Source of the DNA: Escherichia virus TH54
Direction: 5' to 3' (one strand)
Length of the DNA stretch: 64,000 nucleotides
Sequence record: MT446420.1
In this document: piece after piece, positions 1 through 64,000 of the stretch
How the letters are laid out: every line of letters begins with the position of its first letter
Numbering within the stretch: position 1 is the stretch's first letter
The notes under the pieces: generated by a model
The model's input: the letters and a program-made list of their open reading frames with translations, nothing else
What the model was told of the DNA's origin: nothing
Databases searched by the model: none
Translations under genes and position numbers: made by a program

Positions 1-298
1 CCGGAGCATCAAATAATAGTTTGGCTTCTTCTTTAGCAGACTCATCGCCTTCGAATTTAGCACCAGATAATTCATCGTCAGCATCAATAAGGTCAGTAAT
101 GCTCAGGCCTTCATTATCATCAGGCATAGGCATGTCAGCAAATGCTTTAAGTCCTGCTTCCAGGTCAGCCAACATATTATCAAAGGTTTTTGTTTTCTTA
201 ACATCAACGCCAAGTGATGCTGCGTATTCGGCTAATTTTTCTTTGGCTTCTTTTTTCTCGAGGACACGAATTTCCTCAATGTAGTTCTTGTCAATCAT
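1..298 (-). CDS. hypothetical acidic protein, N-terminal part; gene runs past the window start
   Basis: Open minus frame from ATG at 296-298 to position 2 (99 codons, MIDKNYIEEIRVLEKKEAK...); divergent from uvsW; absent from ORF track because no stop in window. Confidence 0.45.
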   Translation of the reverse strand, partial: MIDKNYIEEIRVLEKKEAKEKLAEYAASLGVDVKKTKTFDNMLADLEAGLKAFADMPMPDDNEGLSITDLIDADDELSGAKFEGDESAKEEAKLLFDAP

Positions 299-316
299 GA
301 TGAACCTCGGTTAGTG

Positions 317-324
317 TATAAATA
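317..324 (+). promoter_or_regulatory. T4-type late promoter core TATAAATA upstream of uvsW
   Basis: Exact TATAAATA about 29 nt upstream of the uvsW ATG; T4 late promoters are defined by this octamer. Confidence 0.5.
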
Positions 325-352
325 TAGATATATTTATTACCTTGGAATCATC

Positions 353-1852
353 ATGGATATTAAAATCAACTTTCTAAATTTTAGTCACGTGCATGTTGAA
401 TGTGAAGATGGAATCTTCTACGAACTCCGTGATTACTTCAGCTTCGAAGCTGAAAACTATCGCTTCAATCCAAAATTCAAGCAGGGAGTTTGGGACGGAC
501 GAATCCGCCTCCTGGATTACAATCGTAAATTACCATACGGTTTGGTTAATCAAATTAAAAAGTTCGCTGACCAGTTTGGCTATTCATTCTGGATTGACCC
601 ACAAATCACCGAGAAAGAAGAAATCTCTCGCGAAGAATTCGACAAATGGGTCGAGTCAAAAGAAATCTATTCAGGCAATACTAAGATAACTCCCCATTGG
701 TATCAATCTGACGCCGTATATGATGGTCTGGTCAACAGAAGAAAGATTCTGAACTTACCTACGTCTGCGGGTAAAAGCCTCATCCAGGCGCTTCTGGCGC
801 GATATTATCTCGAGAACTATGAAGGCAAGGTGCTTATCCTTGTTCCTACAACCGCGCTTGTTGACCAGATGATTAATGACTTTGTTGATTATCGGCTTTT
901 CCCTCGTGAAGCTTGTCTGGGTATTCGTTCCGGGACTAAACGCGATTCTGATGCGATGATTTATGTATCGACTTATCAGACGGCTGTAAAACAACCTAAA
1001 GAATGGTTTGAACAGTTCGGCCAGTTTATGAATGACGAATGTCACATGGCTACAGGTAAATCAATTTCGACGGTTATCGAAGGCCTTACGAATTGTATGT
1101 TTAAATTTGGTCTGTCAGGCTCACTCCGTGACGGCAAAGCCAACCTTATGCAATATATGGGTCTGTTTGGTGATATCTTTAAACCAGTATCAACATCTAA
1201 ATTGATGGAAGATGGACAGGTTACTGACCTTAAAATAAATAGTATTTTCCTTCGTTACCCTGATGAATTTACCGTTAAAATGAAAGGTAAAACTTATCAG
1301 GATGAAATCAAGGTAATTACAAAAGCTACACGCCGAAATAAATGGGTAACAAATCTTGCTCTCAAGCTTGCTAAAAAAGATGAAAACGTCTTTTTGATGT
1401 TTAAGAATATCGAGCACGGCAAATCGATGTTTGAAATGCTTAAGGAAGCTGGTCATGAGAAAGTGTATTATGTTTCCGGGGAAGTTGATACCGAAACCCG
1501 TAATGCTCTGAAGGTCATGGCAGAGAATGGAAAGGGAATTATTGTTGTAGCTTCATATGGTGTATTCTCGACGGGGATTTCCGTTAAAAACCTCCATCAC
1601 ATTATTTTCGCCCACCCGGTCAAGTCAAAGGTAATTGTACTTCAGACAATTGGTCGTGTACTTCGAAAACATGAATCTAAATCGACCGCAAACGTGTGGG
1701 ACATTGTGGATGATATGGGGGTCAAACCCAAATCAGCAAACGCTAAAAAGAAATATGTTCATATTAACTTTGCGCTTAAACATGCATTAGAACGTATTCA
1801 GCGGTATGCAGACGAACAATTCAATTATGTAATTAAACAGGTGGAAATATAA
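353..1852 (+). CDS. uvsW: UvsW SF2 DNA helicase (recombination/repair)
   Basis: Track ORF 314-1852; true start likely ATG 353 (MDIKINF...). Walker A LPTSAGKS and DECH motif; near-colinear with T4 UvsW from memory. Confidence 0.93.
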   Translation: MDIKINFLNFSHVHVECEDGIFYELRDYFSFEAENYRFNPKFKQGVWDGRIRLLDYNRKLPYGLVNQIKKFADQFGYSFWIDPQITEKEEISREEFDKWVESKEIYSGNTKITPHWYQSDAVYDGLVNRRKILNLPTSAGKSLIQALLARYYLENYEGKVLILVPTTALVDQMINDFVDYRLFPREACLGIRSGTKRDSDAMIYVSTYQTAVKQPKEWFEQFGQFMNDECHMATGKSISTVIEGLTNCMFKFGLSGSLRDGKANLMQYMGLFGDIFKPVSTSKLMEDGQVTDLKINSIFLRYPDEFTVKMKGKTYQDEIKVITKATRRNKWVTNLALKLAKKDENVFLMFKNIEHGKSMFEMLKEAGHEKVYYVSGEVDTETRNALKVMAENGKGIIVVASYGVFSTGISVKNLHHIIFAHPVKSKVIVLQTIGRVLRKHESKSTANVWDIVDDMGVKPKSANAKKKYVHINFALKHALERIQRYADEQFNYVIKQVEI

Positions 1853-2079
1853 TGAAATCCTTTGAAGAAATTATGTACGAAGCATCAATTGAAGGCTTTA
1901 TGGCTAAGATTGGTTCCTGTCAGACCATGGACGGTCTGAAGGAGTTGGAAGGCTATTATAAAAAACGCAGCAAAGAAGCTGAACTAAAAGATTCCGATGA
2001 TATCAGTGTTCGTGATGCTCTTGCCGGTAAACGCGCCGAGCTTGAGGATATGGACGAAGACGAAGACGAAGATTTCTAA
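1852..2079 (+). CDS. uvsW.1: UvsW.1 small acidic protein
   Basis: 75 aa ORF start-overlapping the uvsW stop; acidic DE-rich tail; same position as T4 uvsW.1. Confidence 0.8.
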   Translation: MKSFEEIMYEASIEGFMAKIGSCQTMDGLKELEGYYKKRSKEAELKDSDDISVRDALAGKRAELEDMDEDEDEDF

Positions 2080-2136
2080 ATAAAAAGGCCCCAACCAAAA
2101 GGAAGGGGCAAAACCAAAAATGGTTAACAACACTAG

Positions 2137-2304
2137 CTAAATTAAAAGTTGGGTCTCGTTCAGTTGCTCTTCTGTATTTTCCGTAACTGGCAAACTCTGA
2201 ACATAATTATAACAGGCGCCCGGATGCACCGGACCTTGGTCTGTATCCACAACCAATGCAGAATCGATTGGAGTTTTACAGACAACACAAATCTTATCTG
2301 ACAT
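2137..2304 (-). CDS. small Cys-containing protein (uvsY.-2 position)
   Basis: 55-codon minus ORF MSDKICVVCKTPIDSALVVDTDQGPVHPGACYNYV..., hand-translated; below the track length cutoff; CxxC...C spacing suggests a small zinc-ribbon-like fold. Confidence 0.4.
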   Translation of the reverse strand: MSDKICVVCKTPIDSALVVDTDQGPVHPGACYNYVQSLPVTENTEEQLNETQLLI

Positions 2305-2443
2305 GATTGTCTCCTCAGTTAAACTTACATATCTATTTAGTGCTCTTCATAATAGCAGCACGAGCTTTCATCTCATTAACAATTTCAGTTATTCGGTTTG
2401 CAGAGATAACCATCTCGTCGAGAATCTTACTAATATTTTTCAT

Positions 2444-2677
2444 TTAATTTTCCTTAAAGTATCTCATACCGGTGTCTATCCCCATATTGTGAGAATAGAA
2501 CGCATCATCGATGTATCCTGCAAATTTACCTTTAACATAGATAACATCTTCACCACAAGGGTGGTCAGCGCAGATATGAATATCTGCACGATTCAATTTC
2601 CATTCCTTCATCATATACTTAATTTCTTCTTCGAACTCTTCGTCTTGGTTAAACGCATCGTCGATAGAATATCGCAT
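2444..2677 (-). CDS. hypothetical protein (uvsY.-1 position)
   Basis: 77 aa ORF immediately downstream of uvsY with a 1-nt stop/start overlap. Confidence 0.6.
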   Translation of the reverse strand: MRYSIDDAFNQDEEFEEEIKYMMKEWKLNRADIHICADHPCGEDVIYVKGKFAGYIDDAFYSHNMGIDTGMRYFKEN

Positions 2678-3141
2678 TACTTGCCTGCCTCGAATTGTCT
2701 TATTTCTAACATATGTTTAAGTGCGAAACTTCGTGACTTAACACCATCTAATGCAGCGCTACAGAAGTCCTGGAGTAGTGCCCAATACTGAATTGAAGTA
2801 TCAATCTTCAGTATGTTTGAATCTGCGGCCATGACTGTTTTCAATTCTGACTTCTCGTATACATCCATGCATACTTCTTCCCCTGGGTCACCCCTTCCTG
2901 TATAATGGTCTAGCCGTTTTTTCAGTGCAGTTTTCTTCTGAATCTCAAGACGCATTATTTCTTTCTTGCAGTTGGTATACAATCTCAACCATTTGCTATG
3001 CAACAAAACGTTGTTTTGTGTTTCATATTGAAGTTGAGTACCATCAATTTTTAAATCTGCATCTAACTCATCCTGAAAGACTTCTAACTTATATTCAATC
3101 TCTGTTTTCATAATGTATCCAATGTAAGGGTCTAGAACCAT
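2677..3141 (-). CDS. uvsY: UvsY recombination mediator protein
   Basis: Translation aligns with T4 UvsY (TQLQYETQNNVLLHSKWL..., C-terminal KHMLEIRQFEAGK); the start may instead be ATG at 3111. Confidence 0.88.
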   Translation of the reverse strand: MVLDPYIGYIMKTEIEYKLEVFQDELDADLKIDGTQLQYETQNNVLLHSKWLRLYTNCKKEIMRLEIQKKTALKKRLDHYTGRGDPGEEVCMDVYEKSELKTVMAADSNILKIDTSIQYWALLQDFCSAALDGVKSRSFALKHMLEIRQFEAGK

Positions 3142-3164
3142 TATACAGCCATAAAATTAAAGCA

Positions 3165-3554
3165 TTAACCGTTTTGACTTAACTGAATCCTGATTTGTTC
3201 GAGGGTGTCAGGGTCATCAACAATGCTAAACTGAACCGTTACGATAATGGAGTTATCATCATACATAGGGACAACTGCAACCTGTAAATTGCTTATCCTT
3301 GGTTCGAAGTTCCGCACCGCGGAGACGATGTTGCGTTTAATGGTATCTGTGATTAATGGTGTGATATTCTCAAAAAGCTGATTACTTATATCACATCCAA
3401 ATTCAGGCATAAAAGGCCTTGACCCTTTTCTTGTGGTGATTATACTCAGAAGACTGTTCTTAACAGACCTTGCACCGGTTACTTTAGCAACGTCTTTATC
3501 CCAACTCATTGACAAGTCAGGAGACACATCGCTATACATTTTGTTTATATTCAT
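3165..3554 (-). CDS. 25: baseplate wedge protein gp25
   Basis: 129 aa, MNINKMYSD... matches T4 gp25 N-terminus and length; conserved position after gene 26. Confidence 0.9.
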   Translation of the reverse strand: MNINKMYSDVSPDLSMSWDKDVAKVTGARSVKNSLLSIITTRKGSRPFMPEFGCDISNQLFENITPLITDTIKRNIVSAVRNFEPRISNLQVAVVPMYDDNSIIVTVQFSIVDDPDTLEQIRIQLSQNG

Positions 3555-4178
3555 TTACATAAACTTAAAGAATTCTTTAAGCCCCTTAATTACATGGACA
3601 GAATGCGCTCCACACTCGCAAGAGATAGGAATAGCCATTTGGACTTGTGGCTTGAGAAGTTCTTCCGTTAGTGCATTTATATCATCGAGGGTAATTGCAT
3701 TGTACAGGTCCTCGATTTCGGCTTCATTTAAGTCATCAACAACGATGCGCTCACCGCCTTCCGTGATAATATATTCAATACAACAAGCAATCATTTTTCC
3801 TTTATCACCGTCTTCAAACAGCCCAGGATAACGGAATTTAATTTTAAATGCCCCGAAATCACGAATAACTTCAGACTCATCCACGATGCTTGCACGACTT
3901 ATAGTCACAGGAATATCTTGTTCCTTTCCGCACTCACATACCCATGTATGCTCGACGTTAACAGCTCCGAGACTATTTGCCCAGAGATTAATAAGAAGCA
4001 GCTCGGCTTCCTGTTTGTTTAACCCTTTAGCATCAGTGCATTTATTAAGCAGTTCAATTATTGCAGGTTCCATACGCTTTTCTAATTTTGCCTGAAGCAA
4101 ATCTTTGTATTCGCGCAAGGTAAAAGCCCTACAATTTATAGTTTTATTTTTAATTTGGACAATAAATTCATAAGTCAT
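3555..4178 (-). CDS. 26: baseplate hub subunit gp26
   Basis: Track ORF 3555-4211 begins at a TTG; ATG at 4178 with AAGGAG SD gives 207 aa, matching T4 gp26 (208 aa). Confidence 0.85.
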   Translation of the reverse strand: MTYEFIVQIKNKTINCRAFTLREYKDLLQAKLEKRMEPAIIELLNKCTDAKGLNKQEAELLLINLWANSLGAVNVEHTWVCECGKEQDIPVTISRASIVDESEVIRDFGAFKIKFRYPGLFEDGDKGKMIACCIEYIITEGGERIVVDDLNEAEIEDLYNAITLDDINALTEELLKPQVQMAIPISCECGAHSVHVIKGLKEFFKFM

Positions 4179-4195
4179 AATTTGCTCCTTTACTG

Positions 4196-4207
4196 TATTT
4201 ATAAATA
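4196..4207. promoter_or_regulatory. palindromic late-promoter core (TATTTATAAATA) between divergent genes 26 and 51
   Basis: TATAAATA readable on both strands; on the minus strand it lies just upstream of the AAGGAG SD of gene 26, on the plus strand about 25 nt before the gene 51 ATG. Confidence 0.5.
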
Positions 4208-4231
4208 TCAATAAAGATAAAAGGGGATTCT

Positions 4232-4984
4232 ATGGCCAATATCGTAAGATGCGAAATGCCAGACGGAGTTCATCGTTTCAAACCGTTTACAGTCGCTGAT
4301 TACCGTGATTTACTGCTTGTGCGAAACGACATGAACAACAAACCCGTCGAAGAACAAAAACAATTATTAGACGAACTGTTGGAAGATTATTTTGGAGAGT
4401 ATCCGAAAGCATGGAGGCCATACATATTCTTGAAGGTATTCACTTCCTCTATCGGTAAGACAAAAGTCCCGGTAGCGTTCGAATGTCAAAAATGTAAAAA
4501 GACAAAGCAGACTTTGTTTAATATGAGCCAAGGCCCATTGACAAATCCAACAATGGAAACCGCGGGGATAAAAATACAATTTAAGTTCCCCGAAGTGGAA
4601 TATAAAGATAAGTCGGAGCTTGTTCTAAACACCATCCAGACTGTCGAAGACTCAGAACAAAAATACAATTGGGAAGACCTTCCTGAAGAAACGAAGATGC
4701 AGGTTATTGACGCAATTGATATAGAGAGTCTCGAAGAGCTCCTTAAGAAAATGCATTCAGTTTATATTCCATTTACATATGGTTGCTGCGAAAAACACAA
4801 AACCGAATACACAGACCTGCTTGACGTCTTTAAGCTTATCCTTAACCCGGATGAAGTCTTTGTATTTTACCAAATTAACCACTTGCTGGTAAAGAACCAA
4901 TATTCGCTGGATAGCATCATGCACATGATTCCTATCGAACGAGGTATTGCTTTATCGTTAGTTGAAAAGGACTTGAAGAAATGA
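4232..4984 (+). CDS. 51: baseplate hub assembly protein gp51
   Basis: 250 aa; position and length as T4 gp51 (249 aa); ATGA overlap with gene 27 start. Confidence 0.85.
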
Positions 4985-6150
4985 CAGCTAAATCTATGCA
5001 GCGTGAAGGCTTTCCTAATATCAGCATACGCCTTTACGAAGATTATGATGCCTGGCTCGAACACCGTTTTGTAGAACTAGCTGCGACATTTACAACCATG
5101 ACCATGCGCGATTCCCTTTACGGAAGAAACGAAGGTCTGTTGCAATTCTACGACACAAAGAACTTACATACAAAAATGAACGGCGAGCAAATTATACAGG
5201 TCTCCGTTAAGAATGCCAACTCAGACCGAACCCAATCCAGAATATACGGGAGTAAACACTTTGCTGTTTCCGTGGATTCAAAGGGTGATAACATAATTAC
5301 AATTCAGCTGGCACCGATTCATGAAATCGAAGACCTGAAATTCAGCCGCATGTTTTACCCGAGTGTACAAGAAACATTAGTCGAAATGACCGGGGTAATT
5401 TATCAGGACAGACCTTTGCTTGCTCCTCCAATAAACGGTATAAACGTTTATGCTCCTAATGTTCCATGGTGCGATTCGATGAGCCAGTATATGGAATTCA
5501 TCAGGGAAGTTGGGCTTGCTGTTGAATCTGATAAATTTGTATTTGTATGGCAAGATATTGACGGCATAAGTATCCAGGATTATGAATGGTTAACTACACA
5601 AGAGCCGATTAATTTCGTGGTAGGTGAACCTCGATTGGTTGGGCAGTTTGTACAAAACCTCGAGACCCCGTTGGCCTTCGATTTTGAATGGTTAACAAAG
5701 GCGAACCAGCACACGAGAAAACCATATGAAAACGCGACCGTTTATGCGCACTCGTTCCTTGACAAGAATGCAACCAGAATAACTTTTGGTGAAGGACAAA
5801 ACAGCATTCTGGTATCTCGTTCAGGCGGCTATTCGGATTATACATACCGAAATGGTTTTGAGGAAGCACAGCGATTAATAACCATGTCACAATATGATGG
5901 TTATGCGCATTGCAAAACATACGGGAACTTTGAATTAACTCCGGGTGATAAGATAAATTTCTATGACCCAAAAAACCAATTCAAATATGATTTTTACGTA
6001 GACGAAGTTATTCATGAAGTGAGTAACAATACATCAATTACAAACCTCTATATGTTTACCAATGGTAAGCCTATCGAAGTTGAAGAACCACCGAAGGTTA
6101 AAAATGAACTTAAAACTGATTCTGCCGACGAAGAAAATACAGCTGGGTGA
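4981..6150 (+). CDS. 27: baseplate hub subunit gp27
   Basis: 389 aa; T4 gp27 is 391 aa; conserved order 51-27-28-29. Confidence 0.9.
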
Positions 6151-6622
6151 TAAAGAGATTCACGTTCCTAAGCTTGGCCTCAAGCATCACAATTTGATTA
6201 AAAACGAGCCTAACCCTTACGCTGCATTAAGAAAGATTATGCAATCGATATTCCCTAATCTTACAGCAGCTGAATCCGACTTTGTATCTTTACACCTCCT
6301 GGAATTTAATGGTAAGCTAAAAGACAAACGCGAGATTAATGGGTTTACATATAAGCTGGATGATGTTTATATCTGCCAGCGCCTTGAATTCTCTTATCAA
6401 GGAAAGACATTTAAATTCCGCTCTAATAAACCGTATGAAGAATTCGGACCAGTTGACAATCTTCTGGAGACCCTTTATCTCGGGGACGACGTTCCAGACT
6501 TTCTGGATATGCCTGCTTTTGTTGCTAAGTGGGCAGACGATATCACAAGCACATTAGCAATCCCGGGTCCGAATGGTCCTGTTAAGGGGTTACTGAAAAT
6601 AATGGAACTCCTAAATGAATAA
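6104..6622 (+). CDS. 28: baseplate hub distal subunit gp28
   Basis: Track ORF 6062-6622; ATG at 6104 ([11 protein letters not shown]) with SD gives 172 aa; overlaps the 3' end of gene 27 as in T4. Confidence 0.85.
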
Positions 6623-8360
6623 GAACTCCGAACAAACGAGCTTCAGACGCGGTGGACCGAATAAAAAGCTTATCGAAGAATTAGCACCACAAAGGAGGGC
6701 GGAAGCCCTCTCTGCTGAACAGAATGATGAACTATCTAATCTGAATACAACTCTTACAAATACTCAAGCAGCCACCGAACTTGTGTCGGAAACTATTGAG
6801 GATAAGAGCAATCAGATTATTGAGAATATCCAGACCAATAATGGAGTCCTGCAAGATATCAGTGCTGGGGTCGAACTGACGGCCGAAGCCACCGAGAAGA
6901 CGCAACAAGGGATTAAAAACCTCACGGATATTCTCTCGGATAAGCTCGACAAACTCAGCGCAATGATAAGTGGTAAACTAGGCGTCACGTCTCCTGTGGC
7001 TGGTTCTGAAAGCCTTAAACCTGTAGAGGATGCACTACCAGAGCCTGAAGAGAATAAGCCCACGGCGAGTGTTCCAGCGCTCATACCGCCTGAAGAACAA
7101 AAGCCCGACGCTGACTTCATTCCGGAACCAGAGCAACCAAAAAACGATGCAGAAGGCAAAGAGACTAATACCTGGTCACTTGGTGATAAGCTTGATACCC
7201 TTTCGAAGATAACCGAAAAAGGATTTAAGGCATCGATTTCTGTTGCTGACCGAATCTCCGGGATGTTGTTCAAATATACAATTACGGCAGCAGCCGAAGC
7301 AGCCAAGCTTGTTGGTGGATTATTGTTGTTGGTATTCGGTATCGATGCGATACGAGTTTACTTCCAATATTTCATGAAACAATTCGAAAAAGGATGGGCC
7401 GAATTTAATGATAAGTTCAAAGAATGGGGGCCGTTGCTCGAAGGACTAATGACTTGGGCTAAGAATGCTGAAGCGATGTTTAGTGAAAGGAACTGGTTAG
7501 GATTAGCTGAAGCTATTATCCGTGGAATGGTCAACTTAACGAAGAACATGGCTCAACTTCTTATGCTTGGGATTTCGAAACTGATTTCAGCTATCTTAAG
7601 CAAAATCCCTGGGATGGGCGATTTAGCAGATAATGTGGAAGCCTCGGCTTTGATGTCTTATCAGCAAAATACAGGGGCAACTTTGGATGATGAAGACCAA
7701 ACCAAGATAGCAAAATATCATGACAAACGTTCGGCCGAAGCAATGGAAGCTGCAGAGAAGATGAATAAGAAGTATAAGGATAAACCTGAACTAATTAATC
7801 AAGCCGAAAAATATGGTAACCTTACCAAGGAACAAGCCGACCAGCTTCGCGCGGGTGGTATTGACACAAGCTTCAGAGACCTTCCGGAAGAAGAACGTCT
7901 GGACTATTTCAAGAAGCGTGACAAAGCACAGGCTGATATTATTCGTTTGACCCAAACTGCCGACAACCTAATGAAGCCAGACGCAACCGATAAAAAGAAT
8001 GCGCTGGAAATGAGAGCTAACATTGAAAAACAATTAGCTGACCCTGCTATGGCGAAAGGTGGAGCTCCGAAAGACTTGAATATCCGCGCACTGTTGGAAA
8101 AACTCGATAAGTCTCTTGAGAAGTTTAAAGACGAGCCGAAGGTTAAACCACCTGATGTTAAGACTTCTCCGGATGCGCAACAAGCCGCGAAGGTTGACGA
8201 AGGCATGAAGGCCAAAGAAAATAAATACAAGGATGCACCAGCTCAGGCCCAAATTAACACGGTCAATAATATCCAGAAGACTTCCAGGACGCAATACAAT
8301 ATGCCTCCTCAAAGTTCAACCCCTGCCCCTGGCATGAGACAGGCTACCCGAATTAACTAA
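6615..8360 (+). CDS. 29: baseplate hub / tail tube length-determining protein gp29
   Basis: 581 aa (T4 gp29 about 590 aa); extended coiled-coil-like and Pro/Glu-rich segments typical of gp29. Confidence 0.9.
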   Translation: MNKNSEQTSFRRGGPNKKLIEELAPQRRAEALSAEQNDELSNLNTTLTNTQAATELVSETIEDKSNQIIENIQTNNGVLQDISAGVELTAEATEKTQQGIKNLTDILSDKLDKLSAMISGKLGVTSPVAGSESLKPVEDALPEPEENKPTASVPALIPPEEQKPDADFIPEPEQPKNDAEGKETNTWSLGDKLDTLSKITEKGFKASISVADRISGMLFKYTITAAAEAAKLVGGLLLLVFGIDAIRVYFQYFMKQFEKGWAEFNDKFKEWGPLLEGLMTWAKNAEAMFSERNWLGLAEAIIRGMVNLTKNMAQLLMLGISKLISAILSKIPGMGDLADNVEASALMSYQQNTGATLDDEDQTKIAKYHDKRSAEAMEAAEKMNKKYKDKPELINQAEKYGNLTKEQADQLRAGGIDTSFRDLPEEERLDYFKKRDKAQADIIRLTQTADNLMKPDATDKKNALEMRANIEKQLADPAMAKGGAPKDLNIRALLEKLDKSLEKFKDEPKVKPPDVKTSPDAQQAAKVDEGMKAKENKYKDAPAQAQINTVNNIQKTSRTQYNMPPQSSTPAPGMRQATRIN

Positions 8361-8368
8361 GGAATAAC

Positions 8369-9463
8369 ATGAAAGTAAAAGAACTCGATATTGATATTGC
8401 GGGTTTATTTAACGGAGGTTCTAAGACCTCCGCTGGGCAGTCAAAAGCTGCCCAGACTCAAGCTACTATTGTGGCGCAATATCCAGCAGAACGAGCTTCC
8501 GGTAATGATTCTTCAGATGATATGCGAGTTAATGACCTTTATAAGAATGGTCTGTTATTCACGGCATACAATTTCAGTTCAAGAACATCTCCGGAATTAC
8601 GCTCAGACCGGTCAAGCCAATTGACTTCATTAAAGAACGTTTCCAATGGTGCTTCATTTAACCCAGTTAAAAGTTTAACCTCTTTTGCTAAATCGAAATT
8701 AATCGGTTCAGGCTCAAGTGGCAAAAGTTTTGATTCGAACGCTGTTGCAAATATCCTGTTGCCTCGTTCGAAGTCTGATGTAGAATCCGTATCGCATCGA
8801 TTCAATGATGTTGGCGAATCTCTTATTACGAAAGGCGGTGGCTCAGCTACTGGTATTCTTAGTAATATCGCATCGACTGCAGTTTTCGGTGCGCTCGAAT
8901 CGGTTACAAACGGTGTAATGGCCGACCACGGCGAGCAGATTTACACAACGGCAAGAAGCATGTACGCTGGCCCGGATAACAGGACAAAAGTTTACACATG
9001 GGAAATGACTCCACGTTCAGCCCAGGACTTAATCCAGATAGTGAAGATATACGAGATTTTTAACTATTACTCCTATGGGGAAACTGGTAAAAGTTCGTTT
9101 GCTTCCGAGCTGAAAGAAAAAATCGATACATGGTATAAATCCACCTTCAAAAAGGAAGCAATCGATAACTTTGACGGCAAGTTGCTCGGTGAAGAGATAA
9201 CAAGCTTCCTAACGAACGTTCTGGTGGTCTCTAACCCTACCATTTGGTATATCCGCAACTTTGGCGATACAAGCTCGTATGATGGCCGTGGGGAGCTATT
9301 TGGGCCGTGTCAGATTCAGAGCATACGATTTGACAAATCGCCGGATGGTCATTTCGGTGGATTAGCTATTGCCCCTAACCTACCATCGACTTTTGTGCTT
9401 GAAATCACTTTCCGTGAAATCATTACGCTTAACCGTGGCTCGTTATATGCGGAGGGTTTCTAA
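8369..9463 (+). CDS. 48: baseplate tail tube junction protein gp48
   Basis: 364 aa, same length as T4 gp48; follows gene 29. Confidence 0.9.
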   Translation: MKVKELDIDIAGLFNGGSKTSAGQSKAAQTQATIVAQYPAERASGNDSSDDMRVNDLYKNGLLFTAYNFSSRTSPELRSDRSSQLTSLKNVSNGASFNPVKSLTSFAKSKLIGSGSSGKSFDSNAVANILLPRSKSDVESVSHRFNDVGESLITKGGGSATGILSNIASTAVFGALESVTNGVMADHGEQIYTTARSMYAGPDNRTKVYTWEMTPRSAQDLIQIVKIYEIFNYYSYGETGKSSFASELKEKIDTWYKSTFKKEAIDNFDGKLLGEEITSFLTNVLVVSNPTIWYIRNFGDTSSYDGRGELFGPCQIQSIRFDKSPDGHFGGLAIAPNLPSTFVLEITFREIITLNRGSLYAEGF

Positions 9464-10422
9464 TGTTTACTTTACAAGAATTCCAAACGCAGGCGATTAA
9501 TATCGACTTACAAAGGAATAACCTTTTTAGTGTGGTCTTCGCGACCACACCTTCCTCCAAATCTCAGAATCTTCTGGACCAGTTCGGCGGAGCATTATTT
9601 AGCAACCTTCCTGTTAACTCAGATTGGTTTGGTTTAACGCAAGGCGACTTAACTCAAGGGATAACAACTCTTGTTACTGCCGGAACACAAAAGCTTATTC
9701 GCAAATCAGGGATAAGCAAATATCTTATTGGGGCAATGAGTAACCGTGTTGTGCAATCATTATTGGGGGAATTTGAGGTTGGTACTTACCTGCTTGATTT
9801 CTTTAATATGGCTTATCCAACGGCTGGTCTATTAGTTCATTCTGTTAAGCTTCCGGATAACACGTTGAACTATGAAATGGACCTTAACCATAACGCGCCA
9901 AATATCAAGATAACAGGGAGAGAATATTCTCCGTTGGTATTGAGCTTTAGAATGGATTCAGAGGCGGGGAACTACAGAGCATTTAACGATTGGGTCAACT
10001 CTGTACAAGACCCGGTTACCCAGCTAAGGGCTTTGCCTGAAGATGTGGAAGCTGATATTCAGGTTAACCTTCACTCACGAAATGGTTTACCCCATACGGT
10101 TGTTATGTTAACTGGCTGTGTTCCTGTAAGTGTATCTGCACCTGAATTGAGTTATGAAGGGGATAATCAGATAGCTACATTTGATGTGACTTTTGCTTAT
10201 CGCGTTATGTCGACTGGTTCGGTGGGAAGAACTGCAGCATTAGAATGGTTGGAAGATAAGGTTATTAAGGGTGTATCTGGTATTAGTTCAGATAACAACT
10301 TGAACTCAGAAGTTGCCAAATTGAGCCGCTTGTCTGGTGCTCAATCTGGATTAACAAGTCTGTACAATACGTTCACTGGTTCTGGGAGAACAGTTTCTGG
10401 TGGAAGTCAACGTATATTATAA
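9463..10422 (+). CDS. 54: baseplate tail tube initiator gp54
   Basis: 319 aa (T4 gp54 320 aa); TAATG overlap with gene 48 stop. Confidence 0.9.
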   Translation: MFTLQEFQTQAINIDLQRNNLFSVVFATTPSSKSQNLLDQFGGALFSNLPVNSDWFGLTQGDLTQGITTLVTAGTQKLIRKSGISKYLIGAMSNRVVQSLLGEFEVGTYLLDFFNMAYPTAGLLVHSVKLPDNTLNYEMDLNHNAPNIKITGREYSPLVLSFRMDSEAGNYRAFNDWVNSVQDPVTQLRALPEDVEADIQVNLHSRNGLPHTVVMLTGCVPVSVSAPELSYEGDNQIATFDVTFAYRVMSTGSVGRTAALEWLEDKVIKGVSGISSDNNLNSEVAKLSRLSGAQSGLTSLYNTFTGSGRTVSGGSQRIL

Positions 10423-10423
10423 A

Positions 10424-10451
10424 AAGAAAGGGACCCGAAGGTCCCTTTTTA
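10424..10451. terminator. bidirectional hairpin terminator (GGGACC-CGAA-GGTCCC)
   Basis: Perfect GC stem with CGAA tetraloop flanked by A-run and T-run, between the convergent ends of gene 54 and the first minus-strand gene. Confidence 0.7.
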
Positions 10452-10739
10452 TTTGCGGAATGAAATGAAACCTGCTGCAGTCATTACAGCTTCTTTCTTA
10501 GCAAATACTGTAATTGCAATTGGTGCTTCAGATTCAAGTTGTCCAGTTACTACGCCATTAAAAATATTTTCTGTTTGTTCAGAATTTACAAAGTTTTCAA
10601 CAGGGCGAAGGTCAAACTTCTTATCTTCACCAAATACACGGCGTAATTCATTACCCACTGCGCTGTCAAACTCTTCTGAAGCCGGGATAACATTCTCAAC
10701 TACCAGTTCCTGGCCATTAAAGCGAAAAGATGATTTCAT
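10449..10739 (-). CDS. hypothetical protein (alt-downstream position)
   Basis: Track ORF 10449-10772; ATG at 10739 (MKSSFRFNG...) has a strong GAGGAAA SD. Confidence 0.6.
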   Translation of the reverse strand: MKSSFRFNGQELVVENVIPASEEFDSAVGNELRRVFGEDKKFDLRPVENFVNSEQTENIFNGVVTGQLESEAPIAITVFAKKEAVMTAAGFISFRK

Positions 10740-10805
10740 TTTGTTTTCCTCATGTGCAATTGATATGAACATTGTATCGCACTTCCTTGTGCTTGTAAAC
10801 CCCCC

Positions 10806-12866
10806 CTACGAAAGGAATTTAGGAGGAATAGCTTCCAAATTAATACAACTAGCAAGAATACCAAGACCTTGATTGACTTTCTTCGTCACCCCGGAGGATG
10901 CAAACGATGCAAAGTCAACAGATTCTACTGGCTCTTCTGATTCCTCGCCCTGATAAACGACAAGCTCACCAGTTTCCATCAACACATCACCATCATAGAT
11001 AACTGCATTTTCATCCAGTTGGTCAGTGGTCTGGATATCAGCTTCCAGCATTTTGACGTTCGCGTTTCCTTTATAAGAAGCATCCGTAATTTTGGTAATC
11101 TTAACTACAGTTCCACGTGGAAGAATAACTTCCTGCTCGGATGGGTTGCCTGACAATTCCCCAGGAACAATTACGTTAATTAAGTCTGCCCCAGAAATTT
11201 TCCAACCGACATGAATCATTGCGTTGTCTGGGTTTGCACCTGGGATATTTGGTAAAACAATTTCGTCATCAGCCTGGAAAGATGTCCCGTCGCGATAGTC
11301 CTGATGAACTGCGGCCATAGCAACGTTCGCCACCCAGCCACCAAAGATAATTGGTTTAAATGATGTTGATACATAGTTCCTAAAATAAAATAATTTCGAC
11401 TGTTTAATTTTATTAAATGTAGGAACGTTTAAATATTGACCACGCCAAAGAGTTGTATTAGGTGGCAACTTATGTCCAATTTCAAAGGCCGAATCCAATT
11501 CCTTAATTGTTTCGACAACTCTGTCTAGATTTAGGAATTCGGCGTCTTCTTCATAATAATTACCCATCAAATAATTATTAATATCGACATAGTTTGCTCC
11601 ACAATAATCTGCAATTGCTTCACGCTGGCCATAATGGAAACGGTTGTCAGTATACCCTGCTGTGAAATTAAGAGTATTTTCTGATGCTTCTTCTGCAAAG
11701 TCTTTAACTGCAACACGAATGGCGCTTGTGTATTCTTCTTCCCAGAGCGTGGCTGCATAAGTGGCTGCATCCAGGTTAGGAGGAGCATCATTCATTTTTC
11801 TTTCGATAAATGCGGCTTTGCGAAGGTTAAGAATCTCTGCACATGATTCGGCAAAAATCTGCATCTGCTTCATACTACCAACTGGAGCACGTTTAAGTTC
11901 GCGATGCATACGGTTAAAAATTGGGTCGGAGTCTTCAACACGAATTTCTTCTTTCCAAACACCATTTGCACGCATAGCCGTATCTGCTGCGCGCATACGA
12001 GCCATAGTATTCGTTTCGGAAGGTCGAACAAAAATTTCCAGTTCTTCATAATCATCGATAAGTTCTGCTGTAGCCGGTCGACTAAACTTAGCAGCTTCTG
12101 CATCAATTTCGTCCCAACCTTCTGGCACGGAATCACTTGGAGCGTACTGGGCTTGTGCAATAGCTCGGCGGCTGATTTTTGTTTTCTGTGCAACAGCAGC
12201 ATCGGTCTTTTTGTTTGCTGCGTCAATCAGAACTTCGGCTGCGATTTCTTGTTTGGAGACTTGCGCGCCTGTATCTTTATTGGTGAATACATCACCAACT
12301 TTAGTTTCAACTTTTTGATATTTCTCAGGGACTGGTGGCATACCATCAACCGAAAGCAGGTCAACACCCTTTTTGTACATAATTACATAAGCGTTCTTTT
12401 TACCGAGGCCGGAAGCATTCGGAAGAACATGATAACGCCCGCTGGTTTTCATTTGAATCAGTCGATTCATAATACGAATAACAGCTTGGTCTTGCCCTTT
12501 CATCTTTTTGGATGGGAAACGGAACAAGACTACATCAGGTTTGCCTAGTTTAATGCTTTCCCAGACTGTAACAAAAATCAGGTTAATCGCATCAAGAGGT
12601 TTTTCACCTAGACCACCCTTCAGAGGAACAGCATGGCCATGTGAAGTCCCGGATAACAGGAATACCTCGGCAATTGCATCGCCACGTTTATATTGTTTAA
12701 CTGTTTCTTTGCCCGTGAATTGCATCAAACGGGCCATAAGAGAATTGGTCCCAGGAACACCGAATTGCCAAACCTGCGGGACCTTGTATTTTGGATTCAT
12801 ATTAATGACAGGATAACCGAAGGCTTCGATATATTTGTCAAAGAGTTCATTTAATTGTTCAGACAT
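10806..12866 (-). CDS. alt: Alt ADP-ribosyltransferase (packaged RNA polymerase-modifying enzyme)
   Basis: 686 aa (T4 Alt 682 aa); shared blocks e.g. KVETKVGDVFTNKDTGAQVSK and KISRRAIAQAQ match T4 Alt from memory. Confidence 0.9.
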   Translation of the reverse strand: MSEQLNELFDKYIEAFGYPVINMNPKYKVPQVWQFGVPGTNSLMARLMQFTGKETVKQYKRGDAIAEVFLLSGTSHGHAVPLKGGLGEKPLDAINLIFVTVWESIKLGKPDVVLFRFPSKKMKGQDQAVIRIMNRLIQMKTSGRYHVLPNASGLGKKNAYVIMYKKGVDLLSVDGMPPVPEKYQKVETKVGDVFTNKDTGAQVSKQEIAAEVLIDAANKKTDAAVAQKTKISRRAIAQAQYAPSDSVPEGWDEIDAEAAKFSRPATAELIDDYEELEIFVRPSETNTMARMRAADTAMRANGVWKEEIRVEDSDPIFNRMHRELKRAPVGSMKQMQIFAESCAEILNLRKAAFIERKMNDAPPNLDAATYAATLWEEEYTSAIRVAVKDFAEEASENTLNFTAGYTDNRFHYGQREAIADYCGANYVDINNYLMGNYYEEDAEFLNLDRVVETIKELDSAFEIGHKLPPNTTLWRGQYLNVPTFNKIKQSKLFYFRNYVSTSFKPIIFGGWVANVAMAAVHQDYRDGTSFQADDEIVLPNIPGANPDNAMIHVGWKISGADLINVIVPGELSGNPSEQEVILPRGTVVKITKITDASYKGNANVKMLEADIQTTDQLDENAVIYDGDVLMETGELVVYQGEESEEPVESVDFASFASSGVTKKVNQGLGILASCINLEAIPPKFLS

Positions 12867-12891
12867 AATAGGTTCCTTATAAAATATTATG

Positions 12892-12899
12892 TATTTATA
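12892..12899 (-). promoter_or_regulatory. late promoter TATAAATA for alt
   Basis: Minus-strand TATAAATA about 25 nt upstream of the alt ATG; Alt is a late, virion-packaged protein in T4. Confidence 0.5.
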
Positions 12900-12901
12900 C
12901 T

Positions 12902-12924
12902 AAAAAAGGGCCGAAGCCCTTTTG
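12902..12924. terminator. hairpin terminator after DNA ligase gene
   Basis: AAAAAAGGGCCGAAGCCCTTTT: GC stem with CGAA loop flanked by A-run and T-run. Confidence 0.65.
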
Positions 12925-14466
12925 TTATTTTAACCCAGTCTTTGACCAGTCGCCAAATACATCTTCGAATGTGTCTGCATGGTCTTTATCGAAACGGAAC
13001 CCTTTGATAATCGGCAGGAACAATGCAACCGTATTATCTTTACGAGTCTCGGAAGTCACCCAACCATTACATTCACAGTCAGCAATCATTCCAACCAATT
13101 CACCTTTACGAGCTTTAACCATCAAGGCTTCACGGTCCATTTCATGACGCTTCTCAATCGGAATAGTAACCCATTTTTTGGTTTTCTTATCTTTGACTTG
13201 AGTTGTGTCTTTAAAACCAGAACCACAGTTATTCGTAATCTTACCACAAGAAGAACGAAGCACAACACCGCCAATCTTATTCGGGTCTTTATCGTGCTCG
13301 TAATATCCAATGATTTCCATTGCAATGTCAATTACTTCTTTGAACTTGTACAAGTTCTTGGAGCGCTTGTTTTCCCAAATCGATGCCATGTTCTTAAGGA
13401 TAATACCTTCAAGACCTTCATCCACATATTTCTTATAGATAACCTTCGCTTCATCGAGATTGTTAACAACATGGTTTTCAATCAGAATCATGCGGTCAAA
13501 ACCGTGCAGCACCACGTTATCTGCAATCATTTTTTCCAGAACAGCAAAACGCACATCGTATTTCAACGGATTGAGAATCTTAACATCAGAATAGACTTCA
13601 ATCAGCGGAACATAATCCCAAACCTGGAATTTCATGCAAGAAGCTTCTGCTGCAGAAATAGTTCCTTTCAATGATTTGTTTGCCAGACCATTTGAAAAGG
13701 TTCTTGATTCCGCGAATTCCGCGAATTCTTTTGCCTTACTAAGCTCAGGCATATCGTCAAAAAGGAAGCTCAAACCATCATTCTGGGGAGCTATTTTCTG
13801 TTCATGATATACTAACTCGCCGTCAATCAAAACGCCCTCAGGATGTCTCTCACGCGCTTCACGGGTAGCTTCAATCAATTCCTTTTTAAGGAGGTCAAGC
13901 TTGAGGTATTCGTTGCCAGCTCGGGATAACAATCGAACATCATCCAACTCATCGCCACGAACTTCTGCAAAACACCGAGCGCCGTCGGCTTTCAATTGTG
14001 CAAAGGCCGGGAACTTAATGTTCTTGGCAATACCTGCTTCATCATAAGAAGAAGCAAGCATCTGCGGTTGTTCAGGAATTAAACCTTTCCAAACCTTATT
14101 TGCAATCGATACGGATGCTCCGCATTCCAGGTCACGCATCATCACACGACGCAGAACTTCAACGTCAGCTTTTTTACCATCTGCAATGTAGCCAGATAAT
14201 TCCTCGATTGCCGCATTACCTGTTAATTTGCGACGGGCTAATGTGAATTCGATAAAGCCAAGCATATCATCGATATTCAACATACCAAAGCTTTGAGTCG
14301 TTGCCCCAGGTTTTGGCCATTTCTTGATATAGAACTGGATGCCTTTGGAATATGTCAAACGATACACGCGTTTAAGGGTTTCATTGTCAGAATACGATTC
14401 CAGAATAGCTTGTTTCTCTTTAGTGGAATCGGTTGCAGCAATTTCATTTAAAATATCTAAAATCAT
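12925..14466 (-). CDS. 30: ATP-dependent DNA ligase gp30
   Basis: 513 aa; N-terminus MILDILNEIAATDSTKEKQAILE and most internal blocks match T4 DNA ligase (487 aa) from memory. Confidence 0.93.
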   Translation of the reverse strand: MILDILNEIAATDSTKEKQAILESYSDNETLKRVYRLTYSKGIQFYIKKWPKPGATTQSFGMLNIDDMLGFIEFTLARRKLTGNAAIEELSGYIADGKKADVEVLRRVMMRDLECGASVSIANKVWKGLIPEQPQMLASSYDEAGIAKNIKFPAFAQLKADGARCFAEVRGDELDDVRLLSRAGNEYLKLDLLKKELIEATREARERHPEGVLIDGELVYHEQKIAPQNDGLSFLFDDMPELSKAKEFAEFAESRTFSNGLANKSLKGTISAAEASCMKFQVWDYVPLIEVYSDVKILNPLKYDVRFAVLEKMIADNVVLHGFDRMILIENHVVNNLDEAKVIYKKYVDEGLEGIILKNMASIWENKRSKNLYKFKEVIDIAMEIIGYYEHDKDPNKIGGVVLRSSCGKITNNCGSGFKDTTQVKDKKTKKWVTIPIEKRHEMDREALMVKARKGELVGMIADCECNGWVTSETRKDNTVALFLPIIKGFRFDKDHADTFEDVFGDWSKTGLK

Positions 14467-14476
14467 TAATCACCTC

Positions 14477-14758
14477 TTAGTCGTTGACTCTATTATATGC
14501 CACATCTTCCAAAAGCAAATCCAGACGCTTATGATAAGAGAACACAAATCTCATTCGCCCATCTGGTTTAAACTTAGACATAAAGTGAACATAGATAAAC
14601 CCTTGCTCAACACATTCACGCCAAACCGGATGGTCTTTGGCTGGGTTAATATCAAACGAGTAATCATGATTCACATGACGAATAAACTGATTAACATGAC
14701 CATAATCCATGGTAGTAGTAGGACCATAATCAGAAATAGTATGAACGACAAACATCAA
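14477..14758 (-). CDS. hypothetical protein (30.1 position)
   Basis: 93 aa ORF between ligase and the HAD-like gene; tightly packed. Confidence 0.55.
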   Translation of the reverse strand: MMFVVHTISDYGPTTTMDYGHVNQFIRHVNHDYSFDINPAKDHPVWRECVEQGFIYVHFMSKFKPDGRMRFVFSYHKRLDLLLEDVAYNRVND

Positions 14759-15579
14759 TTACCCCCTTGGCCGCCGGTCGGTTGATTGTACCAATATTCA
14801 ATACCAGTACCCACACGCTGGCCATATTGATATGGATATGCTGGATTATAACCAGGAGTCCATGGTTGACCTGGTTGCCAGCCTTGTTGCATTTGTTGTT
14901 GAAGACGGCGAGTTTCACGAAACAGCTCTTCCAGTTTACGGAGTTCATCTGGGGTGAATTCTGGTTTGACCGGTTCATCTTTGTGTTTCAGTTTAAGCTG
15001 TCCAGCAACATCGTCCCAATTAAAAACTTTGGAAGCTGTTTTAGGAATAGCATCACGTTCGCCGCGGGCCATCCAATAAACAGGAACCTCAAGAATTTCA
15101 CTTGCATGGTCGCAATGGTGTGCAAGGTCATCAATATAACAAATGACATTATATTTGTCTTTTGCCTTCTGAAATAACTCCTCTTTAGAGGCTGTATGAC
15201 CACACATCATCACTTCTTTAAATGCCCCAGGGAACAAAGCATTCAGGTTGAATTGACGATTCAGACGAGCATCAATAGAATCACCCAGGGCTGTTACAGC
15301 CACAAAATCATATTGCTCTTTGAGGTTATTAATAACCCTTAATGCATCCGCATAAGGAGACAAATAGCGAATAAAGTCCGAACAGTTATATTTTTCAATT
15401 AACTGCGCGCCTAACTCTTCATCACAATTGAAGAGTTTACCAGGGGTCACAAATTTTTCATCCTGAATCATCTTAAGGATGTGTTCCAGGGGTAAATTAT
15501 ATTTTTGAGCGAAATAAGGCAAGCCAGACTGCCATGACAAACATACGCCATCAATATCTGTTAAAATAACGGGTTTCAT
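14755..15579 (-). CDS. HAD-superfamily phosphatase-like protein with low-complexity Q/P/Y/G-rich C-terminal tail
   Basis: N-terminal MKPVILTDIDGV matches the DxDG(T/V) HAD catalytic motif; C-terminal 50 aa are QQQMQQGWQPGQPWTPGYNPAYPYQYG... Confidence 0.6.
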   Translation of the reverse strand: MKPVILTDIDGVCLSWQSGLPYFAQKYNLPLEHILKMIQDEKFVTPGKLFNCDEELGAQLIEKYNCSDFIRYLSPYADALRVINNLKEQYDFVAVTALGDSIDARLNRQFNLNALFPGAFKEVMMCGHTASKEELFQKAKDKYNVICYIDDLAHHCDHASEILEVPVYWMARGERDAIPKTASKVFNWDDVAGQLKLKHKDEPVKPEFTPDELRKLEELFRETRRLQQQMQQGWQPGQPWTPGYNPAYPYQYGQRVGTGIEYWYNQPTGGQGGN

Positions 15580-16034
15580 AATGCATCTCTCAATTGGTTA
15601 AGTATGTCAATAAATTCTTGTTCAGTCAATATTGTATCATGAACAGTAAGGTGGCTCGCCATCGAATGCTTTAAAACTTTGCCCTTTGTGGCTTGTAATG
15701 CGTCGCGGAATCCTTTGTTTTGGAGCGCTGCTTCAAAATATGCATTTGTATACAACTCTTTCCATGATGTAGAGTATCTTGAAAAGGGAATTCCAAGCCA
15801 GAAAAGCGTCCCACGGTCCGCAGCTCTTGCATAAGCTCTTCCACTTTGCTGGGCGGCCAATCCGGACATCCCAAATATACGTTTTTGTTGTTCAACATTT
15901 CTCACCTTGCATCCTTGTAGGAAGCCTTCAAGACCTCCAAACTGGATACCCTCCATAACAAAAGGCCATTTAGCAAAGTTACTTAATGCACATGATGGCC
16001 ACGGAAAATTACTTCTGATTTCTAACTCAGACAT
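15576..16034 (-). CDS. hypothetical protein (30.3 position)
   Basis: Track ORF 15576-16181; ATG at 16034 (MSELEIRSNFPWP...) avoids overlap with the upstream gene. Confidence 0.5.
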   Translation of the reverse strand: MSELEIRSNFPWPSCALSNFAKWPFVMEGIQFGGLEGFLQGCKVRNVEQQKRIFGMSGLAAQQSGRAYARAADRGTLFWLGIPFSRYSTSWKELYTNAYFEAALQNKGFRDALQATKGKVLKHSMASHLTVHDTILTEQEFIDILNQLRDAL

Positions 16035-16239
16035 CTTTGACACTGATAATCTTGGTTGCATACCACATGCCATGGTCTGGCAATCTTTCTTTAATTGACC
16101 GCCCGCGATATGTTTTTCGCATAACAACAGTTTTAATAGCATCTTCATCGCAAGCATATGGCGGGGATAAATCAATAACACGATAAGTCACTTCAACCAT
16201 TTCCAAGCCAAACAGCTTTTTAAATAATTTATTAATCAT
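16027..16239 (-). CDS. hypothetical small protein, tandem paralogue A
   Basis: 70 aa; about 50 percent identical to the adjacent 16249-16461 product (shared EMVEVTYRV...IISVKD). Confidence 0.6.
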   Translation of the reverse strand: MINKLFKKLFGLEMVEVTYRVIDLSPPYACDEDAIKTVVMRKTYRGRSIKERLPDHGMWYATKIISVKDV

Positions 16240-16248
16240 GAAGGTTCC

Positions 16249-16461
16249 TTAAATATCTTTGACACTGATAATCTCTACATCAGCCCAATGACCATAACCA
16301 GGTAGACGGTCTTTAATAGATAATCCGCCGTCAGATTTCAGCATTTTAATTGTTTTAGTATATGGTTCAATATTTCGGGCCCATGGACTTACGTCAGTCA
16401 CGCGATAAGTCACTTCAACCATTTCTGTGCCCAAAATCTTCTGAATCAATTTCTTAAACAT
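16249..16461 (-). CDS. hypothetical small protein, tandem paralogue B
   Basis: 70 aa; paralogue of 16027-16239; a 20-nt identical DNA stretch at the 3' ends. Confidence 0.6.
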   Translation of the reverse strand: MFKKLIQKILGTEMVEVTYRVTDVSPWARNIEPYTKTIKMLKSDGGLSIKDRLPGYGHWADVEIISVKDI

Positions 16462-16462
16462 A

Positions 16463-16657
16463 TTAGCCTCGCTTTAAACATTTGATTACAGACAACTCAC
16501 CACCCATGCGAAGGTCTTCAGTTCCATCAACCCACAAGACTAAATACGCTTCTTTAATTACAATACCACCGAATTTAAAAGCAGGCAGGACCTTTGAAAT
16601 CATTCCAGGAATACCCACACCTTTTAACTGAACAGTTTGTGATAAGAATAATTTCAT
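16463..16657 (-). CDS. hypothetical small protein
   Basis: 64 aa ORF tightly abutting neighbours. Confidence 0.45.
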   Translation of the reverse strand: MKLFLSQTVQLKGVGIPGMISKVLPAFKFGGIVIKEAYLVLWVDGTEDLRMGGELSVIKCLKRG

Positions 16658-16944
16658 TAGAACCTCGTCAGGAAACCGCGTGATTTAACATTTTTGCCAT
16701 TAATATCAGATGAATTAATTTCCCGCGCCGCAATTGGGTCAATATCAATGTCGCGTCTAAGCTTGGTGATTGCCAGAGTATCGCGTCCATTAACAGTCCT
16801 GAATTCTAGTGGACAAACTACATCAACATAGTTCTTAATGGAATCGTGTGTTGGTTCACACCCAGCAGGAACATTAGGGCCTTTTTTAGAGAAAACAACT
16901 TCACAGAAATTTTTACGCGTATCAAAGTAAGTAGTCATAAACAT
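16657..16944 (-). CDS. hypothetical protein
   Basis: Track ORF 16657-16998; ATG at 16944 preceded by GAGGAAAAT SD and a GGGGC-GAAA-GCCCC hairpin. Confidence 0.55.
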   Translation of the reverse strand: MFMTTYFDTRKNFCEVVFSKKGPNVPAGCEPTHDSIKNYVDVVCPLEFRTVNGRDTLAITKLRRDIDIDPIAAREINSSDINGKNVKSRGFLTRF

Positions 16945-16981
16945 AGTATTTTCCTCAAGGGGGCTTTCGCCCCATTTAAGA

Positions 16982-17347
16982 TTAGATATCAAATTCATTA
17001 AGAACTACATCAAAGATTGCTTCCAGGTGTTCAGGTTTTGCTTTATTGCTCAGGATGTGACGAATCCAAGTTTTAACCAGAAGCTTGCGATTAACACCAT
17101 TCCAGCAAGGATGAGTCCCTAAATCACGCTCACGGAAATCATCATCTAACGCGATTTTAAAAGTAGAACCTTCTTTAGTGATTGAAAGGGTGATACCATT
17201 TTCAAATCGCATATAAACATAATCAGGAGAAACCCAATGGTCAATTTCACATACCGAACCATTTTTATGTTCCCATAAGCTCATATACTCGTTAGAACCA
17301 ACTGCACCGATAGAAACATATTTGCGTTCAAAGTTGATGTAGTTCAT
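16982..17347 (-). CDS. hypothetical protein
   Basis: 121 aa; GGAGA SD; early promoter with inverted repeat upstream. Confidence 0.6.
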   Translation of the reverse strand: MNYINFERKYVSIGAVGSNEYMSLWEHKNGSVCEIDHWVSPDYVYMRFENGITLSITKEGSTFKIALDDDFRERDLGTHPCWNGVNRKLLVKTWIRHILSNKAKPEHLEAIFDVVLNEFDI

Positions 17348-17374
17348 TTTATTCTCCAGTTGTTTTCATTTGTT

Positions 17375-17414
17375 GGTACAGGTCTATAATATCATAACCT
17401 GTACCAAAGTAAAC
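17375..17414 (-). promoter_or_regulatory. early sigma70-type promoter within a perfect 8-bp inverted repeat (PeSL-like)
   Basis: Minus strand GTTTAC-N17-TATTAT; -10 lies in the loop of GGTACAGG...CCTGTACC. Confidence 0.55.
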
Positions 17415-17418
17415 TGTT

Positions 17419-17787
17419 TTATGCGACTTTAATCCAATTATCTAAATTTAATTCACCCTTAGCTTTCATTTTTTCAATCAAATCATCAGCAGTATTGCGA
17501 CCATTTTGATACCATGTAACATCTTCAGAATAACCAGTTTCTTCATCTTCATAGGTCTTACAACGAATCTTACCGGTTATGATAGTTTTCAGTTCGTAGG
17601 TATCACCAGTAAAAAAGTTTGTTACCATAATTTTCCAAGAGAAGTCATCAGAAGGACCTTCAGGAGTCATGCAACCAACAAATTCAAACTGTTCTTTATA
17701 CAAGTGCCATTGCATCTCTTTAGTTTCAATGGCTTTGTAACCGTCGTGGTCTTTACCTTTGATGTATGAGTTAAGATTGATTTTCAT
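17419..17787 (-). CDS. hypothetical protein
   Basis: 122 aa; GGAGA SD; preceded by a conserved leader repeat. Confidence 0.6.
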   Translation of the reverse strand: MKINLNSYIKGKDHDGYKAIETKEMQWHLYKEQFEFVGCMTPEGPSDDFSWKIMVTNFFTGDTYELKTIITGKIRCKTYEDEETGYSEDVTWYQNGRNTADDLIEKMKAKGELNLDNWIKVA

Positions 17788-17810
17788 TTTATTCTCCAGT
17801 GTTTTATTGT

Positions 17811-17834
17811 GTAACTCAGTATGGAATCATTATG
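17811..17834 (-). repeat. conserved promoter-leader element, copy 1 of 4 (GTAACTCAGTATGGAATCATTAT)
   Basis: Nearly identical 23-24 nt element also at 33977, 52283 and 56121, each just downstream of a TATAAT -10 and upstream of a CTGGAGA SD. Confidence 0.6.
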
Positions 17835-17869
17835 CACTGGGCAAATCCTGTTGTACACCTTTTATGGAA

Positions 17870-17895
17870 AAAAAAAGACTCCCGAAGGAGTCATT
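17870..17895 (-). terminator. hairpin terminator (GACTCC-CGAA-GGAGTC) followed by U-run
   Basis: Perfect stem with CGAA loop and a 9-nt T-run on the minus strand directly after an ORF stop. Confidence 0.65.
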
Positions 17896-18247
17896 TGATA
17901 ATTGTTTTATAGGTTACTTCAGCTGTATAGAAGTTTTTGGCTTTCATTACAATAGCTTCACCCTTTGGATTTGCCTCAATCCATTCTCTGGCGCGTTTAT
18001 GTGCTTCCAGTTCAGTAAGCAAACCAGAACGTTGACAGCCCCGGTCTTGTGTACCAGCTTCACTTAAGAAAGCGACAAGATAAATTGCATCGTCATACGG
18101 TTTCGCAGGTGGTGTGTATATCGGAGGGCTTGGTGGAACATATGCAGCAGGATGATGTTCCGGAATTGCATTGTATGGCTCCAGACCAGGCGCTGCATAC
18201 GATGCTCCACGCGGTGTAGTAAACGTGTGATTGTATCTATCGTTCAT
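17891..18247 (-). CDS. hypothetical protein with Pro-rich N-terminal region
   Basis: 118 aa; AGGAAAAT SD; terminator hairpin at its 3' end. Confidence 0.55.
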   Translation of the reverse strand: MNDRYNHTFTTPRGASYAAPGLEPYNAIPEHHPAAYVPPSPPIYTPPAKPYDDAIYLVAFLSEAGTQDRGCQRSGLLTELEAHKRAREWIEANPKGEAIVMKAKNFYTAEVTYKTIIK

Positions 18248-18261
18248 AATATTTTCCTAGA

Positions 18262-18285
18262 AAAAAAGGGCTCCAAAGAGCCCCT
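18262..18285 (-). terminator. hairpin terminator (GGGCTC-CAAAGA-GCCC) with U-run
   Basis: GC stem plus T-run on the minus strand just downstream of the small basic ORF. Confidence 0.6.
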
Positions 18286-18289
18286 GAAC

Positions 18290-18451
18290 TTATGCTTTCG
18301 GCTTACCAAAGCAAGCTGCATCGGCACGCAATACCGCACGAGCACGAGCCTGAAGTTTATCAGTCACCTGATTGATTCGCTTGTTGGACGCACGCTTGTA
18401 ACCAGCGCGTTTGGAGGAGCCATCAACAACTTTAACTTCTTTCTTAGCCAT
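18290..18451 (-). CDS. small highly basic protein (53 aa)
   Basis: Hand-translated MAKKEVKVVDGSSKRAGYKRASNKRINQVTDKLQARARAVLRADAACFGKPKA; ATG start, terminator immediately downstream; below track cutoff. Confidence 0.4.
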   Translation of the reverse strand: MAKKEVKVVDGSSKRAGYKRASNKRINQVTDKLQARARAVLRADAACFGKPKA

Positions 18452-18697
18452 ATTAAATTCTCTTTAAAATAGAATGCAGGACTTATTGACATTGCCTGCG
18501 CAAGCCCTCGAAGGGAACATAGGTTTTTGGATATTTAACGACCAGGATAACCATAAACCCGTCATCATTCACATTCAAGAGGTACACCATAAAACCGCCG
18601 GGGTCTTAAAACTATAATGATTCGCAAATCATTAATCAGACAGTTCGACGGCTCCTCGATTTTCTAGCCGCACTTAAGGTAGCGAATCACCTAAAAC

Positions 18698-18952
18698 TTA
18701 CTTCAGAGTAACGACAAAATGTCGAACAGCTTTACGCGCAGCAGATGCCAGCGGCTTAGCATATTTCAATTCATCTTTAGCTTCGAGTACAGCGCGAAGG
18801 TCGGTTTGTACCGGGTTAAGATGTTTGAAATACTGCAGAATTTCCAGTGCTTCGGCTTCAACATCAATAGATGCGCCGTAGTTTTCGTGACCGTTATTCC
18901 ATGCAGTGCGTTGCAGTTCAAGAGCGTGTTGTAATTGTTTGTTTAAAGACAT
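18698..18952 (-). CDS. rIII: rIII lysis-inhibition accessory protein (probable)
   Basis: Track ORF 18698-19087; internal ATG 18952 (MSLNKQLQHALELQ...) gives 84 aa, matching T4 rIII size (82 aa) and position next to gene 31. Confidence 0.6.
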   Translation of the reverse strand: MSLNKQLQHALELQRTAWNNGHENYGASIDVEAEALEILQYFKHLNPVQTDLRAVLEAKDELKYAKPLASAARKAVRHFVVTLK

Positions 18953-19109
18953 TTTAGAAGCCTCAATATGAGGTGAATATTTGGTGGACACGTTCTTCTG
19001 AATTTCACTTCCTTTCAGCAAGTCTCTCAGTTGTAGTCCACCGTTTAGGATTCTCCGGGTAACTAACTGGTCCGGCAGCCAATCCATATTATTATTTATA
19101 ACGCTAATT

Positions 19110-19457
19110 TTACTTATAAAGACAAGGAACAGCTTTATAATGACAGGTCACAAATTTCTGCTTAACTTCTTTAGCCTGCTTAAGTCCCAGAGCAACCAGA
19201 GGATGTGGAACGTTTGCAATCTTGCCAACCGGAAGAGGAGTCAAATCACCTACTTCACAGAAACCTTCAGGAACATCTGGGCCAATCGAAAATACTTCAC
19301 ACATCTCTGGGATTTCACCCTGATGGAGTTTTCCGATAACAATACCTGATGCCGTAGTTTCTTCATCACCAGCTTGCTTTGGCTCAGAAACCAAAATAAT
19401 ATATTCACCTACTGCTTTAATTGGTAATTCCATATTTAATCCATGTTGTTTGGTCAT
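19110..19457 (-). CDS. 31: co-chaperonin gp31 (GroES-like)
   Basis: [19 protein letters not shown]...[15 protein letters not shown] matches T4 gp31 closely from memory. Confidence 0.9.
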
Positions 19458-19488
19458 GTATTAATAATAACACGCATTGTTTGAAGCA

Positions 19489-19788
19489 TTAAAGGACAAG
19501 CAGAGTCTCGGTCTGCAGTCCATTCACGGAAATCAATTTATTGAAACAGAATGAACGCCATTCATTAAGCTTGGTATCAAATACCCGGATATAACTAACT
19601 GGTTCTTTACGAGCTTCTGGTCCAGGGGTCTGGATTTCTTTATATGGAAGCAGGTCCAGGTCGCGAGTACAAGTCATACGACGGATACTACCATCTGCTT
19701 TTTCAAACAGAACTTCGTGAAAGCCAACAGACAAAATAGTCTTGACTTTTTCGCGAAGGCGAATTGTTTCTTGTTCAGTTAAAATCAT
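19489..19788 (-). CDS. hypothetical protein (31.1 position)
   Basis: 99 aa ORF downstream of gene 31. Confidence 0.55.
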   Translation of the reverse strand: MILTEQETIRLREKVKTILSVGFHEVLFEKADGSIRRMTCTRDLDLLPYKEIQTPGPEARKEPVSYIRVFDTKLNEWRSFCFNKLISVNGLQTETLLVL

Positions 19789-19790
19789 AA

Positions 19791-20024
19791 TTATTCCAAA
19801 ACAGTTTTAATGGTTGTTGCATTACGCTCTTTTAAAGCACGCAATAGCCGTTGACAATTTTCAAGAATAGGTGCCGTTTTATATTTCGAATAAGCGTCAA
19901 CCCAATCAGATTTATAGTACGATTTCCAGCGAGAGAAGAAATACTTTTTGTATTCTACAGAAAAGGCGGTTAAACTTTCACCTTTTGAGTTTAGCCCTGA
20001 TATTTTAACCATACGAAATTTCAT
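19791..20024 (-). CDS. hypothetical protein (31.2 position)
   Basis: 77 aa ORF; ATGA overlap with the cd stop. Confidence 0.5.
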   Translation of the reverse strand: MKFRMVKISGLNSKGESLTAFSVEYKKYFFSRWKSYYKSDWVDAYSKYKTAPILENCQRLLRALKERNATTIKTVLE

Positions 20025-20605
20025 TATTCACCACAAAATTCGTTAATGTTTTCCCAGTTCAATTTGTCTAAACTACGCTTAGGCACATTGAACACCTCAA
20101 TTCCCGCATTCTTCAGGATATCATCCCAACCAGGAATATTCTTGTCATATGTTTCACAGTAAACCAATTTCTTGATTCCTGATTGAGAAATTGCTTTTGC
20201 GCAATCAGGACAAGGAGAAAGTGTCACATACATAGTGGCGCCTTCAATTGACGAACCCATCCTTGCTGCGAACAGAATCGCATTAAGCTCAGCATGGATT
20301 TCGTTGTTCTTTGACCAAGCAGAATGGGCTTCGCGATGGGCTTTCGCCAATACAAAACGGTCAACCTTACTGAATCTCACGCATTCTGGCTTATGACCAG
20401 GGACGAGAACAGGTTTAGGTTTATTCAGTAACCAACCTTGCTCTTCCGCATGCTCGCAACAGTTGACCCCGCCTGCAGGGGAACCATTATACCCTGTAGA
20501 AATAATGCGCCCATTCTTTTCAATAACAGCTCCCACTTTCCAGGAGCAACATTTGGATTCTTGAGATACAAGGTATGCGATTTGCAGAACAGTAGTTGGT
20601 TTCAT
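20024..20605 (-). CDS. cd: dCMP deaminase
   Basis: 193 aa; cytidine/dCMP deaminase zinc motifs CEHAE and PCPDC; same length as T4 Cd. Confidence 0.92.
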   Translation of the reverse strand: MKPTTVLQIAYLVSQESKCCSWKVGAVIEKNGRIISTGYNGSPAGGVNCCEHAEEQGWLLNKPKPVLVPGHKPECVRFSKVDRFVLAKAHREAHSAWSKNNEIHAELNAILFAARMGSSIEGATMYVTLSPCPDCAKAISQSGIKKLVYCETYDKNIPGWDDILKNAGIEVFNVPKRSLDKLNWENINEFCGE

Positions 20606-20941
20606 TTACATCACCACGAGATAATTGGTTTTAATAGTTTCAACACGATATAATTCATGTCGCAATTTAGTAATGCTCTTAACATGTGTTGTAATTATAC
20701 TATCACCGTCGCCGAAGCGTTTTTTCTTATCGTCAAAAATCACCCCAAACATTCGCTCACCAATTTCTACAGGAGCTTCTGTGATAACAACCGCATCATA
20801 ATTACTTGGGTGAATACTTTTAAACAGAGCATCATTCGCAAGCGTTACTTTGATAAATGCAGTTGTTTCTGGGTCCAACTTACGATGGTCACCTAAATCA
20901 TTTTTAAGTGATTCTTTGAAAATATCCATTAAATTCATCAT
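20606..20941 (-). CDS. hypothetical protein (cd.1 position)
   Basis: 111 aa ORF. Confidence 0.55.
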   Translation of the reverse strand: MMNLMDIFKESLKNDLGDHRKLDPETTAFIKVTLANDALFKSIHPSNYDAVVITEAPVEIGERMFGVIFDDKKKRFGDGDSIITTHVKSITKLRHELYRVETIKTNYLVVM

Positions 20942-21183
20942 TGAATATACACTCGCTGCGCTTCAACCAGACCATCAGAACCCAATTTCAGTTGGGTCAA
21001 CTGGTCACCACCTTTTAGGGTAATTTTCGGATTAATGACAATCATAAAACTGCGTGCAGATTCCTGAATAACTTGCAAAGTCGCAGCAGGGAATCGCTGC
21101 GATACTCGGTTAATCATCTCTTGAGCAAATGACTTCACTTTTTCGTGGAACTCTTCAACAGTAATTGGGGTTTCACTAAGCAT
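20938..21183 (-). CDS. hypothetical protein
   Basis: 81 aa ORF with 4-nt overlaps to both neighbours. Confidence 0.5.
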   Translation of the reverse strand: MLSETPITVEEFHEKVKSFAQEMINRVSQRFPAATLQVIQESARSFMIVINPKITLKGGDQLTQLKLGSDGLVEAQRVYIQ

Positions 21184-21725
21184 CAGATTGTCTCCTGTTT
21201 TACTTGTTTAACGATAGAAGCTTTTGTGATATCACCTTTGATAATATAACAATCTTCTGCAGTACCACGGTTTAACAGGCGTTCTGCTTCGTCTTCTGCA
21301 TATTCTTTTGACACATGACGAGAGTTAATCTCAATCTTGCCATTTTTAACCACAAGCAATTTCCAAACTGATGCAAGTTTCACTGGCACAGGTTCAACTG
21401 CTGGCTTAACACCAACTTCTGCCCGGATGAAATAATCAAATTCATCAGACAATGGACCAGCAGAAACAAACATTGCTCCATGATGCCTGTTCTGTGTGCC
21501 AGATATTTTTGCCAAATCCACAAAATCATTTTCATCAATCAAACGTATCTCACAAACTTTTCTTCCACCGCTCGCGGTATCAGGTACAATTTTCACTTCA
21601 AACGGAGTCATACCGATGTATTTGGCAATTTGGTAATTAGCTGCCCAGCCTCCGGCAATAAACTGTTTTTTGGCATTTTCAGATGCGAACTTGTAAAACT
21701 TGCCTTCTTCAAAGAAATTACTCAT
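21183..21725 (-). CDS. hypothetical protein, member of a small paralogous family (GKFY...AKKQFIAG)
   Basis: 180 aa; N-terminal GKFYKFASENAKKQFIAGGW resembles the N-terminus of the 34031-34402 product; early promoter upstream. Confidence 0.6.
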   Translation of the reverse strand: MSNFFEEGKFYKFASENAKKQFIAGGWAANYQIAKYIGMTPFEVKIVPDTASGGRKVCEIRLIDENDFVDLAKISGTQNRHHGAMFVSAGPLSDEFDYFIRAEVGVKPAVEPVPVKLASVWKLLVVKNGKIEINSRHVSKEYAEDEAERLLNRGTAEDCYIIKGDITKASIVKQVKQETI

Positions 21726-21785
21726 TTTGTTTTCCTCATGTGTTGATGAAATTCATTATACACCATCCGTGGTGAAAGTAAACAC

Positions 21786-22064
21786 TTAAATTGCTTCGGC
21801 AACTACCGTTTGTTTCTGGAAGTCCATTTTGCATGAAATAGCCAAAATGTGGTTATCAATTTTAAACGGAACAATTGCAAATGCTGCACCAGGTGTGAGT
21901 TGAACAGTGATTGCATCAACTGCATCCGGGAACATGATTTCCAGAATAGCAGACAAACGACCATGCACCTTTAGTTCAGTCGACACGTCGACGCTTTCGT
22001 ATAGATAATCAGATACAATCTGACTAAAAACTACTTTAACAATTTCAGAATATGTAGGAAACAT
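21786..22064 (-). CDS. hypothetical protein
   Basis: 92 aa ORF. Confidence 0.5.
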   Translation of the reverse strand: MFPTYSEIVKVVFSQIVSDYLYESVDVSTELKVHGRLSAILEIMFPDAVDAITVQLTPGAAFAIVPFKIDNHILAISCKMDFQKQTVVAEAI

Positions 22065-22136
22065 TTCTTTTCTCGCTTAGTTATTGGGGTTATCCAAAGG
22101 ACCTAGACCCCATTATAACATAAAATTTTTAAAGCG

Positions 22137-22352
22137 TTAATGGACGGTATGCACCTTGACATTAACAATAAATCGGTCAATGACTTCAGTCAACGGAACG
22201 AATTCAACATAATATTCGCCCTTGTAACGTTCGTTGATGTCATTACGCAGTGCAGCCAGGTTGTTGATAAGAGCAGGAGACATATTCTGCCCTACCAGTT
22301 TCTGAAGCTCTTTATAAGCTTCTTCTTCAACTTCATGGTGTTTGTTATACAT
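22137..22352 (-). CDS. hypothetical protein
   Basis: Track ORF 22137-22421; ATG 22352 (MYNKHHEVEEE...) avoids a long out-of-frame overlap with the upstream gene. Confidence 0.45.
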   Translation of the reverse strand: MYNKHHEVEEEAYKELQKLVGQNMSPALINNLAALRNDINERYKGEYYVEFVPLTEVIDRFIVNVKVHTVH

Positions 22353-22542
22353 AATGTTCTTCCAAGAAGGCCAAGAGTTCTGGAGCGGATTTAAAGATAC
22401 CGCCATCGACCTTGTCTTCATCTTTATAGTCCATTACATCCAGACCAATACGTCCATCTGTTAAAGGCCATACGCTGAAAAAGTATTCGTAACGTTTTTC
22501 AATTTCTTCGATTGTACGAAAAATCTTTTCGATATTATTCAT
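22345..22542 (-). CDS. hypothetical protein
   Basis: 65 aa ORF. Confidence 0.5.
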   Translation of the reverse strand: MNNIEKIFRTIEEIEKRYEYFFSVWPLTDGRIGLDVMDYKDEDKVDGGIFKSAPELLAFLEEHYV

Positions 22543-22731
22543 AGGTTTTCCATGGTAATGGGATTTTAGTTTGCTTTACTGTTAATTCAATACCCGGGTT
22601 CTTGGCTTTTAATTTAAGGCATTCTTCCCAGGCTTTAGATTGACTAGTGAATACACAGAACTGCCCATTGTTAGTTCCAACTAAACCGCCGTCCACGTGA
22701 ACAACGGCCCAGGTTTCATGATGCCAGGCCA

Positions 22732-22732
<1 letters not shown>
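22535..22732 (-). CDS. hypothetical protein
   Basis: Track ORF 22535-22762; internal ATG 22732 abuts the pseT stop. Confidence 0.45.
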
Positions 22733-23950
<1,218 letters not shown>

Positions 23951-23954
<4 letters not shown>

Positions 23955-24433
23955 ACACCAAGCTCCTTATAAAGTTCTTCGCGACAGGTTTTAAGGATTT
24001 TACCAGTTTCATAAGCTGCACTTTCAGAAACATCACCAAGTGCAGCAGCAGATTGCATTTGACCATGGCGTTTAGCCGCGTATTCAAAACTTTTCACCAA
24101 TTCACGAATACGTTCTTTTTCATTGTACTCTTCAATGAATTCAGGGTATTCCCAAACAGGTCGCATCATACGATACCAATGCTGAATAGTAATATAATTA
24201 CTTCCATCCAGATTAATAATTTGTGAAGGCTTAATAGCACCCGGAGCATAAAAAGTTACCTGTCTTACTACATCAATACCGTCCACCATAGCCCAAGCAA
24301 AATCAAAAGTTGCCTTCTTTTCAATTGGTGTACTTGCACAGGACCCTAATTTTAAGAGCTTTTGTAATGCAGGGGATTTAACACCTGAAATGTATTCAGG
24401 ATTAGCTACAAAAGAATTGTCACGTAAAGTCAT
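23951..24433 (-). CDS. hypothetical protein with its own early promoter
   Basis: Track ORF 23951-24469; ATG 24433/24439 follows GAGGAA SD and a GTGTACA-N17-TATAAT promoter. Confidence 0.55.
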
Positions 24434-24467
24434 AGTCATTTCCTCAAATTTTATAATCCGTAGGAGC

Positions 24468-24496
24468 ATTATACTCTGCTCCCATGAGTTTGTACA
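24468..24496 (-). promoter_or_regulatory. early sigma70-type promoter (TGTACA-N17-TATAAT)
   Basis: Minus-strand -35 and -10 hexamers with 17-nt spacer; short inverted repeat GAGCA...TGCTC around the -10. Confidence 0.55.
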
Positions 24497-24600
24497 CTAC
24501 TTTCCAAAAATACCATGCATGCACATGCTAAACACGATTCCAAAACAAAAACATGCAGCACCAAATCGAAAGATATCCCATCCGTCAGTACACGCTTCAA

Positions 24601-24891
24601 TCATTTGCAACGCTCCTCTTTTAGTTCAGAACGATAATAACATAACATACCTTTTTGGTCATGTACATACCTTTTTACATCGTTCAGCCAGATTCTAAAT
24701 TCTTGCGATGCTTCAAAAGGCATACCAACCCAGGCCTGACCATCAATTACCTTAACTTCCCATTGCTGCTTATAATCAGTCAATGCAACAGGCCAATTAG
24801 GATGAACTTGGATTGTGGGCTCCACAACGGGCTTCTGGGCGCATGAAACGAGTCCAATAGCCAAACATACTGCCATGATAGATTTCATCAT
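24601..24891 (-). CDS. o-spanin (outer-membrane lipoprotein, Rz1-like)
   Basis: N-terminal signal peptide with lipobox LVSC (MKSIMAVCLAIGLVSCAQ); 96 aa; 4-nt overlap with the upstream i-spanin. Confidence 0.7.
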   Translation of the reverse strand: MMKSIMAVCLAIGLVSCAQKPVVEPTIQVHPNWPVALTDYKQQWEVKVIDGQAWVGMPFEASQEFRIWLNDVKRYVHDQKGMLCYYRSELKEERCK

Positions 24892-25241
24892 TTGGTGAGC
24901 TCCTGGAAGTCCTGAGCAAACTTATCAAAGGACTGATTAATCTGTTTTTCAACTAATTTAGGCTTCGCTGCCACAACCTTAGTACGTTTTGCATCCGCAC
25001 GGAGTTTATCATTTTCCTTCTGCAGAAGTTCAACATATTCCTGACGCTCCTGGTCAAGGAGATTAATTTGATTAATCTGGTCTTTTACTGATTGCAGATT
25101 TTTCGCATTATCTTCTGCAACTTTGGTGACTTCCGCCACCGCTGTCTTGAGATTATCTACTTTTGCTTTTAGATAGAAACCACTACCAGCAGTTACTACC
25201 AGGGCTAGCATAAGCCCTGCGGTGAGATTACTTATTTGCAT
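24888..25241 (-). CDS. i-spanin (inner-membrane, Rz-like)
   Basis: N-terminal transmembrane helix followed by coiled-coil-like periplasmic domain; 117 aa; paired with the o-spanin. Confidence 0.7.
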   Translation of the reverse strand: MQISNLTAGLMLALVVTAGSGFYLKAKVDNLKTAVAEVTKVAEDNAKNLQSVKDQINQINLLDQERQEYVELLQKENDKLRADAKRTKVVAAKPKLVEKQINQSFDKFAQDFQELTK

Positions 25242-25735
25242 AACTTGATGATTACCTCAACAATATCATCCTGGGATAAACCATTCAGGAGGATGTGATT
25301 TGTACTGTCCGACGCTGAAATGCGGAACTGATTACCAACTTCATCCGCCATATCATCCTGGGTTAACACTGGGTGTTTAATCCCCAGGCGGTGTTGAAGT
25401 GTCAGGGGTTCAACCACAACATAACAAACACATCCATTGATATGTACATTAGGTTGGGTCTGGTTAATGAACACTTCTGCATCATATTTAACCAAATGGT
25501 TCTTTAAGAAGTCAACCATTTCAGGAACAGATTCATGCAGTGCTTCTTTCCGCTCTTCTGATTTTTTATCACGATATTCTTTTTGTTTTGCCTTCAACTT
25601 TTTATTGGAGGCGAGTTTTTTCCGCAGGTCAGTCATGAGACCAATTTTCTTGGTCCCTTTATAGACATAAATTCCGTCATGGCGGTCACCATATTCATTG
25701 ACAATCATTTCGTTTGAAATCAGTTGCATATCCAT
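25232..25735 (-). CDS. alc: Alc-like host transcription termination/shutoff protein (probable)
   Basis: Track ORF 25232-25837; ATG 25735 with GAGGAAAATATT SD gives 167 aa, equal to T4 Alc, at the T4 alc position; identity by position and size only. Confidence 0.5.
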   Translation of the reverse strand: MDMQLISNEMIVNEYGDRHDGIYVYKGTKKIGLMTDLRKKLASNKKLKAKQKEYRDKKSEERKEALHESVPEMVDFLKNHLVKYDAEVFINQTQPNVHINGCVCYVVVEPLTLQHRLGIKHPVLTQDDMADEVGNQFRISASDSTNHILLNGLSQDDIVEVIIKLCK

Positions 25736-25748
25736 AATATTTTCCTCA

Positions 25749-25982
25749 TTAGTAGCGGTTGTAACCTCTAGGACCAAAAGAGTTGGCACCCAGGCGCTCA
25801 TCTTTCTTTTTGGCTTTTGCTCTAAACCCAGAATCACTTGTTTGAGCTTTCAATTCTTTTAACAATTTGGCCTTCAGGTCAGTAATGAAACCAATCCGGC
25901 GGTCTCCCTTGTAGACATAGATTCCATCATTTCTGTCACCATATGCCTGTGTAACTCTGTCATTTGTAATTAAGTTTAACAT
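25749..25982 (-). CDS. truncated paralogue of the alc N-terminal region
   Basis: 77 aa; AYGDRNDGIYVYKGDRRIGFITDLKAKL parallels EYGDRHDGIYVYKGTKKIGLMTDLRKKL in the adjacent alc-like protein. Confidence 0.5.
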   Translation of the reverse strand: MLNLITNDRVTQAYGDRNDGIYVYKGDRRIGFITDLKAKLLKELKAQTSDSGFRAKAKKKDERLGANSFGPRGYNRY

Positions 25983-26053
25983 GTTTTGGTCCTCATCAGT
26001 AGTTGATGGAACCATTATGTATAGAAAGGAGGGGCTTGTACACCCCTTTTTTA

Positions 26054-27190
26054 TTATTCAGGAAGGATTACTTCCGCCTGGTAGTCCAACGGAATGTAAA
26101 GTTTATGATTTTTAAGGAAAACTTTATTGATTTGAGCAATCGTTTGTTCAGTTTCCTGTGGGCGTTGATAGGTGTTCATTAATACGGAGAACAATCCCGG
26201 GTATGGTTTACACAACTCTTGACCTTTAATCGCAAACTCGCGACGGTCTTTTCCTGCTAACTGTTTTTGTGCATCAAGCAACAGTCCAAGAGTGTTGGAC
26301 AGATAATCCAGATGTACAATGGTAAAGGCATTAACTTTTTCACGGGCGTAATCATCACCAGTAAACATGGCAATAACATCATCAGCCCCGCCAGCAACAA
26401 CAACTTCAAACAGACGCTCATTATTATTAATGGAGTCTTTGGTATGATGTAGAGCACAATACCATTCTGTTTTCAGCTTGAACTTCTGACCACTCGCCAG
26501 CTCATAGACGAAGCCTTCAATCTCTTTCATACCACGAACATTCTCAATGCTCGCCGGGTCATATGCTTCAACCAGGAAAGGACGGAGCGCAGCATCTTTG
26601 AACAATTCAGGATAAGGAATATATTCACCAGTTTCATTATGACGAACGTTCAGCAAAATCAGGTCACGTTCCTGATAAGGAAGAACAATGCGATTGGTTG
26701 GTGCAACATATTCCATATTGCAAGTATATCCAGCTTCAGTGATTTCAGTCACACGCGCCCTGAACGCTTCACGATGAGGTTGTTTAAACACCTGCAGAGC
26801 TTCTGCAGCTTGTGAGCTTTTGATTGACCCTTTGGATTTAAAGGCGATATTGGTCTGGTCCATATAAGTGGAAACCAAACTACCATCAGCTTTTGCAGTA
26901 ACCAGGACAACTTCATCAAGGTTAAGGTCCATGGTCATTGGGTTCTCACCCAGATTAAAAAATTTTTCCATAGGACGAGCAGCAATGCGAACTGGACCAT
27001 TGTCATCCATTTCAAACATAATGCCACGACACTCTAAAGCATCATCAAGGAGCCAATCGCTATAGGAAGCATAGTTATAGCTAAAGATGCGGAACTTAGT
27101 TTCAAATGGAGAAACAAAATCCGTATAGAAAAACTTACCTTTATCAGATTCGGCGCAAAGCTTCATTAAGTTATCATATAATTCAATCAT
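26054..27190 (-). CDS. rnlA: RNA ligase 1
   Basis: 378 aa; matches T4 Rnl1 blocks (IFSYNYASYSDWLL, ALECRGIMFEMD, KADGSLVSTY with lysine nucleotidyltransferase motif). Confidence 0.92.
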   Translation of the reverse strand: MIELYDNLMKLCAESDKGKFFYTDFVSPFETKFRIFSYNYASYSDWLLDDALECRGIMFEMDDNGPVRIAARPMEKFFNLGENPMTMDLNLDEVVLVTAKADGSLVSTYMDQTNIAFKSKGSIKSSQAAEALQVFKQPHREAFRARVTEITEAGYTCNMEYVAPTNRIVLPYQERDLILLNVRHNETGEYIPYPELFKDAALRPFLVEAYDPASIENVRGMKEIEGFVYELASGQKFKLKTEWYCALHHTKDSINNNERLFEVVVAGGADDVIAMFTGDDYAREKVNAFTIVHLDYLSNTLGLLLDAQKQLAGKDRREFAIKGQELCKPYPGLFSVLMNTYQRPQETEQTIAQINKVFLKNHKLYIPLDYQAEVILPE

Positions 27191-27597
27191 TTCTTCACCT
27201 TATGTTGGTAATTCCACGGGGGATTAAAAAGCTTGATGAACATCGGCTCTTCCAGAGACATAGTTTCGACTGACATCGTGCCAAGCTCATTGGTCATTGA
27301 CAGATTGAAACATTGTCGTGCATAGAATACCACCTTTTTGCCTTCTTGTAAAGCTTCATGTATCATCCGGGATTTGTTTGAATCACTCGTCTGTTCGATT
27401 CGGTTAATTGCAGTCCGGTAATAGTTGATACGCTTCTTAAGGTTGTTCGTCTTACCAATATACACTAGTTCATCATCAACTGAAATAGCATAGATAACAT
27501 TTTTCTTGTTTGCGAGAGTAAGGATAGGGATTTTACCATCGACTAACTCCAACTCCGCGTATTTTATAAAACTGTATTCGTCAGCGATTTGTTTCAT
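27187..27597 (-). CDS. denA: endonuclease II (GIY-YIG family)
   Basis: Track start is a TTG; ATG 27597 gives 136 aa as in T4 DenA; GIY-YIG-like VYIGKT...RINYY and close match to T4 DenA. Confidence 0.85.
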   Translation of the reverse strand: MKQIADEYSFIKYAELELVDGKIPILTLANKKNVIYAISVDDELVYIGKTNNLKKRINYYRTAINRIEQTSDSNKSRMIHEALQEGKKVVFYARQCFNLSMTNELGTMSVETMSLEEPMFIKLFNPPWNYQHKVKK

Positions 27598-27601
27598 AGA
27601 C

Positions 27602-27625
27602 AAAAAGGGCCGAAGCCCTTTCCTT
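27602..27625 (-). terminator. hairpin terminator after nrdB
   Basis: GGGCC-GAAG-CCC stem-loop followed by a T-run on the minus strand right at the nrdB stop. Confidence 0.6.
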
Positions 27626-28802
27626 ATAGATATTTACGGAAACCAGCAAGAACGTTCTCATCGACGTCATTGTCAATCTGGGCTACCAGGTAAGCAGACA
27701 ACTCAACTTCTTGCGGTGCTGATTGCACATTATCAGAGTTAAGATATTCGCGAATCCATGGAATCGGGTGCTTAGTAGATTCTAACACGATTTCACACGG
27801 TAGACCGCATTGCTTCATACGAGAAACCGTCAGGTAATCGATGAACCGGTTAAGAATCTCGACGCTCAACCCAGGGAGTCCACCATCTTTAAACAGATGT
27901 ACGGCCCATTCTTTTTCCTGGCGATTAACTTCCATGAAAATGGCTGCGGCTTCTGCTTCACATTCATGTGCGATTTTAACCCATTCGTCACCGTCAGTAC
28001 CAGTCTGCAACTGACGAAGAATATATTGGGTCCCCTTAAGGTGGAGCTGTTCATCACGGGCGATGAACTTCATTATCTTCGCATTGCCTTCCATGATTTC
28101 CATGTTCTTATGGAAGTTGAAAGTACAAGCAAAAGATACATAAAAACGAATGGCTTCCAGGGCATTAATGACATGCAGGCAGAGATAAAGAGACTTCATC
28201 AATGCTCGTTTGGCGATAGATTCTTGTTTGATAGCTCGTTCCAAACGTTCGTCCGCTTCGGGAGTTTCTTTGGCCAGTTCAACAAAAGCAATCTGGTTTT
28301 GCCATTGACGAGTTTTATTCAGAACATCATCATAGTAATGACCGATGGATTCTGCGCGCTTCATGATTGCATCATCTAACAGGATTTCGTCGAATACCTT
28401 CGCCGGGTCCGTATAAAGATTTCGCATTATGTGCGTATAAGAACGAGAGTGAATTGTCTCGCTGAATGTCCAGGTCTGAATCCATGTATCAAGACTTGGG
28501 TCAGAAACTAATGCGGCTAATGCTGCAGCTGGAGCACGACCCTGGATACTATCCAGAAGTGATTGGTATTTCAGGTTGTTGGTAAAAATATTTTGTTGAT
28601 GTTCAGGAAGCTTATTAAATTGGGCTCCGTCCATCATCAGGTTTACTTCCTCTGGACGCCAGAAGAATGATAATTGCTTTTCTGTTAATTCTTCGAAAAC
28701 TTTATGACGCTGGATATCATAACGGGCAATCCCCAATCCTGAACCAAAAAACATAGGCTCGGCTAAAACATCCACCGGAGTGGTATTAAAAACTGTACTC
28801 AT
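27624..28802 (-). CDS. nrdB: ribonucleotide reductase small subunit (class Ia, beta)
   Basis: 392 aa continuous ORF with R2-type diiron/tyrosyl radical architecture; no intron interruption. Confidence 0.93.
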   Translation of the reverse strand: MSTVFNTTPVDVLAEPMFFGSGLGIARYDIQRHKVFEELTEKQLSFFWRPEEVNLMMDGAQFNKLPEHQQNIFTNNLKYQSLLDSIQGRAPAAALAALVSDPSLDTWIQTWTFSETIHSRSYTHIMRNLYTDPAKVFDEILLDDAIMKRAESIGHYYDDVLNKTRQWQNQIAFVELAKETPEADERLERAIKQESIAKRALMKSLYLCLHVINALEAIRFYVSFACTFNFHKNMEIMEGNAKIMKFIARDEQLHLKGTQYILRQLQTGTDGDEWVKIAHECEAEAAAIFMEVNRQEKEWAVHLFKDGGLPGLSVEILNRFIDYLTVSRMKQCGLPCEIVLESTKHPIPWIREYLNSDNVQSAPQEVELSAYLVAQIDNDVDENVLAGFRKYL

Positions 28803-28840
28803 TTTATTTCCTCAATAGCTCATCCATGAGCATAATTATA

Positions 28841-31096
28841 TCAAAGTTTACAGGCGGAGCAGTCTTCTGCTTTAGGAGCTTCGATTTCGTAATCGTCTGT
28901 ACCGGAACCATCTCTAGTGTTATGATAATAAAGGTTTTTTCCACCAAAATACCAGAAGTACATCAAGTCGTCAAGCATAACTGACATCGGAACTTTTCCT
29001 TTCGGATAATTCTGCGGGTCATAATACGTGTTTGCTGATGCTGACTGACAAATCCATTTCAACATAATCGCGACTTGTGTCAGATAAGGTTTGTTACCTT
29101 GCTTAGCTAGCACCCATGCGTAATCGTACAATCCTTTATTGTGCTCAATATTGGGCACGACTTGATTAAAGGAACCCTCTTTTGACTCTTTAATAGAGAC
29201 TGGTCCACGCGGAGGTTCGATACCGTTTGTACTGTTAGAAACTTGGGAAGATGACTCGCAAGGCATAAGTGCTGATAATGTGCTATTACGGATGCCATGT
29301 TCAACCAGGTCTTCCCGCAACTGCGCCCAGTCACAAACGTAGTTTGGAGCTGCGATTTGGTCAATCTTTTTATTGTACCAGTCGATAGGTAATTCGCCTC
29401 GAGCCCAACGAGTGTCTGAATAATATTCGCAAGGTCCTTTTTCTTTGGCGAGCTTGATTGATGCACGGATAAGGCCATATTGTAATCTCTCGAACAGTTC
29501 ATGCGTTAAATCGTTTGCATCAGCGTAGGAAGCGAAATTGCTTGCCAGCCATGCAGCATAGTTAGTAACCCCAACACCCAGGTTGCGGCGTTTTTTGGCT
29601 TTCAGAGCTTCTTTAACCGGATAACCCTGATAGTCCAACAAGTTGTCAAGAGCACGAACTTGAACTTCAGCCAGCTCGTTAATCTTATCTTGGTCCTGCC
29701 AGTCAAAACTATCCAAAACAAATGCAGACAATGTACACAATCCGATTTCAGCGTCTTCGCTGTTCACATCAGTAGTCGGGATTGCAATTTCGCAGCAAAG
29801 GTTTGATTGACGAATCGGAGCCTTATCACGGATGAACGGAGTATAGTCATTCACGTTATCGACGAACTGCGGATAAACCCTGGCCGTACCGGAACGTTCG
29901 GTCATGAATAATTCGAATACATCTTTTGCTTTGATACGTTTCTTGCGAACTGTCGGGTCTTTTTCTAAGGCTTCATATAACTCGCGGAATTTATCCGGGT
30001 TATCAAAATATGAATAATACAATTCACCGCCAGCTTCGTGCGGGCTAAACAGAGTGATGTAATCATTCTTAGCCAGACGTTCCATCATCAGGTTATTCAG
30101 CTGGACACCATAGTCCATATGTCTGATGCGGTTTTCTTCAACGCCCTTGTTGTTCTTCAGAACGAGTAAATTTTCAACTTCCAAATGCCAAATAGGATAA
30201 TAAGCAGTAGCAGCGCCGCCACGGATTCCACCTTGTGAACAGGATTTAACAGCCGTTTGGAAATGTTTCCAGAACGGAATAACACCAGTATGCTTGACTT
30301 CACCCATACCAATTTTCGAACCTTCAGCACGAATCATGCCAACGTTGATACCGATACCTGCACGCTTACTGATATATTCGATGATTGAATTAGCAGTCTT
30401 ATTAATTGACTTCAGGGAGTCAGCCGCTTCGATAACCACGCATGAACTGAACTGCCTGGTAGGTGTTCTGGCGCCCGCCATGATAGGCGTGGGCAACGAA
30501 ACCTGTCGCGTAGATACTGCATCATAAAAACGGCAAACGTGCTTCAGACGGTCCGTTGGTTCATCCTGGTGCAGTGCCATGCCGATGGCCATGATAGCGA
30601 ACTGCGGAGTCTCGTAGATTTTACCAGTGGTTTTATCTTTAACCAGGTATTTCTCTTTAAGCTGCATCGCGCCTGCATAAGTCAGGTCAAAATCGCGTTC
30701 GTGCTTAATACGAGATTCCAGATAAGTAATCTCTTCAGCCGAGTAGCTTGACAACAGCTCCGGGTCATATTTGCCTTCATTAACACAATAAGAAATCTGG
30801 TCAATAAAAGAACGTGGCTCAAACTGGCCATAAACATCTTTACGCAGAGCAAACATCGTAGCCTTCGCTGCAACGTATTGGTAATCTGGTTCTTCAACCG
30901 AGATAAGCCCAGCAGACACTTTGATGATAACCGTCTGAATATCGCGAGTAGTCATACCATCGCGCAGGTGTGGTTTGATTGTTTCGTATAATTCATACGG
31001 GTCGATATTGGTTCCTTCACATGACCAGGAAAGAACTTTAATAATTTTCTGGCCATCAAAATCTTGAGATACGCCACTACTTTTTTGTACTTGCAT
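28841..31096 (-). CDS. nrdA: ribonucleotide reductase large subunit (class Ia, alpha)
   Basis: Track ORF 28841-31234; ATG 31096 (MQVQKSSG...) with GAGGAAAAC SD gives 751 aa (T4 NrdA 754); C-terminal CSACKL-like tail. Confidence 0.93.
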   Translation of the reverse strand: MQVQKSSGVSQDFDGQKIIKVLSWSCEGTNIDPYELYETIKPHLRDGMTTRDIQTVIIKVSAGLISVEEPDYQYVAAKATMFALRKDVYGQFEPRSFIDQISYCVNEGKYDPELLSSYSAEEITYLESRIKHERDFDLTYAGAMQLKEKYLVKDKTTGKIYETPQFAIMAIGMALHQDEPTDRLKHVCRFYDAVSTRQVSLPTPIMAGARTPTRQFSSCVVIEAADSLKSINKTANSIIEYISKRAGIGINVGMIRAEGSKIGMGEVKHTGVIPFWKHFQTAVKSCSQGGIRGGAATAYYPIWHLEVENLLVLKNNKGVEENRIRHMDYGVQLNNLMMERLAKNDYITLFSPHEAGGELYYSYFDNPDKFRELYEALEKDPTVRKKRIKAKDVFELFMTERSGTARVYPQFVDNVNDYTPFIRDKAPIRQSNLCCEIAIPTTDVNSEDAEIGLCTLSAFVLDSFDWQDQDKINELAEVQVRALDNLLDYQGYPVKEALKAKKRRNLGVGVTNYAAWLASNFASYADANDLTHELFERLQYGLIRASIKLAKEKGPCEYYSDTRWARGELPIDWYNKKIDQIAAPNYVCDWAQLREDLVEHGIRNSTLSALMPCESSSQVSNSTNGIEPPRGPVSIKESKEGSFNQVVPNIEHNKGLYDYAWVLAKQGNKPYLTQVAIMLKWICQSASANTYYDPQNYPKGKVPMSVMLDDLMYFWYFGGKNLYYHNTRDGSGTDDYEIEAPKAEDCSACKL

Positions 31097-31116
31097 GTTT
31101 TCCTCTGTTATAAAAT

Positions 31117-31144
31117 GGGTCATGCTTATAATAACACATGACCC
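31117..31144 (-). promoter_or_regulatory. perfect 8-bp stem-loop in the nrdA leader
   Basis: GGGTCATG-N12-CATGACCC between the upstream ORF stop and the nrdA SD. Confidence 0.4.
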
Positions 31145-31160
31145 TGAAGCGGAATCGTAT

Positions 31161-31460
31161 TTATGCGCCCAAATCCTCGAGCGAAAAGGTGTCTTTGAAA
31201 AGTTTGTTAACGACCAGAGCGATGATATCCCCATGACATGCTTTTGGTTTGCATGTACAAGCTAATCGCATTCCACGAAGGGTTTCAAGGTGTTCTCTTT
31301 TGATTTCACCCGATTTAATCTTTGCTATGAAATATTCTTTAAAGTTCTTTATGTTTTCTTCTCGGGTACCATCTTTATATGGGTTTCCCCACATGGTACC
31401 CCGTTGAATATTCACATCAAAGTCGGATTGATATTTGTTAACAACCCGACAGGCTTTCAT
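31161..31460 (-). CDS. hypothetical protein with WGNPY and CHGD motifs (nrdA.1 position)
   Basis: 99 aa; motifs RGTMWGNPY and CTCKPKACHGD. Confidence 0.55.
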   Translation of the reverse strand: MKACRVVNKYQSDFDVNIQRGTMWGNPYKDGTREENIKNFKEYFIAKIKSGEIKREHLETLRGMRLACTCKPKACHGDIIALVVNKLFKDTFSLEDLGA

Positions 31461-31521
31461 AGTAGGAAGTTAAGCCCGACCATTACGACCAAAAATATAA
31501 CACCGGCAATTTGAATTTTCA

Positions 31522-33183
<1,662 letters not shown>

Positions 33184-33187
<4 letters not shown>

Positions 33188-33525
33188 TTTAATTCCTTAA
33201 CTGTCTTTTTAATGGCAGTAAAATCTTTACGAATATCGAGAACCAATTTGTAAAGATGTTTAATTGTATCTGTATCAAAATATGATACAGCGCAACGTGA
33301 TTGGCGAATATCTTCTAATGAATATTTGCTTTCACTTGTACCATATCCAATGATACCACTAATGCACTTGTCATTAAGCGTATATTTCTGTGGACCATCA
33401 ATATTATTTTTAGGATAGATGTAAAGGCTCCAATCAAATTTTTGTTCAAGCGTATTAACCTTAACTTCAAGAATCAGTTCAGGATGTGCATCATCTTTAG
33501 CAAAACAAGTGTATTCAGTAAGCAT
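33184..33525 (-). CDS. hypothetical protein
   Basis: 113 aa ORF. Confidence 0.55.
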
Positions 33526-33708
33526 TATATTTTCCTCAAATATTTTTTAACCATGTAATATTGAAATTCAAACATTCTGGAATCAATTACCCAAATCTGA
33601 CGTCTAGAACACTCATTCAAACGCACCGCAGAACATCCAGAGGAAAGGAATGAATACTGTTCCTTTTCTGTATCAGAAAGGCATGTTCTTAAAAAGCGGA
33701 AAAATAAA

Positions 33709-33957
33709 TCATGCATTTTTATTTGCCTTAGCAACTTTCCAGTCAGCTTTAAATTGGTCAACGTCAGAGTGATGAATCCAGAAACCAGATGAGCTGCCAT
33801 CTTCATAAAGAGGACAACCATCGCACTCATCTTTCCAACCCATCGCGCATAAAGTTTCTTCGGCTTTTTCCAGAGCTTCTGGATTGTTACCCTGGATTGT
33901 AAAGTACCATTTGCCTTTAACTTCTGAATCTTTGATGCTCTCACGTTGTAATTTCAT
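33709..33957 (-). CDS. hypothetical Cys-containing small protein
   Basis: 82 aa; GGAGAATAAA SD and conserved leader repeat upstream; CAMGWKDECDGCP motif. Confidence 0.55.
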   Translation of the reverse strand: MKLQRESIKDSEVKGKWYFTIQGNNPEALEKAEETLCAMGWKDECDGCPLYEDGSSSGFWIHHSDVDQFKADWKVAKANKNA

Positions 33958-33976
33958 TTTATTCTCCAGTTATTTG

Positions 33977-34000
33977 GTAACTCAGTATGGGACCATTATG
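33977..34000 (-). repeat. conserved promoter-leader element, copy 2 of 4
   Basis: GTAACTCAGTATGGGACCATTAT, one mismatch versus the other copies. Confidence 0.6.
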
Positions 34001-34030
34001 TCATAGCCCCATTTGATTGTACACTACTTT

Positions 34031-34402
34031 TTACTGAATATCAAAAGTTGCTTTAATCAGTGCAATGACTTCCGCCGCATTTTTATGATTTACCTGCACA
34101 TAAATGGTTTGGGTATCAACAGCAGGAGCATCGCCATCAACTTCCAGGAAGTGGCAGAATTCCCATTCACCAAGTTCAAAGTACTCATCATCATCACCCA
34201 TACTATTCAGGATGGTGCCATCTTTCATTTTAACTTTTTCAACAAAATAATCACCTTCAATATAACACATATCCAGGACTTTGAAGGAATTGCCATGTTG
34301 TTCCATCAACTTGGCTATGCACGAATTATCATCAGGACTACCAGCGATGAATTGTTTTTTAGCAGCAGGGTCTAATACGTAAAATTTACCAGTTTCCATC
34401 AT
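34031..34402 (-). CDS. hypothetical acidic protein, GKFY...AKKQFIAG family
   Basis: 123 aa; paralogous to 34749-35111 (shared GDDDEYFEL...EF block) and N-terminally to 21183-21725. Confidence 0.55.
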   Translation of the reverse strand: MMETGKFYVLDPAAKKQFIAGSPDDNSCIAKLMEQHGNSFKVLDMCYIEGDYFVEKVKMKDGTILNSMGDDDEYFELGEWEFCHFLEVDGDAPAVDTQTIYVQVNHKNAAEVIALIKATFDIQ

Positions 34403-34458
34403 TTTAATTTCCTCATTTCAGTTGGGAACATATTAGCATTTTCCCGTTGGTTTGTATA

Positions 34459-34686
34459 CTAAGCTTCAATCAAATTCATATAAAATTCAGCGTCTTCCGG
34501 GTGCATCCCTTCGCAATATTCATTTTGCATAAAGCGGGTAAGGTCTTCAAGAGGACCTTGAACTTCAATTTGAATACTAAAGAATTGGGTATCTTTAATG
34601 TAAGTCATACACAAAGAAGGATACCGATTACGAATAACTTCGTAAGTGTATTCAAAATCAACGATATCAATATTAACTTTAGCCAT
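34459..34686 (-). CDS. hypothetical protein
   Basis: 75 aa ORF with early promoter upstream. Confidence 0.55.
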
Positions 34687-34710
34687 TTTATTTTCCTCAT
34701 GTAGTTGATA

Positions 34711-34746
34711 GGTCTATAATAACATAATCATAGACCCGTTGTAAAC
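34711..34746 (-). promoter_or_regulatory. early promoter with the -10 inside a 7-bp inverted repeat (PeSL-like)
   Basis: Minus strand GTTTAC-N17-TATTAT; GGTCTAT...ATAGACC flanks the -10. Confidence 0.5.
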
Positions 34747-34748
34747 TG

Positions 34749-35111
34749 CTATTTGAAAGCTTTTTGTAGAAGTTCAATGATTTGGTCGACGTTATTAGCA
34801 TCCACAACACAATTAATAGAAACCGCCCCCGAAGGTGTTTTTGCATAATTGGAGTATTCACGGAAGCAATAAAACTCTTCTTCACTAAGTTCAAAATAAT
34901 CATCACCCATGCCATCATCATTATAGATTGCACCATTAGCACAAATGATTTCGGTTACATAATCATAGCCGTCTGCACTTGATATTGATTTAACTTCAAA
35001 CCAACCGCCATTTTCTTGGATGATGTCGACCATACTAGCATTCGATGAACTAATATCAATGAAAGATTTAATACGATGTGGATTGAACTCATATTTTTTG
35101 CCGATTTCCAT
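34749..35111 (-). CDS. hypothetical acidic protein, paralogue of 34031-34402
   Basis: 120 aa; shared GMGDDYFELSEEEFYCF-type block. Confidence 0.55.
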   Translation of the reverse strand: MEIGKKYEFNPHRIKSFIDISSSNASMVDIIQENGGWFEVKSISSADGYDYVTEIICANGAIYNDDGMGDDYFELSEEEFYCFREYSNYAKTPSGAVSINCVVDANNVDQIIELLQKAFK

Positions 35112-35195
35112 TTTTATTTCCTCAGTTGTTATCAGTAGTTGATGGAATCATTATGCCTTAGCTCAAAGGACTTGTACACTACTTTTTGAAAATAA

Positions 35196-35220
35196 AAAAG
35201 GGACCCGAAGGTCCCCTATA
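35196..35220 (-). terminator. hairpin terminator after gene 32 (GGGACC-CGAA-GGTCCC)
   Basis: Perfect stem with CGAA loop followed by T-run on the minus strand immediately after the gene 32 stop. Confidence 0.7.
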
Positions 35221-36132
35221 TTAAAGGCCAGCCAGCAGGTCGTCGAGACCATCATCGGAAGGCTCTGGAGTGCTTGGAGCAGTCGCAGTGCGTTCAGACT
35301 TAGCAGGTTTGCTGGAAGCGAAATCTTCCATATCTTTATCAAAATCGTCCAGGTCAGCGCCCAGTTTATCAGCTTGTGCAGCAGCTTTAGAAGCAGCACC
35401 GCCGAGAGCAGCTGTACCCATTACTTTAGAGAATTTCTTCTGATTCTCTTCAAGGGATTTAAATACCAGCAATTCATTCAGGTCAGACATTTCGTCCCAA
35501 AGTTTTTTCTGGAATGCTTCATCATTGATACCAGCGATTTCAGACTGGTTCATGAATTTGGAATCATCGTAGTTTTTATAACCGGAAACCAGTTTAGATT
35601 TCAGTACAAAGTTTGCACCTTCAAAAGGACAAGTTACATCAATAGCTGTTTCGCCCATATCAACATCGACTTCAACCATCTGGTTGATTTTGTCCATGAT
35701 TTTCTTGCCGAAGCGATATTTGAATACTTGACCTTCGTTAGACGGAACAGCAGGGTCTTTAATGACCAGGATGTTAGCCCAGTAAGAAGTATTACGCTTC
35801 AGTTTACGATATTCGGATTCGTTTGTGTTGTACAGGTCATTCTTATTCATGTACGCACACACAGGGCAGTTTTCATAATCGCCGTGGGTAGAAGTACAGT
35901 TTTCAATATACCATTGACCGCCATTTTTAAAGCCGTGGTTAACGAGCTTGATGAACGGAGATGGATTTTCTTCATTCTTGGAAGGCAGGAAACGAATAAC
36001 CGCAGAACCGACGCCATCAGTATCTTTCAGTTTCCATTCTTTTTTATCGTCAGAAGAGAAACCAGAACCACCTTTCAGAGCGTTAAGGGAAGCAGCCAGG
36101 TCAGCAGGGTTTTTACGTTTAAACATAGACAT
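35221..36132 (-). CDS. 32: single-stranded DNA-binding protein gp32
   Basis: 303 aa; matches T4 gp32 throughout ([19 protein letters not shown], zinc-binding region, acidic C-terminal tail). Confidence 0.93.
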
Positions 36133-36192
36133 ATGATTTTCCTTAGATTATTTGATTTTTAGCAGTTGTTTTGATTACGTATTAATTATACT

Positions 36193-36861
36193 TCAAAGTG
36201 CTTGAAGCGTTATTTGACAGTTTTTAACGGTCTCGATGAACAATTTACGAGCTTCAAGAGAATCGATATTTAAGATTTTCTTATAGGCATTTAGTTTGGT
36301 TGAATACTTTTCCCAAACCAAGTCGTTAGTCTGTTCATCATGTTTATTTATAATATCTAAAAATGAATCAAGCAAACAAAACGTTTCAAATGAGATAACA
36401 TTCGATTGGAGAAGTTTGAAAATATAACTTGTGTTTACTTTAGTATTATACTCGAAAATCTCTTGAAGCGATTTGACTTCGACTTTCTTACTGAAGTAAT
36501 AGATATTCTTTATATCATCTTCGTATACTTGTTTAATTCTTTTAAGTCTGCCAATGTATTCACGATAAAATATCAGAGCATCGGCATCGCTTATATCACC
36601 TATCCATGCATCCTGGTTCGCGACCAGGTTTGACATGAATATTAACGTTAATTCTTTGAGAGTGTACTTATCGCTAAGCTTTTCGAAAAAATACTTATCG
36701 CGACGTTTTTGATAAGCACTATCGGAGATTCGCATGGTCCAGTTATATTTGATAATATCATAACGACCCGAAAAATGCTGTTTGATGGATAAGTACAGTT
36801 GGTATACTGATTTACCATTTATATATCGGTTGTTATTTGGAGGCATGCGAATCGTAATCAT
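36193..36861 (-). CDS. 59: helicase loader gp59
   Basis: 222 aa; near-colinear with T4 gp59 (YQKRRDKYFF, LVANQDAWIGDISDADAL). Confidence 0.9.
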   Translation of the reverse strand: MITIRMPPNNNRYINGKSVYQLYLSIKQHFSGRYDIIKYNWTMRISDSAYQKRRDKYFFEKLSDKYTLKELTLIFMSNLVANQDAWIGDISDADALIFYREYIGRLKRIKQVYEDDIKNIYYFSKKVEVKSLQEIFEYNTKVNTSYIFKLLQSNVISFETFCLLDSFLDIINKHDEQTNDLVWEKYSTKLNAYKKILNIDSLEARKLFIETVKNCQITLQAL

Positions 36862-37178
36862 AACAAAAAGTCCAGCGTATTAGTTTTCTGTGTACGAGAC
36901 ATACTCGGACGAAGCAGGTTATCATCATAGGCTTCGTTCATAATCTTATCAATGATTCCCGCAGGAATGTATCGCGCAAAATTACCTTCAGGAATTCCAC
37001 GTTCTTCCAACCAGGCAGTCGCAGCTTCCAGATAAGACATTTCAGTTGACTCAACCATGGCTTCAATATCAAGCCCGTTTTGCTGCTTACTAATCGCCCC
37101 GGAAGGCGATTCAGTTTTCTGTGTATCGAAATTAACTAAAGAGGACATCATAGAGCTCCACAGCTTCGGTTTTTTCAT
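36858..37178 (-). CDS. 33: late-transcription accessory protein gp33 (start uncertain)
   Basis: Track ORF 36858-37244 overlaps dsbA; C-terminal YLEAATAWLEERGIPE...TLDFLL fits gp33; size about 100-106 aa. Confidence 0.6.
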   Translation of the reverse strand: MKKPKLWSSMMSSLVNFDTQKTESPSGAISKQQNGLDIEAMVESTEMSYLEAATAWLEERGIPEGNFARYIPAGIIDKIMNEAYDDNLLRPSMSRTQKTNTLDFLL

Positions 37179-37401
37179 CTTCAAAACGTTCACGAGTGCC
37201 TTTATGATACAGGCCGAGCTGTGTATTGAACATCTTACCGTCAACGCCTAATTCAGTTTTTGCCTTATCTTTAAGGTCTTTAATTTCGTCTGCATATGCT
37301 TCCATTTTTAATTTGGTATCGGAAGCAGCTTTAATCAGCTTGGCCAGTTCAGCGCCATGAGTATCAGGACAAAATTCAACTTTCACTTTTTTCTCTTTCA
37401 T
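37132..37401 (-). CDS. dsbA: dsDNA-binding protein DsbA
   Basis: 89 aa, same length and position as T4 DsbA. Confidence 0.7.
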   Translation of the reverse strand: MKEKKVKVEFCPDTHGAELAKLIKAASDTKLKMEAYADEIKDLKDKAKTELGVDGKMFNTQLGLYHKGTRERFEDEKTEAVELYDVLFS

Positions 37402-37409
37402 AATATACC

Positions 37410-38354
37410 TTAATAAAATTCAGCAATATTTGCAGTTAGTTTAGACAGACCAGACTTAACAAAGTAAGGATAAACTTTACTTTTGGCTGGGATAACGTAA
37501 TTATTATATCGTTCTAAGATTGAAGCGGATATTTCCGTTGGAATAAAGTCCATATCAATCAACAATTGGTTTTCACAGAATCTATTATATTGCTCTTCTG
37601 TTAAAAGCGTTTTCAAAACGTCATGGTCGTAATAGTTGAGTGCAATTTGTTCAAGCTCACCTGCGCGGGTCGGCGGAGTACGTTCACCTTCTTCATGAGT
37701 GTAATAAAAATCACCGCGAACTTTGATGCTCGACACGTTATCTTTTTTGTCGCCTTTGACAACCTTGGTCACGCAATCCATAAGAGCATCACCTGATTTA
37801 GTTTTGACATATTTTTTCTGCATCGGTGACCATTGTTTCACCCCAGGGAATTTATGCAGCTGGGTAAAGTCACCATCCGAAGAAACAATCATAACCGGAT
37901 GCCCGAGACTGGTGAGCAACTTCGTTAATACTGCAATATGGTCGTCGGCCTCAATTTTATCCATATTCATCACGATGTAAGGCATGTGTTTTTCCATTTC
38001 ATCAATGATGATGTGCATGGCAGCATGTAGGCCTTCCCAATCAAATTGTGACTCTTCACGGGCTTTTGCACGGTTTTTCTTATAATAATAAGATTTCGTG
38101 CGGCGCCAATAACCATTTTTCGAATTATCAACACAAATAATTGGGACTGTATAACCAAGCTTTTTAAACTGTACAATGTTTTTTCTGATAGAGTTCAGAA
38201 CCAGATGTCTGGTCATTGCGGTTGTCACCTTAGGGAAGCCTGCGTCTTTACCGAATTCCTGGAAGGCTGCTGCCATGATAAGCTGGCTAAAATCGAGTAA
38301 GAGAAAACCATCTTTTTGACGGTCTTCTTCAGGGAGTAAAAAATCTAAATTCAT
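37410..38354 (-). CDS. rnh: RNase H (5'-3' exonuclease, FEN-1 family)
   Basis: 314 aa; matches T4 RNase H blocks (GYWRR, YYKKNR.KAREES, SSDGDFTQLHK). Confidence 0.9.
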   Translation of the reverse strand: MNLDFLLPEEDRQKDGFLLLDFSQLIMAAAFQEFGKDAGFPKVTTAMTRHLVLNSIRKNIVQFKKLGYTVPIICVDNSKNGYWRRTKSYYYKKNRAKAREESQFDWEGLHAAMHIIIDEMEKHMPYIVMNMDKIEADDHIAVLTKLLTSLGHPVMIVSSDGDFTQLHKFPGVKQWSPMQKKYVKTKSGDALMDCVTKVVKGDKKDNVSSIKVRGDFYYTHEEGERTPPTRAGELEQIALNYYDHDVLKTLLTEEQYNRFCENQLLIDMDFIPTEISASILERYNNYVIPAKSKVYPYFVKSGLSKLTANIAEFY

Positions 38355-38411
38355 ATGAACCTCTGTTCAATTAGTTGACTCGATTATATTAGCATAAAAT
38401 TTTTAAAGCAA

Positions 38412-38419
38412 TATAAATA
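38412..38419 (+). promoter_or_regulatory. late promoter TATAAATA for gene 34
   Basis: Exact TATAAATA about 31 nt upstream of the gene 34 ATG. Confidence 0.6.
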
Positions 38420-38449
38420 CACGTATACCAATCAATAAGGATAAAGCAC

Positions 38450-41400
38450 ATGGCCGATATTTTAAAACCAGCATTCAGAGCAACATCCGGTCTCGATGCT
38501 GCTGGTGAGAAAGTCATTAATGTCGCGAAAGCTGATTTCTCAGTTTTGTCAGACGGCGTAAACGTAGACTTCTTTATAGAAGAAAACACAATTCAACAAT
38601 ATGATGCAACACGCGGATATAAGAAAGATTTTGCAGTTATCTATGATAACCGTATTTGGGTTTCCCAACGTGAAATCGCAGAACCAGCTGGCCCGTTTGT
38701 TCAGCAATATTGGACCGCAACCCGTACTGACCCGAAATGGGAAACTGTTGCATCACCAACTCGTCAGCTTCGCTCCGGTGAATTTATCGCCGTCGACTCA
38801 GCTGCAAGCTTTACCACATTTACATTGCCTCCGAACCCGACTGATGGTGATACCATCGTTATTAAAGATATCGGCGGTAATACCGGTTATAATGAAATTA
38901 AAGTTCAATCGAGTAATGTGCCTGGTCAAGGTAACCAAAAGATTGTCCGTTTCGGTAACCAATTTACTGAAGTATTAATCAGTAAGCCGTTCTCTTATAA
39001 TATGCTTATTTTCTCCAACCGCTTATGGCAGTTCTGGGAAGCAGGTAACGAAGAACGCGGAATAAGAATTGAACCAAGCTCTGGTAAATATCGAACTCAA
39101 GCATCAGATTTTATTATGCGTCATTATACGACTGCAGAAAAAATTACATTTGTTCTTCCTAAGTATGCTAACCAAGGCGATATTGTCAAATCAGTGGATA
39201 TAGATGGATTAGGGCCATTATACCACCTGGATGTTGAAACGTTTGACGAGTCAAGCTCTCTGGGTAAACAGGGCCAGCACAGTATGGAATTCCGTACTAC
39301 TGGTGATGGTTTCTTCGTTTATAATGCCACCGAAAAGCTGTGGGTACCCTGGGACGGTGATAATAAAACTCGCTTGCGCGTAATTCGTGACAGTGTGAAA
39401 TTGCTGCCAAATGAAAGTATCATCGTGTTTGGTAATGATAACAGCACTTCACAGACAATTAACATCGACCTTCCGACGGGTGTTCGTTCTGGGGACGTAG
39501 TTAAGATTGCTCTGAACTATCTTCGCAAGGCACAGACTGTTAATATTAAAGCTTCGGCTACTGATAAAATCGCATCTTCTGTTCAGCTGCTTCAGTTCCC
39601 GAAACGTTCGGAATACCCACCGGATACTGAATGGGTGCTGGTTGACTCTTTGACTTTCAACGGTAACATAAGTTATACTCCGGTTATCGAATTAAGTTAT
39701 CTTGAAGATACAGTTAATAACGTTAACTACTGGGTTGTTGCTCAGAACGTTCCGACTGTTGAACGTGTTGACTCGAAAGATGATTTGACTCGTGCTCGTT
39801 TAGGTGTTATTGCACTGGCTAACCAGGCTCAGGCCAACGTTGACCATGAAAATAACCCTGAAAAAGAATTAGCGATTACCCCACAGACTTTAGCTAACCG
39901 TGTGGCCACTGAATCACGTCGTGGTATTGCGCGAATTGCTAACACCGCCCAGGTGAATCAGGATACGACTTTTGCTTTCCAGGACGACATCATCGTCTCT
40001 CCGAAAAAGTTAAACGAACGTACAGCCACAGAAACAAGACGTGGGCTTGCAGAAATCGCCACACAGCAAGAAACTGATGCAGGCACAGATGATACTACCA
40101 TCATCACTCCGCGTAAGCTACAAGCTCGTCAGGGCTCAGAAAGCCTATCTGGTATCGTTAAGTATGTTTCTACTACCGGGACTACTCCAGCGGCAAGCCG
40201 TATAACTGTTGGTACCAACGTTTATAACAAAAATACAACTACTTTGGTAATTTCTCCTAAAGCTTTGGACCAATATAAAGCTGACCAAAACAACCAAGGC
40301 GCTGTATATCTGGCCACACAGGCAGAAGTTAATGCGGGGGCAACAAATACAGGATTCAGTAACTCGGTCGTGACTCCGGAAACATTAGGTGCACGTAGGG
40401 CAACAGATGCAAACCATGGTTTAATCGAGATTGCAACTCAAGCAGAAGTTAATACAGGAACTGATTATACCAGAGCTGTAACTCCTAAAACGTTAAATGA
40501 CCGTAAAGCAACAGAATCATTATCCGGCATAGCCGAGATTGCTACGCAATCAGAATTTGATACTGGTACAGATGATACTCGTATCGCAACGCCATTAAAA
40601 ATTAAAACTAGACTGAATGATACTGCTCGTACTTCTGTTATTGCAGCAAGTGGTTTAGTAGAAACAGGGACGCTCTGGGACCATTATACGCTGAATATTC
40701 TTGAAGCAAATGAGACTCAACGTGGCACTGCAAGACTGGCTACTCAACTTGAAGTTAATACCGGTACTGACGATAAAACAATCGTTACTCCGCTTAAGTT
40801 GATGTCGAAAAAAGCTACAGAAGGCACCGAAGGTATTGTTCGCATCGCTACTCGCGCAGAAACTATCGCAGGGACAAGTTCAGTTCTGGCTGTTTCTCCT
40901 GTTAGTCTGAAATGGATTGCACAGTCCGAACCAACATGGGCGGCAACCACAACGACACGCGGCTTTGCTAAAATGTCTGAAGGCGCAATTACTTTTGTTG
41001 GTAATGCAACCGCAGGTTCGACCCAGGCTCTTGACCTGTACGAGAAAAATAGTTATGCTATCTCTCCGTATGAGTTAAACAAAACCCTTGGTAATTTCCT
41101 GCCACGTCTGGCTAAAGCAGCAGACTCGGATAAACTGGATAACCTGGATAGCACGCAGTTTATTCGTCGTGATATTGACCAAACTGTTTCTGGTTCATTA
41201 ACCTTACAGAAAAACCTTAGAGTTGAAGGTGATTTTGCTTGTGTTAAAACCGGTGAATTTGGTGGTTCATTGGCTGCTAACTCCACATTTACTCTACGTA
41301 ATACAGGAACTCCGACCCGTATCGTTTTCGAAAAAGGTCCTGCATCAGGTGCAAACCCGGTTCAGTCAATGAGCATCCGTGTATGGGGCAACCAGTATGG

Positions 41401-42349
41401 CGGCGGTTCGGACACGACTCGTTCTACCGTGTTTGAAGTCGGTGATGAAACATCTAATCACTTTTATTCGCAACGGAATAATCTTGGTAATATTACTTTT
41501 AGCATCAACGGTACAGTTCAACCGATTAACGTTAATGCATCCGGAACATTGAATGTTAATGGCACGGCAACATTTGGACGTTCGGTGACAGCACAGGGTG
41601 AATTCATATCTTATAGTTCAAACGCATTTAGAGCAATTAGCGGTAATTACGGATTCTTTATTCGTAACGATAATGCTAATATCTATTTTATGCTAACTAA
41701 TTTGGGTGACCAGACAGGTGGTTTTAATGGATTGCGCCCTATCGCGATAAATAATGCCTCCGGTTTAGTAACTATTGGCGAAGGATTAATTATTGCTAAA
41801 GGAGCTACTATTAACTCCGGTGGTTTAACTGTTAACTCAAGAATTCGTTCTCAAGGTACTAAACCTGCTGACCTTTATTCTAGAAAACCTGATGCAGATA
41901 ATACAGGCTTCTGGTCTGTTGAAGTTAATGATTCAGCTACCTATAATCAGTTCCCTGGTTATTTCAAAATGGTTGAAAAAACCAACGAAGTAACTGGTCT
42001 GCCTTATTTGGAGCGCGGTGAAGAAGTTAAATCACCGGGTACATTGACTCAGTTTGGTAACACGCTGAATTCACTTTATCAAGATTGGATTACATATCCG
42101 AATACTGCTAATGCCAGCACGACCCGCTGGACCCGTACATGGCAGCAGAACAAAAACGCATGGTCTGGTTTTGTTCAGGTCTTTGATGGTGGTAACCCGC
42201 CGCAGCCGTCGGATATTGGTGCATTGCCCGCTGATAACGCTTCGATGAGTAACCTGACTATCAGGGATTGGTTAAGAATCGGTAACGTACGTATTGTTCC
42301 GGACCCAGTAACCAAATCCGTTAAATTCGAATGGATTGATACACCATAA
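38450..42349 (+). CDS. 34: long tail fibre proximal subunit gp34
   Basis: 1299 aa; extensive colinearity with T4 gp34 (1289 aa), including the repeated ATQxEVNxGTDD motif series. Confidence 0.95.
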   Translation: MADILKPAFRATSGLDAAGEKVINVAKADFSVLSDGVNVDFFIEENTIQQYDATRGYKKDFAVIYDNRIWVSQREIAEPAGPFVQQYWTATRTDPKWETVASPTRQLRSGEFIAVDSAASFTTFTLPPNPTDGDTIVIKDIGGNTGYNEIKVQSSNVPGQGNQKIVRFGNQFTEVLISKPFSYNMLIFSNRLWQFWEAGNEERGIRIEPSSGKYRTQASDFIMRHYTTAEKITFVLPKYANQGDIVKSVDIDGLGPLYHLDVETFDESSSLGKQGQHSMEFRTTGDGFFVYNATEKLWVPWDGDNKTRLRVIRDSVKLLPNESIIVFGNDNSTSQTINIDLPTGVRSGDVVKIALNYLRKAQTVNIKASATDKIASSVQLLQFPKRSEYPPDTEWVLVDSLTFNGNISYTPVIELSYLEDTVNNVNYWVVAQNVPTVERVDSKDDLTRARLGVIALANQAQANVDHENNPEKELAITPQTLANRVATESRRGIARIANTAQVNQDTTFAFQDDIIVSPKKLNERTATETRRGLAEIATQQETDAGTDDTTIITPRKLQARQGSESLSGIVKYVSTTGTTPAASRITVGTNVYNKNTTTLVISPKALDQYKADQNNQGAVYLATQAEVNAGATNTGFSNSVVTPETLGARRATDANHGLIEIATQAEVNTGTDYTRAVTPKTLNDRKATESLSGIAEIATQSEFDTGTDDTRIATPLKIKTRLNDTARTSVIAASGLVETGTLWDHYTLNILEANETQRGTARLATQLEVNTGTDDKTIVTPLKLMSKKATEGTEGIVRIATRAETIAGTSSVLAVSPVSLKWIAQSEPTWAATTTTRGFAKMSEGAITFVGNATAGSTQALDLYEKNSYAISPYELNKTLGNFLPRLAKAADSDKLDNLDSTQFIRRDIDQTVSGSLTLQKNLRVEGDFACVKTGEFGGSLAANSTFTLRNTGTPTRIVFEKGPASGANPVQSMSIRVWGNQYGGGSDTTRSTVFEVGDETSNHFYSQRNNLGNITFSINGTVQPINVNASGTLNVNGTATFGRSVTAQGEFISYSSNAFRAISGNYGFFIRNDNANIYFMLTNLGDQTGGFNGLRPIAINNASGLVTIGEGLIIAKGATINSGGLTVNSRIRSQGTKPADLYSRKPDADNTGFWSVEVNDSATYNQFPGYFKMVEKTNEVTGLPYLERGEEVKSPGTLTQFGNTLNSLYQDWITYPNTANASTTRWTRTWQQNKNAWSGFVQVFDGGNPPQPSDIGALPADNASMSNLTIRDWLRIGNVRIVPDPVTKSVKFEWIDTP

Positions 42350-42357
42350 GAGGTATT

Positions 42358-43494
42358 ATGGAAAGATTGATGGCAGAATTTGGACAGGGATATGTCCAAG
42401 TTCCCGTGCTTTCTGAAAATAACGCAGTAAGATATAAATTGTCGATTGCAGGGACTTGTACCAAATCGCCAAACTATCCCTACGTTAAGTTTCAAGATGA
42501 GGCCTTCGGGCCTCAAAACTTCCAGAATGGATTAAACCTTATTGAGATTGACCCTGTAACAAATACAATCACTGCAACTAAAAACTATGGCTTCACAAAA
42601 GACTATGATATTATTTCTCAGGCCTTTGTGACTTATATTAATTCCATCCCGGCGGGTAGGATTGTTTGTTTGATATCACAGGGGAAATTGAATGCTTCCC
42701 AAACTTTAATTGATTGGTTCAGAACACATGGCTCGACTGCATTTCCAGATAAGTGGCTGATTGACCAAGTTGATACTTCGTATTCGGCATTTTATATAAC
42801 TGGTCGAAATGCAATCGTTAAAGAGCATGTGCTGTATAACGATGGGGTAACTGTTGAGGATGTATTGACTCCATTGGAAATGGTGTATGACGACTTCGCT
42901 GATGTGGGTGGCACAGGATTTCCTCTGCGCGTCGTGGAAGACGAAAACACATATTACAGTAATAGTACACAAGAAATAAAACGTTTCCCTACAAACTCTC
43001 CTATCACTCCTGCGGCCGATTATAATATGGCTCCGGGTGATACTTTTTACCTGAAGTTTCAGCTGACATATGACCAGGCACTTAAAGACCTCGGAACAAC
43101 TCAGATGTCTGTTCGATTCTTTAATGGACAGACTATGATTCAGTCAAACGATTATGATATTCCTGCTACGGGTCAAGCAAGCCCTCCGGCTGGTGCATGG
43201 ATGACGTTTGAACGTTACGTTGTTGTTCCACCTGGTGCAGATGGATTTACATTATATGCAAGGAAGACCGTGGCTGCTGGACAAGGTGGAGTAAGGAATA
43301 TTTTCTTTACAGAAATCGCTCGCCAAGAAACACAGGCTAAATCCGCAGAAATCGGTGTTAACGGCATAAGAATGGTTGTTGCTGGAGAACCCGGTAATAT
43401 GGGTAATGTTATTGCTCAATTGAATGATAAAAATGCAACAAGGTCCAGTCAGTCTGGATTTGTATTTGCCGCGGAATTCCGTGAAAAAGAATAA
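42358..43494 (+). CDS. 35: long tail fibre hinge protein gp35
   Basis: 378 aa (T4 gp35 372 aa); conserved order 34-35-36-37. Confidence 0.9.
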   Translation: MERLMAEFGQGYVQVPVLSENNAVRYKLSIAGTCTKSPNYPYVKFQDEAFGPQNFQNGLNLIEIDPVTNTITATKNYGFTKDYDIISQAFVTYINSIPAGRIVCLISQGKLNASQTLIDWFRTHGSTAFPDKWLIDQVDTSYSAFYITGRNAIVKEHVLYNDGVTVEDVLTPLEMVYDDFADVGGTGFPLRVVEDENTYYSNSTQEIKRFPTNSPITPAADYNMAPGDTFYLKFQLTYDQALKDLGTTQMSVRFFNGQTMIQSNDYDIPATGQASPPAGAWMTFERYVVVPPGADGFTLYARKTVAAGQGGVRNIFFTEIARQETQAKSAEIGVNGIRMVVAGEPGNMGNVIAQLNDKNATRSSQSGFVFAAEFREKE

Positions 43495-43516
43495 GGACCT
43501 TCGGGTCCTTTTTTCG
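43494..43516 (+). terminator. hairpin terminator after gene 35
   Basis: AGGACC-TTCG-GGTCCT followed by TTTTTT on the plus strand. Confidence 0.65.
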
Positions 43517-43517
43517 T

Positions 43518-43525
43518 TATAAATA
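43518..43525 (+). promoter_or_regulatory. late promoter TATAAATA for gene 36
   Basis: Exact TATAAATA about 26 nt upstream of the gene 36 ATG. Confidence 0.6.
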
Positions 43526-43550
43526 CTCCTATCTAATAAGGGGAACTAAT

Positions 43551-44216
43551 ATGGCCGATTTAAGAGTAGGCTCAACGACTGGCGGGTCAGTAATATGGCA
43601 CCAGGGTAATTTTCCGTTGACGCCGGTAAGCAATGATTTATTTTACAAAACATATAAAGTATATACAGAATTCAATAAACCACAAGCAGCAGATAATGAC
43701 TTTGTTTCTAAAGCAGCAGGTGGTACTTATGCAAGTCAGGTAACATTTAACCAGGGTATTCAAGTTCCTTATGCAGTTAATAATACCAATAAATCGGGTA
43801 TTTTTCCAGGGACAGGCGACGCCGCGACTTTTGATACAGCAAATATAGATATTGTATCTTGGTATGGGATTGGATTTAAATCCTCACAAGGCTCTGCACT
43901 ACGAACCGTAGTTATTAATACAAGAAATGGTGATATTAGCACAAAGGGTGTTGTTTCTGCGGCAGGTCAGGTTCGCACAGATATGAATGCGCCAATTGCG
44001 GCAAATGACTTAACACGCAAAGACTATGTTGATGGATTAATAAATACAGTCACAGCTAATGCTGACTCCCGAGTTCTCCGCAAAGGGGATACTATGACGG
44101 GTTTGCTGACAGCACCTAATTTCGTTTCTCAGAATAAAGGCTCGGCGGATAACCATGTTGCCCGTATTGACCAAGTTGTTCTCAGAGGCACATCAGAAGA
44201 TTTTGGATATTATTAA
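43551..44216 (+). CDS. 36: long tail fibre distal connector gp36
   Basis: 221 aa, same length as T4 gp36. Confidence 0.9.
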
Positions 44217-44224
44217 GAGGCACT

Positions 44225-47200
44225 ATGGCTACTTTAAAATCGATACAATTTAAAAGAAGTAAAATAGCAGGAGCCAAGCCTACTGCAGCTCAGTTAGATG
44301 AAGGTGAACTGGCAATTAACTTAAAAGATAAACTTATTTTTACTAAAGATGATGTTGGTAATATTATCGACCTTGGATTTGCTAAAGGTGGTACAGTTGA
44401 TGGCAATGTTACTATTAACGGCCTTTTAACTCTTAAAGGTGATTACACTCAAACTGGTGGAATGCAAGTAACAGGGGATATTTACTCTGGAGCTGGGATG
44501 AGTGCAGCTGTTTACCGCGCAAGAAATGGTTCTTTTTATTCTCGTGCGCAAAATGACACGTCTAATGCCCACTTGTGGTTTGAAAATACAAATGGTTCTG
44601 AACGAGGAGTGCTATATGCCAAACCACAACTTGAAAATGAAGGCACTATTACCATGCGCGTTCGTCAAGGTACAGCAGCAGGTGCCGGCAATATAGAATT
44701 CCATTTTATTTCTTCTGGTGGTGGTATTTTTCAGGCCCCTATTTTAAAGGCTACTACGTCAATTAACGCGCCTACTATTAGTGTCAATAGTATAAGCCAT
44801 GATTCTAAATCGTTCGGTACCTACGACAGCCAATCTTTGGTTAATTATGTTTATCCAGGTACAGGCGAAACGAATGGTGTAAACTATCTTCGTAAAGTTC
44901 GTGCCAAATCCGGCGGCACTATGTGGCATGAGCTTTGTACTGCTCAATTAGGCCAAGCTGATGAAATGTCTTGGTGGACAGGCAATACTCCACAGTCAAA
45001 GCAATACGGTATTCGAAATGATGGCCGAATGATAGGTAGAAACAGTCTCGCATTAGGTACTATGACTACTGATTTTCCATCTAGTGATTATGGTAATGTC
45101 GGGGCACTTGGAGATGTGTTCCTTGCTTTAGGCGATAATGGCACAGGTTTACGTTATCAAAAAACTGGTGTATATGATTTAGTTGGTTCTGGATTATCCG
45201 TTGCATCTATTACTCCCGATAGTTTCCGTAGTACTCGTAAAGGTTTATTTGGACGTTCAGAAGACCAAGGCGCAACTTGGATTATGCCGGGCACAAATGC
45301 CGCATTTTTATCAGTTCAAACACAGGCTGATGCGAATAATGCAGGTGATGGTCAGACGCATATTGGCTATAACTCCGGTGGAAAAATGTCGCACTATTTC
45401 CGCGGTAAAGGTCAAACCAATATTAACACTCAAGAAGGCATGGAACTTAACCCAGGTATTCTTAAACTGGTAACTGGCGCAAATAATGTAATGTTTTATG
45501 CCGATGGTGGTATTACTTCCACTAAACAGTTATCGATTTATAATGGTGTTTATCTTGCGGCTAATAACTCAACAGCAGGTTTGACTTTTTCAGCAACTAC
45601 CACGATTGATGGCACCAAACAAATTCTTTGGGAAGGTGGCACTCGTTCAGGGCAGAATAAGAGTTATGTAACTGCTAAAGCATGGGGTAATGCTAATAAT
45701 GCGACTGGTGATAAATCTCGTGAAACTGTGTTTGAAGTTGGCGATGGACAAGGATATCATTTTTATTCACAACGTGTGGCTCCTGCTTCAGGCTCAACAA
45801 CAGGCCCAATTCAATTCCGTATTGCTGGTGCTTTATTAACTTCTGGTGGTATTACATCGTCTGGTTCTATTGTTACAGAATCAAGTCTAGTTGCTAATAA
45901 CGGATTGTCTGTAAATGGTCAAGCCAAATTTGGCGGAACCGCTGATGCATTGAGAATTTGGAACGCCGAGTATGGTGCTATTTTCCGCCGTTCGGAAGCA
46001 TCACTGCATATTATCCCGACTCCTAAAGATGCAGGTGAATCTGGTGGAATAAGTAATCTTCGCCCATTAAGTATCAGCCTTAATAATGGTATGGTGCAAA
46101 TGCGTCATTCCGTTACATTAGGTGACGATGGCGTTGGCGGCAATATGATTACTGTGGATAACGACAATAAACTTGTTGTTTTGACTTCTAATTCACGTAT
46201 AAGTCCAAATTTCCGTATGCAAATAGGCCAGTCATCTTATATTGATGCTGAATGCACTGACGCGGTTCGTTCAGCTGGGGCTGGTTCATTTGCTTCACAG
46301 AATAATGAAAACGTTCGTGCGCCATTCTATATGAATATTACTAGAACTGATACTAGTACTTATGTTCCTATTTTAAAACAACGTTATGTTCAAGGAAATA
46401 GCTGTTATTCTTTAGGAACTTTAATTAATGGTGGTAACTTTAGAGTCCATTATCATGAAGGTGGTGACGGCTCGACAACCGGTGCAGCTGTTGCTGATTA
46501 CGGATGGGAATTTGGTAGAGATGGTTCTTTTAGAACGCCTAATAAACTAGTAGTTAATAGCGTCACAATTGGCACTGATGGCAATATCACGGGCGGTTCT
46601 GGTAATTTTGCTAACTTGAACACTACTTTAGACCGTAAAGTTAATGTTGGCACTTGGTCTGGTAGTTCAACTGCAGGTTGGTATAAATTTGCTACTGTAA
46701 CTATGCCACAGTCAGTATCAACCGCTCAATTTAAGATTATAGGTGGTAATGGATACAATGTAAATTCACCAGAACAGGCTACAATTACTGAAGTAGTTCT
46801 TCGTACCAGCAATAACAATCCTAAAGGTATTAACGCAACTTTATGGGGCCGCACGGGTAATGGATTTACTAATATAGCAACAATTAATACCTCCGGTGAT
46901 GATTATGATGTTTATCTGTATGCTGGGACTTATGCAGACAAACTTATAGTTGAATATGACGCCACAGAAAATACCAGTAATATTTCGGTAATTGGACTTA
47001 ATGGTGGGTATCAAACACCTGTAGCAGAATTACCTACCGGCCATCTGCGTGGACAAGTGTATATGATGTACTCTGATGCTCAGATACCTTATCCGGTTGG
47101 TGCCCCGATTCCATGGCCAAGTGATTCAGTTCCTGCTGGATTTGCTTTAATGGAAGGTCAGACCTTTGATACTGCAGCTTATCCTAAGCTTGCTGTTGCA

Positions 47201-47845
47201 TATCCTACAGGTACTATTCCGGATATGCGTGGGCAGACTATCAAGGGTAAGCCAAGCGGTCGCGCAGTGTTGAGTGCAGAAGCTGATGGTATTAAGTCTC
47301 ATAACCATGGCGCATCTGCTTCAAGTACTGACTTGGGTACTAAAACCACATCAAGCTTCGACTATGGTACTAAAACATCTTCAAGCTTTGATTATGGTAC
47401 TAAGACCAGCAATACAACAGGTAACCATAACCATACAGTAAGTGGTACTACCAGTTCAGCCGGTGCTCACCAGCACGCTCGTTCAGGTCCGCAGCTTTCT
47501 AACGGTATATCTACTAATATTTTCCCTGATGGGTACAGTGATGTTGGAACCAACTACAACTCAAAATTTAGTGGAACAGTTATAGGTAGCTCGGTGCCGT
47601 GTATCATTGGTAAAACATCAAATGATGGTGCTCATACTCACACTTGGTCAGGTACTACTAGCACTACAGGTAACCATGCTCATACTGTAGGTATTGGTGC
47701 TCATACCCATACGGTAGGTATCGGTGCTCACACTCATACTGTAGCGATTGGTTCTCACGGACATACTATCACTGTAAATAATACAGGTAATACAGAAAAC
47801 ACGGTTAAAAACATCGCTTTTAACTATATCGTTCGCTTAGCATAA
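44225..47845 (+). CDS. 37: long tail fibre distal subunit gp37 (receptor-recognising tip with His-box repeats)
   Basis: 1206 aa; C-terminal His-x-His repeats (GAHTHTVGI x3, GNHNHTV, GAHQHA) as in the iron-coordinating needle of T4 gp37; longer than T4 gp37 (1026 aa). Confidence 0.92.
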
Positions 47846-47866
47846 GGAGAGGGGCTTCGGCCCCTT
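47846..47866 (+). terminator. hairpin (GGGGC-TTCG-GCCCC) between genes 37 and 38
   Basis: GC stem with TTCG tetraloop and short T-run immediately after the gp37 stop. Confidence 0.5.
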
Positions 47867-47872
47867 TTGAAT

Positions 47873-48418
47873 ATGAAAATTTATCATTTTTATTTTGACA
47901 CAAAAGAATTTTACAAAGAAGAAAATTATAAACCAATTAAAGGATTGGGTCTTCCTGCACATTCAACAACTAAAAAACCTTTAGAACCTAAAGAAGGATA
48001 TGCGGTTGTATTTGATGAACGCGTTCAAGATTGGATTTATGAAGAAGACCATCGCGGTAAGAAAGCATGGACTTTTAATAAAGAAGAAATCTTAATAGGC
48101 GAAATAGGAAGCCCAGTTGGTATAACTTTCGATAAACCTGGTGAGTTTGATTTATGGACAGACAATGGTTGGAAGGAAGACGAAACATATAAACGAGTAA
48201 TGATTCGTAATAGAAAAATTGAAGAGTTATACAAAGAATTCCAAGTATTGAGTAATATGGTTGGAGCCTCAGTCGCCGATAAGAAAGAAAAATTCTATCA
48301 CCAGAATCTTAAACGTTTCTTTGCTCTTTTAGAAAAACACGAACACCTTGGTGGTGAATTCCCGGCTTGGCCAGAGAAAGAGAAAAAATCATTCTTCAAA
48401 AGATTGTTTAAAAAATAG
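47873..48418 (+). CDS. 38: tail fibre assembly chaperone gp38 (T4-type)
   Basis: Track ORF begins at TTG 47867; ATG 47873 gives MKIYHFYFDTKEFYKEENYKP..., near-identical to T4 gp38 from memory. Confidence 0.88.
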   Translation: MKIYHFYFDTKEFYKEENYKPIKGLGLPAHSTTKKPLEPKEGYAVVFDERVQDWIYEEDHRGKKAWTFNKEEILIGEIGSPVGITFDKPGEFDLWTDNGWKEDETYKRVMIRNRKIEELYKEFQVLSNMVGASVADKKEKFYHQNLKRFFALLEKHEHLGGEFPAWPEKEKKSFFKRLFKK

Positions 48419-48432
48419 TAGCACAAAAGCAT

Positions 48433-48440
48433 TATAAATA
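48433..48440 (+). promoter_or_regulatory. late promoter TATAAATA for holin gene t
   Basis: Exact TATAAATA about 19 nt upstream of the t ATG. Confidence 0.55.
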
Positions 48441-48458
48441 TCTTTAAAGGAGAAAAGT

Positions 48459-49112
48459 ATGGAACCAAAAGTAGGAATATCAATACCCGACCTACTTTTT
48501 GGACTTCTTGATAGAATTTTTAAAGATAATGCGACCGGGAAAGTTGTTTTTTCCCGGGTACTAGTTATTGTTCTATTATTTTTAATGGCGGTAATCTGGT
48601 ATAAAGGTGATGCAATTTTAGATGCGTACAGGGATGCTTCATACGCCTCGTACACTGAAATGATAAGGCAAGACCAGGATAACAGATTTAAAATTGCAGC
48701 TATCGAGCAAATCCAGATAGTCCACTCGTCAAGTGGGGCAGACTTTACAGCAATATATTCTTTTAGACCAACTAACCTTAACTACTTCGTGGATATGGTG
48801 GGATACGAGGGGATATTACCTGATACAGTCGATGAAAAAAACTTGGGTGGGTTTCCAATAGATAAGACTTCAGCGGAATATTTGGCGGGGGTTAATGGTA
48901 ATTATTTCGAATCCAGTACGGAATCTGTATTCTTACCAACAAAGAAAAAAAGCAGCTTCACATATATGTTCAGCTGCCCATTCTTTAATTTGGAAAACGT
49001 TTACGCAGGTACAGTCTCACTGTACTGGTATAAGCAAAAACCCGACCTTGGTTTTGATAGGCTTTCTGCTATGTGTGGACAAGCAGGTCGTACGCTCGGG
49101 CGTACACGTTAG
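48459..49112 (+). CDS. t: holin T
   Basis: 217 aa; N-terminal LLFGLLDRIFKDNATGKV, single transmembrane domain and large periplasmic domain as in T4 T. Confidence 0.9.
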   Translation: MEPKVGISIPDLLFGLLDRIFKDNATGKVVFSRVLVIVLLFLMAVIWYKGDAILDAYRDASYASYTEMIRQDQDNRFKIAAIEQIQIVHSSSGADFTAIYSFRPTNLNYFVDMVGYEGILPDTVDEKNLGGFPIDKTSAEYLAGVNGNYFESSTESVFLPTKKKSSFTYMFSCPFFNLENVYAGTVSLYWYKQKPDLGFDRLSAMCGQAGRTLGRTR

Positions 49113-49384
49113 AATCCGGAGGTATACATCATAAGATAACGGTGTATATCTTCGAATCCTTCGTTAAATTGTTCAATGATTTGTTCAATTTCATCTTCAG
49201 ATAAACTTTTAAACAACTTGTTAAACGATACATTGTTCAACTCATTCCCATTCTCATTTCTCAATCCCAACTCATTCAAAAACGCGATAAACACATCACG
49301 CTTCATCGTAATATCTTCCCGGTCGGTTTTAATCAAAATTGAAGTTATAGTAACAATTTCAGAAACGATTTCAAATTTAGTCAT
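49109..49384 (-). CDS. asiA: anti-sigma70 factor AsiA
   Basis: 91 aa; FIAFLNELG and EQFNEGFEDIHRYLMMYT blocks match T4 AsiA. Confidence 0.88.
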   Translation of the reverse strand: MTKFEIVSEIVTITSILIKTDREDITMKRDVFIAFLNELGLRNENGNELNNVSFNKLFKSLSEDEIEQIIEQFNEGFEDIHRYLMMYTSGF

Positions 49385-49442
49385 TTTAATTTACTCAAGT
49401 ATTCAATAAGACATTCAATTGTTCAGTAAGAATATTATACTA

Positions 49443-49607
49443 TTATTCCTCTGGGTTGTACACATGATTTTCCATCTGTACAACATATTCCTGATACATC
49501 TGTTCAACTGGTTCCTGAAACTTAAAATCTGCTCCAAGGAATTCACCAAAGCAATCATGCTCGCGTGCACGCTGACCAGTGATGGTGTTCTCTAAGTTAT
49601 GACTCAT
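49443..49607 (-). CDS. hypothetical small protein (54 aa)
   Basis: Hand-translated MSHNLENTITGQRAREHDCFGEFLGADFKFQEPVEQMYQEY...; GAGGAA SD; ATGA overlap with the upstream gene stop. Confidence 0.4.
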   Translation of the reverse strand: MSHNLENTITGQRAREHDCFGEFLGADFKFQEPVEQMYQEYVVQMENHVYNPEE

Positions 49608-49894
49608 AGTGATTCCTCGATGTAATCTTCTAAACCAAAATCATCAATTTCTTCTTGAATTTCTCTTAATACTTGTTCTTCATCTAGACCAGGACCAAAA
49701 ATCACTTTAGCGTAGCCGGGTCGTTCACTAGAGAATCGAATTGTATATTCCGGTTGAATATAGCCAAAGCTGCTATCCAAATCACAAAGAATTTCTGCAT
49801 AGATTTCGGCTGGAACTGAAGCACTGATTTTAAAAAGCTCATCAATAAGAATAACCAATTCAGTTGCTTGATATGTATGGAGTTTAGTAATCAT
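49604..49894 (-). CDS. arn: Arn-like anti-restriction protein (probable)
   Basis: 96 aa strongly acidic protein at the T4 arn position between asiA and motA; assignment by position, size and composition only. Confidence 0.45.
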   Translation of the reverse strand: MITKLHTYQATELVILIDELFKISASVPAEIYAEILCDLDSSFGYIQPEYTIRFSSERPGYAKVIFGPGLDEEQVLREIQEEIDDFGLEDYIEESL

Positions 49895-49983
49895 AGCCTT
49901 TACCCTTATGTTTCTGTTTGCGATTGGACTCTTTAAAATTTTTCTTCTTGTCCTTATGGACAGATGCCTTATTGAAATCGTGT

Positions 49984-50265
49984 TTAGCTACCAGATTGTT
50001 CATGCAATTTCCTTAATTGATATTCCAAAGAGCCAATAATTTCTTTATTAGTAGCAATATACATATCACGCAAGAATGGCTTTAGGCCTTCCATATTTCC
50101 ATGAATTGTCTTGGAACTAATATTCTTTATATATTCATGGTCTAATGCATCCCAGGCCGGTTGGTTGACATAAGTTCCCCAGTTGTCTTCCAGCATAACA
50201 TTCAGACGTTTAATATGGTTAATATGGGCTTCGATTGCATCAATCTGGAGTTGTTTAAGATTCAT
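49984..50265 (-). CDS. hypothetical protein
   Basis: 93 aa ORF in the arn-motA variable cluster. Confidence 0.5.
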   Translation of the reverse strand: MNLKQLQIDAIEAHINHIKRLNVMLEDNWGTYVNQPAWDALDHEYIKNISSKTIHGNMEGLKPFLRDMYIATNKEIIGSLEYQLRKLHEQSGS

Positions 50266-50753
50266 TAGTAAAGGTCCTCAGAGTAAAGTTCTTTTTCACT
50301 ACCACCACGTTCAATACGCACTTGATTTGCATAAGTCGCAATAATCATTGCTTCTTCACGGGTCCAGTAATTGCTGTATTGGTCAATGAATCCTTGATTA
50401 TCACCACAAACATGGTCTGATACAAGTTTATCACTTACCTGGTCAAGCACTTCTGCCATATCTTTTGAATAATGTCTGGCGCCAGGAATAACCAAAGTCC
50501 CGCCATCTTTTAATCTAAAGCGGTTGGCAGCGCATACAATTCGTCGCTGATATTTTTCATTGTTGTTCCAATGAGCAATCTGCCAACAGATTTCTGGGAC
50601 TTCTTCTAAAACATCTTCTTCTGTATATTCTGTATAGTCGCCGGATGCCTGTAATTTAGCTGCTAGACTTTCAGGTGTCTCACGAGAAAGAGCTTTATCC
50701 AATAAAGCCATACGGTCTTTAAAAGATAATTCTTTACCTTTTAATGGATTCAT
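50265..50753 (-). CDS. hypothetical protein
   Basis: 162 aa ORF; contains [22 protein letters not shown] segment; no confident family assignment. Confidence 0.55.
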
Positions 50754-51097
50754 TTGATAATCACCTTATAACCATTATATTTCACGAATTCATGAATTTT
50801 ATCACCAATACCAATCAACTCGCCTTTATCAGAAGAAGCCAATTTGATATCAACTGTTTGACATACACCAAATGAAGTTATGGATACTTTTTCTATAGTA
50901 ATAATCTCAAGAAAACGTGATAACTGCATACCAAACTCAAGAGGAATATTATCAATTTGGAGATGAAGGTTATAAATTACCTTAATACCATTCACCAGGG
51001 CACAACGTTCATCCCAAGCGTTACGTTGCTCTTCAATCAATTTAAGGGAATGGCCTTCGCCATCCCAATTTAGTTCCATAGGAATCATTTGAACCAA
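50750..51097 (-). CDS. hypothetical protein
   Basis: 115 aa ORF; 4-nt overlap with the downstream gene. Confidence 0.55.
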
Positions 51098-51417
51098 CCT
51101 TTAACACGTTGCCACAGACTTTTCTGTTGAGCTTTATTAACACCAATTGAGCGAATAACTGGTTGTGATTCCAGGTATTCTTTATAGTCAGCTTTATAGA
51201 CTTCATATGCTGCTGGAACAAAGGCGCCAATCGCTGCCATGAAGTTCTTGCGCGCGCCAAATGGAGCTACTGCATCGTCCTGGCGATGGATAAGATACTG
51301 ACCAGCTTTGACCTTGACAATAGTCCCAAGGTAAGCGCCATGATACCAAACATCCCAACCCTCTTGAGTAGGTTCTACGCAAGCACGCAATTCATTAACA
51401 ATATTCAGCTTATTCAT
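51085..51417 (-). CDS. hypothetical protein
   Basis: 110 aa ORF. Confidence 0.55.
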   Translation of the reverse strand: MNKLNIVNELRACVEPTQEGWDVWYHGAYLGTIVKVKAGQYLIHRQDDAVAPFGARKNFMAAIGAFVPAAYEVYKADYKEYLESQPVIRSIGVNKAQQKSLWQRVKGWFK

Positions 51418-51424
51418 AATTTCC

Positions 51425-52033
51425 TCACTTTAAGATGTTAATAACATGTTGAATGTTTTCAGTTGACATATGATTGTCAATGTAGGTATTCAATCCACCT
51501 ACTTTAACGCTAAATCCCACGTCTGTAAACTGTTTTACTATCTTTTGTTCAGTATTATACGCATGCACACGAATCTGACCATCACGACGTACATCAATCT
51601 GTTTTAATGTCTTGATACGCTTGAACTTCACAATCAGATTGCTACGGTCTTCTGAAATGCTCTTAAAGTCAATACCAATAGACAATAATTGCTCTTTGAT
51701 ATATTCTGCAGTCGCTTCCATTTCATCAGTCACACCGCGTTTTGTTCTTGTCTTCTTCACTTCCAGAAGGTCTGGATTATTTTCATTCGCCCACAGTTCT
51801 GCTGCATCCAGAATAAGGTCAACACCTTTTTCTGTAACCATCAAACCATCACCAGAAGCTTCAACATAGTTGTTATTCAACAATGTCTGCACGCTATCAA
51901 TTGACGTGTTCTGCTGGTCTAAAACAACCTCTGGACGCACGAAGTTGTTTTTGTATACAAACACCAGAGCATTGACATCAGTCTCATGTAGGGCGTTCTG
52001 GGAGCATTTAACGATATAATTTAACTTGTTCAC
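51425..52033 (-). CDS. motA: MotA middle-transcription activator
   Basis: 202 aa (T4 MotA 211 aa); GDGLMVTEKG and C-terminal TDVGFSVKVGGLNTYID blocks resemble T4 MotA. Confidence 0.8.
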   Translation of the reverse strand: MNKLNYIVKCSQNALHETDVNALVFVYKNNFVRPEVVLDQQNTSIDSVQTLLNNNYVEASGDGLMVTEKGVDLILDAAELWANENNPDLLEVKKTRTKRGVTDEMEATAEYIKEQLLSIGIDFKSISEDRSNLIVKFKRIKTLKQIDVRRDGQIRVHAYNTEQKIVKQFTDVGFSVKVGGLNTYIDNHMSTENIQHVINILK

Positions 52034-52035
52034 AA

Positions 52036-52263
52036 TTATCCCTTAATAGATTTCATATAATTTGACGCATATGATTGTACCACAGTACGTTTCATATGGG
52101 AAGTAGAAACAATCACATCAATCGCTTGTTTACGTTCTTCTTTAGAGTTTGCCAGTTTGAACATGTCAAAGTAATAATAACAAGCTTCTTTGTTAGATTT
52201 GAATTTGGCGTTGATGTATTCTTGACCTTCATTCTGTTGTGCAGTAAACATTTTATTCTCCAA
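52036..52263 (-). CDS. hypothetical protein (motA.1 position)
   Basis: 75 aa ORF preceded by conserved leader repeat and GGAGA SD. Confidence 0.55.
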   Translation of the reverse strand: MENKMFTAQQNEGQEYINAKFKSNKEACYYYFDMFKLANSKEERKQAIDVIVSTSHMKRTVVQSYASNYMKSIKG

Positions 52264-52282
52264 AATTTTTATGATTCAGTGT

Positions 52283-52306
52283 GTAACTCAGTATGGAATC
52301 ATTATG
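52283..52306 (-). repeat. conserved promoter-leader element, copy 3 of 4
   Basis: GTAACTCAGTATGGAATCATTAT, identical core to copies at 17811 and 56121. Confidence 0.6.
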
Positions 52307-52344
52307 CATCGGGTCAAGGGACTTGTACACTACTTTTTAAAATA

Positions 52345-52366
52345 AAAAAGGACCCCGAAGGGCCCT
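52345..52366 (-). terminator. imperfect hairpin terminator with U-run
   Basis: GGGCCC-TTCG-GGGTCC followed by TTTTTT on the minus strand. Confidence 0.5.
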
Positions 52367-52463
52367 AGTCTTTATCTATCTTATTACCAATAAACATACC
52401 AACAATCACACCCGCGATTGCCGCGAAAATACAAAGCAATGCAAACTCAACTCCAAAACTCAT
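52365..52463 (-). CDS. small hydrophobic peptide (32 aa)
   Basis: Hand-translated MSFGVEFALLCIFAAIAGVIVGMFIGNKIDKD; GGAGG SD; ATGA overlap with the gp52 stop. Confidence 0.4.
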   Translation of the reverse strand: MSFGVEFALLCIFAAIAGVIVGMFIGNKIDKD

Positions 52464-53839
52464 AGAGCCTCCAAATCATTAAGGTATTCAGTTTTAACAT
52501 CAGTTGTCTTCCAGTACTCATGCTCGGCTTTCTTAGCCTTTGCTTCGTCTGCAAGCTTCTTGGCTTCATCAGAGGTCATATGGTAGATGTTCATCGCCAC
52601 TAACTTCTCTGCATAATCGCCATATATTTCACTCGCCTGGAGCTCCTCAATCAACTTCTTACGAGGTTTCCCCTGGATAACAACCTTACCATCAATCACT
52701 TCTTTAATAAAGAAGACTTTTGCCCGGGCTAGTTTAAACGCGGCTTCAGTTTCTTTAATCTTACTGTCAATTCGCACTTGAACATAAGTCTTACGGACAT
52801 CAACGAAATCGCGAATCAGGTCAAGCGTGTTGGTGTATTCAGCCAGTTTGCCTTTATGATTAAGCACCGTTAAGTTCTGGGAGAGCTTCTCAATCAGACC
52901 AAAGTCTTTCATGATTTTCTCATGATTTTCTTCTTCAGTGCCATCCAACTTGTATTCCTTACGGAATTTAATCTTAAACCCAAAACCATGCTCGCCACAG
53001 TTATCTTTCCAGGTGATAAAACCTTTCTCTTCCAGCGGGTCCAGGATTTTACTTGTATACTTTTCCAGGTTCCATTGGACTGGAATTTCAGTAATTTCCA
53101 TTTGAGTTCTGGAAGTCATTTTGTACGTGCCATGAAGCTCATACTTACCAGGCTCTTCCAGCTCAACAACTTTACCACGGAATTCTGGATATTTTACTTT
53201 CGGAGCAACCGGCTCACGACCTTCCACGATAGCTTTAACAGCTTCCTTGACGTCCTGGAACGAATGAGGAAGAATATCAGTAGCAAAGCCAACAGCAATC
53301 CCAGAAGTGGCGTTAAGTAATACAGTAGGAATAACAGGAAGATAAAAAGCAGGAGGCTTATGTTCTTCATCAGGATGGACCGGAGCATATTCTGTATCCT
53401 TAAACAAGTTGTAAAAGTTCTTTGAAACCCTTGCGAATACATAACGAGCTGATGATGCTTCTGGCACCATTCTGGAACCAAAGTTACCTTGCCCATCAAA
53501 CATAGGATATTCATTTTTATATGTTGCGACCAAACCAGAAGTTGCTTCTTCCGCTGATGCTTCACCATGGTGATAACCATAATCAGCTACGCCACCTGCG
53601 ATGGATGCAACCTTATGGAATTTATTCTTATCACCACGTGCCAGGTCTAATGCTCTCGCCATAACAAATCTGTGAACCGGTTTAAAACCATCAATCATGT
53701 TTGGGATGGCACGACCTTCCACAGTGTAGATAGCATATGACAATGCTTCCACATCAATAATGTCTTTTAGACTGCGTGGGTTAAGGGACCCCATGGAATC
53801 ACTGAACTGTTTGGACATCATACTTAAAACGTCAGACAT
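52460..53839 (-). CDS. 52: DNA topoisomerase II medium subunit gp52
   Basis: 459 aa (T4 gp52 442 aa); GyrA-like breakage-reunion domain. Confidence 0.92.
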   Translation of the reverse strand: MSDVLSMMSKQFSDSMGSLNPRSLKDIIDVEALSYAIYTVEGRAIPNMIDGFKPVHRFVMARALDLARGDKNKFHKVASIAGGVADYGYHHGEASAEEATSGLVATYKNEYPMFDGQGNFGSRMVPEASSARYVFARVSKNFYNLFKDTEYAPVHPDEEHKPPAFYLPVIPTVLLNATSGIAVGFATDILPHSFQDVKEAVKAIVEGREPVAPKVKYPEFRGKVVELEEPGKYELHGTYKMTSRTQMEITEIPVQWNLEKYTSKILDPLEEKGFITWKDNCGEHGFGFKIKFRKEYKLDGTEEENHEKIMKDFGLIEKLSQNLTVLNHKGKLAEYTNTLDLIRDFVDVRKTYVQVRIDSKIKETEAAFKLARAKVFFIKEVIDGKVVIQGKPRKKLIEELQASEIYGDYAEKLVAMNIYHMTSDEAKKLADEAKAKKAEHEYWKTTDVKTEYLNDLEAL

Positions 53840-53847
53840 ATATCACC

Positions 53848-53988
53848 TTACCAGATTAACGAATGTACTGCCATTATAGCATCAGAAATAAAAAGCACAA
53901 CCTGCACTAATGCAAACACAATTCCATAATACAGCGCCACCAATAAGGCAGCAAGGGCTAACGAGTAGCCCAAGATTTTCTTAATCAT
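53848..53988 (-). CDS. small membrane protein (46 aa)
   Basis: Hand-translated MIKKILGYSLALAALLVALYYGIVFALVQVVLFISDAIMAVHSLIW; predicted transmembrane. Confidence 0.4.
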   Translation of the reverse strand: MIKKILGYSLALAALLVALYYGIVFALVQVVLFISDAIMAVHSLIW

Positions 53989-54148
53989 TGCTCACCGCGG
54001 AAACCATAAATTTAACAAAGGCATCAACTACAAACCATCCACACAAGAAATAAACAAACCACATAGGCGGGATGAAGACACCTGCGACAAAAAGAGTTAC
54101 TAAAACAATGACCGCCACTAGATAAATGAATGAAAAGACTGATGTCAT
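53981..54148 (-). CDS. small membrane protein (ac position)
   Basis: Track ORF 53981-54169 begins at TTG; ATG 54148 with GAGGAAAATAT SD gives 55 aa hydrophobic protein; T4 ac occupies this position. Confidence 0.45.
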   Translation of the reverse strand: MTSVFSFIYLVAVIVLVTLFVAGVFIPPMWFVYFLCGWFVVDAFVKFMVSAVSND

Positions 54149-54155
54149 ATTTTCC

Positions 54156-54236
54156 TCAAGGGCGTCCAAAGACGCCAGTTAATTTAAGATTATGACGATG
54201 CCATTGCATCACATGTTCGTTATGGAAATTACTCAT
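54156..54236 (-). CDS. stp: Stp peptide (activator of host PrrC anticodon nuclease)
   Basis: Hand-translated 26-aa [26 protein letters not shown], near-identical to T4 Stp as remembered; located between ndd and ac as in T4; below track cutoff. Confidence 0.8.
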
Positions 54237-54237
54237 A

Positions 54238-54687
54238 TTAATAGCTCTGCAGAATGAATTTAAAGTTATCAGCAAGCATGCGATTCATTTCTGAAAGGGT
54301 CTGGCAATCAGAACTATGTGAGCGAGTGAACGCCATCGCAATTTGACCTTTACCATAACCAGTTGTCAAAGGTTTCATTTTAGAAACTGGAACAAACAGG
54401 ACTTCATAGATAACCCCATTGTTCGCCATTGTGCGAGACAGTTGAGAACGTTGTTTGCGGATGTGACTTAATACAGTGTCAAACCCTTGTTGCGAGCGTT
54501 GGTTACCAACATAAAAACGTGCGGCAACAATACGTGATTCGCCTTCACCTTTGACCATGAAATAAAAACCTGGTTGGGTGATAGCTTCTTTAGTCGGGCG
54601 ACCTGCAACATAATTACCATTATGGATGTAAGCAACAGTAGTAGCGCCAGCATTCAGTACGTCACGACGGGTCATATAAGTAGACAT
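54238..54687 (-). CDS. ndd: Ndd nucleoid disruption protein
   Basis: 149 aa (T4 Ndd 151 aa); [28 protein letters not shown] and [11 protein letters not shown] blocks match T4 Ndd from memory. Confidence 0.65.
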
Positions 54688-54725
54688 ATTAATTTCCTCA
54701 GTAAGTTAAAGTTTTGTGCTCCAGT

Positions 54726-54760
54726 GGGGTCATTATACTCTGACCCCAAGAGTTTGTATA
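54726..54760 (-). promoter_or_regulatory. early promoter for ndd with the -10 inside a 7-bp inverted repeat
   Basis: Minus strand TATACA-N17-TATAAT; GGGGTCA...TGACCCC flanks the -10. Confidence 0.5.
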
Positions 54761-55102
54761 CTATTTTTGAAGTTTTTCTAAAATAAATTCGGGGGTGTAA
54801 CAAGTAGCGTTATACACCTTATTCAGGTTTATCAAAGCATATCCATAGGTATTACGTAATTCTTTAATAACATTTTCATAGCTTACATAGTAAGCATTGC
54901 GATAGTCGGGGTCCATGCACATACGGAATTTAATAAATCTGTAAAAACCTGTATCAGGGTCCTGAACAAAAACAAAATCTGCGCTCATTACAGTTTTTAA
55001 ATGTAACCCTGGAATCTGCCCTTGATTACATAAAGCTGCATCTTGGAGACTAAGGTTCTTAAAGAACATAACATTGGCATTACCAAAAAATAATTTAGAC
55101 AT
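54761..55102 (-). CDS. hypothetical protein (ndd.1 position)
   Basis: 113 aa ORF. Confidence 0.5.
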   Translation of the reverse strand: MSKLFFGNANVMFFKNLSLQDAALCNQGQIPGLHLKTVMSADFVFVQDPDTGFYRFIKFRMCMDPDYRNAYYVSYENVIKELRNTYGYALINLNKVYNATCYTPEFILEKLQK

Positions 55103-55117
55103 AATGATTTCCTCAAT

Positions 55118-55363
55118 TTATTCAGGGTCTACTGCGCCATCCCACAAGTCAACTTCTTCTGATGATTCCATCAGTTCATCAACTGTGAAGCACTCAGTAT
55201 TATTTTCAATTGCAAAGCGCTTCTGATAAAAAGGATAATCCAAACAGTTTTCAGTGCGTACGGGGCGCTCACTGTTATCCATTAAAGGCGAAATGCGAAT
55301 CAGTTGTTGACCATCACCCAGGACAAATTTTTCACCAACTGCAATGTCTTTAAAAAGTTTCAT
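55118..55363 (-). CDS. hypothetical acidic protein
   Basis: 81 aa ORF. Confidence 0.5.
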   Translation of the reverse strand: MKLFKDIAVGEKFVLGDGQQLIRISPLMDNSERPVRTENCLDYPFYQKRFAIENNTECFTVDELMESSEEVDLWDGAVDPE

Positions 55364-55566
55364 TGCTTAGCTCCATTCCAAATTACATCAACAACAGACT
55401 TCAAACCATTATCCTGGATTTGTGTGAACACTTCAGCAGCAATCCAGAACTGGAAACCAATCATTGCAATGGCACCAATGAAAATCAGGATAATCATCGC
55501 CACAATAAACTTGAACATAAAGTCAAAGCGACGATTGGATTTCTGAAATTGTGAATTGTAATTCAT
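55360..55566 (-). CDS. hypothetical membrane protein
   Basis: Track ORF 55360-55614; ATG 55566 with GAGGATAAT SD; one predicted transmembrane helix. Confidence 0.5.
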   Translation of the reverse strand: MNYNSQFQKSNRRFDFMFKFIVAMIILIFIGAIAMIGFQFWIAAEVFTQIQDNGLKSVVDVIWNGAKQ

Positions 55567-55576
55567 AATATTATCC

Positions 55577-55693
55577 TCAAAAGAAATAGTTAAAGTAAAC
55601 GCGCACATGGTCAATCATAAAAACAATTGGGAAAATGCTCAGGACAACAAACAGTACAAACATGTTCCAAATGGCTTTAAGTAACTTTTTCAT
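55577..55693 (-). CDS. small hydrophobic peptide (38 aa)
   Basis: Hand-translated MKKLLKAIWNMFVLFVVLSIFPIVFMIDHVRVYFNYFF; GGAGA SD and early promoter upstream. Confidence 0.35.
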   Translation of the reverse strand: MKKLLKAIWNMFVLFVVLSIFPIVFMIDHVRVYFNYFF

Positions 55694-55838
55694 AATCATC
55701 TCCAGTAGTTGATAGGTTCATTATACTACAACCACCGGAGATGTACACTCTTTTATGCAAGTTTCATTAATAATAAACTAAAACAAACGCAAATTACTGG
55801 GATACACAACATCCAGATAAGGCACCAGGTTTTGCTGC

Positions 55839-56105
55839 TCAAAATATCACCTCTTTGATTTCAATCAATCCTCTGTACAATGCGGTGCGAAGGTCATAAA
55901 GAATATCTATGCCATCAACATTATCCAGCTTGCCATCAATAAGCTTTTTCAAATCTTCCTTTGACGCAACTAGTGGGCGAAGAAATTTACAATCAGAAAG
56001 AGACAATTCTGTGGTAACATCATCACCATCACCTGACGCATCATACATAGCGGCAACAACCATACCTGTAATTTTGTGTTTGGCGTAGTATAATTTAATA
56101 TCCAT
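55839..56105 (-). CDS. hypothetical protein
   Basis: Track ORF 55839-56168; ATG 56105 follows conserved leader repeat and GGAGA SD. Confidence 0.5.
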   Translation of the reverse strand: MDIKLYYAKHKITGMVVAAMYDASGDGDDVTTELSLSDCKFLRPLVASKEDLKKLIDGKLDNVDGIDILYDLRTALYRGLIEIKEVIF

Positions 56106-56120
56106 TTGTTTCTCCAGTTG

Positions 56121-56144
56121 GTAACTCAGTATGGAATCATTATA
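56121..56144 (-). repeat. conserved promoter-leader element, copy 4 of 4
   Basis: GTAACTCAGTATGGAATCATTAT. Confidence 0.6.
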
Positions 56145-56178
56145 CATAGACGCCATACTGATGTACACTACTTTTTAA

Positions 56179-56454
56179 TTAATTGTGCATTTGTTCTTTA
56201 ACTTCTTTGTATGCGCCAACTGCATTCACGACACCGGTAAAATCTGCTGTTCCACGATAGAGATAGAAAGCGATTTCAGTCAGGTGGTAGACTTCAAATT
56301 CTGAAAGATAAACGATAACGTCATAATATGCAACTTGACCCTGGACTTCGTTGAATACTACATCAAAAATTTCATGAGTTGGAAAATTGATGTTGTTGTT
56401 TTTGAGTGCTTGAATAAGAATTTGTTTGATGTTGTGAGTAGTAACTTGTTCCAT
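56179..56454 (-). CDS. hypothetical protein
   Basis: Track ORF 56179-56544; ATG 56454 with GAGGA SD. Confidence 0.5.
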   Translation of the reverse strand: MEQVTTHNIKQILIQALKNNNINFPTHEIFDVVFNEVQGQVAYYDVIVYLSEFEVYHLTEIAFYLYRGTADFTGVVNAVGAYKEVKEQMHN

Positions 56455-56501
56455 GATAATGTCCTCATTTGTTGGTGTGAGGACATTATTACATAGTTGG
56501 T

Positions 56502-57095
56502 TCAGCTTGTAAACCGGTGATAGGGAAATTTTTCTTCTGAACAAGAACGGAGGTACCAGCCATCCCCTTGTGACTTCTGCACAAGACCAGACTCAGGAAC
56601 AAAAGCCCCAGGCCCAGCAAGGAATTTTGGTTTAAATCTATAACCTTTGATAGTCTCTTTTACATTAAACATAATCATAAGGTCAGCAAGCTTGTGTTGC
56701 ATAAAAGGACCAAGATTAATCCCGTAACCATGTGGATAATCGCCATGACTACCAGTATGCACGGATATCCATTTGGAACCAGACTGGTGGGTCTTGACTT
56801 CGATTCTTACCCCTTCCTTCGAAACTACATCAAATGCAAAGGAATAGGGATTATCGTAATCTTCATCACCGCCGCATAAAAAGCCGGAGGTCCATTTAGC
56901 AATAGCTTGTTCTGCCATTGTAGCCACCATACATCTTTGCATGACTTGCTCACGGTCTTGACCTGGGTCTTTACGCAATGAATACCTGGCTGTGTCTACA
57001 ATCTTTTGCAGGGATTCAGGGGTTAAATCTTCTTTTGTATAAAGAAAGGAGGGCATCTTTTTCAGATGCTCCCATGTTTTACTCTTCTGAATCAT
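56502..57095 (-). CDS. denB: DenB endonuclease IV (probable, by position and size)
   Basis: 197 aa ORF at the T4 denB position between the ndd cluster and rIIB; GAGG SD; sequence identity not verified. Confidence 0.4.
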   Translation of the reverse strand: MIQKSKTWEHLKKMPSFLYTKEDLTPESLQKIVDTARYSLRKDPGQDREQVMQRCMVATMAEQAIAKWTSGFLCGGDEDYDNPYSFAFDVVSKEGVRIEVKTHQSGSKWISVHTGSHGDYPHGYGINLGPFMQHKLADLMIMFNVKETIKGYRFKPKFLAGPGAFVPESGLVQKSQGDGWYLRSCSEEKFPYHRFTS

Positions 57096-57348
57096 CTTTT
57101 ACCTCATCGATGCCGACGATTCCCCGGATATGAAGCTCGCCATAGTACAAACGGTCATTAGCATCAAATGTATCAGAATCCGGGTCAGGGAATTCCCCAA
57201 CAACTACTTCATCACATTCCAACCAGCCATAGTGAACATCACCTTCATGCTTGATGAGCTTACCACAGTAAACTATTCCTGCGTAATGGTGACCCCGGAG
57301 ATTTGAAACTTTGATGTCACGGTCTGACACATTGAAATGCTTAATCAT
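57079..57348 (-). CDS. hypothetical protein
   Basis: 89 aa acidic ORF. Confidence 0.5.
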   Translation of the reverse strand: MIKHFNVSDRDIKVSNLRGHHYAGIVYCGKLIKHEGDVHYGWLECDEVVVGEFPDPDSDTFDANDRLYYGELHIRGIVGIDEVKDDSEE

Positions 57349-57351
57349 AAT

Positions 57352-57561
57352 TTATTCACCAAAATAAGAGATACGAATTGCCAGTACATGAGCATAAGCG
57401 CTCATTGCATCTAACTGGGCATTCAAAAGACCTTGCTGACGAGCATCGAGAGTTTCAAAAACTCCACCCTTAATAAACTCTTCAAGAGCATTAATTTTCA
57501 AAACCAGCTGGTCATATTCTTCAACTACACGTGCTTGGAAACCTAACATTTCTTTAGACAT
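57352..57561 (-). CDS. hypothetical protein
   Basis: 69 aa ORF; 8-nt overlap with the HNH-AP2 gene. Confidence 0.5.
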   Translation of the reverse strand: MSKEMLGFQARVVEEYDQLVLKINALEEFIKGGVFETLDARQQGLLNAQLDAMSAYAHVLAIRISYFGE

Positions 57562-58045
57562 TGTGTTCTTCCATATATTTTAATCGAGCTTCATTTGCTT
57601 CTTCTGGAGTTGCAAAAGCTCCGACTTGAATTTGTTTTTTATTTCGCATAATAGTGGCTCGCCATGGTTTATTCAAAGCTCGTTTATCAAACGAGACTCC
57701 TTTAAATCCAGACTTGTTGTTATTATACGGGCGCTTATTTAAAGCATTCTCGCCTGGACTAACCCATCTGCAGTTATCGGGAGAGTACCCTTTATCGTTA
57801 TCTGTTCGGTCAAGTTGATGTTTGTCAGTGGGTCGTGGCCCCATATCTGTATAAAATCTTTCAAAATCATGCAGCCATTCATCGCAAACAGTGATACCCC
57901 GACCGCCATATCGAGAATAACTAATATGTGTTGGATTGCAACACCGAGCTTTCATGCCAATCCATACAATGTATTCAGGCGTGTGACCTAGCCCGTGGAC
58001 AATACCACGAGCCGAGCCATCTTTAGCAATTGTTTGTTTAATCAT
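57554..58045 (-). CDS. HNH-AP2 family homing-endonuclease-like protein
   Basis: 163 aa; C-terminal AP2 DNA-binding signature SGFKGVSFDKR...WRATI...IQVGAFATPEEANEARLKY; upstream HNH-like DNDKGYSPDNCRWVSPGENALNK; N-terminal YIVWIGMKARCCNP...YGGRGI motif. Confidence 0.7.
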   Translation of the reverse strand: MIKQTIAKDGSARGIVHGLGHTPEYIVWIGMKARCCNPTHISYSRYGGRGITVCDEWLHDFERFYTDMGPRPTDKHQLDRTDNDKGYSPDNCRWVSPGENALNKRPYNNNKSGFKGVSFDKRALNKPWRATIMRNKKQIQVGAFATPEEANEARLKYMEEHNV

Positions 58046-59018
58046 TGAAACGTTCGGTCACATCTTCAAGAACCAGGTAACCGCAAACCCTCATCTTACT
58101 ATCGGAATAATCCACCGGGATACTTACAACATCGCGCGGGTGAACTTTACATGATACGATGCGCCCATCACCATGACCAAAACCGCTTCCGATATAGCCT
58201 TTAGAGCAAACATGTAACCCGGTTGAACAGGTCTGTTCGTCATTGTCATTCACACGAGAGCGTGGCATTTTAACATATTGGCCAGGGCTGTTGTCGAATG
58301 TGTTTGAGTGACAATCTTTGTAGGTTGAACGAACCATTTTCCATGCGATGAAATAACCGTCTTCGGTGATTTCGATATCGTTCGCAACCAGGAAGTCAAA
58401 CAAACGCTGTACAGCTTTCTCACTCGGGTTCTCAAGGAGATTCTCGAGGAATGGCAGATAGAATTCAAAGTCTTCGCCATTTTGCATTGAATCAATGATA
58501 CGAGTAACCAGGCCAGAGCGCAGTTCAATTCCCTGATAGAACAGGCTACCACCTTCAATACGCACATCGCCTTTCACATATTTTTGTACTGCAGCTTTGA
58601 TTGAGATAAACTCGATAGCATCATCAAAACGAGATTCAATCAATGCCTGAATAATATCATTAAAGTGTTTATGGTCTTTTGTTGCGTTCCAGACCGTACG
58701 ACCTTCGGTGATGGAAACGAATTTGCTTGATGCATTCCATACGATTTCCGGGCGGCTTCCGCCAATTGTATCTTCAACAACCGGGACTTCAACCGTTACT
58801 GTCACCGGAGCATTAATCGCCACACCAACAGCTGCTTTCAGTGATGCAGAAATGGTTTTAGATAATTTTGATTCTTTATCATTTTTCAAAACACGGCGAA
58901 TGGTGTCAACCGATACACCGAAATTATCTGCTAGTTCCTGTTGGGTATAATTACCAGTTTTATAAAGAGAAACTACCTGGTTTTGGTCAAATTTGGATAA
59001 AGCTTTAATATTAAACAT
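58038..59018 (-). CDS. rIIB: rIIB protector-from-exclusion protein
   Basis: 326 aa; near-colinear with T4 rIIB (GNYTQQELAD, GDVRIEGGSLFYQ, FDFLVANDIEITEDGYF). Confidence 0.9.
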   Translation of the reverse strand: MFNIKALSKFDQNQVVSLYKTGNYTQQELADNFGVSVDTIRRVLKNDKESKLSKTISASLKAAVGVAINAPVTVTVEVPVVEDTIGGSRPEIVWNASSKFVSITEGRTVWNATKDHKHFNDIIQALIESRFDDAIEFISIKAAVQKYVKGDVRIEGGSLFYQGIELRSGLVTRIIDSMQNGEDFEFYLPFLENLLENPSEKAVQRLFDFLVANDIEITEDGYFIAWKMVRSTYKDCHSNTFDNSPGQYVKMPRSRVNDNDEQTCSTGLHVCSKGYIGSGFGHGDGRIVSCKVHPRDVVSIPVDYSDSKMRVCGYLVLEDVTERFND

Positions 59019-59019
59019 A

Positions 59020-61254
59020 TTATTCCTTATTGGCCGCTTCCACGGCCTTCATGATTTGAGCAACGTTCTGTACTTGTTCAGTTGACATGGCGTTACGGTT
59101 ATATAAAAAGTGTGAAACAATCGGGTGATTCTTTTCAAATTCAAAAACCATTTTATCGCTTGTTACCGAAGCGTTTTTGGTCAGGTCGTCATAAATCTTA
59201 TTACAAAGGACCAGAGTTTCCTGCATGGTCTTATCAACTGTTCCACTGTTATATGCATTATAAGCAAAGAACTTATTGAACTGCATTAGTTCAGCATAGT
59301 CAGTGTTCACATCTTTCTGAACATCTTTTGCATAAAAATACTTGAACATAAAATTCAATTCTGCATATTCAGACAGGATAGGAATATAATAACGCGAACG
59401 GCTTGAAGCGGCAATGTACTGGTCCGCATCAACTGAATCAATCAATTCCACATAACGATTGACTGCAGCTTCAATCAGACAATCACACTGCGCCAGCTTG
59501 GTAACCTTTTTCTGAAGCTGCGGGCGAATAACACAGAATTCATTGATTTCCAACAGGTTTGCCAGTTTGCACAATGTCTGGGTCCCGAAGTTCGTGACGC
59601 CATAATCCTGATTCAACGGGGAAATGCTGCTGCGGTTAATGAATACAGCATAACCATCGATTTCCTCTGCATCAGCTGCACACGTAAATTCTTCAACAGC
59701 CTGCCAGCGACCATTGGTTTTAGTCCAACGAATCACCGATGGAGTCTTTGACTTAACACGCTCTTTCGGGTCCGCAACCGGAATCCAGTCTTTTACAAGG
59801 GCGGTCAGTTCAGACGTACGATAGATATTAACTGTATCGCCTTTAAATCGTTCTTGAAGTTGAACCATCAGACGTGTTTGAATTTCGCTGGTTGGGTCAA
59901 CGAACAATAGACTACTACCTTGTACAGTCGGAACTTTACCAGATGCTTTGAGCTTTTTGGCTTTCGCGCTGGTGTCATACAGCATTGAACTGATACCACG
60001 AATCATCGCAATTCGCCCTTTAGCATCGTCAATAACAATATTCAAGGTATCATTATGAATACCAAACATGCTTGTCAGGCTTGCAGTATTCGTGTTCGAG
60101 CTTGAGTTACGCAGACGTTTCAGACGGGTAGTGCTATAGATATCATAGACAACCCCGGCATTAATAAGGTCTTTGTCCAGCTCGAACATTTCGTACATCT
60201 GGTTAAAAGTCAATTGTGATTTTGTAAATTTCGTTTCAGCATTACGAGCTTTCAGAAAATTACGAGCTTCATAACTCAGACTCTGCAATTCGCGATACGT
60301 ATGGCGGATACATTCTGATTCCTGCCATTTCTTACAATCATCTTCCATGACCTTCTTATCAAGCGATTCAATACGTTCAACGATATTTGCGACCGTACGT
60401 TTGTCCAGTGATAATGCTTCGCGAGAAGGTGCAATATCCAACGAACCCATCGGGAACTTAATAAAGACAACATCATTTTTGGCAGTCATCCAGGTTTTCT
60501 TTGTATAACCGTCACCAATCGGATAAACAATACCGCCGTAAATTGCATAAAGTCCATAACGTTCTGGGCTGCTATAATCAATACGCGCTGGAGCATAATA
60601 ATCATCAAATTCTGGGAAGTAATTAATTTCGCCTACGCCTTGCACTTCAGCCAGTCCAGCAAATGGACGCATGATATACGCAATCTCGTAGCGGAACTTA
60701 CCAAAATCATTACTATCAACCGGGACAACAACTTCAATCCCTGTGCGGTCACCAGGTTTCATTGGTTCGCTAAAGGTTGGCTTAATCTGTGGACCATCGC
60801 CATCCATATAAGCGACATAACCGTTAACTTGACCATCATGATATGAAATCAGGCTAAACGTCTCGGTATAACTGAACGGAGATTTAGAACCCAGGCCAAA
60901 GCCACCAATAAAATCGTTGGATTCAGCCTTGGATGATGCAAAGAAACTGTTATACAGACCTGGAGTATTTTCATCACCACGAATCTGGAAATCACTCATA
61001 CCCGGACCAAAGTCACGACATACAAAACGTGGGTCCAGTTCACCAGGAGCTTGCACAATGAATTTATCCTGACAACCATTGAGCATATGAGCATCAATCA
61101 TATTGGTAATCAGCTCACGAACAACCGCGCGCACCTTGTTTGTATAAAGGTCGCTGGTCAGAATCTTAAACACCTTTGGAGATGCCTGGATTGTGAATGC
61201 TGATGCCTTGGCACCATTACCAAGGATTGTTTCCTTTTCAGTTTCTAAAATCAT
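59020..61254 (-). CDS. rIIA: rIIA protector-from-exclusion protein (GHKL-like ATPase)
   Basis: 744 aa (T4 rIIA 725 aa); conserved order rIIB-rIIA. Confidence 0.92.
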   Translation of the reverse strand: MILETEKETILGNGAKASAFTIQASPKVFKILTSDLYTNKVRAVVRELITNMIDAHMLNGCQDKFIVQAPGELDPRFVCRDFGPGMSDFQIRGDENTPGLYNSFFASSKAESNDFIGGFGLGSKSPFSYTETFSLISYHDGQVNGYVAYMDGDGPQIKPTFSEPMKPGDRTGIEVVVPVDSNDFGKFRYEIAYIMRPFAGLAEVQGVGEINYFPEFDDYYAPARIDYSSPERYGLYAIYGGIVYPIGDGYTKKTWMTAKNDVVFIKFPMGSLDIAPSREALSLDKRTVANIVERIESLDKKVMEDDCKKWQESECIRHTYRELQSLSYEARNFLKARNAETKFTKSQLTFNQMYEMFELDKDLINAGVVYDIYSTTRLKRLRNSSSNTNTASLTSMFGIHNDTLNIVIDDAKGRIAMIRGISSMLYDTSAKAKKLKASGKVPTVQGSSLLFVDPTSEIQTRLMVQLQERFKGDTVNIYRTSELTALVKDWIPVADPKERVKSKTPSVIRWTKTNGRWQAVEEFTCAADAEEIDGYAVFINRSSISPLNQDYGVTNFGTQTLCKLANLLEINEFCVIRPQLQKKVTKLAQCDCLIEAAVNRYVELIDSVDADQYIAASSRSRYYIPILSEYAELNFMFKYFYAKDVQKDVNTDYAELMQFNKFFAYNAYNSGTVDKTMQETLVLCNKIYDDLTKNASVTSDKMVFEFEKNHPIVSHFLYNRNAMSTEQVQNVAQIMKAVEAANKE

Positions 61255-61261
61255 GTTTTTC

Positions 61262-61444
61262 TCACTTTATGTTACGTTTGATTAATTCTGCAACTTCAAG
61301 AAGTTCATCCTTTGTTGCGGCGTCTGAAGCTATTTTAATACGGATTTCTTTGAAGCGTTCTTTAAACTCTTCAGCTTCTCTTATATCAAAAAATCGTTGG
61401 ATAACACGGTACTCTTTATGGATAGCCTTATCAAACAGTTCCAT
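61262..61444 (-). CDS. hypothetical protein (rIIA.1 position)
   Basis: Track ORF 61262-61471; internal ATG 61444 avoids overlap with the upstream gene. Confidence 0.5.
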   Translation of the reverse strand: MELFDKAIHKEYRVIQRFFDIREAEEFKERFKEIRIKIASDAATKDELLEVAELIKRNIK

Positions 61445-61445
61445 A

Positions 61446-61730
61446 TTAACTTTGAAGTTCGTCATTTCCAATCTCCTGTAATATTTTTCTCATACTACGC
61501 ATGGTAGCTTTATGTTCTTGGTCATGGTATATCAATGCAAGGAGTGCTTCAATTCGCTCCTCAGGGACCTTCTGGCCAGCCTTAATGCTCATGGCTGTTG
61601 TTCTTACAGCTAACAAGTAACTTCGCTTCCTGTCGTTATCTGGGAGCCCCTGCACCTTCCTTAGACCTGCTTCCATAATACACCGTGCAACATTTTGCAG
61701 ATTAACTAAACTTCCGTCAGACATAATCAT
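61446..61730 (-). CDS. hypothetical protein
   Basis: 94 aa; GAGGTGAAAAT SD and TGTACA-N17-TAAGAT promoter upstream. Confidence 0.55.
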   Translation of the reverse strand: MIMSDGSLVNLQNVARCIMEAGLRKVQGLPDNDRKRSYLLAVRTTAMSIKAGQKVPEERIEALLALIYHDQEHKATMRSMRKILQEIGNDELQS

Positions 61731-61781
61731 ATTTTCACCTCAAAGACATCTTAACACAATTTTTGTGGCTTGTACATAATA

Positions 61782-61808
61782 AAAAGGTCTCCCGAAGGAG
61801 ACCAAATT
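61782..61808 (-). terminator. hairpin terminator (GGTCTCC-CGAA-GGAGACC)
   Basis: Perfect 7-bp stem with CGAA loop followed by a T-run on the minus strand. Confidence 0.65.
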
Positions 61809-61961
61809 TTATTCTACTTTATAGACTTGACCATACGCCATGAAAGTTTCACCTTCCCAGGTTTCGCACGTGATTGTTACAAATTCTGCAAACAAAGGTT
61901 TTTTCTCTGCCCAGAGAAAACCATATTCACCGGTAGCGAGTGTAATCCAGTATTTAGTCAT
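61809..61961 (-). CDS. hypothetical small protein
   Basis: Track ORF 61809-61997; ATG 61961 with GGAGACAAT SD gives 50 aa. Confidence 0.45.
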   Translation of the reverse strand: MTKYWITLATGEYGFLWAEKKPLFAEFVTITCETWEGETFMAYGQVYKVE

Positions 61962-62001
61962 ATTGTCTCCTAGTAGCGGGAGAATATTCTCCCACATCTA
62001 T

Positions 62002-63834
62002 TTATAGCGTCGCATTCATCCAATCTTTACGCTGTTGGGAATCTTTACCGAATAGCATTTCGAACAGTTCTTTCCAGTTGTCGGGCAATTGAACAACTTC
62101 GAATACCGGCTCGAGCAATACGCGTTTGTACTCGGAATCTTCCAGAGAGCCAAGCCCCTTGATATATCGGATGGTGTGCTTCGGAAGTTTATCCTTAGCT
62201 TCTTCATAATCAGGAAGAGAATAGAACCATTCTTGTTTATCTTTGAGCTGCGCAATAATAACAGGAGTTTTCACAAAGCGAATTCGTCCTTCATGGAACA
62301 GCTCTGGCCAGTTACTGAAAAACGCCAATAACGATGGATAGATACTACCGACACCATCCACATCCGCATCTGTCATGATAGCAATGTTTCGGTAATTCAT
62401 ATTCTCGGCCGGTTGTCCAATCGTTAATCCAGTAATTGCACACACATCAAAGGCTTCAGCGTTCTTCATAACGTCAATAGCTTTCAGGCCCCATGTGTTT
62501 TTAAACTTGCCCCGTAATGGATAAGCACCCTGCAATTCACGGTCGCGAACCTTGATAAATGGGCCAGTTGCAGAATCCCCTTCGGTCAGGAATAGAGTCG
62601 TTTCCAACTTATCATTGCCCCATTCGTTGGCCTTGATATGCTTTTGTACCTTGGCCTTTGAAGCTTTCTTATTTGCCTTAGTCTCTGCTGCTTTCTCTGC
62701 AGCCAATTTACGGGCTAATGCAGCTTCAACAATCGGCATAATCAGCGGTTCATTTTTCAGAATAGCTTGCGCGATTTTCTTAGCATCAATCTTAATGTGA
62801 TTTCGGATTTCACCAGCCGGAGAAGTCAATCGCTCCTTGGTTTGGGAATCAAATCGCATGTTGCTCATATCGCGGATGAACATAAGCATGGTGAGACATT
62901 CTTTAACTCGTGCCTTGGTCACCTCAATGCCTTTATATTTGCGCTTAATCGCCGGCTGAAGGTGTTCACAGATATCATCCATAACACATTCAACGTGGTG
63001 TCCGCCATTCTTTGTATGAATGTTGTTGACATAAGTCAACTGACGGAAACCGTCTGGGCTGGTCGTAAAGGCCATCGATACTGTATCAGTTTCCTGGATA
63101 ACAACTTCGGTTCCGAATTGCTTGGAGAACTTCTTGAAGTTGCCATCAACCTTTTTACCATTAAAGGTGAACTGAATATCCGGATAAACAACAGCAAGAG
63201 TCTGCAGACGGTCCAATGTAATATCCAGATAAATCTGGGACAGACTATTTTCTTCAAAGTGACTAAAATCTGGAATAAATATAACAGTCGTACCTTTACC
63301 CTTTGATTTCTTAGTCGACCAACATTTGTTTTCCATACCGTTGGAGCAGTTAACAGTAATTTCGTTCGCCCCATCAGCGGTAATCCCGGTGAACAATACG
63401 GAGAAAATATTGGTCAGAGAAGACCCGACGCCATTCATCCCGCCAGTTTTACGTTCAGCATCATCGCCGAAGTTGCCACCTGCTTTTGGAATAGTCCATG
63501 CTGCAACAGGGCCAGGGATTTGTTCACCGTTTTGGTCTGTAACCATTGCCTGTGGAATACCACGGCCATTATCAGAAACCGAAATCTGATTATCTTTAAT
63601 TTGGACATCAATTTTATTGGCAAATTTAAAACTGGTGCGAATTGCTTCATCAACAGAGTTATCAATAATTTCATCAATCAGTTTTACAATACCAGGAACA
63701 TAGCTTACGGACTTATATTCACCAAACAAGAATCGCTCATGCGCTTCATTTGAACTGGAACCAATATACATCCCGGAACGTTTTTTGATATGCTCGACGT
63801 CCGAGAGTACTTTAATTTCATTATTAATCATCAT
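62002..63834 (-). CDS. 39: DNA topoisomerase II large subunit (GyrB-like; single gene covering T4 39 + 60)
   Basis: 610 aa continuous ORF with GHKL ATPase N-terminus and TOPRIM region; T4 splits this into gene 39 (516 aa) plus gene 60. Confidence 0.9.
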   Translation of the reverse strand: MMINNEIKVLSDVEHIKKRSGMYIGSSSNEAHERFLFGEYKSVSYVPGIVKLIDEIIDNSVDEAIRTSFKFANKIDVQIKDNQISVSDNGRGIPQAMVTDQNGEQIPGPVAAWTIPKAGGNFGDDAERKTGGMNGVGSSLTNIFSVLFTGITADGANEITVNCSNGMENKCWSTKKSKGKGTTVIFIPDFSHFEENSLSQIYLDITLDRLQTLAVVYPDIQFTFNGKKVDGNFKKFSKQFGTEVVIQETDTVSMAFTTSPDGFRQLTYVNNIHTKNGGHHVECVMDDICEHLQPAIKRKYKGIEVTKARVKECLTMLMFIRDMSNMRFDSQTKERLTSPAGEIRNHIKIDAKKIAQAILKNEPLIMPIVEAALARKLAAEKAAETKANKKASKAKVQKHIKANEWGNDKLETTLFLTEGDSATGPFIKVRDRELQGAYPLRGKFKNTWGLKAIDVMKNAEAFDVCAITGLTIGQPAENMNYRNIAIMTDADVDGVGSIYPSLLAFFSNWPELFHEGRIRFVKTPVIIAQLKDKQEWFYSLPDYEEAKDKLPKHTIRYIKGLGSLEDSEYKRVLLEPVFEVVQLPDNWKELFEMLFGKDSQQRKDWMNATL

Positions 63835-63879
63835 CTTTCCTCTTGTGTATGGAGGTATTATAAGTCACATATTTTAAAG

Positions 63880-63899
63880 CAAAAAGGCCCGAAGGCCTT
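63880..63899 (-). terminator. hairpin terminator (AGGCC-TTCG-GGCCT) with U-run
   Basis: Stem-loop immediately after the stop of the partial upstream gene, followed by TTTTT on the minus strand. Confidence 0.5.
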
Positions 63900-64000
63900 A
63901 TTCAAATCGGATGGTTGAATTCTTGAACAACAATCCAGAACAAACAGTTCCTTCAACTTTCTTACCAGTTGGACCCACTGCTGTAAAACCAGTATGCTGG
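63898..64000 (-). CDS. 3' end of a minus-strand gene that begins beyond the window end
   Basis: Open frame ...GFTAVGPTGKKVEGTVCSGLLFKNSTIRFE then stop at 63898-63900, followed by a terminator; partial. Confidence 0.35.
   Translation of the reverse strand, partial: QHTGFTAVGPTGKKVEGTVCSGLLFKNSTIRFE

Follow-up and report, generated by a model that had tools for sequence, protein, structure and literature searches.

Gene 30.2 of phage T4 is one of many T4 early genes without an assigned function. It lies in the order 30.3-30.2-30.1-30, between the anti-DarTG gene 30.3/adfN (PMC11257639) and the DNA ligase gene; our literature search found no paper on its product. The T4 protein (278 aa) consists of a core, a helix and an aromatic- and proline-rich tail with the peptides WRTPGFNP and GGIEYLYNRPT. 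A HAD core with a helical cap, a DxDGV motif I and a DD motif IV are found in the cytosolic and mitochondrial NT5C 5'(3')-deoxyribonucleotidases (PF06941; PDB 2jao, 2i7d, 1mh9, 3bwv). These enzymes have about 170-200 aa, the size of the core alone, and so offer no counterpart of the tail. An NT5C-type enzyme is also encoded by phage PBS1, whose dTMP phosphatase Dtm (PF06941) reshapes the nucleotide pool for dU-DNA synthesis (PMC12697855). Dtm could serve as a functional precedent for the candidate role of the gp30.2 core, although it serves dU-DNA and is likened to gp30.2 by description. We know of no need for a Dtm-type enzyme in T4-like phages for hydroxymethyl-C DNA. For the tail, a possible model is provided by the clamp motifs in the T4 ligase loop and at the C-termini of gp43, gp33 and gp55, short hydrophobic-acidic-aromatic peptides within disorder that tether enzymes to a hub (PMC6212786).

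We analyzed a 64,000-nt stretch of Escherichia virus TH54 (MT446420.1), hereafter the window. The product of its gene 30.2 begins with MKPVILTDIDGV and ends in ...QQQMQQGWQPGQPWTPGYNPAYPYQYGQRVGTGIEYWYNQPTGGQGGN. As read from the sequence, the gene is overlapped at both ends: its start shares ATGA with the stop of gene 30.3, and its stop shares TGATG with the start of gene 30.1. The product is 99.6% identical to its counterpart in phage TH57, 97.8% to VR7 gp30.2 and 67% to T4 gp30.2 (residues 1-270), and it matches PHROG 420, the T4 gene 30.2 orthologous group, with E 5.8e-79. Both the full-length similarity and the position upstream of 30.1 and the ligase gene place it in the T4 gene 30.2 group; by these comparisons, the ORF is the T4 gene 30.2 orthologue of a Gaprivervirus (VR7/SP18-like) phage. 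The gene order at the locus, 30.3(adfN)-30.2-30.1-ligase-alt, is conserved, the segment 30.2-(30.1)-ligase-alt being kept in loci L001-L016 and nearly kept in L017-L027. The neighborhoods of distant tail-less 30.2 homologues gave no hint on function. Coordinates of the genes and of the parts of the protein are listed in the table.

Features of the gene 30.2 locus in the TH54 window and of the encoded protein
Feature	Position	Strand	Basis or remark
Gene 30.3 / adfN (NADAR)	15576..16034	-	PF08010, E 4.3e-64; directly upstream of 30.2
Gene 30.2 orthologue	14755..15579	-	274 aa, coordinates include the stop codon, ATG start; ORF list
Gene 30.1 (DUF3045)	14477..14755	-	PF11243, E 1.8e-16; start overlaps the 30.2 stop
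Gene 30, ATP-dependent DNA ligase	12925..14466	-	PF01068 and PHROG 114; next gene downstream
Predicted HAD phosphatase core and helical cap, residues 1-200	14980..15579	-	
Predicted HAD motif I, D8-I-D10-G-V (nucleophile Asp, Asp+2)	15544..15558	-	D8 and D10 invariant in 94 homologues
Predicted HAD motif II, FVAVT96AL	15286..15306	-	T96 in at least 90% of 94 homologues, invariant in 38 tail-bearing ones
Predicted HAD motif III, K132	15184..15186	-	Invariant in 94 homologues
Predicted HAD motif IV, YID150D151L	15124..15138	-	D150 and D151 invariant in 94 homologues
Charged linker helix, residues 205-232 (KPEFTPDELRKLEELFRETRRLQQQMQQ)	14884..14967	-	Predicted helix 210-232, pLDDT about 91-95
Disordered Q/G/P/Y/W-rich tail, residues 233-274	14758..14883	-	Low pLDDT, composition, dN/dS
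Conserved island 1, P239-W-T-P-G-Y-N-P	14842..14865	-	Family pattern W-[RKV]-x-P-[GD]
Conserved island 2, V256-GTGIEYWYNQPT268	14776..14814	-	19/116 family sequences; 10-mer as in 7-11-like phages

The preliminary description had seen a HAD DxDG motif at the N-terminus, and the two invariant aspartates of motif I bear this out. The motif follows the pattern DxDx[TV] of the HAD phosphatase branch. In the structural model T96 of motif II closes a predicted hydrophobic strand (residues 91-96), the lysine of motif III and the acidic pair of motif IV are in place, and the core adopts a Rossmann-like HAD fold. The combination of Asp+2 with an acidic DD motif IV marks the phosphotransferase branch of the superfamily, as opposed to the dehalogenases. 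The lowest-rmsd structural matches to the core are NT5C enzymes, with an identity of just 15-20%.

An HMM search for HAD and nucleotidase families, proposed in the same description as a check, brought no curated model above threshold for gp30.2. Pfam returned 0 families at E <= 1, with no match to PF00702, PF13419 or PF06941, and the best NCBIfam model, TIGR01428, scored 11.8 bits against a cut-off of 125.4. Among 94 relatives, curated HAD models gave sub-threshold matches only, in 23 sequences, and PF06941 did so in 19 (best E 0.002). Single-sequence and profile searches of PDB sequences found nothing significant, the profile giving 2jao at E 0.17. Since neither curated HMMs nor PDB sequence searches were significant, the HAD assignment is based on motifs and fold; the absent HMM match reflects the limited sensitivity of the models rather than a loss of catalytic features. 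Residues 1-200 are predicted to form a Mg2+-dependent HAD-superfamily phosphatase with a helical C1-type cap. The candidate phosphoryl-accepting nucleophile is Asp8 and the candidate general acid/base Asp10; phosphate would be held by Thr96 and Lys132, and the metal by Asp150 and Asp151. Judging from the cap and the closest structures, the substrate would be a small phosphomonoester, most likely, by analogy with NT5C deoxyribonucleotidases, a (deoxy)nucleoside monophosphate; gp30.2 may thus be a nucleotide-pool enzyme.

The C-terminus is Q/P/Y/G-rich and of low complexity, as first described. In the last 50 aa these four residues make up 66% (11 Q, 10 G, 6 P and 6 Y, beside 3 W), and the best 40-aa segment of gp30.2 reaches 67.5% Q/G/P/Y, more than in any other of the window's 155 ORFs with 60 aa or more (runner-up, 47.5%). 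The compositional bias of the tail is real and exceptional for the TH54 genome. The underlying DNA has no tandem repeats and no unusual base composition. The tail proper (residues 233-274, 42 aa) contains 9 aromatic residues, 10 G, 6 Q, 6 P and 2 charged residues. It is predicted to be disordered in two AlphaFold runs, with a pLDDT of 50-70 in model 1 and 35-48 in model 2, the latter being built from an alignment of tail-bearing sequences only and poorer overall (pLDDT 71). Neither model shows a sign of docking of the tail on the core, and both predict a short helix at residues 261-264 within island 2. Other tail-bearing homologues have a helix-like segment at the place that matches the charged linker helix.

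The tail was initially regarded as an unusual appendage, possibly unique with respect to T4 30.2. It is missing from distant and from some nested lineages, but T4 gp30.2 and about 40% of the family representatives carry one; the T4 tail is homologous, and only the Q/G richness is lineage-specific. The T4 tail is rich in N, H, T, P and aromatic residues, has a spacer of 31 aa between the islands and ends in GDNIFQGAF, whereas the TH54 tail is Q/G-rich with a spacer of 18 aa. Tails are found only within a clade of enterobacterial T4-like phages and are absent from more distant 30.2 lineages; proteins of about 195-235 aa prevail in the outer lineages, those of Acinetobacter phages among them, in environmental viral contigs and in bacterial MAGs. 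Tail-less members occupy at least six separate positions inside the tail-bearing clade (P0006; P0007 with P0008 and P0010; P0044; P0066; P0065; P0071; P0062 with P0068), and there are relatives that lack the tail and have 73-81% identical cores. Tail length and composition differ between genera, Q+G amounting to 28% in Gaprivervirus tails only and to at most 17% in the others. The spacers between the islands vary by indels, and Gaprivervirus phage 212 has an 8-aa duplication.

Islands 1 and 2 are kept from T4 to the Karamvirus-type and Moonvirus-type tails. Island 1 aligns with WRTPGFNP of T4 and KKWVNPGP of the Karamvirus type. Island 2 occurs in 19 of the 116 family sequences (the query and 115 cluster representatives), from several genera. 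At its position Karamvirus-type tails have IEYLN and T2 a degenerate GDAGYFNRLT; further tail-bearing clades end in LRAYY, LRA[ST]F or LLNKVxND. A tblastn search of phage genomes with a Karamvirus tail found 30.2 loci only. Between Gaprivervirus genomes, codons 233-270 differ at 8-11 synonymous and 1-2 non-synonymous sites; dN/dS is 0.017-0.048 for these codons and 0.013-0.047 for the core (dS 0.3-0.66). Judged from these codon comparisons, purifying selection acts on the tail as strongly as on the core. The synonymous excess and the conservation of the islands across genera support translation of the tail in the 30.2 frame.

A search of 1.84 billion proteins with a profile built from 16 tails identified one 30.2 protein and otherwise only P0116 (E 2.6e-4), a member of the phrog_38244 small proteins of Salmonella phage 7-11-like phages (AEK81957.1; P0116-P0118). 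These proteins read ...PWRNPGAGGIEYWYNQPTAIGGQ... and have a different N-terminal domain, composed of a helical region and a CPxC...HxC knuckle with no HAD domain. Their phages belong to the unrelated family Grimontviridae. As in gp30.2, both islands are present next to each other and in the same order: PWR(N/D)..G-GIEYWYNQPT, followed by a G/Q-rich stretch, within a G/P-rich region. In the phage 7-11 protein PWRNPG is the counterpart of island 1, and the peptide covering the motif is PWRNPGAGGIEYWYNQPTAIGG. The 10-mer GIEYWYNQPT is identical in the two families, but the islands are 1-6 residues apart in the small proteins and 18 in TH54 gp30.2. Only 4 of the 10 third codon positions of the 10-mer agree, so the identity is kept at the level of the peptide and does not stem from a recent transfer of DNA. 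An origin of the tail by gene fusion, with whole-tail homology to the 7-11 protein, was considered and rejected, as hhalign aligns just 16 columns (probability 94%, E 1.3e-7). In the 7-11-like genomes the gene of the small protein overlaps the end of an ATP-dependent DNA ligase gene.

The clear sharing of the peptide is limited to these two protein families. In IMG/VR the real peptide had five matches and the reversed peptide none. Two further metagenomic ORFs with the peptide are marginal (E 0.05 and 0.2), and a degenerate pattern retrieved from metagenomes 30.2 and 7-11-like genes plus two loci, L133 and L134, that are chance or uninformative matches. A looser DNA pattern, GIEYxxxQPT, was discarded, its IMG/VR matches being mostly due to chance (e.g., the methyltransferase motif GIEYEFPQPTH). 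No host copy of the peptide was found by blastn against E. coli genomes or by tblastn against plasmids. Within the 7-11 family, P0119 lacks IEYWY; together with the degenerate site of T2 and the other endings in further clades, this indicates that the bipartite peptide is not indispensable.

A conserved island of about 5-15 residues amid poorly conserved disorder that recurs on unrelated proteins is what defines the class of short linear motifs, and the gp30.2 tail fits this description. With moderate confidence, from sequence and structural models, we favor the view that gp30.2 is a capped HAD phosphatase with a disordered tail whose docking peptide would tether the enzyme to a putative partner. 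Residues 201-274 would be an accessory module gained within enterobacterial T4-like phages, composed of the charged helix and a disordered proline- and aromatic-rich segment with the bipartite peptide W-(R)-x-P-G ... G-(T)-G-I-E-Y-(W/L)-Y-N-Q-P-T. Judging from its conservation, this peptide is most likely a short linear docking motif for a putative partner protein, and the Q/G/Y-rich stretch would be a spacer, particular to the lineage, that separates and surrounds the two islands. More tentatively, W-R-x-P-G ... G-G-I-E-Y-W-Y-N-Q-P-T may be a portable docking motif that brings different effector domains of unrelated Enterobacterales phages (T4-like Straboviridae and 7-11-like Grimontviridae) to one conserved target, with the prion-like sequence as an expandable spacer within the motif. 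Since in each of the two lineages the gene adjoins that of the phage ligase, the target would most likely be either a protein of the host or part of the nick-sealing or DNA-repair machinery. Of the two roles first suggested for the tail, protein interaction has gained from the conserved islands, the purifying selection and the peptide on an unrelated protein, and nothing specific supports the formation of condensates.

An unlikely alternative to tethering is a role of the tail in cis or from subunit to subunit, with no foreign partner involved: the conserved islands could fold back to reach the cap or the active site (autoinhibition, substrate gating), or helix and tail together could oligomerize the enzyme. 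C-terminal regulatory tails are frequent in enzymes; here the helix is confidently predicted right behind the core, and the whole tail is under purifying selection. However, the pLDDT of the tail stays at 35-70 across both models with no sign of docking, relatives with closely similar cores do without it, and a core-specific intramolecular function leaves unexplained why the peptide occurs on a protein that has no HAD domain.

It is less probable still that the tail has no sequence-specific function and is a slippage-prone disordered extension (an entropic bristle or solubility tag) that arose by read-through or fusion. Its absence from several lineages within the tail-bearing clade, its variation in length and composition from genus to genus, and the indels and duplication within Gaprivervirus would all fit such an origin. 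They are opposed by a dN/dS of 0.02-0.05 in codons 233-270, equal to that of the catalytic core, by the maintenance of the islands from T4 to the Karamvirus-type and Moonvirus-type tails, and by the identical 10-mer on an unrelated phage protein despite synonymous divergence.

The tail had also been called prion-like, and a low-complexity domain that drives phase separation and concentrates the enzyme in a condensate was envisaged. It does resemble yeast-type prion-like and FUS-type low-complexity domains in its enrichment in Q, G and Y, few charges and predicted disorder: it is the richest Q/G/P/Y segment in the window, with nine aromatic "stickers" among G/Q/P "spacers" and two charges per 42 residues. 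A Q/N-rich prion-like domain reportedly has, by the Michelitsch-Weissman criterion, at least 30 Q+N per 80 consecutive residues. The best 80-aa segment of gp30.2 has 14, and the biased stretch of only about 42-50 aa is short for such a domain, so the term is not supported. Besides, the Q+G richness is limited to Gaprivervirus, and the exact sequence is conserved, with peptides common to two families, whereas composition-driven domains tolerate change. We regard a condensate-forming tail as improbable to a high degree.

The T4 sliding clamp is gp45; its gene is absent from the TH54 window. T4 ligase binds gp45 via EPEGLDFLFD, a short helix in a disordered loop, and the C-terminus of gp43 is EKASLDFLFG (PMC6212786). 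The gp45-binding peptide of T4 ligase is KKEPEGLDFLFDA, with a reported Kd of about 10 uM. Given these precedents of hydrophobic-acidic-aromatic peptides in disorder (PMC6212786), island 2 (IEYWY here, IEYLY in T4) might be a variant of LDFLF that places the phosphatase on the clamp beside the ligase encoded downstream. KPGGIEYLYN of T4 gp30.2, in which P-x-G precedes the motif, matches conservatively at all five positions; residues 261-264 are predicted to form a short helix; and gp33 (C-terminus), RNase H (N-terminus) and gp30.2 are the only proteins of the window with the pattern [LIVM][DE][FYW][LIVMW][FYWL]. However, this pattern has nine matches in the T4 proteome against 7.9 expected by chance, and all four proven T4 binders read LDFL exactly: IEYWY of gp30.2 deviates from LDFL[FYL], and only its disordered context agrees. 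The site is IEYLN in Karamvirus-type tails and degenerate in T2. Phage 7-11 carries the peptide too; its polymerase is of the Pol A type, and no sliding clamp is annotated in the 40 kb read (record positions 20,000-60,000), where its replication genes lie. After the chance-level count in T4 and the phage 7-11 result, clamp binding was demoted to a minor rival and has very little probability. As to the core, L-2-haloacid dehalogenases and cis-epoxysuccinate hydrolases account for several of its best structural matches, but the invariance of D10 (Asp+2) and of the DD pair of motif IV across 94 homologues makes it barely credible that the core has another activity of the HAD fold, such as that of a dehalogenase or an epoxide hydrolase, or that it is an inactive pseudo-enzyme.

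The recognition of gp30.2 as a complete predicted HAD phosphatase offers a concrete biochemical starting point for a gene situated between adfN and the ligase gene. The peptide common to it and to the ligase-adjacent small protein of an unrelated phage makes a testable hypothesis of what was a vague "low-complexity tail". If there is no partner, gp30.2 would be an accessory enzyme of an ordinary kind whose tail varies. If there is one, the peptide would represent a new motif for phage-host or replisome interactions and open a way into two protein families, and it may point to a hub, of the host or of the phage, that is targeted by several enterobacterial phages.

The open reading frame of gene 30.2 is real: it starts with ATG and encodes a protein of 274 aa with the N-terminus MKPVILTDIDGV. 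Its start codon overlaps the stop codon of the upstream gene 30.3, and its stop codon (TGA) the start codon of the downstream gene (TGATG); T4 early operons are typically packed this tightly. The gene order 30.2-(30.1)-ligase-alt is conserved across the T4-like loci L001-L027. The product of 30.3 is AdfN, a NADAR DNA ADP-ribosylglycohydrolase with which T-even phages were shown to overcome DarTG1 defence (PMC11257639). A longer, GTG-started form of this ORF is also present, but VR7 annotates 459 nt and the GTG is probably not the real start. Next to 30.3, PHROG 2042 (unknown function) is represented by a tandem pair of 70-aa paralogues; VR20 and VR26, two related phages (L001 and L002), have one copy at this site, so the pair is a recent tandem duplication in the present phage.

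Features discussed, in the window and in other sequences (L, locus or contig handles)
Feature	Sequence	Coordinates	Strand	Remarks
Alt	Window	10806..12866		Neighbour of 30.2
DNA ligase gp30	Window	12925..14466	-	Neighbour of 30.2; clamp-type motif in loop, GLSFLFDD (T4: GLDFLFD)
gp30.1 / DUF3045	Window	14477..14755		Neighbour of 30.2
gp30.2	Window	14755..15579	-	274 aa
Island 1	gp30.2	from P239		W-[RKV]-x-P-[GD], often then [LFW]-[RK]-P-[WY]-Y; query P239-WTPGYNP
Island 2	gp30.2	from V256		G-T-G-I-E-Y-[LW]-x-x-Q-P-T; query V256-GTGIEYWYNQPT
gp30.3	Window	15576..16034	-	PF08010; upstream neighbour; stop overlaps 30.2 start (ATGA); longer ORF to 16181
PHROG 2042 paralogue	Window	16027-16239	-	70 aa
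PHROG 2042 paralogue	Window	16249-16461	-	70 aa
phrog_17531 protein	Window	17891-18247	-	118 aa
gp33	Window	36858-37178	-	Clamp-type motif; ends TLDFLL
RNase H	Window	37410-38354	-	Clamp-type motif; begins MNLDFLL, presumably nearer the clamp motif than the N-terminus of T4 RNase H
Long tail fibre gene (gp37-like)	Window	44225-47845	+	HxH repeats (33 protein letters)
Tandem 30.2-core homologues	L081	3977-5266		Tail-less; MAG contig
Tandem 30.2-core homologues	L082	2631-4639		Tail-less; MAG contig
Phage 212 gp30.2	L089	101-949		8-aa duplication in tail
Phage 7-11 ligase	L100	1408-2496		362 aa; minimal NTase+OB enzyme
P0123	L135	227-469		Metagenomic small ORF
P0122	L136	387-677		Metagenomic small ORF

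The protein is 99.6% identical to its counterpart in phage TH57, 97.8% to VR7 gp30.2 and 67% to the T4 protein over residues 1-270. Relatives were found in 1438 phage records. Matches at the DNA level are restricted to Gaprivervirus genomes (VR7, SP18, VR20 and others; 92.6-98.9%), which identifies the window as Gaprivervirus DNA. The protein belongs to PHROG 420 (E 5.8e-79), annotated as 'unknown function', and a literature search on gp30.2 returned no dedicated paper; some database records already label relatives as 'HAD-like protein', 'hydrolase' or '5'(3')-deoxyribonucleotidase'.

The HAD motif that the preliminary description had read at the N-terminus is borne out by an alignment of 94 homologues, in which conservation peaks at the four HAD catalytic motifs. 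Residues D8 and D10 (DxDGV), K132 and D150-D151 do not vary, at least 90% of the sequences have T96, and the HAD phosphatase active site is complete. The Asp+2 and the acidic DD motif are marks of the phosphatase branch, as opposed to dehalogenases. The query itself had no significant match in Pfam, NCBIfam or PDB sequences (the best PDB-sequence match, mouse cytosolic deoxyribonucleotidase 2jao, had E 0.3 with the single sequence and 0.17 with a profile). Its relatives, scanned singly, gave weak matches to PF00702 (23/94), NT5C PF06941 (19/94) and HAD_2 (9/94). The AlphaFold2 model built on the same alignment has a mean pLDDT of 89.5, with 94-98 for residues 1-190, and its structural neighbours of viral origin outside the family are annotated as 5' nucleotidase or nucleotidase. 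The stretch of about 85 residues that separates motif I from motif II is helical, a C1 cap that implies a small substrate. From the motifs and the predicted fold, the core (residues 1-200) can be assigned with high confidence to the capped HAD phosphatases, and a nucleotide substrate is plausible; the PBS1 dTMP phosphatase is a precedent for a phage nucleotidase of the NT5C type (PMC12697855). As an enzyme, this part of gp30.2 is unremarkable, its superfamily being already known.

The core is followed by a predicted charged helix (residues 210-232, pLDDT 91-95) and by a tail, residues 233-274, predicted to be disordered in two AlphaFold runs. In the first run the tail has pLDDT 50-70 and contains a short helical turn (261-264); in the second, made with tail-bearing sequences only, it has 35-48 and thus gives no sign of packing on the core. 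The Q/P/Y/G bias attributed to the C-terminus is accurate (66% of the last 50 residues), and the best 40-residue window (67.5% Q/G/P/Y) is the top one among all 155 ORFs of at least 60 aa in the sequenced 64 kb, the runner-up having 47.5%. The label 'prion-like' is not supported: the Michelitsch-Weissman definition of Q/N-rich reportedly requires 30 Q+N in 80 residues, against 14 here. Among 41 tail-bearing proteins, tails are enriched over cores in W (2.8x), P (2.6x) and T (2.2x), and only the Gaprivervirus lineage is rich in Q+G (28%, against at most 17% elsewhere). The phrog_17531 protein, tied second for the most Q/G/P/Y-rich segment of the window, has a P/Y/A-rich stretch in its N-terminal 50 residues (PRGASYAAPGLEPYNAIPEHHPAAYVPPSPPIYTPPAKPY), so that this early gene cluster holds a further disordered region of the proline/aromatic type. 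Of the genuine coding segments in the window, the one with the lowest entropy lies in the gp37-like gene; its HxH repeats are presumably of the kind found in the T4 gp37 fibre tip.

The tail is not unique to this phage, since T4 gp30.2 (278 aa) bears one (...FPWNTTWRTPGFNPYNPYHPYQTHPFQTWNYIKPGGIEYLYNRPTCGDNIFQGAF), nor is it present in all homologues. Family members fall into two length classes. Those of ~195-235 aa end soon after a conserved helix, ...NW(D/E)(D/E)(I/V)..., and comprise Acinetobacter-phage and other outer lineages, every environmental viral contig retrieved and a few bacterial MAG contigs. Two to three tandem tail-less copies lie beside rplQ/rpoA on large MAG contigs of Bdellovibrionales and Rickettsiales, so the family is not exclusively viral. 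Members of 250-350 aa carry the C-terminal extension and form one large clade of Enterobacterales phages in a neighbour-joining tree of cores. Tail-less proteins are nested within this clade at no fewer than six positions (e.g. P0006-P0010, with 73-81% core identity to the query), which makes the tail an accessory module, gained in the clade and repeatedly lost. In the metagenomic protein P0022 (302 aa) the core is joined in frame to a 30.1-like DUF3045 domain (PF11243) that replaces the usual tail; it is a genuine fusion or else an artefact of assembly or frameshift.

Alignments of the tails reveal two conserved islands with a variable spacer between them. Island 2 occurs in 19 members of the family set of 116 (the query and 115 cluster representatives), namely in the T4-type cluster, the Gaprivervirus lineage of the query and clusters with tails matching Karamvirus, Moonvirus and CkP1 phages. 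The tail is constrained at the sequence level. Between three Gaprivervirus genomes (dS 0.3-0.66), codons 233-270 have 8-11 synonymous and 1-2 non-synonymous differences, and their dN/dS (0.017-0.048) is the same as that of the catalytic core (0.013-0.047). The tails of seven Gaprivervirus phages differ for the most part by low-complexity indels (QR lost in VR7, QQM lost in PSD2001) and by variable ends; otherwise VGTGIEYWYNQPT is the same in all of them, and GWQPGQPWTPGYNPAYPYQYG nearly so, with one substitution each in VR26 and PSD2001. The tail of phage 212 contains an exact 8-aa duplication of NPAYPYQY, NPAYPYQYNPAYPYQY, which shows that the spacer between the islands expands by slippage.

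The same peptide occurs on an unrelated protein. When a profile of 16 tails was searched against 1.84 billion representative proteins, the only match apart from one 30.2 protein was P0116 (E 2.6e-4), a protein of 152 aa without a HAD domain that reads ...GRKPYGVGTGIEYWYNQPTS... It belongs to phrog_38244, a family of small proteins from phages like Salmonella phage 7-11 (Grimontviridae); the member in phage 7-11 itself reads ...CPTCGSYIQGAHFCPGRSGSGIAYPGGGGIPWRNPGAGGIEYWYNQPTAIGGQTQ... and one relative ...GRPWRDFLSGPGGIEYWYNQPTALTGGQGGI... Both islands are present in the same order as in the 30.2 tail but almost adjacent, and are followed by a G/Q-rich stretch resembling the end of the query (NQPTGGQGGN). 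In a profile-profile comparison the similarity is limited to 16 columns (probability 94%, E 1.3e-7). Only 4/10 third codon positions agree between the 30.2 and phrog_38244 10-mers, so the identity is maintained as a peptide and does not reflect recent DNA transfer. Within IMG/VR the exact 10-mer was confined to two 7-11-like contigs and three Gaprivervirus genomes, and no copy of its reverse was present; a degenerate pattern added no further context in metagenomes. Island 2 may also be carried by P0122 and P0123, two small metagenomic ORFs whose N-terminal parts are unrelated. Their ends read EIGTGIEYLDNQPC... and EVGTGIEYLSRQPTSK (pattern (I/V)GTGIEYL(D/S)(N/R)QP(C/T)), but the E values are marginal (0.05 and 0.2) and the contigs are <1 kb.

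In 7-11-like genomes the phrog_38244 gene overlaps the 3' end of an ATP-dependent DNA ligase gene (in phage 7-11, its stop codon) and lies near a 5'-3' exonuclease gene. Together with the position of 30.2, this gives a ligase-adjacent peptide gene in two unrelated phage groups. Aligned with the ligase of the window, the phage 7-11 enzyme has a gap exactly at the disordered clamp-binding loop of T4-type ligase. Several other small genes of phage 7-11 are annotated as similar to T4-like phage genes, pointing to a pool of accessory genes that is exchanged.

We infer that the bipartite peptide most likely acts as a short linear motif for docking, tethering the phosphatase to a partner protein, with the Q/G/Y-rich 'prion-like' stretch as an expandable spacer inside it. 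The spacer has 1-6 residues in the 7-11 family, 18 in the query and 31 in T4. Devices of this type, short linear motifs in disordered tails, are already known. The remaining candidates for the partner are a host protein conserved in Enterobacterales and the ligase or nick-processing machinery. The sliding clamp gp45 had some appeal as a partner: T4 ligase binds it via EPEGLDFLFD in a disordered loop (PMC6212786), the T4 gp30.2 counterpart reads KPGGIEYLYN, and within the window the clamp-type pattern is limited to gp33, RNase H and gp30.2. However, several observations speak against it: this pattern has 9 matches in the T4 proteome against 7.9 expected, no more than by chance; the proven clamp-binding sites all read LDFL; some 30.2-family tails have IEYLN; and phage 7-11 has a Pol A-type replisome, with no annotated clamp in the 40 kb read, which includes the replication genes. 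Lower weight is given to cis-regulation or oligomerisation by the tail, to the condensate formation proposed in the preliminary description and to a function-less extension; such conservation between indels, with low dN/dS, would not be expected of a neutral linker.

The gp30.2 tail is thus a constrained modular element whose bipartite peptide also occurs in phrog_38244 proteins. Within the limits of the searches run, we found no earlier description of this shared peptide. It offers a cheap experimental handle on two families of unknown function, 30.2 and phrog_38244.

Follow-up and report, generated by a model that had tools for sequence, protein, structure and literature searches.

PeSL-type early expression cassettes probably precede the small early genes of a Gaprivervirus phage

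The DNA analysed here (the window, a stretch of 64,000 nucleotides from Escherichia virus TH54, MT446420.1) belongs to a Gaprivervirus (T4-type) phage and is ~98% identical to TH57. All the promoters listed below carry the same core, GTGTACA or GTTTACA followed by 17 nt and (C/T)ATAAT, which the window holds 15 times, always in minus-strand sense. The ORFs behind these promoters are small (38-160 aa) and mostly without known function, as a first, sequence-only reading of this DNA had said of the flanked genes. Two leader types, families A and B, distinguish the cassettes, whose parts are as follows.

17345..17414, minus strand: cassette before gp30.7, with -35 GTTTAC (17414-17409), a 9-bp perfect inverted repeat (17405-17397 / 17383-17375) around the -10, predicted to form an RNA hairpin of -17.4 kcal/mol, and GGAGAATAAAATG (17357-17345)
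17419..17787, minus strand: ORF of gp30.8, 122 aa, Pfam Phage_30_8, bounded by two cassettes
17785..17892, minus strand: family A cassette before gp30.8, with a C(UUCG)G hairpin (17892-17877) followed by a T9 run, -35 GTGTACA (17858-17852), -10 CATAAT (17834-17829), the family A 23-mer (17833-17811) and the SD/RegB block with ATG, GGAGAATAAAATG (17797-17785)
17891..18285, minus strand: gp30.6A module, with an ORF of 118 aa (17891-18247) and a predicted upstream terminator hairpin (18285-18266)
24431..24497, minus strand: early promoter before a 160-aa ORF (24433-23951), in which GGAGCA (24482-24477) pairs with TGCTCC (24468-24463) around the -10
25980..26047, minus strand: family B cassette before a 77-aa N-terminal Alc fragment (ORF 25982-25749), with a terminator-like hairpin (26047-26030) that holds the -35 in its loop and the block ATAATGGTTCCATCAACTACTG (26018-25997)
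33955..34024, minus strand: family A cassette before frd.1 (DUF5417, ORF 33957-33709), with the -35 (34024-34018), a variant of the 23-mer (33999-33977) and GGAGAATAAAATG (33967-33955); there is pairing between its spacer and start region (-15.2 kcal/mol)
34684..34746, minus strand: weak family B cassette before frd.3 (ORF 34686-34459), with -35 GTTTACA (34746-34740), an inverted repeat (34736-34730 / 34717-34711) around the -10 and TATCAACTACATGAGG (34710-34695)
35109..35217, minus strand: family B cassette before frd.2 (ORF 35111-34749), with a UUCG hairpin (35217-35198) followed by a T-run, the -35 (35179-35173) and ATAATGATTCCATCAACTACTG (35154-35133)
52249..52366, minus strand: family A cassette before a 71-aa ORF (52251-52036) upstream of motA, with a UUCG hairpin (52366-52349) followed by a T-run, the -35 (52330-52324), the 23-mer (52305-52283) and GGAGAATAAAATG (52261-52249)
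54685..54760, minus strand: early promoter before ndd (ORF 54687-54238), with an 8-bp inverted repeat (54748-54741 / 54732-54725) around the -10 (-18.3 kcal/mol)
55691..55748, minus strand: family B cassette before a 38-aa ORF (55693-55577), with the -35 (55748-55742) and ATAATGAACCTATCAACTACTG (55724-55703)
56103..56168, minus strand: family A cassette before an 88-aa ORF (56105-55839), with the -35 (56168-56162), the 23-mer (56143-56121) and the SD GGAGAAACAAATG; its spacer segment CAGTATGG (56160-56153) pairs with CCATACTG (56134-56127)

Read in their own direction, the cassettes share an ordered set of blocks. An A-rich, UP-like tract (consensus AAAAAGTA / TAAAAAG) lies directly 5' of the -35; the 17-nt spacer between -35 and -10 varies freely, and conservation is concentrated in the blocks on either side of it. 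The -10 is followed by a C-rich discriminator, a predicted A start ~7 nt downstream and a short leader of one of two conserved types, AUACUGAGUUAC... in family A and AUCAACUACUG... in family B. The Shine-Dalgarno (SD) sequence and start codon, GGAGAATAAAATG or GAGGAAA..ATG, come 19-42 nt past the predicted start site. The leaders fold at only 0 to -3 kcal/mol and are thus predicted to be unstructured. Comparison of orthologous cassettes gave the same picture, the spacer diverging by 5.3% and third codon positions by 6.8%, as against 0% for the -10, 0.8% for the discriminator and start region and 2.2% for the leader. Since a generic sigma70 scan barely exceeds background (51 vs 44 expected, 65 vs 52 expected), it is the specific T4-type consensus that carries the argument. 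The idea that these might be NAD-capping promoters was dropped, as the start context does not fit the published consensus for such promoters.

The family A 23-mer, ATAATGATTCCATACTGAGTTAC, was found in minus-strand sense as an exact copy at 17811-17833, 52283-52305 and 56121-56143, and with two mismatches at 33977-33999: four occurrences, where 0 were expected from 100 dinucleotide-preserving shuffles. The near-identical minus-strand element of 23-24 nt that the sequence-only reading had reported at these four places is therefore real, and conserved beyond chance. It had been placed downstream of a TATAAT promoter, but it in fact overlaps the -10: its first five bases, ATAAT, are part of the hexamer, which reads CATAAT in three of the four copies and TATAAT in one, and the other 18 nt comprise the discriminator, the start site and ~12 nt of leader. 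The start context is ACTGGAGAATAAAATG at 17811 and 33977, TTTGGAGAATAAAATG at 52283 and ACTGGAGAAACAAATG at 56121. A second family had been proposed near 25991, 34698, 35131 and 55701. Three of these sites belong together, the family B sequence CCATCAACTACT being exact at 25998 and 35134 and carrying one mismatch at 55704, while the site near 34698 is a weaker member. That all these repeats are merely chance similarities within AT-rich intergenic DNA is a negligible prospect: the base composition of the intergenic regions is all that speaks for it, against four matches where none was expected, a fixed position of the cassettes relative to start codons, and an absolute strand specificity in VR20, in which all 13 copies of the family A core lie on the early strand (13:0).

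TH57 holds 10 copies of the family A core, again all on the early strand. Family B promoters number ~12 per genome, and early-type promoters as a whole 37 in VR20 and 36 in TH57. Among 50,697 phage records, the 52-nt family A promoter-leader matched 34, each at 1-5 places, and 33 of these 34 are genomes of ~140-172 kb of the VR/SP18/TH (Gaprivervirus) type. The ~95 kb of T4 that were examined contain no family A leader. The family B leader and GGAGAATAAAATG, on the other hand, recur in T4 early promoters, before motA, ndd.6 and imm.1 and in the cef-motB intergenic region. A scan of viral contigs with a loose 14-mer, CCATACTGAGTTAC, returned mostly single chance matches in unrelated contigs and was uninformative.

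This distribution raises the question of whether the family A leader carries a signal of its own. Across 13 paralogs the 12-nt block ATACTGAGTTAC hardly varies, whereas the spacer next to it is almost random, orthologs diverge by 0.8-2.2% in start and leader compared with 5-7% in spacer and third codon positions, and the block is restricted to one genus. In addition, a -10-like hexamer, CATACT, occupies positions -1 to +5 of the family A transcript, 11 bp past CATAAT, with TTGACC 16 nt upstream of it in some copies. The block could accordingly be a dedicated cis-regulatory signal that defines a genus-specific regulon of ~10-13 small early genes; candidate functions are a sigma70-dependent promoter-proximal pause, an operator bound by a factor that shuts off early promoters, or an element recognised in the RNA. 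The mechanism that shuts off T4 early promoters is unknown (PMC2988021, PMC3014915). We nevertheless consider a dedicated signal unlikely. TTGACC is present in only 2 of the 13 family A copies, and the 12-nt block forms no structure, so that leader folding was discarded as the signal. No factor was found, and a search of the transcribed strand of TH57 and VR20 for RNA complementary to the leader returned only a cassette's own spacer and one near-match in a coding region, which led us to reject a trans-acting RNA partner. Moreover, the conservation of the block could be explained if the first transcribed bases of very strong promoters are constrained and crossovers copy it. The more specific proposal, that the AUACUGAGUUAC block joins these ~10-13 small early genes into one regulon through a sigma70 pause or the docking of a shut-off factor, is improbable in our estimate.

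The 11-nt consensus of strong RegB/S1 sites, GG*AGRAYARAA, is attributed to Durand et al. 2006 in PMC3014915 (section 8), and the conserved ribosome-binding block GGAGAATAAAA matches it perfectly, at 11 of 11 positions. Perfect matches to GGAGRAYARAA lie at 17357, 17797, 33967 and 52261 (four, compared with 0.31 expected), all on the minus strand, directly before an ATG and in unstructured leaders; the copy at 56115, GGAGAAACAAA, departs from the consensus at the Y position. The remark in the sequence-only reading that the GGAG of these SD sequences is a RegB target is thereby strengthened, the full consensus being matched. The T4 strong RegB/S1 sites likewise lie in the Shine-Dalgarno region of early genes, within an unstructured leader. 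The gene itself is outside the 64-kb window: regB is annotated in VR20 (VR20_112), and a copy 96% identical over the full length of the gene is present in TH57. By its sequence, GGAGAAUAAAAUG is a strong ribosome-binding site and a strong RegB/S1 site in one, at which cleavage is predicted, and the uniformity of the ribosome-site block would be explained by this double use.

The hairpins of the cassettes fall at several positions, with predicted energies of -11 to -20 kcal/mol throughout. Those at 17892, 18285, 35217 and 52366 are terminator-like UUCG hairpins followed by T-runs, and all four have the canonical form of a terminator, as predicted from sequence; the hairpin at 26047 encloses the -35; and those at 17405, 24482, 34736, 54748, 56160 and 33995 overlap the -10. 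Each cassette tends to carry a single hairpin, which lies ahead of the promoter or overlaps the -10. The three perfect inverted repeats around the -10 that had been noted earlier are exact: GGTACAGGT (17405-17397) with ACCTGTACC (17383-17375), GGTCTAT (34736-34730) with ATAGACC (34717-34711), and TGGGGTCA (54748-54741) with TGACCCCA (54732-54725). Of the promoters in the window, 31% have the -10 bracketed by a perfect inverted repeat of at least 6 bp; the values for VR20 and TH57 are 32% and 28%. When 3' arms were exchanged among promoters, this fraction fell to 5-8%, a 4-6 fold enrichment of the observed values, which none of 200 permutations reached in VR20 (maximum 22%) or in TH57 (maximum 17%); with the 13 promoters of the window, permutations gave at most 27%. 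The sequence of the arms differs between copies while their complementarity is kept, and the arms of the 24482 repeat differ from those at 54748 by compensatory changes. The -10 hairpin of the gp30.7 cassette is found again at its T4 ortholog, the 30.7 promoter. A degenerate scan of IMG/VR for TACAAACTCNTGGGNNCAGAGTATAATGNNCCC matched only VR20, VR25, VR26 and JS98, a set too small to count covariation between genera, and loop lengths vary from copy to copy, which leaves no common column register; the arm exchange and the listing of paralogous and T4 copies were used in its place.

With folding energies of -13 to -18 kcal/mol, the hairpins around the -10 have no U-run and are therefore not canonical intrinsic terminators. 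This feature lends some weight to the view that the -10 repeats act as DNA, not as RNA hairpins in read-through transcripts: as cruciforms or operators they could modulate the firing of the promoter, or they could be the target of a structure-specific recombination protein, as the authors of the PeSL concept speculated for a stem-loop-binding protein (PMC2839356, discussion). Arms that vary yet stay complementary and always bracket the -10 would suit such a role. The same variation, however, excludes one sequence-specific repressor, the tendency towards one hairpin per cassette, upstream or over the -10, fits a shared insulating or processing role as RNA, and the PeSL stem-loop of phi1/RB49 reduced read-through in a reporter (PMC2839356, section 14). 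An action at the DNA level thus seems unlikely to us.

The cassette-bounded loci of close relatives differ in gene content. The gp30.6A module is present in the window, TH57 and SP18 and absent from VR20, where the junction of the indel is a single hybrid hairpin; gp30.8 itself is conserved from T4 onward, and it is this neighbour that varies. In SP18, frd.3 and the promoter after it are missing through an indel between two SD-ATG blocks, and the 160-aa ORF is precisely absent, with the indel exactly at the cassette ATG. TH57 has an extra 51-aa ORF between the 56121 cassette and its gene. In the frd region, three cassettes are found in three gene orders among four close relatives. Promoters and leaders were exchanged as well: in TH57 the promoter body at 35109..35217 is followed by a leader of family A and by another gene, the family A/B switch lying inside ATAATGATTCCAT, and the frd.1 promoter is replaced by a different one in TH57. 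Identical gene content at every cassette-bounded locus would have spoken against a role in gene shuffling; since relatives differ at these loci, with junctions inside cassettes, that objection does not hold.

Nonetheless, the cassettes could be conserved expression signals and nothing more, their early promoter, ribosome and RegB sites being kept alike by selection for expression, with indels produced by homing endonucleases and by general recombination wherever a short homology exists. Among ~25 indels or replacements relative to VR20, TH57 and SP18, tallied by hand, ~8 have their junction in a promoter cassette, an enrichment of only ~2-fold when set against the proportion of gene boundaries with a cassette. 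The remaining junctions, about two thirds, have no promoter and fall at simple SD-ATG microhomologies, where stop and start codons overlap, or at homing-endonuclease sites. Orthologous cassettes are under purifying selection in their -10, start and leader, which points in the same direction, as does the conservation of promoter positions from T4 onward at 30.8 and 30.7, whose cassettes occupy the same places as in T4 and are old resident promoters, not recently moved elements. On the other side stand the several junctions inside cassettes (the gp30.6A hybrid hairpin, the A/B switch in ATAATGATTCCAT and the frd.1 promoter) and the three gene orders of the frd region. The two views do not exclude each other, because selection for expression supplies the homology that shuffling would use. 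We regard the absence of any special shuffling role as possible, though doubtful.

Taken together, these features suggest that the elements are PeSL-type early expression cassettes of a Gaprivervirus phage, each placed ahead of a small early gene and all on the minus strand, a reading to which we assign a probability of about 0.8. The sequence-only reading had already likened them to the PeSL cassettes of T4-type phages, and every PeSL feature that can be assessed from sequence is present (PMC2839356, PMC4122927). The recurring kind of cassette is thus a known one, here in a version specific to one phage genus. Host sigma70 RNA polymerase would fire the cassette promoters at once after infection, and the unstructured leaders would allow efficient translation; a few minutes later, RegB would cut GG^AG and switch the messages off. 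The hairpin may insulate the unit from upstream transcription or mark an RNA end. As the same blocks of 15-25 bp recur 10-13 times per genome in one orientation, the cassettes may act as homology patches, and through them phage recombination, following the published PeSL shuffling model, could remove, add or reorder small genes or give them new promoters. The sequences themselves show the architecture of the cassettes, with its statistics and its pattern of conservation, and the recombination junctions of relatives; we infer promoter activity, start site, termination, RegB cleavage and mini-circle intermediates from the sequence and by analogy with T4, RB49 and phi1.

The closest described systems share most of this design. 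In RB49 and phi1 (Arbiol, Comeau & Krisch 2010, PMC2839356), as here, a PeSL comprises a stem-loop, an A/T-rich tract, a sigma70-type early promoter, an SD and an ATG over ~100 bp; its stems are built of G-runs and C-runs, its stem-loop lies upstream of the promoter or over the -35 or -10, and the elements cluster before small genes of unknown function, with indel or replacement junctions within them. Stem-loops that overlap the -10 or -35 are a published subclass (PMC2839356 section 14, PMC4122927). The Gaprivervirus cassettes differ in their T4-type -35 (GTGTACA/GTTTACA instead of TTGACA), in their upstream hairpins, predicted to be C(UUCG)G tetraloop terminators, and in the nearly invariant 12-nt leader block, which is not described in PMC2839356. 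Mini-circles and promoter and terminator activity were shown experimentally for RB49 and phi1 (PMC2839356), whereas for our cassettes they are predicted. The PeSLs of T4/PST and KVP40/nt-1 (Comeau, Arbiol & Krisch 2014, PMC4122927) also have a T4-type promoter, TTTACW-N17-TAYWAT, a stem-loop just upstream and an SD/ATG at the 3' edge, and are tied to gene swaps such as that of ndd.4/.5; orthologous T4 cassettes are those of 30.8, 30.7, motA and ndd.6. Unlike these PeSLs, the Gaprivervirus set prefers GTGTACA and has the family A leader. T4 early promoters as a class resemble ours in their UP-like A tracts, GTTTAC -35, conserved non-hexamer positions and C at -3 to -1 (PMC2988021, PMC1524935), and the family B start, ATCAACTACTGA, is identical in those of motA, ndd.6, imm.1 and the cef-motB intergenic promoter. 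By contrast, the third -35 position is G rather than T in most copies here, and the promoter set is more stereotyped, with two leader families. Lambdoid morons (Hendrix et al. 2000, as discussed in PMC2839356) are similarly single genes with their own promoter and terminator added to a conserved backbone; as that discussion presents them, they lack conserved flanking repeats as recombination sites, and they are often transcribed against the local direction, while the cassettes here are all co-oriented.

These observations extend PeSL-type cassettes to the Gaprivervirus genus and provide clean cases of apparently cassette-mediated gene gain and loss, permutation of gene order and promoter and leader swaps between genomes that are 94-98% identical. 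For annotation, the cassettes would map the early transcription units and the true start codons of small unassigned ORFs.

We confirmed the observation of the sequence-only reading that reiterated promoter-leader cassettes flank small early ORFs of the window, and our results support their proposed identity as promoter-early stem-loop (PeSL) cassettes. The 2-kb stretch around 17375-17834, which comprises the gp30.8 ORF and the promoter regions on either side, shares 99.5% identity with Escherichia virus TH57 and 93% with Shigella phage SP18, two phages of the genus Gaprivervirus (Tevenvirinae). Over its full length, the window matches TH57 at about 92-99% identity in collinear blocks, with several breaks. 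By the SP18 and VR20 annotation, it spans uvsW, genes 30 and 31, cd, pseT, nrdAB, td, frd, 32, the tail fibres, motA, ndd and rIIB, and reaches into the region of rIIA and gene 39; its early genes are on the minus strand. Scanning for the T4-type early consensus identified 15 promoters, all on the minus strand and each located 19-42 nt upstream of an SD and ATG; the same scan of whole genomes returned 37 promoters in VR20 and 36 in TH57. Stable hairpins tended to occur once per cassette. By predicted folding, the repeats enclosing the -10 reached -13 to -18 kcal/mol and the cassette leaders were unstructured (0 to -3 kcal/mol).

Cassette features of the window
17787-17419, minus strand: gp30.8 ORF (Pfam Phage_30_8)
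17891-18247: gp30.6A, with a terminator hairpin on either side (window, TH57, SP18), missing from VR20
17892, 35217, 52366: C(UUCG)G tetraloop hairpins followed by T-runs, 5' of a promoter
18285: C(UUCG)G tetraloop hairpin with T-run, ahead of gp30.6A
26047: hairpin with the -35 in its loop
17405/17375, 24482/24463, 34736/34711, 54748/54725, 56160/56127 and around 33995: inverted repeats around the -10
17357, 17797, 33967, 52261, all minus strand: perfect RegB/S1 consensus matches, each ending at ATG

The 23-mer claimed at four sites (minus-strand reading ATAATGATTCCATACTGAGTTAC) was exact at 17811, 52283 and 56121 and carried two mismatches at 33977; shuffles predict no copy (expected 0). It had been placed downstream of the promoter, but its minus-strand sequence shows that the first five bases are the -10 box itself; the other 18 cover discriminator and start site plus some 12 nt of leader. 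Alignment of the four copies of this leader type (family A) defined three conserved blocks, AAAAAGTAGTGTACA, the 23-mer and CTGGAGAATAAAATG, separated by a 17-nt spacer, essentially unrelated among copies, and by a variable leader piece. The family A core is present in 13 copies in VR20 and 10 in TH57, with none on the opposite strand. As for the second proposed leader type (family B), CCATCAACTACT was exact at 25998 and 35134 and differed by a single base at 55704; a weaker relative lies at 34698.

The family B start ATCAACTACTGA is common to the window and T4, and a search of ~95 kb of T4 found no family A. A reiterated cassette of T4's own, TTTTTCACAAAAC-GTTTACA-N17-GGTACTATACAACTATCAACTACTGATAC...GGAGAATAAAATG, is roughly 90 nt long and occurs in at least four near-identical copies, between cef and motB as well as ahead of motA, ndd.6 and imm.1 (27044 and 6594 of T4 1-50000; segment positions 43051 and 39638 of T4 124000-168903). 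Among 50,697 phage records, only 34 contained the family A promoter-leader, with 1-5 occurrences in each; all but one of the 34 are ~140-172 kb genomes of the VR/SP18/TH type. In IMG/VR, the exact 23-mer was found in VR20, VR25 and VR26 only. Shigella phage fPSFA (OR670333.1, 14030-14058), a 23-kb record and not a full T4-type genome, contains a 29-nt exact match to this promoter-leader.

Divergence among four genomes (cassette elements measured over orthologous cassettes)
-10: 0%
Discriminator/start: 0.8%
Leader +8 to +19: 2.2%
Spacer: 5.3%
Third codon positions: 6.8%

The low divergence of start and leader, compared with spacer and third codon positions, indicates constraint extending beyond the hexamers. 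The 12-nt family A block yielded no structure on folding and no complementary partner elsewhere on the transcribed strand of TH57 and VR20. In family A blocks, the true -10 is followed 11 bp later by a -10-like hexamer, CATACT, with, in some copies, an occasional TTGACC 16 nt 5' of it (e.g. window 52317-52290), raising the possibility of a putative tandem promoter/start or a sigma70-dependent promoter-proximal pause signal.

The three inverted repeats reported around the -10 were found exactly at the positions proposed. In 28-32% of promoters the -10 is enclosed by a perfect inverted repeat of at least 6 bp, versus 5-8% when the 3' arms were exchanged among promoters; in VR20 and TH57, 0 of 200 permutations gave a share as high as that observed. 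The arms vary from copy to copy, with complementarity kept (TGGGGTCA / TGACCCCA; TGGGAGCA / TGCTCCCA; GGGAACAT / ATGTTCCC; TGGGATA / TATCCCA; GTGGGACCAT / ATGGTCCCAC). The T4 promoter 5' of motB has arms GGGACCA / TGGTCCC, and its VR20 counterpart (at 6478, in the motB-motB.1 interval) GGGGTCA / TGACCCC; the T4 30.7 and cd.2 promoters are built likewise. The spacer of two family A copies (56139 and 33995) pairs with the conserved start block by predicted folding, and has evolved to do so. Hairpins enclosing the -10 are already known as a listed PeSL subclass: Arbiol et al. described five subclasses by stem-loop position, -10 overlap being among the commonest (PMC2839356).

A further perfect inverted repeat, of 12 bp (ATAATGTCCTCA-N10-TGAGGACATTAT), lies at window 56489-56456 (minus strand), its 5' arm being the -10 of promoter 56513/56485 and its 3' arm the SD of ORF 56454-56179. 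This SD would be sequestered in read-through transcripts only, resembling T4 e, soc and 49, which are under hairpin control.

The earlier remark that the SDs contain GGAG, the motif of the T4 endoribonuclease RegB, can be upgraded, since the SD block GGAGAATAAAA agrees at 11/11 positions with the strong RegB/S1 consensus GG*AGRAYARAA, as quoted from Durand et al. 2006 in a review (PMC3014915). The window holds four perfect matches, versus 0.31 expected. A regB gene, outside the window, is annotated in VR20, and the TH57 copy is 96% identical. Given these 11-nt matches before ATG, the uniform SD-to-ATG block is best read as a strong ribosome site combined with, by analogy with T4, a putative RegB off-switch.

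Gene content at cassette-bounded loci varies among the window, TH57, VR20 and SP18. At the gp30.6A site, VR20 retains one hairpin, GGGACTCTTCGGAGTCCC, a hybrid of the flanking GGGGCTCTTTGGAGCCC and GACTCCTTCGGGAGTC. SP18 lacks frd.3 and the promoter after it, with a junction between two ATGAGGAAA(A/T)TAAAATG blocks, as well as the 160-aa ORF at 24433, cut exactly at the ATG of the cassette, and in TH57 an extra 51-aa ORF separates cassette 56121 from its gene. Across the frd.1-frd.3 stretch (33.5-35.2 kb), which has three cassettes, the genes occur in three orders, one in the window and VR20, one in SP18 and one in TH57. One promoter body, identical through ATAATGATTCCAT, leads to a family B leader and frd.2a in the window, and to a family A leader and frd.2b in TH57, while the frd.1 promoter is a family A cassette in the window versus an unrelated hairpin promoter in TH57. 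These changes fit the zones in which PeSL crossovers are published to fall, namely the stem-loop and the stretch from -10 to ATG. Cassette architecture and varying gene content thus support the PeSL reading: the cassettes are of the PeSL kind already known, with a genus-specific leader variant. They would not surprise a T4 specialist, and are useful for annotation and a clean illustration of recombination at the cassette level.

A hand tally across the window, VR20, TH57 and SP18 gave roughly 25 indels or replacements, of which only about 8 had their junction in a promoter cassette; the others fell at homing-endonuclease sites or at microhomologies of the plain SD-ATG or stop/start kind. The 30.8 and 30.7 cassettes are moreover conserved in position with T4, from which we conclude that they are resident promoters that also serve as patches of homology rather than roaming elements.

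The interval from cd.4 to pseT (window 22542-22730) is an indel hotspot, with a homing-endonuclease gene in SP18, about 690 bp in TH57, about 180 bp in the window and nothing in VR20, a variation bearing no relation to promoter cassettes. At the gp30.4 position, tandem paralogous 70-aa ORFs (window 16027-16239 and 16249-16461, minus strand; 38/70 residues identical) are both present in TH57, with one each in VR20 and SP18. A 63-aa ORF (33716-33525, minus strand), is a gene-precise insert separating frd.1 (DUF5417) from the gene that follows, with start/stop overlap ATGCATGA; neither VR20 nor SP18 has it, and in TH57 the site is occupied by a different segment of 456 bp. Finally, alc is split: a 77-aa N-terminal Alc fragment (25982-25749, minus strand) has its own family B cassette, in which the loop of a terminator-like hairpin (26047-26030, minus strand) contains the -35, and the SP18 annotation also splits the gene, into alca and alcb.

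Follow-up and report, generated by a model that had tools for sequence, protein, structure and literature searches.

A ToxI-like repeat and further structured RNA modules in the spacer between rIII and 30.9 of T4-like phages

The sequence record MT446420.1, of which we analyzed a stretch of 64,000 nucleotides (the window), belongs to a T4-like phage whose genes rIII and 30.9 are separated by a gap of 246 nt. We show that this gap is a string of RNA modules on the gene strand, the first of which is homologous to ToxI, the antitoxin RNA of type III toxin-antitoxin systems. With moderate confidence, we interpret the gap as a cassette of independent, structured RNA modules that is transcribed as part of the rIII–30.9 transcript and headed by a single-copy ToxI mimic. 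Judging from sequence comparison, the gap probably helps the phage to evade host defence, and we infer for the ToxI-like unit an anti-ToxIN function, binding to the toxin ToxN and a benefit to the phage.

The gap spans positions 18452-18697, exactly as a preliminary description of this DNA had delimited it, and the RNA cassette begins 5 nt past the rIII stop codon (18698-18700). The upstream neighbour, rIII (18698-18952, minus strand), encodes the lysis-inhibition accessory protein and was assigned by its match to phrog_1457 (E = 1.2e-42) and by the rIII annotation of relatives. Downstream of the gap lies a small basic ORF (18290-18451, minus strand) whose 53-aa product begins MAKKEVKVVDGSSKRAGYKRASNKR. 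The homology search that the preliminary description had proposed for this product places it in the T4 gp30.9 family (phrog_1427, E = 2.9e-26 over residues 1-53); relatives annotate gp30.9, and synteny sets the gene downstream of rIII. All homologues found belong to T4-like phages that infect enterobacteria, and they share the invariant motif G.S.RAGYKR.SN.R...RARAV. AlphaFold2 predicts a disordered, Lys/Arg-rich N-terminus and one helix at residues 24-48, with a mean pLDDT of 70. Pfam contains no family for gp30.9, a comparison with the sequences of solved structures in the PDB gave nothing significant (the best match being a helix of SlmA, E = 0.24), and an hhalign comparison with the T4 protein TifA (gp61.4) returned a probability of 0.05%.

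The 30.9 gene ends at an intrinsic terminator, as had also been described (18266-18285, minus strand; stem-loop and T-run running from 18285 to 18266). A terminator scan resolved it into an 8-bp stem with five G-C pairs followed by the T-run, and relatives annotate a terminator at the equivalent position. Within the gap itself, a scan for promoters and terminators detected no promoter-like and no terminator-like site, and the T4 record X54536 has a late promoter annotated upstream of rIII and none in the gap. The rIII gene, the gap and 30.9 are presumably transcribed as one unit that closes at this terminator. Expression of rIII and 30.9 is reportedly the subject of a paper by Driukas and Nivinskas from 2003. 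Our search of the literature found no description of an RNA from the rIII–30.9 gap and no reported function of gp30.9.

The gap is also present in T4, where it is 90.7% identical to that of the window, a higher value than those of rIII (82.0%), 30.9 (66.7%) and gp31 (75.7%), and it lies directly 5' of 30.9 in about 1000 T4-like records. Both parts of the region singled out in the preliminary description, the non-coding stretch and the ORF (as gp30.9), are therefore conserved in relatives. The folding energy of the gap as a single sequence is unremarkable (z = 0.21 against shuffles), and the structural signal comes from comparative data, not from thermodynamic stability. One row of alignment A4 (L008x) lacks a C through a typing error, which affects a single cell.

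We searched for known RNAs and for bacterial counterparts of the modules. ARAGORN found no tRNA or tmRNA in the window, which bears out the earlier remark that the gap holds no convincing cloverleaf. A search of the window and seven relatives against Rfam (4227 models) at permissive thresholds gave nothing relevant at E <= 10, only chance matches; a genuine ToxI array likewise has no Rfam match, so Rfam is uninformative for the ToxI-like module. BLAST against 5426 E. coli genomes and 72,556 plasmids gave a bacterial match for the ToxI-like unit only, and none for modules A and B or for Element 2, a further module found in relatives. A pattern scan of GTDB for bacterial counterparts of the modules returned one MAG contig, which is actually Kuravirus-like, and pattern scans of IMG/VR returned mostly chance matches or close relatives.

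The ToxI-like unit, AGGUGAUUCGCUACCUUAAGUGCGGCUAGAAAAUC, occupies positions 18658-18692 (minus strand), and reciprocal BLAST, a core identical to that of PhiTE and the retention of its stems identify it as a single pseudo-ToxI repeat, that is, a mimic of a type III antitoxin RNA. Its bacterial counterparts are ToxI arrays carried by small plasmids of E. coli and other enterobacteria. It matches 54 of the 5426 complete E. coli genomes, where 137 of 141 places are on plasmids, with two to four copies per replicon, and it also matches 71 PLSDB plasmids, Pectobacterium included. Because of its shortness, its individual matches to bacterial DNA reach only modest E-values (2e-3 to 5e-3). The E. coli plasmid pTA114-2 carries 5.6 copies of a 36-nt unit, AGGTGATTTGCTACCTTTAAGTGCAGCTAGAAATTT, in an array that stops about 50 nt short of a downstream gene annotated as the toxin ToxN/AbiQ; the window repeat is identical to this unit at about 31 of 36 positions and shares with genuine ToxI the stems S1 and S2, the tertiary residues and an A-rich single-stranded 3' tail. 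When the search was reversed and the plasmid unit was used as query, 249 phage records were recovered, among them T4-like phages at the rIII–30.9 locus and the annotated 'pseudo-ToxI' ncRNA of PhiTE.

Unlike genuine ToxI, which is found in tandem arrays of 3 to 5.6 units, the phage-encoded repeat is present in one copy within the 64-kb window, and 18452-18697 contains no tandem unit. Its neighbours are rIII and gp30.9, with no toxN/abiQ gene beside it, and we therefore regard it as a mimic and not as part of a toxin-antitoxin locus. Copies unaccompanied by the other modules occur in a T5-like phage, flanked by tRNA-Ile and tRNA-Met, and in a Moazamivirus, where the unit follows ssb. The unit is missing from JS98-type and apparently also from RB69-type relatives, which retain modules A and B, so that the rest of the cassette can evidently do without it. 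The idea that the unit accounts for the partial toxIN resistance of RB69 was dropped, as RB69 appears to be without it. The T4 copy is degenerate, with pair 4-13 of S1 disrupted, one A missing from a loop and changes in the 3' tail, and with 70.7% identity between the window and T4 no part of the gap is less well conserved than this unit.

The fold of the unit was assessed with stems S1 and S2 as given in PMC8860590. Across 15 variants from phages and plasmids, the stems are paired in 93.8% of cells, four of the eight pairs show compensatory changes and none of 500 shuffles reaches the covariation score; these changes span T4-like, T5-like, phAPEC8-like, Kuravirus, Moazamivirus and rV5-like copies. 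When read against the same paper, the window copy contains all of the tertiary residues G5, A6, U12, A19, A20, G21 and U22, and it is predicted to adopt the H-type pseudoknot of ToxI. A reading of the unit as a sigma-70 or MotA-type promoter was discarded, since the hexamers and their spacing fit poorly and the stems covary.

The closest known counterpart is the pseudo-ToxI of PhiTE (Blower et al. 2012, PMC3475682; NC_020201, 106714-106772), which is likewise phage-encoded, non-coding and ToxI-like. Over a 25-nt core, the window copy and the first PhiTE repeat agree at every position (25/25), the compensatory pair U9C/A25G and a 'TT' loop variant included, and both carry the same extra A in the 3' tail. 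PhiTE has 1.5 repeats in a transcribed spacer near tRNA genes, whereas the window has one, in the presumably transcribed rIII–30.9 spacer of a T4-like phage, where it is fused to further structured modules. Inactivation of the PhiTE element was traced solely to the group-4 changes C27G and U28A, its other changes being harmless in a single-repeat assay (PMC3475682). The triplet C27-U28-A29, which reads G-A-C in PhiTE, is intact in the window copy, and the changes that the two share (U9C with A25G, a missing U17 and an additional A) are, by our reading of the figure legend of that paper, harmless ones only. By analogy, the published mutagenesis predicts that the window repeat would neutralise ToxN.

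Several observations weigh against the proposed function. The window copy is followed by GAAAAU on its 3' side and preceded by UAAGUUUU, which has no AAAU; unlike genuine ToxI, its 5' flank thus appears to have no ToxN-type processing site (AA^AU), and ToxN would probably be unable to trim both sides to the 36-nt unit. Wild-type PhiTE, with its 1.5 repeats, is still aborted by ToxIN (PMC3475682), and a single ToxI-like repeat may not protect by itself. Plasmid-borne toxIN strongly restricts T2, T4 and T6, and the known counter-measure of T4 is the protein TifA (PMC9391042); the ToxI-like copy of T4 is, however, the degenerate one described above. TifA (PMC9391042, PMC10853763) inhibits ToxN and so addresses the same host system as that proposed for the pseudo-ToxI, but it is a protein whose gene lies far from this spacer, beside dmd; TifA is small and basic like gp30.9, with no detectable similarity to it. 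In these two papers on T4 and toxIN from the Laub laboratory, neither a toxI-like element nor rIII nor 30.9 is mentioned, and the listed occurrences of 'pseudo' and 'mimic' are all citations of the PhiTE paper.

Module A is an 88-nt structured RNA (18573-18660, minus strand) in which an outer stem, P1-P3-P4, surrounds hairpin P2 (18615-18634; 18615-18622 paired with 18627-18634), with CUGAU and UAUAGUUUUAA as conserved unpaired stretches. The predicted pairing is realised in 97.5% of cells over 21 distinct sequences, compared with 31-65% in slid controls; double changes occur in 12 of 26 pairs, and the covariation score is reached by 0 of 500 shuffles. RNAalifold independently gives the same fold, and the covariance model R1 scores 106.6 bits at 18573-18660, the sole copy in the window. 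The module is 96.6% identical to that of T4. It contains invariant G-U pairs (columns 9-84 and 15-78) that are C-A mismatches on the opposite strand, which shows that the RNA is on the gene strand only. Readings of the conserved motifs as a K-turn, C/D box, hammerhead or anticodon loop, made by eye, were set aside because the pairings needed clash with the covarying helices.

Outside T4-like phages, module A is found beside tRNA-Met in rV5-like phages, between tRNA-Gln and tRNA-Pro in phAPEC8-like phages, and upstream of terL in Kuravirus, where a terminator follows the module; tblastn detected no 30.9 homologue in these module A carriers. The location recalls the small stable RNAs encoded within phage tRNA clusters, such as species 1 and 2 of T4 (RNA C and RNA D). 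Both module A and the ToxI-like unit are flanked by tRNA genes, with which they share the strand, in rV5-like and phAPEC8-like phages, and tRNA processing would release them as it does those RNAs; in T4-like phages, by contrast, the modules sit in an mRNA spacer. Homology of module A to RNA C or RNA D was rejected, as R1 found no match in the T4 tRNA/RNA C/RNA D region.

The preliminary description had drawn attention to an inverted repeat, GATTCGC...GCGAATC. The repeat exists (arms TGATTCGC and GCGAATCA at 18682-18689 and 18618-18625, 8 bp with 56 nt between them), but it is not the informative structure. By our own estimate, about 0.5 such 8-bp repeats are expected by chance in some 250 nt. 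Its 5' arm reads GATTCAC in T4 and is missing from the rV5-like, Kuravirus and phAPEC8-like copies, while its 3' arm overlaps the covariation-supported helix P2, with which the repeat clashes. The most interpretable element of the gap, the ToxI-antitoxin-like repeat at its 5' end, had been overlooked.

Module B (18521-18569, minus strand) is built around the hairpin GACG(G)G/CCUG(G)UC at 18540-18563, a covarying stem in which 94.4% of cells are paired and three of six pairs show double changes, a covariation score that no shuffle among 500 attains. Structure prediction with covariance analysis, as suggested in the preliminary description, thus supports the helices of both modules. The conserved loop GGUUAUC may form an H-type pseudoknot with the downstream AAACC, a pairing that is invariant and so beyond the reach of covariation. 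Module B is 100% identical to its T4 counterpart; it directly follows rIII in Klebsiella-, Edwardsiella- and CC31-type phages, with the stem pairs flipped, and also occurs in rV5-like phages. In Klebsiella-type T4-like phages the order of the modules is shuffled.

Three smaller hairpins lie on the same strand. At 18505-18515, the sequence CCCU-UCG-AGGG is a candidate structure, kept with little variation as CCC(C/U)U(C/U)GAGGG in all T4-like relatives, the Klebsiella type included. At 18476-18499, a hairpin with a variable loop, GCAGG-(14 nt)-CCUGC, was recognized by eye from stem changes in relatives, the Klebsiella- and Edwardsiella-type versions being GGGAG/CUCCC, GGGAGC/GCUCCC and GGGAAC/GUUCCC with loops of about 8 to about 50 nt. 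Closest to 30.9, the sequence suggests a weak putative hairpin, AUUCU-(9 nt)-AGAAU (18457-18475), over the weak Shine-Dalgarno region (AAGAG) of this gene; its T4 analogue is AUUUUC/GAGAAU. Only these last 20 nt or so could, tentatively, be a 30.9-specific leader element.

We propose that the labile ToxI of the host would decay after infection and free the endoribonuclease ToxN. The phage-made pseudoknot with its A-rich 3' tail would then bind ToxN like a genuine antitoxin, and the cleavage of phage RNA would be damped. The single repeat could also be a ready template for repeat expansion or for recombination with plasmid toxI, the escape route of PhiTE. Modules A and B would be separate phage non-coding RNAs that move horizontally among unrelated coliphage lineages; since they are mobile and usually lie within tRNA operons, their most likely mode of action is in trans, once processed, and not as a leader of 30.9. 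A role of gp30.9 together with the gap RNAs is conjecture.

The preliminary description had suggested a structured leader, a small RNA or a regulatory region for the basic protein. A structured, conserved RNA on the gene strand is indeed present, but a leader would not account for most of the gap, because module A occurs without a detectable 30.9 in other phages, in tRNA clusters or before terL, and the ToxI-like unit also occurs in families where tblastn finds no 30.9. In its full form, this reading makes the whole gap a cis-acting 5' leader to which gp30.9 binds, autoregulating its translation in the manner of ribosomal-protein leaders. The position of the gap directly upstream of 30.9, with neither promoter nor terminator between them, the small basic product with its disordered N-terminus and the possible hairpin over the Shine-Dalgarno region would all suit it. 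However, the presence and the order of the modules vary independently (A-B, B-ToxI-Element 2, A alone) beside an unchanged 30.9, the most conserved parts (A and B) are 70-210 nt from the start codon, and the ToxI-like unit has a specific explanation of its own; we consider such a leader quite improbable. That the ToxI-like unit is a functionless scar of recombination with a toxIN plasmid, or a hitch-hiker beside modules A and B as the sole targets of selection, seems unlikely, though it is an alternative to be taken seriously: the unit is the part of the gap that differs most from T4, it is degenerate in T2, T4 and T6, all of them restricted by toxIN, it is deleted in JS98-type phages, and the PhiTE element gave the wild-type phage no protection. 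Against this stand the compensatory substitutions that keep both pseudoknot stems across six phage groups, the occurrence of the unit nearly always in transcribed non-coding spacers of the 249 phage records, and the retention in the window copy of every reported critical residue, C27 and U28 included; rapid evolution is, moreover, what is expected of an element in an arms race.

Two further readings appear to us very improbable. The gap could hide small genes, either a 34-aa ORF (18464-18568; MMTGLWLSW...) or an N-terminally extended 30.9. The frame of the ORF is uninterrupted in both the window and T4 and is restored by paired indels in VR25-type phages; the extended 30.9 was annotated in old T4 records (ORF D, 97 aa; gene 31-2, 72 aa), and some modern annotations also call ORFs in the gap. 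Yet the paired indels also keep the module B helix, with its bulge moved between strands, and the ORF has no preceding Shine-Dalgarno sequence. A mechanical call (first ATG, GTG or TTG after an in-frame stop) begins at its ATG, so that the window offers no upstream start in this frame. In ATK47-, JS98-, IME341- and Klebsiella-type relatives the ORF is cut to 5-19 codons with the nucleotides still conserved, and its coding potential was rejected because of these stops. The gap could, with equally little probability, act as DNA, for example as a replication origin, a recombination hotspot or a protein-binding site. One relative annotates a 10-bp 'ori type 2 repeat' near the start of 30.9, and insertions and deletions among relatives cluster between modules A and B; but the helices covary as in RNA, the invariant G-U pairs of module A do not pair on the other strand, and no significant binding of ToxN was seen to the ToxI sequence in the form of a DNA oligonucleotide (PMC8860590).

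The cassette reading can be carried further, to a model that we offer as speculation and think rather unlikely to hold in full. The rIII–30.9 spacer would be an RNA-based anti-defence island in which the pseudo-ToxI, modules A and B and Element 2 would serve as decoys or antitoxin mimics against different abortive-infection nucleases or RNA-controlled defences. They would be traded among T4-like, rV5-like, phAPEC8-like, Kuravirus and T5-like phages and usually matured from tRNA operons, while gp30.9 would be their basic partner, binding the RNAs and stabilising or delivering them.

These results clarify the annotation of T4, in which ORF calls for this region have been inconsistent since 1990. 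Modules A and B, together with Element 2, are new RNA families that are more conserved than the neighbouring genes, common to unrelated phage families and without a match in Rfam or in the bacterial collections that we searched. ToxIN has been studied in depth as an abortive-infection system, with T4-like phages as its main E. coli model, and among the phage matches found, only the PhiTE copy is annotated as pseudo-ToxI. The window variant, free of the inactivating mutations of PhiTE, yields a directly testable prediction. If the proposed explanation is true, the mimicking of type III antitoxins by phage RNAs would be a widespread strategy, found in hundreds of T4-like, T5-like and other coliphage genomes instead of being a curiosity of PhiTE, and these phages would carry a ready-made substrate for escape through repeat expansion.

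The window comes from a T4-like myovirus. Identity over the region studied is 99.4% with Escherichia virus TH57, falling to about 87% with vB_EcoM_VR25 (Gaprivervirus) and to about 80% with T4. Along the minus strand lie gp31 (19110-19457, ORF call), rIII (18698-18952, phrog_1457), a gap between rIII and a 53-aa ORF (18452-18697), the ORF itself (30.9; 18290-18451, ORF call) and an intrinsic terminator (18285-18266, terminator scan); T4 has the same gene arrangement, with a gap of 244 nt. The anatomy given in the preliminary description was thus confirmed, since the ORF, the T4-like arrangement, the absence of a tRNA from the gap (none is present in the window either) and the inverted repeat, of 8 bp, were all verified.

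A homology search identified the 53-aa protein as a homologue of T4 gp30.9 (phrog_1427, E = 2.9e-26), under which name it is annotated in VR25 and ATK47. Homologues occur only in T4-like phages of enterobacteria and are strongly conserved, with the motif G.S.RAGYKR.SN.R...RARAV; the protein belongs to no Pfam family and has no relative that we found among solved structures. An AlphaFold2 model (mean pLDDT 70) shows a basic, disordered N-terminus and one long helix, and judging from composition only, nucleic-acid binding is plausible. Comparison with TifA showed no detectable similarity between the two proteins. Beyond the 30.9 terminator, a 118-aa protein (17891-18247, minus strand) matches phrog_17531 and is not homologous to T4 30.8 (phrog_1507); a different gene occupies the 30.8 position here.

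The gap is more conserved than its neighbouring genes. Between the window and T4, rIII, gp31 and 30.9 are 82.0%, 75.7% and 66.7% identical, and the whole gap 90.7%, a value made up of 70.7% for its 5' 40 nt, 96.6% for module A, 100% for module B and 88.1% for the 3' hairpins. Conservation in relatives, on which the first reading of the locus had been made in part to depend, is seen in about 800 phage records with the gap sequence. Hidden ORFs are disfavoured as the explanation: in ATK47-, JS98-, IME341- and Klebsiella-type relatives the sole sizeable one, of 34 aa (18464-18568), shrinks to 5-19 codons although the nucleotides are still conserved. Old T4 records disagree on ORFs in the gap (ORF D of 97 aa versus gene 31-2 of 72 aa). 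In a metagenome contig (QZLZ01027750.1), the reading frame of module B runs, through a deletion, into the body of 30.9 to give a 58-aa chimeric ORF; the deletion may be natural or an artefact of assembly.

When the gap was compared by BLAST with 5426 complete E. coli genomes, matches were confined to its positions 1-44. They came from 54 genomes and lay almost exclusively on plasmids of 4.5-6.5 kb, at 2-4 places in each; PLSDB gave the same pattern, Pectobacterium atrosepticum plasmids included. In pTA114-2 the matches form an array of 5.6 copies of AGGTGATTTGCTACCTTTAAGTGCAGCTAGAAATTT, which stops about 50 nt upstream of a gene annotated 'type III toxin-antitoxin system ToxN/AbiQ family toxin'. 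The window carries one such ToxI-like unit, AGGTGATTCGCTACC-TTAAGTGCGGCTAGAAAATC (18692-18658, minus strand). Two plasmid units used as query against phages matched 249 records, nearly all with a single unit. These include T4-like phages, with the match at precisely the locus studied here, as well as T5-like phages, Kuravirus, Moazamivirus, rV5-like Pectobacterium phages and PhiTE, whose record labels the feature 'pseudo-ToxI, weak antitoxin to ToxN protein' and whose first repeat shares an identical 25-nt core with the window copy. No Rfam model detects even the genuine ToxI array, which accounts for the silence of Rfam on this unit.

The published ToxI pseudoknot, with stems S1 and S2 and conserved G5, A6, U12, A19, A20, G21 and U22 (PMC8860590), was mapped onto 15 variants. 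Over both stems 93.8% of cells were paired, compared with 25-49% when partners were slid, and four of eight stem pairs showed compensatory changes, such as U9-A25 to C9-G25, G10-C24 to A10-U24 and G2-C15 to A2-U15. In single-repeat mutagenesis of the PhiTE sequence, antitoxin activity was abolished only by the group-4 changes C27G and U28A, other changes being neutral singly or combined (PMC3475682). Because the window copy keeps C27-U28-A29 and, on our reading of the figure legend of that paper, carries only neutral PhiTE-type changes, it is predicted to be an active ToxN antagonist. In the T4 copy, which is degraded, one S1 pair is broken, a loop has been shortened and the tail is changed; this fits the published restriction of T2, T4 and T6 by toxIN on a plasmid, and the reliance of T4 on TifA (PMC9391042). 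That T4 and PhiTE are sensitive to ToxIN keeps alive the idea that the unit is a non-functional scar, which is nevertheless disfavoured by its covariation and wide distribution.

Kuravirus XT32 has a near-perfect ToxI unit, AGGTGATTTGCTACCTTAAGTGCAGCTAGAAAG, between terL and the portal gene (about 3815-3850 of its locus); ahead of it stands AGAAATTC, a proper 5' site of the ToxN type, and the module A copy of this phage is 1.8 kb away. In PhiTE (1150-1300 of its locus), pseudo-ToxI seems to lie within a tRNA-like sequence that is split in two: a D-arm-like TAGCTCAGC stands just upstream and GGTTCGAACCC...CCACCA just downstream. A T5-like phage has its unit exactly between tRNA-Ile and tRNA-Met; together with PhiTE, this placement suggests that ToxI-like units are tied to tRNA processing contexts.

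For module A (18573-18660), a structure drawn up by hand, with an interrupted outer stem (P1, P3, P4) enclosing hairpin P2, was predicted identically and independently by RNAalifold. Across 21 distinct sequences from five lineages, 97.5% of cells were paired (31-65% in slid controls), both sides had changed in 12 of 26 pairs, and none of 500 shuffles reached the covariation score. Invariant G-U pairs place the RNA on the gene strand. The covariance model scored a single copy in the window, at 106.6 bits, and had no hit over the T4 tRNA/RNA C/RNA D region. Elsewhere, module A adjoins tRNA-Met in rV5-like Vequintavirinae, with module B in LTH01 and A5-4 and without it in A73; phAPEC8-like phages have it between tRNA-Gln and tRNA-Pro, immediately 3' of a ToxI-like unit, one strain having a minimal P1-P3 form with one more compensatory pair; in Kuravirus it separates an upstream gene from terL, with a terminator after it; and one Klebsiella Marfavirus carries, between gp31 and rIII, just the inner P4-P2 domain. 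Searches of the 5426 E. coli genomes and PLSDB and a GTDB pattern scan gave no bacterial homologue. Two rV5-like loci (L080, about 2165-2255; L097, about 1605-1690) carry an unannotated tRNA-like sequence, GCGCGGGTG...GGTTCGAGTCC...CCCGCGC, directly after modules A and B.

The stem of module B (18521-18569), at 18540-18563, is 94.4% paired, with compensatory changes in three of six pairs and bulges that switch strand among relatives while the helix stays unbroken. Its loop GGUUAUC can pair with a downstream AAACC, both invariant, as a candidate pseudoknot. In the hairpin at 18476-18499 the entire stem is replaced in Klebsiella-type phages, and loops of about 8-50 nt are tolerated; a putative last hairpin (18457-18475) overlaps the 30.9 ribosome-binding region.

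Alignment of relatives showed that these units are independently present, absent or re-ordered. T4 and the window have the order ToxI-like unit, module A, module B, hairpins; VR25 and ATK47 have an additional 50-nt hairpin between modules A and B, where U115, VR26 and JS10 have the 135-143-nt Element 2; JS98-type phages lack the ToxI-like unit; and Klebsiella-, Edwardsiella- and CC31-type T4-likes have the order module B, ToxI-like unit, Element 2, hairpins. The 50-nt hairpin (…CACGCGTCAGAAAAAGGTTATCTGTCTAAGTCGTG…) was seen at the A/B junction, near window position 18570, in many relatives (locus L002, about 1690-1745; L004, L005, L012), and Element 2 enters at the same point (L003, about 1190-1330; L006, about 1230-1385; L014, L015, L063, L068, L071), which appears to be a hotspot of module insertion. 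Element 2 is a structured RNA of fixed length (about 135-143 nt), 80-98% conserved across U115-, VR26- and JS10-type phages and Klebsiella, Enterobacter, Serratia, Aeromonas and Erwinia T4-likes, in which last five groups it also adjoins a ToxI-like unit. Its RNAalifold prediction has 44 pairs, six with compensatory changes; it had no match in PLSDB plasmids and, like modules A and B, none in Rfam. Klebsiella phage P545 (Marfavirus; 1477-1638 of its locus) has the P4-P2 domain of module A between gp31 and rIII, not after rIII, where module B, a ToxI-like unit and Element 2 follow.

The gap had been proposed to be a structured leader, a small RNA or a regulatory region. Paired positions covary in module A, module B and the ToxI-like unit, which upholds a structured RNA; a leader of 30.9 is disfavoured by the presence of the modules where that gene is absent, and a DNA-level element is also disfavoured. 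The gap has no promoter-like or terminator-like site, a terminator follows 30.9, and the T4 record has a late promoter ahead of rIII and none in the gap, a layout that supports rIII, gap and 30.9 as a putative single transcription unit, through which we infer the gap to be transcribed.

A 133-nt query from Pseudomonas phage PsgM04F is 100% identical to Escherichia phage phiWec188 (LC739537, a phAPEC8-like coliphage), and the 'Pseudomonas' host label looks doubtful. JAEZZQ010000010.1 ('MAG: Bacillota bacterium', 3267 bp) matches, near module A, the terL start region of Kuravirus XT32 but for a few positions and is probably of phage origin, having been assigned to a bacterial MAG by binning. In LR597654.1 (phAPEC8_ev052) the annotated tRNA strand is opposite to that of the corresponding PsgM04F tRNAs, probably a strand error in one of the two records.

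Phage pseudo-ToxI is of a kind already known (PhiTE, 2012). Our searches, which covered two Laub-lab T4-toxIN papers among others, with subscription journals outside their reach, turned up no description of it from T4-like phages or other coliphages; among the matches listed, only the PhiTE copy is annotated as pseudo-ToxI, the others being unannotated or called as a hypothetical protein. Taken together, the gap is best supported as a cassette whose independent RNA modules would be transcribed together, with a first module that mimics the ToxI antitoxin and modules A and B as horizontally mobile phage non-coding RNAs. The data show homology, covariation, conservation, distribution and strand, whereas we infer ToxN binding and any fitness effect: the first module would blunt ToxIN abortive infection or might seed escape through repeat expansion.
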